Positions 1-20,000 of a stretch of 20,000 nt of DNA are shown one piece after another. This DNA is from Elsinoe ampelina. Taxonomy: Eukaryota. Made by a program: the position numbers and the translations under genes. The DNA is taken from positions 724,718 through 744,717 of the forward strand of contig ML992505.1 in NCBI GenBank assembly GCA_010093995.1. Reading direction: 5' to 3'. The stretch's first letter is position 1. The number at the start of each line of letters is the position of its first letter. The notes under the pieces were generated by a model, which saw nothing but the letters and a program-made list of their open reading frames with translations, was not told the DNA's origin and searched no databases.

Positions 1-224
1 TGGCAAGAAGTGCGTACCAAGCGGCACCTCCGGGATTGTCTGGGGTCAGGCGCACGCTTTAGCAGGTTGAAAGACGGGAAGATGATCTTTTAGGCCGCTG
101 TGCAGGTATCCGAAAGTATCCATGGCCATGCAAAGTATTGAAAGGATAGATGGTGCTAGATGCAGGATGAGGTCGTGGATGCCCAAAGGCGAGGAGAAGG
201 CTGTCTGCGGCCTCGTCGATCTCC

Positions 225-575
225 GATTGGCTGGCGTTTCTTCGATGTCACTCAGCCGGAGAGTTTGAGCAATCGCGGCTGCGACTAAATCATGCAATGT
301 TGATCTTACTACTGTGCTCTCTCTCTCAGTGATCATTTCATGATTGAAATGTGTGAATCAGACCACGAGCAGTCAGTCGTGTCATCACGTGTGGCTTCGT
401 CCATGCAGCGAGATGCTCTGATCCTGACCTGCAAGCAACCATTGGATACCCGCCCTGCATTTCTTCCTTCGTCATTGGGCATTGAAGGTATTTAACCGTG
501 ACACAATTCTATGCGCTGGCAAATCACCCTTCGATCGCATCGATTTACCGCCCGAAAAGGCGGTCATTGGGCATT
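225..575 (-). promoter_or_regulatory. Cluster of CCAAT boxes upstream of HAP3
   Basis: ATTGG (CCAAT on the - strand) occurs at 226-230 (inside GATTGGCT = AGCCAATC, the NF-Y consensus), 441-445, 474-478 and 566-570. The last two lie in an exact 13-bp direct repeat, GTCATTGGGCATT (471-483, 563-575). Confidence 0.35.
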
Positions 576-1021
576 CAGCTCGCAAACTCTCGTGGTTCCT
601 GCATGGGCTTGGCGAGCAGAAGCACCCCACGCCCGCCATCCCAACTCAGTCGCGTCGCTGGAATTTGGGACGCCAGCTGAATGATTCGAGCTTTCACAAT
701 CCACCGCACTGCTATAGACAATCTCAAGAGAAAGACAGCAAGATCGGCATAGACAGCGTACTCTGTCAAGACTGAAAATCAGCAATATCCCTACCCCAGC
801 CCCGCCGAACGACGCGTTACACCGCTTCTTCAACCCACGTCAATCAAGAACCTCGCTAGTACCTTGCGTCAGTTGCCCGGCTCCGTAGTCGGCAGCCCAT
901 TGCTGCATCCGCATCGTAGCCCGATCAGAAAAAACAGCACGACTCGACTGCCAGCGCATCAATTACGAAGGAGCCGCAGCCAAGGATCCACCACCCATAC
1001 CGCTCTCGTCAACATCATATC

Positions 1022-2547
1022 ATGTCTCAGAGCCCAAGGCCGGAAGGAGACGATGAAAAGCAGGACAAGTCCCCAGATACTGAGGGAAAGGAGGAAGGAC
1101 AACAAGAGATGTCGCATGACTACCCACCAGAATATGAGGTAGATTCATCTCTGCTTGCTCTCAAGGTACACATGCTGACATGAGCAGGTCAAGGAGCAAG
1201 ATCGTTGGTTACCCATAGCGAATGGTAAGTCTTGATTCCACATGTCCCCGTCATTGTGTTGCACAAGGGGGCGCGAATACGAAGAATCCCTTGGTCGACC
1301 GCATCACGAAGCGCCGGCAGCTGCTCAACATGGGGCGGCATCATCCCTCGACTCGAGCCTGGACGCCCGCTATTTCATCTCGCCAGCCACACCTCTTCTT
1401 CCCCGTCGAATCAGAGACATATCACACTCTTCGTCGGGATCAATCATTTTTCTTCTATCAGTGATCTTCAAGGCACGCAACATCTCGACTCGCGGATCTC
1501 TAGCACAGACCACTGTTCACCATCATGTCAAGTGGCCCAGGAGGTTCTTTCATGCCGGTATTTCATAGCAAGCCCACGTCGGCACCCGAGGTGACTGCCG
1601 GCATGCGACTTCCACCAATACAAGCTCCGCCGCGATATCCCAGCCTCAGCTACACCTATTCGTCCGCGTCCACCCAATCGCCATCTTCACACGCCTCCCC
1701 GCATACGCCTTACAGCGCTCCCTCTCCAGCGTTTTCCCATGCGACCACGACGACCGCTTTACCTGCCCAGAGCACTCCGGCAGCAGCATCCGCATCCAGG
1801 GCGTCCTCGTTCACCGCCAAGGCGTCATCGTCGGGATCCGACACCTCCTCCCGCGGTGCCTCAACCTCTGCCGCAATTCGCATCGACACCCCAGGAATTT
1901 CCGCCGCCACAAGACGCACGCTCAACAATTCTGACGCATGGATTGCTAACTATGCACCAGTCGCTCGATTGATGAAGACTGCTCTTCCTGAGAACGCAAA
2001 GGTATGTTGGCTCGATCTTCCAACAGACTTGCTCTTCGATCTCGGAGCTTCGGCAACGATGAAACAACTGCTGACATGCATCAGATTGCCAAAGAAGCAA
2101 AAGAGTGCCTGCAAGAATGTGTTAGCGAATTCATCTCCTTCATCACGAGCGAAGGTGCGTCGTCAGAAGGCAAGCATTCTTCTCCACAGCTAATGCAACG
2201 CAGCCGCCGAGAAGTGCCAGCAAGAGAAGCGCAAGACCGTGAACGGAGAAGACATCATCTTCGCCATGACCTCCCTCGGTTTCGAAAACTATAGTGAAGC
2301 CCTCAAGATCTACCTCAGCCGCTACCGCGAAGTGCGCCCCTCCTCCCACGTCTCCGAACCCTACTGACCCATCCAGACCCTCGTAGCCCGCGGCGACCAG
2401 AAAGCAGGAGCAGGCGGACAAGGCGGCAACGCATCCGGCGGCGAGTACGACACCTCCAACCAAGACATCATGGGCGGCGCCATGGACAACACCCAGCAAG
2501 GCGACTACCCCTACGGTGTCCCCGGCGCGGCTGGCGATTTCCAGTAG
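1022..2547 (+). CDS. HAP3: CCAAT-binding complex subunit Hap3/HapC (NF-YB histone-fold protein), 187 aa, 6 exons
   Basis: Exons 1022-1138, 1188-1224, 1961-2001, 2085-2154, 2204-2331 and 2377-2547 join through GT-AG introns with branch sites. They give MSQSPRPEG...[101 protein letters not shown]..., the canonical NF-YB/Hap3 core. Confidence 0.96.
1525..1960 (+). other. Candidate alternative first coding exon of HAP3 inside intron 2
   Basis: ATG at 1525 (context CCATCATG, A at -3) opens a stop-free 145-codon S/T/A/P-rich frame with an LPPI motif (1609-1620). It reads straight into exon 3 in frame (...[26 protein letters not shown]). Confidence 0.5.
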
Positions 2548-3339
2548 GACTCCAGAGTGCCTTCGCCGCTGCCGATGCCCAGGAGTGCTGAGCAGATACT
2601 ACGGGACTGGATCTCGACGTGGCAGGATCGAGTGGCGAGAGAGACGGCGTTGGAGGAGAAGGAGGGAGGTGGCCTGCTTGGAGAGCTGGGGGAGGCGAGC
2701 AGCACTTGAGTGTGTCGTGCTGAGGTCGCCGGTGATGTGGAATGTGGTTACGAGAAGCACGATACGCGAGGGGATGATGTGTGGGGGGCTGTAATGGGAG
2801 GTATTCTGATTCTTGCGCATACTTTCCTCGGACGATCCGCTGCTGTACGATAATGATGTTGAAAATGAAACTGTGATTGACCACGGGATGCGCTTTGTAC
2901 AGTCATCTTTCATCCTTTCATCAATGCATGACAATGGTGGGGACGATATTTAGGGATGGATATGGGGATGCAGTGCAGTGTTGCATTTGATTTATCTAGT
3001 AGCTTTCTGGGAATGTTGTGATGGGTTTGTGAGTCGCGTGTGTTGGGGACGAAGTCATGATTGATGGCTGGTCGCGCCATGTCGTTATGTTGCTAGATCT
3101 GCATGTGCTATTGACACGCTGGTATCATGCTGTGATGGACTCGTGGGAACGTGGTGCGGAGCGTGCTGGGAGACTCGTGCTATTGTGCTTGTGGTGTGCA
3201 AGTCGTGCTGCGAGATTGTCGATGCTGGGTATGCATTGCGGAAGATGGGTCTTTCGAAAGCTTGAGCACGAAGCTCTTGTGATGCGAGAGCGTTTCCGCA
3301 GTGTCGTCGATTGGGGGCGTACGTGAGTTGCAAGGCTGT

Positions 3340-3640
3340 CTATTCCTTCTTTCCGGCGACGGTGGAGAAGCCATGGTGGCCAGTCTTCTCAGCAAGCTGA
3401 CGCTGTAAGCTCTCAATCTCCTTTGCCTGCTTGACGACCAGCTTGTCCAGCGCCATCATTCTTTCCATCACAGGTGTCTCCTTGGGTGGAGTGAGTGCCT
3501 CGAGAATCGCAAGGTCCTCCTTGAGGTCGGCTGTACGCTTCTTGATGTAATTGCGGATCTTTGAGGATCTCGTCAAACTTGGTGAGTTGCTTGTTGAGAC
3601 CGATGAGCTGATTCGCATATTCCTGCTCGTTGTCCGACAT
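3340..3640 (-). pseudogene. Small coiled-coil protein gene (~96 aa) broken by a frameshift
   Basis: ATG at 3640 (context ACAACAATG) gives MSDNEQEYANQLIGLNKQLTKFDEI. The heptad-like sequence continues in another frame as RNYIKKRTADLKEDLAILEAL...LDKLVVKQAKEIESLQRQLAEK...*, with the stop at 3340-3342. The junction is an imperfect 10-bp tandem duplication at 3551-3570. Confidence 0.55.
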
Positions 3641-4612
3641 TGTTGTTTCGCTTGCGGTCTGCGAATATGCAGCTGGGTAGGCAGGAGAGATTTTATGATG
3701 GCTTTGCAGGTGGGATGCAGGGCGAAAGTGAGATATTGTGAATGGATGAAGAAAGCAGCGGAGTGGAGAAGAGAACGCACAAGGATGGAACGGGAGCATA
3801 ACGAAGGCTGGACGACGTGAAAGCACGGACGAATTTGGACAAAAGCGGCAATGTGATTTCAGTCCACGTCCATTGTGGTTGACAAACACGATCGTAGTCC
3901 AGCAAACGGCTCAATTGTTCGCGTCGTGAATTGGTGCTTGTCAGGTCGAACAGGTCATGTCGTACATGCACATCAACAACGATCACCGCAACAGTGAAGC
4001 CAGCTCTGCCATGATCCAAGCCAAGGTATAGATACAAGAGTCTCTCTCTCCCTGTATCGACGAATTCTTCATCGCCTTCGCAAGAAGGGACAAGCGCAAC
4101 GAGAAACTAAGATGGTACTCATACTTGCACATTGCATCTTTCCTCGGCGACAGCAACGTACAGAGGGATCACGCATCACTTGACATTTGACAAAGTCGTT
4201 GAAAACACTTGCAGTGGTAGGCGAGCTTAACTCTCATGCATGCGTGGTTGTTGAGAGTGGCGAATCTGGAGTGCTCTCCGAAACATGATCTGTCAGAATA
4301 GGGTTTCGTGCCGGCGCACCTGATGCCGCATGTGCTTCGAGCCACATGACCCTATACATGGTAGCAGTGGGTGTGCTGATGTTGTTGACAGTTGCGGAGG
4401 ACTGCAAGAGGGAGTTTCCACAACGGCAAATCTGTCGAATGCAGGTGGGTGCGACATCAGCTGATGTCAAGACCCCTGAATCAGCGGACTGTGGAGTCTT
4501 ATTATTATTAGAAGCGTTGGCTTTCGAGACTTTCCTTTACCTTGTTTGGCATAGTGAAAAGGGTGGTTGACTTTGTATGAGGTCAAAAATTACCCAGACG
4601 GAAAAGGCAAGT

Positions 4613-4781
4613 CCCCGGATATTCCCGTGCGCGCGTGTGGCGCTTTCCCAAGTTTGCGGGGGTGATGTGACAGAGTTTTGCGGGCAAGCGGGGATTATTT
4701 CAAACCTGTCCTCCTTCATCCACCTCCGGTGGGAGAGTGTCGTATCCAATGATCGGCATGGACACTTCGCAAAGTCTCCAG
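4613..4781. promoter_or_regulatory. Cluster of CreA/Mig1-type SYGGRG carbon-catabolite sites upstream of the glycoside hydrolase
   Basis: SYGGRG matches at 4613-4618 (-), 4656-4661 (+), 4688-4693 (+), 4724-4729 (-) and 4776-4781 (-), plus CCAAT at 4746-4750. All lie 100-270 bp before the ATG. Confidence 0.4.
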
Positions 4782-4878
4782 AATACACGGAAGAATGGCA
4801 CTTGTCCTTCAATAGTACTTATACGTGGTAAGTGCCCGGTGAGTATCACTCTCCCATCTTGGATCTGCCTTCAGCATC

Positions 4879-6922
4879 ATGAAGCTCTCCTCTACCACCC
4901 TAGTGGGCCTTATTGGCCAAGTTGCTCTTGCTGCTCTCGATACACAGGCTCTGGCACGCCAGTACTTTGGCAACGACGCTCCATGGTTCCAGGCTAGGAC
5001 CCCTTTCTTCGAGATCTCAGACAAACAGATTCAAGACGTATACTACTATCGATGGGGACTTTATCGAGCTCATCAACGTGACCTTGGTGCACGCGGCTAC
5101 ATCTCGACCGGTATGTCGCTTGTTATGGTCTCACTAGCGGAACGCTGATTGTGTTGCAGAATTCCTGGATGATGTCAGCTGGCAACTCGAGCCATGGGCA
5201 TCTCTCAACGATGCTACCGGCTTTCACCTCGGAGAGGGACGATGGCTAAAGGATCGTCGCTATGCCCAAGACTACATCAACAACATGTATACCGGCCTGA
5301 ATGATCGACATTTCACGGACTACCTCGCTGACAGTACCTACAATCAATACCTTGTGGATGGCGATCAAGCTGCCCTCACATCCAACTTGAACGCTATGAT
5401 CAATCTGTTCAATCAGTGGAACGACCACCTCGATACTGGCAAGGGCCTCTACTACATTGAGCCTCTGTTGGATGCTACAGAATACACCATTTCCAGCATC
5501 GATGCCAGTGGTGGACAGGACGGCTTCACGGGTGGAGAGGCATTCCGCCCAACCATCAACAGCTACATGTGGGCGAACGCCATTGCTGTCGCCAAGATTG
5601 CAGACCTTGCTGGTCGTTCCGACGTTGCCAATGACTTCCGAGGGCGGGCCAATAACATCAAGTCTCGCTTCGATGCCGATATCTGGAACACCACTCTCCA
5701 GCATTACATCGATCGCCACCAGAAGAGCAACTCATACGTTCAGTATTATCAGCCCATTCGGGGTCGTGAGCTTGCCGGCTACGTCCCTTGGATGTTTGGT
5801 ATGCCCGACAACAGTGACAAGTTCAATGCTGCATGGAAACAACTCACCAACACGAACGAGTTCAGAGGTTCAAGCGGTCTGCGCACGGTTGGCCCAACTT
5901 ACCAGTATTACATGCGCCAGTACAGATACGACGCCCCGACTGGTCTTCGCGAGTGTCAATGGAATGGTCCAGTCTGGCCATACCAGGTCACCCAGGTCCT
6001 TCTAGGTCTCGCCAATGTGCTTAATACATATACCCAGAGTATCGTTAGCAGGGATACCTACCTCGACGAGCTCAGGAGGTACACCAAGATCCACTACTAC
6101 AACAACGTTCTCAACATCCAAGAAGACTACGAACCTGACAAGCCCGGCCCACTTGTTGCCCTTCCTCGCTCCCACCACTACTTCCACTCCGGATACGTTG
6201 ACCTCATCATCTCTGGCCTAGTTGGCATTCGGCCTCGCGCTGACAACACCCTCGAGGTGAATCCCCTCATCTCTGCAAACTCCGACATCACCTATTTCCG
6301 CCTCCAGGACGTTGCCTACCACGGACAGACTATCACCGTCCAGTACGACAAAGATGGCACGCGATACAATCAGGGTGCTGGCCTTCGTGTGGAAGTCAAC
6401 GGAAAGGTTGCGGCCACTTCAGCCACTTTAAGCCGTGTCACCGCCTCCATCGCCCGCAGCAGCCCGCCAGCAATCACCCGCCGTATCGCAAAGTCCACTC
6501 AACTGTACCGCACCGACTTCCCCAAGGGCTCTGCTTCAAGCGGCCAGAACACCGAACGCATTCACGACGCCATCGATGGCCGTGTCTGGTTCTACCCTCA
6601 GTTGCCCAATGGATGGGAGAGCGATGCTACTACCGCCGACTCCACTCAATGGTACAACATTGACTTCGGTTCAGCTACTCAGGTGAGCGGCGCAGAGCTT
6701 GCCTTCTTCACCGACGGCAGCACTTTCGACCTTCCTACTTATTACGACATCTTGAGATACGACGGCAGCAACTGGATCAAGATCTACGGTTTCGGTGAAA
6801 ACTTGATCGCTAACGGCATTGTCAACGTCAGCTGGGATGTCTTGACTACCAACCAGATCAGAGTGCAGTTTGGACAGAAGGCTGGCAAGAAGACGAGGTT
6901 GGTGGAATTCAAGGTCTATTAG
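4879..6922 (+). CDS. Secreted six-hairpin (alpha/alpha)6 glycoside hydrolase, GH142/GH63(MGH1)-like, with a C-terminal F5/8 (CBM32-like) domain, 664 aa
   Basis: Exon 1 4879-5110, intron 5111-5159 (GTATGT...GCTGAT...CAG), exon 2 5160-6922. Signal peptide MKLSSTTLVGLIGQVALA. Motifs PFFEISD..IQDVYYYRW, TEFLDDVSW, EGRWL, DATEYTISS, RPTINSY, RELAGYVPW, CQWNGPVWPY, HYFHSGYVDLIISGLVGIRP. The C-terminus has a discoidin-like pattern (AIDG...W...QWYNIDFG...IRV...LVEFKVY). The exact family is by recollection of motifs. Confidence 0.88.
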
Positions 6923-7074
6923 TTGGTATCCATTAAGCTCGGCCTTGTTCACGGTCTGCCTGAGCTAGCTTCGTTGTATTTAGCCTTAGTATCTCTATCG
7001 GGATTCAGACCATGTTCCGATGACTGTTCTGAATTCTTCCTTGATTGTGAACCTGCCTCGTTGCCTCCTCCAAA

Positions 7075-7453
7075 TCATTTGAATGGCCCTGTCCCTCGAA
7101 ATCCCACCACACAACCGTCGAAATCCGCGTCAGTGGACATTTTCCTGCACCAAGAGCAGTACATCAGGCCGCGGTCGTGCTTGAGAAGAAGAGTGACGAG
7201 GTCGGTATCCTCCTCATGTAGACGGATCTCGTTGGCTGTGCTTTCCTGTTCTGATCAGACGTGATATATCAAGTGCGCTGTGAAAACTCACCTTGAAGCC
7301 GGAAGTGAATAGCTTTTGGAAGTAGCCACTTCTTGTATAAAGCATATGCTTGTGGACTTTCTGGCTGCGGTCACCGTAATGGATGGTGAAGTCGGAGAAG
7401 GTTTCATCCTCTAGAGAGAATTTGAAGCTGTTCGACGTGTTCGGAGAGCTCAC
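7075..7453 (-). pseudogene. Truncated BTB/POZ-domain gene
   Basis: Exon 1 (to 7292) encodes FSDFTIHYGDRSQKVHKHMLYTRSGYFQKLFTSGFK. A 46-nt intron follows (7246-7291, GTGAGT...CTGAT...CAG), then exon 2 ESTANEIRLHEEDTDLVTLLLKH jumps directly to DRGLMYCSWCRK...FK*. There is no in-frame ATG ahead of the domain (GTG at 7453 sits where a start would fit), and the second half of the BTB fold is missing. Confidence 0.72.
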
Positions 7454-7562
7454 AGCGGATGCTTCTCGTGTGGTCTGATGTGAGATCAAGGATGAAGAGG
7501 CGAGGAGACTTGTGTGATGACTTTCATATCACATCCTACCAGAGCCGTCTTTCACACGCCAG

Positions 7563-8609
7563 TCACTTGACCATGGACACCATTCCCTTGATCCCTCTAA
7601 GCTCATCTTCACTTAGCTCGATATCAAAAAGCTCTCGCAGCGCCCGTACTCTATCATCTTCCGTCTTGAACTCTCTTGTCTCCACCGTCTCACCGTACAT
7701 CCTCTTCTTCACGCCCCTATCAAACAGGGCTATCTCGCCTACCACCTCCTGCTCCTTCTCATCGAGGATCTTCCTCAGACAAACCACAGCAAAAGTGAAC
7801 CAGCTTGTCCGACTTGTACTCGTGGAATGGTTCATGATCGCAAAGTCTTCCGGGAAGAACTCTTGCTCCGTGAACGCATAGAACGGCCTGAAATCCCCAC
7901 CTTCTACCATCCTTGCAAACACCCACATCTCGTTGCCTGCGCCTCTTCCTCTGGTAGTCTGGGTGACCTTTTCCCTCGTCAACCTCACAAGCTGTGCACC
8001 TTCACTCGCCTCCCTCGCTCCTCCCTTCCCAGGCATATTCGACACAATCGATCCTTCCTCGACAAACATCGGCCTGCTCGGTCCTCCAGCTCCGAACCCA
8101 ACATCGCAGAGGAAGGTCCCTTCGCCTCCATTTTCCAGTGGTAAGGTCACGAGATTCACCATGTGACTCCAGCCCCCGTACTTGAGTTGATCGTAGGGTA
8201 CTGTTCGGTCATCGCTGCTGACACTTTCATTGATCTTGGCGCCGACAGGATAGACGTCGAAACCAAGCGTGCGTAGAACAGTGAGCACGAGATTGTTGTT
8301 CTCCATGCAGTAGCCTCCGCGGTGACATGTTTCGGGATTCGAGGAGACGATCTTGTTGAATAAGAATGATGGGGAGATGGACACAGTGTGGTGGGGTGAG
8401 TAGTGCAGTGCGAGATTTTCGAAAGGCACAGTGGCTAGCGTGTGTCGTATGATCGCAGCTAGTAGCTCAAGTGACTTGGTCGGGGAGGTCAGTGTGAAAC
8501 CAAGGTCGGGCGAGGCGATGGAGTGGCGGTGTCGGGAGGGAAGGTGGATACGGGTGTAGAAGGCTTGGAGCTGGCTGTCGGTGAAGACAACCGGTGGGAT
8601 GATGGGCAT
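7563..8609 (-). CDS. NAT: Arylamine N-acetyltransferase (N-acyltransferase), 348 aa, intronless
   Basis: NAT motifs VPFENL, RGGYC (catalytic Cys), WSHMV (His), DVGFG (Asp), DFAIMN and LRELFDIEL are present. The first ATG is at 8609 (MPIIPP). Confidence 0.93.
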   Translation of the reverse strand: MPIIPPVVFTDSQLQAFYTRIHLPSRHRHSIASPDLGFTLTSPTKSLELLAAIIRHTLATVPFENLALHYSPHHTVSISPSFLFNKIVSSNPETCHRGGYCMENNNLVLTVLRTLGFDVYPVGAKINESVSSDDRTVPYDQLKYGGWSHMVNLVTLPLENGGEGTFLCDVGFGAGGPSRPMFVEEGSIVSNMPGKGGAREASEGAQLVRLTREKVTQTTRGRGAGNEMWVFARMVEGGDFRPFYAFTEQEFFPEDFAIMNHSTSTSRTSWFTFAVVCLRKILDEKEQEVVGEIALFDRGVKKRMYGETVETREFKTEDDRVRALRELFDIELSEDELRGIKGMVSMVK

Positions 8610-8796
8610 CTTGACTCGGCTTGCGATATGTGCTACAACACGCACTTCATGCTCTAAGCACTTTTGATAATATGGGAGAACCTATAGGTAGCGTGTTGTC
8701 GTCTATCAACACGTGAGGACTCAATTGCCACCCCGACGAAAGAGCAAAAGCTTAACCCGGGCATCCATCACGCCATCCCGCGAAACAAAACCCCCA

Positions 8797-10533
8797 TCAT
8801 AAATTCAGACCACCCTCATAAACGATCCTGCTTTCCCCTCCATCGCTATACGGAAATCTGGGTTGAAGCGACCCAACTTCCATTCCCGCTCTTGTTCCGG
8901 CTGCCCTGTACACGGTCCTCGCGACGTTTCGCATTCTCCACTTCCATGTATCATCACACCTGTCTCTCAGATCGATGACAAAAGCCAGATCGTCAGAGAC
9001 ATTCATGTCGGCAGTGTCGACGACCAACTTCGATTGGCGACTCCACATGAATGACCACACGTCTCCCTCAGGACTGATCTCGATCGAAGGGTCGTCAAAA
9101 AGCATGATCCATTGACTGTCGCCTTTCTTCGACACGAAGGTCACAAACAATCGTCTGCGTATCGCATTTTCCGCCACGATATGGAAGCTCAATGGGCTCA
9201 TAACAAAAGGACATTCTCCCGGCGAGTTCGCCGCAAAGTACCTTCCCTTTCTGTTCGCCACATCGAGATTCTCGACCATGGTCTTATGGATCGTTACGAT
9301 GTCGGAATTGACCAGATTGAACACTCGATCGTAAAGTTTGACGTCGATGAAGAAGCCGGATATCGTCCTGGGTATCGACATGGTGACGAGTTGAACCCAG
9401 CAAGACCGACAAAGATTGGTCCAGCTTGAAGTGTCGCGGCCGGCACGAAAGATCACCAGGTATCTCCGCCAGTCTTTCGGATTTTTGAAGACAGCAAATT
9501 CCTGCAAAGCTATAAGGCACGAAATGCAGGCCAGCAAAGTTGTTGCGCTGTCGTCGATGTACAGATTGAGAATCAATTGGTAGAGTGTTTGGAAGCGCTT
9601 GATATCATCGGATGCGTCAGTCCAGATGATGGTATGCTTCCTATGTCCGATCCGCTGGATCCTCTCAATCCCCAGTCCGACTCTCTCGTGATGAGCCGGC
9701 GCAGTACCCTTCATCAGCATCGAGCACATGCCCATGATGACTGTGCCATAAGTGCATCTCTCCGGCATGCTCTTGAATGGCGATCTGCCTGTAGCCACCA
9801 TCCGACGCCAGTATCCACTCGCAGCGGCAGTCGACACCTCAGCTTCCTCAAAGGTGCCGTAGTAGGTCGGTGTGAATTGACGCTTATCGCCAGCGCTGCT
9901 GAGATACTGCACAACGTCGGAGCCGAGGTAAGGATGCTTGTGTAGCAAGACTCCGAAACTATCCTCGAGAATGAGACAAATCCAGTATGGAGCCAGCAGA
10001 TCGAATAAAACCCTACGCAATATCCTAGCAGCCTCATCCGGGAGCTGATATGCCACGTCGATGGCTTCGAAGATACCTGCGTCTGACATTGAGGTCCCAG
10101 GTCTAGCCCATGCGGTCCAATCGCTAGTCACTGGCCAACTCACGCTCGACCACTCGAGCGCACGAATAGCAGCTTCTTTCGCTCCTTCAACGTCGTATTT
10201 ATCGGCAGCTTGGAACAATTTCACAATCTTGAGCACTGTCGGAAGTGCCTCCAGGATATCGACCATGCGAAATCTCTCGCCATAGAGCATACGGAGCATG
10301 ACGTCGAGCGAATCAGGATCGTCATCTCCATCGCCACCGATTCCTGTCATGGTCAGACTGTGTTACCATCGACCAAGGGTCCTTGGTACCTTGAATCCAG
10401 AAGTGAAAAGCCTCTTGAAGTATCCAGACCTTCTGTGCAGCAATATACGATGAGCTCGACGCTTCCTTCCTGAGAAATGCAGCGTGAAGTCTGCAAACAG
10501 CTCATCATCGAGCCGGAAGAGAGCGACAGGCAT
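8797..10533 (-). pseudogene. BTB/POZ protein with an uncharacterised C-terminal domain; frameshifted just after the intron
   Basis: Exon 1 10390-10533 encodes MPVALFRLDDELFADFTLHFSGRKRRAHRILLHRRSGYFKRLFTSGFK. A 46-nt intron follows (10344-10389), then ESVAMEMT. The rest of the BTB fold (DDDPDSLDVMLRMLY...LFQAADKYDV) and an intact ORF to 8797 are in a different frame, and the spliced frame stops at 10221-10223. Confidence 0.7.
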
Positions 10534-11125
10534 GCTTGTGAATGGTGTGAGAAGCAGAAGTCCAACGGGTCGGCAAGCGAAGTGGAATGGTTTGGTGGGA
10601 GTGATTACGCCTTTCACGAATACTCGGTCACGTGATGTTCACATGTTTCAATATGCACGGTTTTCGGGCGCACATCTTTGTCTTTTCTAAGCAGCTCGAC
10701 ATTATCCAGGTTGTCGGATCCCTAAGCCGCCACCCTTTCTCAAATCCTTTTGACTGAAATACACCGAGATCGTGTACATCTCATCAACTGAAACCACTTC
10801 AAGACCGAGCAGTCTGAAAAACTTGACATCATCACAAAGGACACCATGTCCCACGACTGTGCAATCACGGGCCCCGGCTGGAACGCGATGTCATGCATGC
10901 GATGACGAGAAAGAGGAAGAGGATTCGAAGCATGCATTGTCTATATAGCCAGAGATGGCTCTCGATCATCAGATCAACAGTAAAGAAAAAAGCGACTCAA
11001 GGTCACTGCCCGAATCTTTTGGGGTCCCAAACGCCTCTGTCACCTGTCCGTCCAACCCGATATTTAGGCATTGAAACACTCCCTCCGCACCACGACTCGC
11101 ACCACATGCTCCGATCCCCGCCAAC

Positions 11126-12385
11126 TCAATCTTCGATCTCCGCACACAGCTCCGGGAACATCTCGGCGATAGGGCTGATCGGCTTGCCGTGGTAGTTCTT
11201 GGAGGTATCAACGGTGAGGCTGTATTCCGGAGACCAGGTCAGAGTCCAGAGAACACCATCCTTCGACAGCTTAGGCGGCTCAATCAATGCGACGAACTCG
11301 GTGCTGTTATAGCCGTCTGAGCCGACCAGGGTGATGGTGCTGTGGCCGCTCTTGACGATGTGGTAGTGGGTGACTCCATCGGGGGCGGCGTGGAACTGAT
11401 AGAACTTGTTGCGGTCCTCGGCAGGGATGATATCACCGTACCTGATCATGTCGGAGTAGATGCTGTGAACCCCGAGGCCTTCATCCTCCTCCGGCTCCTC
11501 CAGAATCTCACATATCTCTGGCCCAAGCAGATCGTGCGCGGTATCCTGGTCGACGGTGGTGAAGACGAGCTTGGCCCAGCATGCCTTGGAGAAGGGATCA
11601 AGATCATCGTAGGTCTCTCCGTCGAGCATGGCAACAAGATAGTCGCACCAGAGGCTTTTGTTCTCGAACGGGACAGACAGATGGAGGGTGAGTGCAAGAT
11701 TGGTGCAGAGCCAGAAGATGAGACAGTCGTCGGCCTTGCTCATCTGGAGGGCGAGTTGATATGCAAGATGGACCTTGCCCATGCTCCTCATACGAGGCAC
11801 CCAACCCGAACGACGGACCTGATCCGGCGTGAGGCTCTCGGCAAGGCTTGCGAGCTCGCGGACAATGGTATCGAAGCGGCGGTTATCCTTGTCGAAGCAG
11901 TCGACGCTGGCAGTAAGGACATTGAGCATGGCTACAGTACCAACATAGGCGGCATTTGCAGTGGGGAAGACCGGCGCTGAGAAAACGTTCTCCTTCTTCG
12001 CAGACTCCAGACCGATGAACTTGATGGCTAGGACCTGAGCATTGCGACCTCCGAGTGTGCGACGGAGCTTGGCGTCAGTGGTGTTAAAGGGAAAGGCCGA
12101 TAGCAGAGGGGCCAAGTCGGCATCGAAAAGGTTGACGTCGGAGCGTGTACGCACGTTCGCGTGGTGGCGAGTGGTGTCGATGAGAAGCGGCAGCCACTGC
12201 TGAGGCTTGCAGTGATCCTCTTCGTCTGCACTATCGGGTGCGGGAATCTGACGTTTGAGCTGTGCGACTTGAACCTCATACTCAGCCTGTTGATGATCAA
12301 GCTGCTTCGCACGATCCTCGGCGATACGCTGGTAGGTATGAGAGCGGATCTCTGAAGCCTTGAGCTGCTCTCCGAGGTCCTCCAT
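11126..12385 (-). CDS. Hypothetical protein (419 aa) with an N-terminal coiled coil and an uncharacterised domain paralogous to the C-terminus of the adjacent BTB gene
   Basis: Long intronless ORF (open from 12541). The ATG at 12385 has a strong context (CACCATGG). N-terminal heptads MEDLGEQLKASE...QLDHQQAEYEVQVAQLKRQ. Motif-level alignment with the 8797-10350 ORF. Confidence 0.8.
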   Translation of the reverse strand: MEDLGEQLKASEIRSHTYQRIAEDRAKQLDHQQAEYEVQVAQLKRQIPAPDSADEEDHCKPQQWLPLLIDTTRHHANVRTRSDVNLFDADLAPLLSAFPFNTTDAKLRRTLGGRNAQVLAIKFIGLESAKKENVFSAPVFPTANAAYVGTVAMLNVLTASVDCFDKDNRRFDTIVRELASLAESLTPDQVRRSGWVPRMRSMGKVHLAYQLALQMSKADDCLIFWLCTNLALTLHLSVPFENKSLWCDYLVAMLDGETYDDLDPFSKACWAKLVFTTVDQDTAHDLLGPEICEILEEPEEDEGLGVHSIYSDMIRYGDIIPAEDRNKFYQFHAAPDGVTHYHIVKSGHSTITLVGSDGYNSTEFVALIEPPKLSKDGVLWTLTWSPEYSLTVDTSKNYHGKPISPIAEMFPELCAEIED

Positions 12386-12727
12386 GGTGATGTGCTTCTC
12401 GTGGGACACCGGAAGGTGAACCATGACAAGCGTGAAAGGAATTGTGGTGTGACAAGGGAAGAGAGAAATTTGCAGATGGCGAATTTTTATAGGTGTGGCT
12501 TCCAAGATCGGTCGATCAAGAGGTCCAAAGTGATCGGTCATGTGGCTCGTTGTGATGTGGTCGGTCGTCTGCTTGCAATCGCCACCCAGCTTGCCGGCTC
12601 CTAGACGCGGACCACTAACACTAGCGCTGAGAGTCCGTTTGTTACTTCGGTTTCGTGATCGATCCAGCTCTCCATGATTCCACGCCTTCCCTCCTACATC
12701 AACTTACCACTTCTGCAAATTCACAGC

Positions 12728-13537
12728 ATGGCACAGCCGCAGCTGGACTTCGACGCAAAGTCGTCGCTCGACAACCCGCTCTTCTGGGACGCTGTTATCC
12801 TGACGGCCAATAAGTCCTTTCACGTCCACAAGGTTACCGTCTCAAATCACAGCGCAGTCATGAGAAAGGCCTTCTCCTCTTCTTTCAAGGTATGACACGG
12901 TCTCCTTGAATGCCAATAGCCATTAACACTTGTATAGGAAGGCGAGACCAGCGAAATGGACTTGACCGATGAGGATCCAATGATTGTCGCCATGGCTCTC
13001 AAGCACATGTACGATGAGGAGAGTGGCATCAAGGACTTGGGGTTCCTGGATCTTACCAAGCTCTTCCATTTCGCGCACAGTCAGATGATGCCATCACTCT
13101 GCAGTGTCGCCCTCGACCACCTCACCAGCGGCAAGTTCCAGATCTCAGACCCCACCACAGCCGCCGACTTGTTCACAGCGCTGGCAGATGTGTACGGCAG
13201 TATCGACAGTCTCATCGACGCTCTAGCCGCCCCTCTCCTCGGACTCGTCAGCAAGGATCTGCCCAGTCTCTTCAGGAGCGAGCCCCTCAGGGGTTTCATT
13301 CTCGATCACCCGGCCGCATCGACCATCGTGGGAGACCAGGTCGAGTTCGGTGCAGAGATTATACCACTGGGCCGCTGTCCTCATTGCAAAGTCATCGCCT
13401 GGTGTTGTTTCGAGCCGCTAAGGGATAATTGTTACTGTAGACACTGCAAGAGGTACAGCCACGCCAAAATCATTGACGTACGCAAGTATGTCATCGCCGA
13501 CTACAGCAGAGATGTAAAGACCGGGAAGCGCAGCTGA
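12728..13537 (+). CDS. BTB/POZ-domain protein with a Cys-rich C-terminus, 253 aa
   Basis: Exon 1 12728-12889 (FWDAVILTANKSFHVHKVTVSNHSAVMRKAFSSSFK), intron 12890-12937 (GTATGA...TTAAC...TAG), exon 2 12938-13537 (EGETSEMDLTDEDPMIVAMALKHMY...). The C-terminus contains CPHC...CC...CYCRHC. Confidence 0.85.
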
Positions 13538-13972
13538 TTGTCAATCGATCCAGGGACAGCGCACTTGGAATGACCTGGCCAAGTGGCGGTTCTATACAAC
13601 GTTGACAGGTTCTGCTTGGACAACCGAGATAGCATGAATCAGAATGAATGAAAGGCACAATTAAAATCAAGCACTACCGTCACTGACCATGACAGCCTGA
13701 TGACACCACCGGGGCAGATGATAGAGTCAAGTATCCGAAGTCCTCAGTCGTCCCGTTTCCAACGCCCAAGCTCCCATCTCACGCTAATCCCAATGCACCC
13801 TAGCTCTCGACCATCCCAAAACAGAGCCTCAATCCCCACATCCCGCTCCTCCCGAAGCCGCCCACCCTCCAAGCTCCAAGCTCCTGAAAATCCCGCCGCC
13901 GAACACCCCCCCGAGGCGCCCTTAGCTATGCCTTCTCCCCGAGGATCCCGACGGCCGGCCCATCTCACGGGC

Positions 13973-14305
13973 GGGGAATGCTATTCACCCCACCAATTTT
14001 TGCTAGATACCCCCCACCAAGGCGCTACGACGCGGGAGTAGCCCGTAGCCTGAAACCTTAATCCACCCTTACAAAATACGTAGAATCTACTACTCTATAA
14101 GGTCTAAATTCTTATAGAAAAGACGTGTGCTCTTACTCGCTACGCTCGTGCGAGCCGGATACATCTTTAGCTAGGTCGCTCGCCGCTAGGCAGGTGTTAA
14201 GTAGATACCGTGAGTAGGGGCACGTTAAATAAGCTCAGCCTCCCGCGTACTAGCGCCTTGGTGGGGGGTATCTAGCAAAATTCGGTGGGGTGAATAGCAT
14301 TCCCC
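13973..14305. mobile_element. Non-autonomous Mutator-like DNA transposon (MITE), 333 bp
   Basis: 66-bp terminal inverted repeats at 13973-14038 and 14240-14305 (GGGGAATGCTATTCACCCCACC..., 62/66 matches). Exact 9-bp target-site duplication CTCACGGGC at 13964-13972 and 14306-14314. No internal ORF, and the interior is TpA-rich. Confidence 0.9.
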
Positions 14306-14485
14306 CTCACGGGCCTGCTTCACGGTCACATCCACAATTCTTGGGCGCGCGCCATTCAAATCAGGTCTAGCTCATCCGCGTTAGGGAACCACGTCACTCC
14401 TCAGACTCTCAGAGTGTGCGGCGCCGATCCTCGGGAGGGTACATAGTTGCTTTGTTTTGTCAGGCGTCACGTTGCGGATGTCATG

Positions 14486-14773
14486 TCATTTGGGGCCGGA
14501 TGTTTGGGGCAGGTCCCGGTTCGGGGCGAGGTGTAACTTGTTCCTCCAAGATCTTTCTGTGCCTGGTTCGTGTGGTGTTTTCCGTTGTTTTGCAAGGAAG
14601 AGGCGGTTGGCTGATGACTGGCGTTGAGCAGTGGTGTGACAGCTGCCATCTTCTCCTCGAGCTTGTCGGACGGCGTCATCGTTCTGCTCCTCCTCTCCCC
14701 GCTGCGGAATGCAGCTGCTTTGCGAGCTCCGTCGCTCTCCCGCGTAGTTTGGTAGCTGCTTTTTTGGTTCCAT
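14486..14773 (-). CDS. Possible small hydrophilic orphan protein (95 aa)
   Basis: ATG in a strong context (GCCATGG) at 14773 gives MEPKKQLPNYAGERRSSQSS... No recognisable domain, and overlapping frames are also open. Confidence 0.2.
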   Translation of the reverse strand: MEPKKQLPNYAGERRSSQSSCIPQRGEEEQNDDAVRQARGEDGSCHTTAQRQSSANRLFLAKQRKTPHEPGTERSWRNKLHLAPNRDLPQTSGPK

Positions 14774-14926
14774 GGCTGGGCTGGACCTGTGGTTGTGTGA
14801 GAGGGAGACGATGATGCGTGCGCCCTGGGCGGTTGATGGTTCGTCCGGCTGAGCGTCATGCATTACGCCTCTGGATCAACCCCCAAGTGGTTTCCGGCCT
14901 TTGCCCTAATTCTCCTCTCCCTGATT

Positions 14927-14964
14927 GATCTGCCTCCTGATGATCATGGATCAGCCTCCTGATG
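14927..14964 (+). repeat. Short tandem duplication (22-bp period)
   Basis: GATCTGCCTCCTGATG (14927-14942) and GATCAGCCTCCTGATG (14949-14964). Confidence 0.55.
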
Positions 14965-15564
14965 CATTGCACTCTTCGTATGCTAGGCAATCACTATATT
15001 GCCCGATCTATTCCTGTCCGTAAATGACATTTCCGGGCGCGACTTTGCTCTCGGCGCGTTCATCATTTCAAAAGTCTGTCACGTTTGACAAACCCAATTG
15101 CAAACAGGGCAGAGCGACCTCGGACGGTGCATGAGTCGCGCTGCGCCGAGTATTTGACCGTCACTGGATTGGTTGATGGATGCCCGAAAAGGATGATTGA
15201 TTGATGTGAGGCAGTTCATTTAGGGGCCCAGATCACGAGCAGGTCAAAGTCAAGTGTGTCAATGTTGTATCTTTAGTCACTATCCACTAACATATTGGGT
15301 ATTCGTAAGCTTTGAATCGAGCCAGCGACCTGATCATGCCCTGGTTTTTCCTTCCCTAGTGCGTCAATTGGGGACAGTAGCGATCCCTCCCATTCTCAGC
15401 CCATGCCGCGCGAGACCAGCACTGATCTTAGTGAGCGGGCTAATGATACAGTCTTTTAGGGCGGAGCCCATGAAAAATGAAAAACCCATCCCCATATCCG
15501 TCATAAGATGCCATGCCCTAAATCGTCGTGAAGAAAAGACCTTAGTCTGGTGCAAGTGCGCCGA

Positions 15565-17134
15565 TCACATGAAATGCATGCCACCCATGCTTGTGGGTGA
15601 AGTGTTGATGCCCGAATGAGGTAGACCCATGCCCGGCATGCTCGATGGTCCACTCATACTTGGATGACGGTAGTCCATGGCGGTCTGCTGAACCGAGTGC
15701 ATTGGCTTCTGGACTGTTGTTGCCGACGCCGAATTCTGCCTCTCCCGACGGTTGTTGACCTTGTTCATGCGACGGACACGGCGGGAGCGCAACTTGGGGT
15801 CCTGATTGGAGTTGCGCCAGCTGTCGACTGCTCGCTGGATGAGGCCGCGCTTCTCCTGCAAGACAGGATTGAGCTTGGCCAGAGCCCAGCCGACTGCATT
15901 ACATTCCGTCTCATACTGCAGGCGGTTCCCTTTGTAATCTCCCTTCTGGACGTAGGCGCGGGGGTAGACGCAGTTGGCGGACTTGAACTCGTCGTTGAGG
16001 CGCTCGGTGTCGATGGATTCTACATCGCAGCGGATGGTGTATTCCTGCTTGACCCTATCGCGGGAGTATTCAAAGGCGATCCATTGGACTCCTGATTGGT
16101 CCTGCTTGACGACGAGGGGAGTGGTAGCCGGGATAGGTCCTGGAGCTGCCGCAGTTGAGCCTTCCGTCTTTGGAACTGGCTCTGCTCCAAGCTGGGGTGG
16201 TCGTCTGGGTAGTGATCCTTGCTGTGAGTCGACCGGCGAGGGTTCCGTCTTCATGCGGGGAATGGAGTCAAGGTTGGTGAGAGGAGGTGGAGCTGAAGCG
16301 GGGGCGGAGTGTGATGGAGTGAGGCTGTGTGATGGCATCTGACTTGGCATCATCATACCGGATGGATGACCAGGATAGGCGGGCATGTTGGCAGAGTACT
16401 GTGGTTGAACGTAGGCGGGATAGTAGGACATGTTTTGAGGTACCGAGTAGTTGTAGTATGCCGTCCGCGATTGCATATCGGGATGCATTGGTTGAGAGAA
16501 GGATCCATGATAGCCAGCCATGGCTGGGAAAGCCTGGCGATTTGACAACGTCTGCACCGCCATCTGATCGTCTGTACATGTCAGTAATGACTTTGCACCA
16601 GAGTGGGTACCAACCTGAAGACGTTCGTGGATAAGCCTGACCCGCAATGTAATTCCTTTCTGTCTTGATGGGAGGTTCTTGTATCGACGACCGGCGCGAG
16701 CTTGAAGGTATGGCAGGAGTGAATGAACTCGTGGTGACTGCTGGTACAGGCTGGTGAAGCCGTGGTATGTCTTGAGGTACTTGAGGAGGAGGAGGAGGAG
16801 GATGATGATTTGGGAATTGCGGCTGATAATGTTGCGGACCAGTTTGATTCAATCTATGATGCTGGCGGGCAAACGTATTAGCGTGGGTGATCAGTAGTAA
16901 AAGGGTGTGGACGAAAAGGTAGGAAGGTCGACGGTAGATATGTCAGGGACAGTGATATGCCGCTTGTATCAGTATAGCAAAGCTTGGGTTGGGGGGGGAT
17001 ATGCCGGAAGCTTGGTTAGGCCATGGTAGTGGCACTAGATGCAGATGCGGGTCGTGATCCGAGCGGGACAGACAGTGGGAACAGGACAGGGCCAAAAAAG
17101 CAATGGCGACAGGGATATGGGACAAACGTACCAT
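15565..17134 (-). CDS. Conserved fungal uncharacterised protein, probable nuclear regulator (P/Q/S-rich N-terminus, conserved basic C-terminal domain), ~418 aa
   Basis: Exons 17134-17132 (ATG), 16861-16615 and 16571-15565. Introns 16862-17131 (GTACGT...GCTAAT...CAG) and 16572-16614 (GTTGGT...CTGAC...CAG) join two ORF-track frames. It carries a block I recognise as conserved in filamentous fungi: GPIPATTPLVV...GVQWIAFEYSRDRVK.EYTIRCDVES...NCVYPRA...YETECN.VGWALA.LN...KRGLIQRAVDSWRNSNQDP.LRSRRVRR. Confidence 0.88.
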
Positions 17135-18482
17135 GTAGGGCCCGTCTGCAGTACTCCAGGTACGAGTCGTCGTTTGGATGGAGGCTGCCACGAGACAGCG
17201 GAACGGGTTCGCATTGAAAAGGGATCATCGAGGCGGCGCACAGGAGCCGGGCATGCCTTATAGATTTGGGACATGTAGTGGACAGTAGTGCGCGTCTCGT
17301 GCATGGCATGACCGGGGACAGGTCGATGTCTGCAAGAGCTCACGGCCCGCACATTGATCGACTTGGGCTGGGTCCATCGTGCCTTTCCTCAGGCTCACGA
17401 GGGCCCGGACACGCAAGAGAGGCTGAGTAGAGGGTGGTCTTGTCATCGAACCAGTAAACTTGGTTCTGTATCGGGAGCGCCAAAGAGTGGACCCTTTTTT
17501 GTTAGTTGACAGCAATGTGGCGCAAGGCTTTTTAGGCTTTTTGTTGGTGAAACAGCCAGATCTGCTGCTTGAACTGCTTCTGCTGAAAAGTCCTCCTCCC
17601 AGCAATAATCCGTAGTGTCGTGTCAATCCAACCTTGTTTCGACAAGACTACTGCAGACTAGAGCGGCTTATCGCGCGGGGAATGAAAGAGGGAACTGTAG
17701 CGTCTTTTTTTGTTCTGGTGTTTGACATAGCAGAGTCTACAGATCGACAAACCATCCGCGGGCAGACGTAGAGATCGACGTCCCTTTACTTCTTGTCAAG
17801 TCGGGTTGCATCCGACTAGAGGTAGTTACACACTTGTCTCACCTACAAGAATGACAGCTCAACGTCTATCCCAGTTTTCTGTTGACATGTGCCCAATCTA
17901 GCTGGCCACATTTTCCGCGACACACAAGACCACAAAAAGTGGGGGTCAAATCGAGGGATCGACCTTGCTGTCATGCTCCATAAGGCTTTGTCGATCTCTG
18001 TTCGCAGGAACTACTGCACTCGAAGCAGCTCCCACTGACCGAAAACACGGGATGCCCACTTGAGATGCGCTTATTCAGACAGGACTAGCAGAGTTTTCAC
18101 TTGATCAAAGCAACGTCATGTTTATAGAATGTGATGCCGAGAGATTGCCAATGCGGTAGTTATCCTTATCCTTCATGTGACAGGGGAAGTACCCAGGGTA
18201 GACATGAACTTGTGCAGATACACTCACTGTAACTTAACTTGGGTTGTGAGTGAAAACGGCAGACGGGAAATGAGTGCACGACATGTCCGAGATTTGTGCG
18301 CGCCCAACGGAGAAGCAGAATTGAGACTGGACACTACTGCATGTCGTCGAGTGGATTGTGGGACAAAAACGGGGACAGATCAAGATCGAGACTCGCCAGA
18401 TGGCTTGGATGCCTGGGTGATGGCTTCTGACTGACTTTTGGGTCGCTGGATCCTTCCCATATCTGTAGCTCGCTGCACCTGC

Positions 18483-18502
18483 TGCATGCATGCATGCATG
18501 CA
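18483..18502. repeat. (TGCA)5 self-complementary microsatellite
   Basis: TGCATGCATGCATGCATGCA read directly from the sequence. Confidence 0.85.
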
Positions 18503-18548
18503 TCTGCATTCTTTGGTTCAACGGGCGTTTGGGCAATTGAACCCGACA

Positions 18549-18583
18549 GAGCCGTCAAGCCCGTTGAGCCCGTCGAGCCCGCC
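18549..18583 (+). repeat. Imperfect 9-bp tandem repeat
   Basis: GAGCCGTC-AAGCCCGTT-GAGCCCGTC-GAGCCCGCC. Confidence 0.65.
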
Positions 18584-19070
18584 GACGCCATCATCAAGCC
18601 CCCGTCAACGCCCGTTTTCCTCGTGAAACATGCAAGACGCACACGTTGCTTTTCTAAGCTGCTTGGAGACACGGTAATTTCTCTCAAACACAGCCGATGC
18701 AATCTACGGACACATGCATTCTCTACTATGAATAGGCTGCTTTTGGTTGTGGCAGAGACTATCACGACCCGACTGGTGGCAAGAGCCGCACTTGATACTA
18801 CTGATCGTCTCTTTCAGGCCTGGACCATGTTTCCCCTCACCGTCAGAAACTCAAAAAAAAAACCCCCCCTCACTTTTTGGAGCTCACTTAGCTCAGTATT
18901 CAAACAAGTCACTTTTGTCCCACCACGGAGGCACAACGGAAATGAAATCTCAATCATGACGACGCTCTCGGCTGTCAAATTTTTCACGTCGGTAGGTACA
19001 GTCGTTTTGAGTTCAACCGAGCCACCCCGGGCTTGGCGTGTTGTACTCTGCGTCGACCTCTCGTTATCAA

Positions 19071-20000
19071 ATTTAGCTAGCTAGAAGTCTATAGAGAATA
19101 CCGATAAATTAAAGCTAAAAAAAGGTGTAATAGTTGCTATACTACTCTAATTAGGTTGTTACTGTCATAGTTAATTATTAGATAGCTAAATTAAAACTAG
19201 TAGACGTGTAGTTCTTACTTACTAAAGAGTATACTAATTATGCTATTTATACTACTACTAAGGTAGCTAGAGCTATAATCCGCTAAATTCGACTATTCCT
19301 TAAGTTCTTTAGCACTTCTTATTCTTCTATTAAAGCTTATATACTATACTCTTATACTCTTACCTCTTTCTTAGAAGATATAAGTCCTTTATAGCTAAGC
19401 TCTTTCTATGCTAACCTATCTAAGGAGGTAATAGCCTACCTAAATAACATTTCTACTACTTATCTTAATAAAGTTTAAGCCTTCTTAAGAGAGATATATA
19501 ATTACTAGATATACTTAAGTATAATCTAGTATATAATCTAGCGCTAGTAGTAGTCTTAAAAGGTAGCTAAGAAGGTAGTAGCTAAAAGAGATATAATACT
19601 TAGAGTAAATTAGACTTAAAGGTATATACTTTAGCTAGTTAATAGAATTATTTATATTAATAAGTTAATTATAACTAGTAAGATAAGAGAGTTAATTATG
19701 TCTATTTATTGCTTAGTAGAAGGCACGTTTAGGGGTGAAATATTGTATAGAACTAATCGCACACTAGTTAGGTAATAGACAAGTTAATTAAAAGAAGTCT
19801 ATCTACTAGAAGAAAGAATAGCTATAAATCTCTAGGCCTTAGCATTATATAACTTAAGGTTATATAACTTTATAGCCTAATTATCTAGAGAGAGCTATAT
19901 TCTTAACACTTCTACTTAGCTTCTATAGATAAGCTATTAGGTTAATAATAAGCTAAGTTACTTTATAAACCTTATAAAGATCTAACCTTATAATAGCTTA
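19071..20000. mobile_element. RIP-degraded repeat/transposon relic (AT-rich block), continuing past the window end
   Basis: Abrupt switch to very AT-rich sequence with a large TpA excess (TAG/TAA/CTA throughout) and almost no CpA/TpG. No ORF of 60 aa or more starts in it. The family cannot be identified by eye. Confidence 0.85.

Follow-up and report, generated by a model that had tools for sequence, protein, structure and literature searches.

A candidate alternative first coding exon inside intron 2 of the Hap3/HapC gene of Elsinoe ampelina

The Hap3/HapC gene and its oversized second intron

The window, the whole 20,000-nucleotide stretch of Elsinoe ampelina DNA that was analysed, carries a gene for Hap3/HapC of the CCAAT-binding complex. 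The gene model was rebuilt from the sequence and set against contigs assembled from public sequencing runs of this species, which gave the following features.

1022-1138, + strand: exon 1, starting at ATG 1022 and encoding an acidic N-terminus (gene model; joint 1136/1138 to 1186/1188 in four runs)
1188-1224, + strand: exon 2, encoding 12 residues and the first base of a Val codon (joint 1223/1224 to 1960/1961 in four runs)
1225-1960, + strand: intron 2 of the canonical mRNA, 736 nt, GT..AG (gene model and spliced contigs)
1961-2001, + strand: exon 3, common to the canonical and alternative forms (gene model and spliced contigs)
2085-2154, 2204-2331 and 2377-2547 including the stop, + strand: exons 4-6, encoding the remaining histone fold and the C-terminal tail

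The five introns of the model measure 49, 736, 83, 49 and 45 nt, and contigs from four public runs, which belong to three studies, show all five spliced exactly at the modelled sites. An earlier interpretation made from the letters alone (the sequence-only reading) had singled out intron 2 as oversized, and the rebuilt model agrees, with 45-83 nt for the other four introns. The canonical product is a 187-aa protein identical to the database Elsinoe ampelina Hap3 model P0003. It matched Pfam PF00808 at 97.4 bits over profile positions 1-65 of 65, above the gathering score, and aligned end to end with the 92-residue crystallised HapC core (E 4e-52). This core starts at the LPIAN segment; the exon 2 peptide aligned to its residues 1-12 (4g91_B), and the canonical product has LPIAN at the start of helix alpha-1. 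A search of Rfam with positions 600-3300 on both strands at E up to 1 returned 0 matches. An intron-hosted non-coding RNA such as a snoRNA was rejected because no curated Rfam family matched, and the large intron is therefore not explained by a known hosted RNA.

An open reading frame in intron 2 and its RNA support

The sequence-only reading placed a second Hap3 start inside this intron. The features that bear on it are listed below.

1444-1461, + strand: pyrimidine tract (1444-1458) followed by CAG (1459-1461), a CT-box-like element or acceptor-like site
1464-2001, + strand: proposed alternative first exon, 5' end approximate (unspliced contig of run X1, continuous with exon 3)
1525-1959, + strand: alternative N-terminal coding region, 145 codons starting MSSGPGG (open reading frame, periodicity and identity to Elsinoe batatas model P0001)
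1609-1620, + strand: LPPI island, codons 29-32, invariant in 4/4 Elsinoe-clade sequences
1930-1959, + strand: Elsinoe form of the SDANIRNFAP motif, in which S, D, A, I, N, A and P match the consensus of 43/43 non-canonical database models
1945-1950, + strand: GCTAAC, branch-point consensus of the canonical intron and codons Ala141-Asn142 of the alternative exon

ATG 1525 was in frame with exon 3 as proposed: the frame has no stop between 1504 and 1960 and continues into exon 3 without splicing, and in the gene model the 145 intron codons joined to exon 3 onward give the expected 281-aa product. The open frame had also been put forward as evidence in its own right, and this did not hold up, as an equally long in-frame run was obtained in 8.7% of dinucleotide shuffles and 9.7% of local shuffles. 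Openness at p ~0.09 reflects a strand rich in C and poor in stops in each of the three frames; the whole intron has 8 stops over the three forward frames versus 31 on the reverse strand. The codon-usage score of the frame, using six neighbouring ORFs, was -4.17, worse than the real exons (-3.9) and worse than the same triplets under a shifted-frame model (-4.06). An odd amino-acid composition may explain this score, and for such a composition general codon usage tells little. Both results favour an explanation in which the ORF is a by-product of a stop-poor, C-rich intron: its 3' end would be kept for splicing, the short exon found in relatives would have decayed in Elsinoe, and the unspliced RNA described below would be pre-mRNA. 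Against a by-product, the ORF demonstrated a clear three-base periodicity, with C at 23/59/37% of codon positions 1/2/3 (chi-square p=5e-7), and the remaining 5' part of the intron gave p=0.83 in the same test. A further point against a by-product is that ATG 1525, the first ATG at or after 1464 (sequence context ttcaccatcATGtca), shares its ..atcATGtc context with 90 homologous loci among those listed.

RNA from this part of the intron was observed in run X1 as a 526 nt contig that spans 1464-1989 with 0 mismatches and crosses 1960/1961 without a joint. The contig ends where the assembly graph meets the spliced form, and spliced mRNA was also present in X1. It was seen in one of the four runs at a word depth of 3.7 versus 208-396 for the spliced contigs, word depth not being a measure of expression. 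Assembled contigs reveal no transcript start, strand or level, and the absence of contig coverage at 1225-1463 and 2850-3131 in every run is uninformative. The contig could be unspliced pre-mRNA or antisense RNA, and its low depth in a single run is what a by-product would give. Weighing against a by-product, none of the other four introns gave a retained-intron contig in X1, where all pieces were accounted for.

The pyrimidine tract reported ahead of ATG 1525 was located at 1444-1458. Together with its CAG it is the sole acceptor-like site of the intron to have 12 or more pyrimidines in 15 positions, and it sits just upstream of the first base of the unspliced contig (1464). A strong acceptor-like site ending at 1461, three bases before the contig start, would suit a different arrangement in which the tail is added to the canonical N-terminus instead of replacing it, either by splicing exon 2 to the CAG at 1459-1461 or by retaining the intron, to give LPIAN, the tail and then VARIMK. 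The E. australis and S. murrayae models P0005 and P0006 are built in this way, as are the models among the best 120 Hap3 matches that read through in frame (see below). In the window both routes are out of frame: exon 2 joined to 1462 runs into a stop at 1566, and the exon 2 frame read into intron 2 reaches a stop at 1233, so that frame continuity to exon 3 fails. The X1 contig has no exon 2 sequence at its 5' end, no 1224-1462 joint was reported, and the conserved ATG and the Ser that follows it would be superfluous in an added tail. Given also the unconstrained frame of the homologous exons (below), we consider an added tail very improbable.

Pfam matched 0 families in the alternative tail, and a Hap4-type CBC-binding motif, with LPPI likened to IPP, was rejected for lack of a Pfam match. 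The passages of PMC7144946 returned by term searches include IPP in the CBC-binding motif of HapX. No CCAAT boxes were found in the window's intron upstream of ATG 1525.

Homologues of the intron 2 exon

The tail was compared within the Elsinoe clade. The alternative N-terminus of the window was 94-95% identical to that of E. batatas model P0001, and their sole length difference was one 2-codon in-frame gap, which argues against a by-product. Differences between the two were found at 9/145 tail positions versus 1/136 in the shared part, so the tail evolves fast, and this rapid divergence from E. batatas speaks for a by-product. The same is true of the narrow spread of its homologues: an exhaustive HMMER search with the 145-aa tail over 1.84 billion representatives recovered the E. 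batatas model only, and a word-index search among longer proteins again found this one model. The tail did align with the E. australis and S. murrayae models too. In four Elsinoe-clade models the ORF is present with tail lengths of 143-157 aa, and its Met, LPPI and final SDA-IAN-AP are retained where identity to the sequence in the window is otherwise only 38%; this conservation in diverged sequences is hard to reconcile with a by-product. LPPI, which the sequence-only reading likened to a short motif common in fungal transcription regulators, was retained in 4/4 Elsinoe-clade sequences; that likeness gained no support, since LPPI is missing from the usual exon of about 36 aa in other fungi and lies in a tail without a Pfam family. 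The alternative form, as E. batatas P0001, matched PF00808 at 86.8 bits over profile positions 6-65 of 65, above the gathering score. The alternative product lacks LPIAN at the start of helix alpha-1 and has IANYAP there instead, and is thus a Hap3 with a non-canonical alpha-1 start.

To sample Hap3 proteins without bias we searched with the histone-fold part of P0001 alone and took the best 120 Hap3 models. Non-canonical sequence before VARIMK was found in 43 of them, 16 starting there and 27 being chimeras that read through from LPIAN into the alternative tail. Every one of the 43 ends in N[FYH]AP and 29/43 exactly in DANIRNFAP, and the variants with APVARIMK that the sequence-only reading mentioned therefore exist and are widespread. 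In a second search with an alternative-type N-terminus as query, all 102 new matches listed carried the motif. Named alternative-type records came from Dothideomycetes, Arthoniomycetes, Eurotiomycetes (Chaetothyriales), Lecanoromycetes and Leotiomycetes; no named records from Eurotiales or Sordariomycetes were among the alternative-type matches listed (best 120 per search). In models P0189 (26 member sequences) and P0102 the alternative N-terminus is followed directly by a histone fold free of introns. Introns do interrupt the fold at the related genomic loci L004 and L025, and they are translated in the sibling ORF calls P0170 and P0194. P0189 and P0102 thus appear to reflect spliced transcripts of the alternative form in relatives. 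An AlphaFold2 model of P0111 (19 sequences) had a mean pLDDT of 51.6, with values <50 over residues 7-35; its helices at 24-31 and 34-43 are not trustworthy and the motif has no confident structure.

Genomic copies of the exon were collected from metagenomes with a pattern that fixed the amino acids of the motif, which returned at least 115 loci, 91 of them distinct. As the pattern fixed these residues, finding only synonymous variation within the motif is in part a consequence of the search; the tests independent of it were the unbiased protein sample, the exon's own ATG, the frame relative to exon 2 and coding selection outside the motif. In 74/74 listed loci with >300 nt upstream, the motif lay inside intron 2 of the same gene with canonical exon 2 located 184-556 nt upstream, and over 71 distinct loci listed the homologous intron measured 184-556 nt (median 304). 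A search of the metagenome loci by tblastn with Aspergillus glaucus HapC found no close relative. The check proposed earlier, for frame preservation and selection across orthologous introns, came out in favour of a coding exon of about 36 aa in relatives. An in-frame stop-free ATG was present 18-56 codons upstream of the motif in 90/91 distinct listed loci versus 23/91 and 1/91 in the other frames, followed by a conserved Ser codon with a free third base in the distinct loci listed. Over 22 independent pairs, in the stretch left free by the search pattern, pN/pS was 0.38 in the ORF frame versus 1.14 and 1.57 in the shifted frames, and differences fell at codon positions 1/2/3 as 68/53/130 (p=2e-9). 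Together these comparisons show that the homologous exons in relatives are under purifying selection as coding sequence. The frame of the exon relative to exon 2 was 18/30/23 over the 71 distinct listed loci; with no fixed frame there and the stop at 1233 in the window, this is not intron retention. CCAAT boxes upstream of the alternative ATG were considered as a sign of autoregulation and rejected, with 27 found versus 21.5 expected and 22 loci versus 18 (71 loci listed).

The alternative exon reads through the canonical acceptor into exon 3 and lacks a separate 3' splice site, and so its last codons double as splicing signals. In 91/91 distinct listed loci GCT never varies and the next codon is AAC (81) or AAT (10), the pair lying 9 nt further 5' than in the window, and CCA is likewise invariant in 91/91. 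GCTAAC is probably the branch point judging from the consensus, and the last ten codons of the exon would then serve both as coding sequence and as branch point and 3' splice site of the canonical intron. Part of the motif conservation is owed to splicing signals and not to protein, and the presence of such signals (GCTAAC and CCA-G) is also as a by-product would have it. Taking the evidence on both sides, we judge it unlikely that the ORF in the window is a by-product.

The same invariance of GCT and CCA at third positions (91/91 of the loci listed), with AAC in 81/91, could mean that what is conserved in the canonical intron is a non-coding element acting in regulation or splicing, for example in splicing efficiency, with the ORF incidental everywhere. 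In 28/71 listed loci another conserved non-coding element lies close to the 5' splice site, which would be in keeping with this possibility. A non-coding element does not account for a low pN/pS in the ORF frame only, for differences that pile up at third positions or for the in-frame ATG of 90/91 listed loci versus 23 and 1 in the control frames. Synonymous changes like those of exon 3 codons also occur in the motif at Ile, Arg, Asn, Phe and the second Ala, with Arg alternating between CGN and AGR, and spliced ORFs beginning with the alternative exon exist. We give this explanation scarcely any credence.

A predicted second form of Hap3

We place the probability that intron 2 of Elsinoe Hap3/HapC holds a genuine alternative first coding exon, used in a minor mRNA and giving a 281-aa product, at about three in four. 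The minor mRNA would start inside intron 2, near or before 1464, from an internal promoter. Translation would begin at ATG 1525 and continue over 145 codons, across the canonical 3' splice site, into exon 3, with introns 3-5 then spliced as usual. A Ser/Thr/Pro/Ala-rich tail would take the place of the acidic N-terminus and of the invariant residues that form the first turn of helix alpha-1, leaving the histone fold past the alpha-1 start unchanged. The exon would be an enlarged Elsinoe version, from about 36 to 145 codons, of the short exon (MS-x-x-SP...SDANIRNFAP) found in the same intron in at least five classes of Pezizomycotina. That an alternative N-terminus with its own start is encoded in the intron and would replace the canonical one is well supported by the comparisons above. 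The CCAAT complex may be affected, and the consequences put forward in the sequence-only reading (dimerisation with Hap5, altered DNA binding, a dominant-negative role) are conceivable ones; an altered DNA-backbone contact at the alpha-1 N-terminus together with a phospho-regulated tail would be our guess.

Compared with canonical HapC/Hap3/NF-YB (Aspergillus nidulans HapC, 4g91/4g92; human NF-YB, 4awl), the alternative form is the same from VARLMK onward, lacks the first 12 residues of the crystallised core and has a 145-aa low-complexity tail in place of the 39-aa acidic N-terminus. It resembles transcription-factor isoforms with alternative first exons, in which one gene gives two N-termini on a common DNA-binding and dimerisation core. 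It differs from them in that the swap cuts into the histone fold and there is no separate activation domain to vary. Splice isoforms of other NF-Y subunits have reportedly been described (Li et al. 1992, J Biol Chem 267:8984, in the reference list of PMC6652802). Candida albicans has two Hap3 paralogues, Hap31 and Hap32, said to serve different iron conditions. The arrangement described here likewise provides two Hap3 versions for one CCAAT complex, but Hap31 and Hap32 are separate genes, and here a single gene would yield both versions, with their differences confined to the part before VARIMK. Models of the alternative type in databases, such as P0111 (Botryosphaeria dothidea 'transcriptional activator hap3'), P0116 (Cadophora 'transcription factor HapC') and P0001, have the same N-terminus and histone fold. 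They differ from the proposal in being unannotated singles, one form per genome, without any marking as isoforms of one gene.

In filamentous fungi, iron homeostasis, sterol synthesis and the azole response, redox sensing and secondary metabolism are under the control of the CCAAT-binding complex. To our knowledge, structural and genetic work on the complex assumes a single HapC with a fold beginning at LPIAN. In the full-text open literature searched, no N-terminal isoform of Hap3, HapC or NF-YB was described, and the string NIRNFAP occurred in 0 papers. The passages returned by term searches in PMC5913809, PMC7078317, PMC7144946, PMC13221647 and PMC6652802 describe no Hap3/HapC N-terminal isoform. 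An exon in Hap3 intron 2 across related fungi therefore appears new to the literature searched. A second N-terminus shared by five classes, under purifying selection and with LPIAN removed, would add an unrecognised layer to a well-studied regulator, and coding sequence overlapping both a branch point and an acceptor would be an unusual case of dual coding. As a broader and tentative proposal, which we think less likely to be right than wrong, most filamentous ascomycetes may make two Hap3/HapC forms from one gene, the second from a promoter in intron 2. The choice between splicing the intron out and starting within it may be coupled, and the second form may retune or antagonise binding by the CCAAT complex or recruitment of partners (HapB, HapX), with Elsinoe having a fourfold larger tail that includes LPPI. 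A practical point concerns annotation, as 43 of the best 120 database models carry the exon and 27 of these are chimeras with both N-termini.

The canonical Hap3 gene and its long second intron

The gene model built from the sequence placed a Hap3/HapC (NF-YB) gene with six exons on the + strand, from 1022 to 2547.

Exons of the canonical Hap3 gene (gene model; spliced joints)
1022-1138, + strand, Hap3 exon 1
1188-1224, + strand, Hap3 exon 2
1961-2001, + strand, Hap3 exon 3
2085-2154, + strand, Hap3 exon 4
2204-2331, + strand, Hap3 exon 5
2377-2547, + strand, Hap3 exon 6

The introns measured, in order, 49, 736, 83, 49 and 45 nt. The canonical product of 187 aa had the same sequence as the E. 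ampelina database model P0003, aligned from end to end with the 92-residue core of the Aspergillus HapC crystal structure and matched the whole profile of Pfam PF00808. All five splice joints, including the 736-nt skip, were found at the exact model positions in contigs from four public sequencing runs of three studies. These runs were not recorded as RNA and their RNA-derived content is known from the spliced joints themselves. The joints therefore confirmed the canonical gene model, oversized intron 2 included.

Upstream of the Hap3 start there were four ATTGG (inverted CCAAT) boxes, at 226, 441, 474 and 566, and none as CCAAT; with about 2 expected by chance per 1 kb, they hint at autoregulation weakly at most. 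In the region of about 388-755 the spliced mRNA contig of run X1 reached at least 112 nt past position 500 and the contigs of runs X2, X3 and X6 started at 717-755. Either an overlapping upstream transcript or a longer 5' end could account for the further reach of X1. The same three runs, and not X1, carried G>A at 2647 in the 3' untranslated region, probably a strain difference.

An open frame in intron 2 and its relatives

The sequence-only reading had claimed an alternative N-terminus within intron 2. As it stated, the frame from ATG 1525 held no stop before the acceptor at 1960 and continued in phase into exon 3; the modelled product was 281 aa with the first 51 canonical residues swapped for 145. 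Openness by itself was unremarkable, as an equally long in-frame run occurred in 8.7% of dinucleotide shuffles and 9.7% of local shuffles of the intron. Stop triplets in intron 2, three frames together, numbered 8 on the + strand versus 31 on the - strand. The notable feature was a three-base periodicity restricted to the ORF: C made up 23% of first, 59% of second and 37% of third codon positions (chi-square p=5e-7), versus p=0.83 in the 300 nt of intron upstream. The two remaining + frames over the ORF were likewise open for 121 and 125 codons (1569-1934 and 1595-1972), which follows from a codon composition rich in C (NCN) and is no sign of further genes.

Using the 145-aa tail as query, the sole protein match was a 279-aa E. 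batatas model with the same start, which differed by 7 substitutions and one 2-codon gap over the 145 residues of the tail and by one residue in the shared 136. The E. ampelina and E. fawcettii database models carried the canonical annotation, and those of E. australis and Sphaceloma murrayae (342-345 aa) combined LPIAN with a 155-157-aa insert. These two inserts shared with the window tail the initiating Met, an LPPI island and the ending ...SDA-x-IAN-x-AP-VAR; the remainder was only 38% identical to the window's sequence.

Broader relatives were found by querying with the histone-fold half of the E. batatas model only. The best 120 Hap3 models comprised 76 canonical models, 1 without VARIMK and 43 with other sequence ahead of VARIMK, 16 of which started at that point with Met and 27 of which read through from LPIAN. 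All 43 ended this sequence in N[FYH]AP, with exact DANIRNFAP in 29. The usual form was about 33-38 residues and consisted of MS, a serine/proline-rich stretch, a few basic residues and the motif SDANIRNFAP. Named records came from five classes: Dothideomycetes, Arthoniomycetes, Eurotiomycetes (Chaetothyriales), Lecanoromycetes and Leotiomycetes. No Eurotiales or Sordariomycetes were among the named records in the matches listed, and model species may lack the exon or carry it outside these matches. A query with one alternative-type N-terminus returned 102 additional proteins among the matches listed, every one with the motif; many alternative-type proteins are intron-naive ORF calls from genomic contigs and are evidence of DNA conservation, not of transcripts. 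At S, D, A, I, N, A and P the end of the window tail agreed with the motif. This agreement and the 43 models bear out the sequence-only reading on '...APVARIMK' variants among fungal Hap3 proteins, which were indeed present in the databases.

Sequence comparison places the Elsinoe ORF in this motif-bearing exon family as an enlarged member. Two stretches contribute to the oversized intron: the coding part is 145 codons versus a median of 36 (range 31-63; 88 distinct sequences among the matches listed), and the distance from 5' splice site to ATG is 300 nt versus a median of 198 (metagenome loci among the matches listed). The enlarged exon with its LPPI island was common to four Elsinoe-clade sequences, and the tail had zero Pfam family matches.

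Conservation in metagenome loci

A degenerate pattern for DANIRNFAPVARIMK matched at least 115 metagenome loci; locus counts below are among the matches listed. In 74/74 loci whose upstream DNA exceeded 300 nt, canonical exon 2, then G|GT, lay 184-556 nt upstream of the motif, and therefore both N-termini belong to one gene. The homologous intron was long throughout (median 304 nt). Relative to exon 2, the motif was in frame 0, 1 or 2 in 18, 30 and 23 of 71 distinct loci, ruling out in-frame read-through from exon 2 as the conserved arrangement. Because this frame is unconstrained, the 27 models with LPIAN fused in frame to the tail (P0005, P0006 and 25 more) are most likely annotation chimeras. 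Separately, ORF calls P0127, P0128, P0158, P0161, P0167 and others started MA-x-[ND]-S-[KQ]-W, which is exon 2 ...RWLPIAN shifted one base, read from the ATG inside CG-ATG-G through the GTTAGT 5' splice site. These starts are a repeated artefact of intron-naive gene calling.

A stop-free in-frame ATG, of ..atcATGtc type context, was present 18-56 codons upstream of the motif in 90/91 distinct loci, versus 23/91 and 1/91 in the control frames. Codon 2 was a conserved Ser with a free third base (entropy 0.52, 0.15 and 1.78 bits). Selection was assessed from ATG to motif, outside the constraint of the search pattern, in 22 independent pairs of distinct sequences. pN/pS was 0.38 in the ORF frame and 1.14 and 1.57 in the shifted frames, and differences at codon positions 1/2/3 were 68/53/130 (p=2e-9). 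Within the motif, synonymous variation at Ile, Arg (CGN and AGR), Asn, Phe and the second Ala resembled that of the adjoining exon 3 codons, and was partly built in by the pattern. Judged by this conservation, intron 2 holds a coding exon with its own start, which is not linked in frame to exon 2 and continues unspliced into exon 3.

Two motif codons lacked any variation, the first Ala (GCT, 91/91 distinct loci) and Pro (CCA, 91/91), and AAC directly followed the invariant GCT in 81/91. The consensus for fungal branch points is GCTAAC, and that for acceptors is CAG. We take GCTAAC in the motif to be the branch point of the canonical intron, and CCA with the next base, the G of Val, to supply its acceptor CAG. 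The last ten exon codons would therefore double as the signals that excise the exon from canonical mRNA, a role that has apparently frozen the third bases of GCT, AAC and CCA. In the window GCTAAC is at 1945-1950, 9 nt further 3' than in the loci, a shift that coincides with replacement of N by W and of R by A in Elsinoe.

In 28/71 distinct loci a non-coding element was also conserved, TGATTTGC (often ...GCGC; variants TGATTCGCG), about 19-190 nt 3' of the intron 2 5' splice site. Its median position was 33 nt 3' of that splice site and 177 nt 5' of the alternative ATG, and additional shared 8-mers lay near -90 to -110. The element may belong to a promoter or to splicing control; the window held no copy.

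Transcripts and the predicted alternative protein

In read assemblies of relatives, two ORF calls, P0189 (26 member sequences) and P0102, ran from the alternative N-terminus through the histone fold without interruption. Introns do interrupt the histone fold at the related genomic loci L004 and L025, and sibling ORF calls P0170 and P0194 translate those introns, which shows the caller to be intron-naive. Spliced mRNAs whose ORF begins with the alternative exon therefore exist in relatives, with the downstream introns removed.

In E. ampelina, run X1 contained a 526-nt contig matching 1464-1989 with zero mismatches and no joint, which crossed the acceptor into exon 3 and stopped where the assembly graph rejoins the spliced form. 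Unspliced pre-mRNA or antisense RNA would also yield such a contig; spliced mRNA was present in the same run, this was one contig of low word depth in one run, and contigs reveal neither start nor strand. The first ATG 3' of 1464 is ATG 1525. Immediately 5' of the contig, at 1444-1461, is a pyrimidine tract with CAG. CT-rich blocks precede transcription starts in filamentous fungi and the tract resembles such a block, although it is acceptor-like too. Joining exon 2 to this CAG would break the reading frame, and the run contigs contained no such joint. An alternative first exon would call for an internal promoter in intron 2, since a ribosome from the canonical cap would reach ATG 1022 first.

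Both alternative first exons and isoforms of NF-Y subunits have precedents, and models with the alternative N-terminus are already in databases, unremarked. In the openly accessible full texts searched, an N-terminal isoform of Hap3/HapC/NF-YB was nowhere described and the motif string had zero occurrences.

If translated in Elsinoe, the alternative form could activate, antagonise or redirect the CCAAT complex. An AlphaFold model of an alternative-type Hap3 was too uncertain to inform this effect. The predicted alternative protein is unchanged from VARLMK in alpha-1 onward, lacks the 12 residues that open the crystallised core and, against PF00808, aligns only from profile position 6. It would most likely still form a pair with Hap5/HapE; the N-terminus of alpha-1, a DNA-backbone contact point in histone-fold pairs, would be altered. 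The serine/proline-rich tail that would replace the acidic one is probably phosphorylatable.
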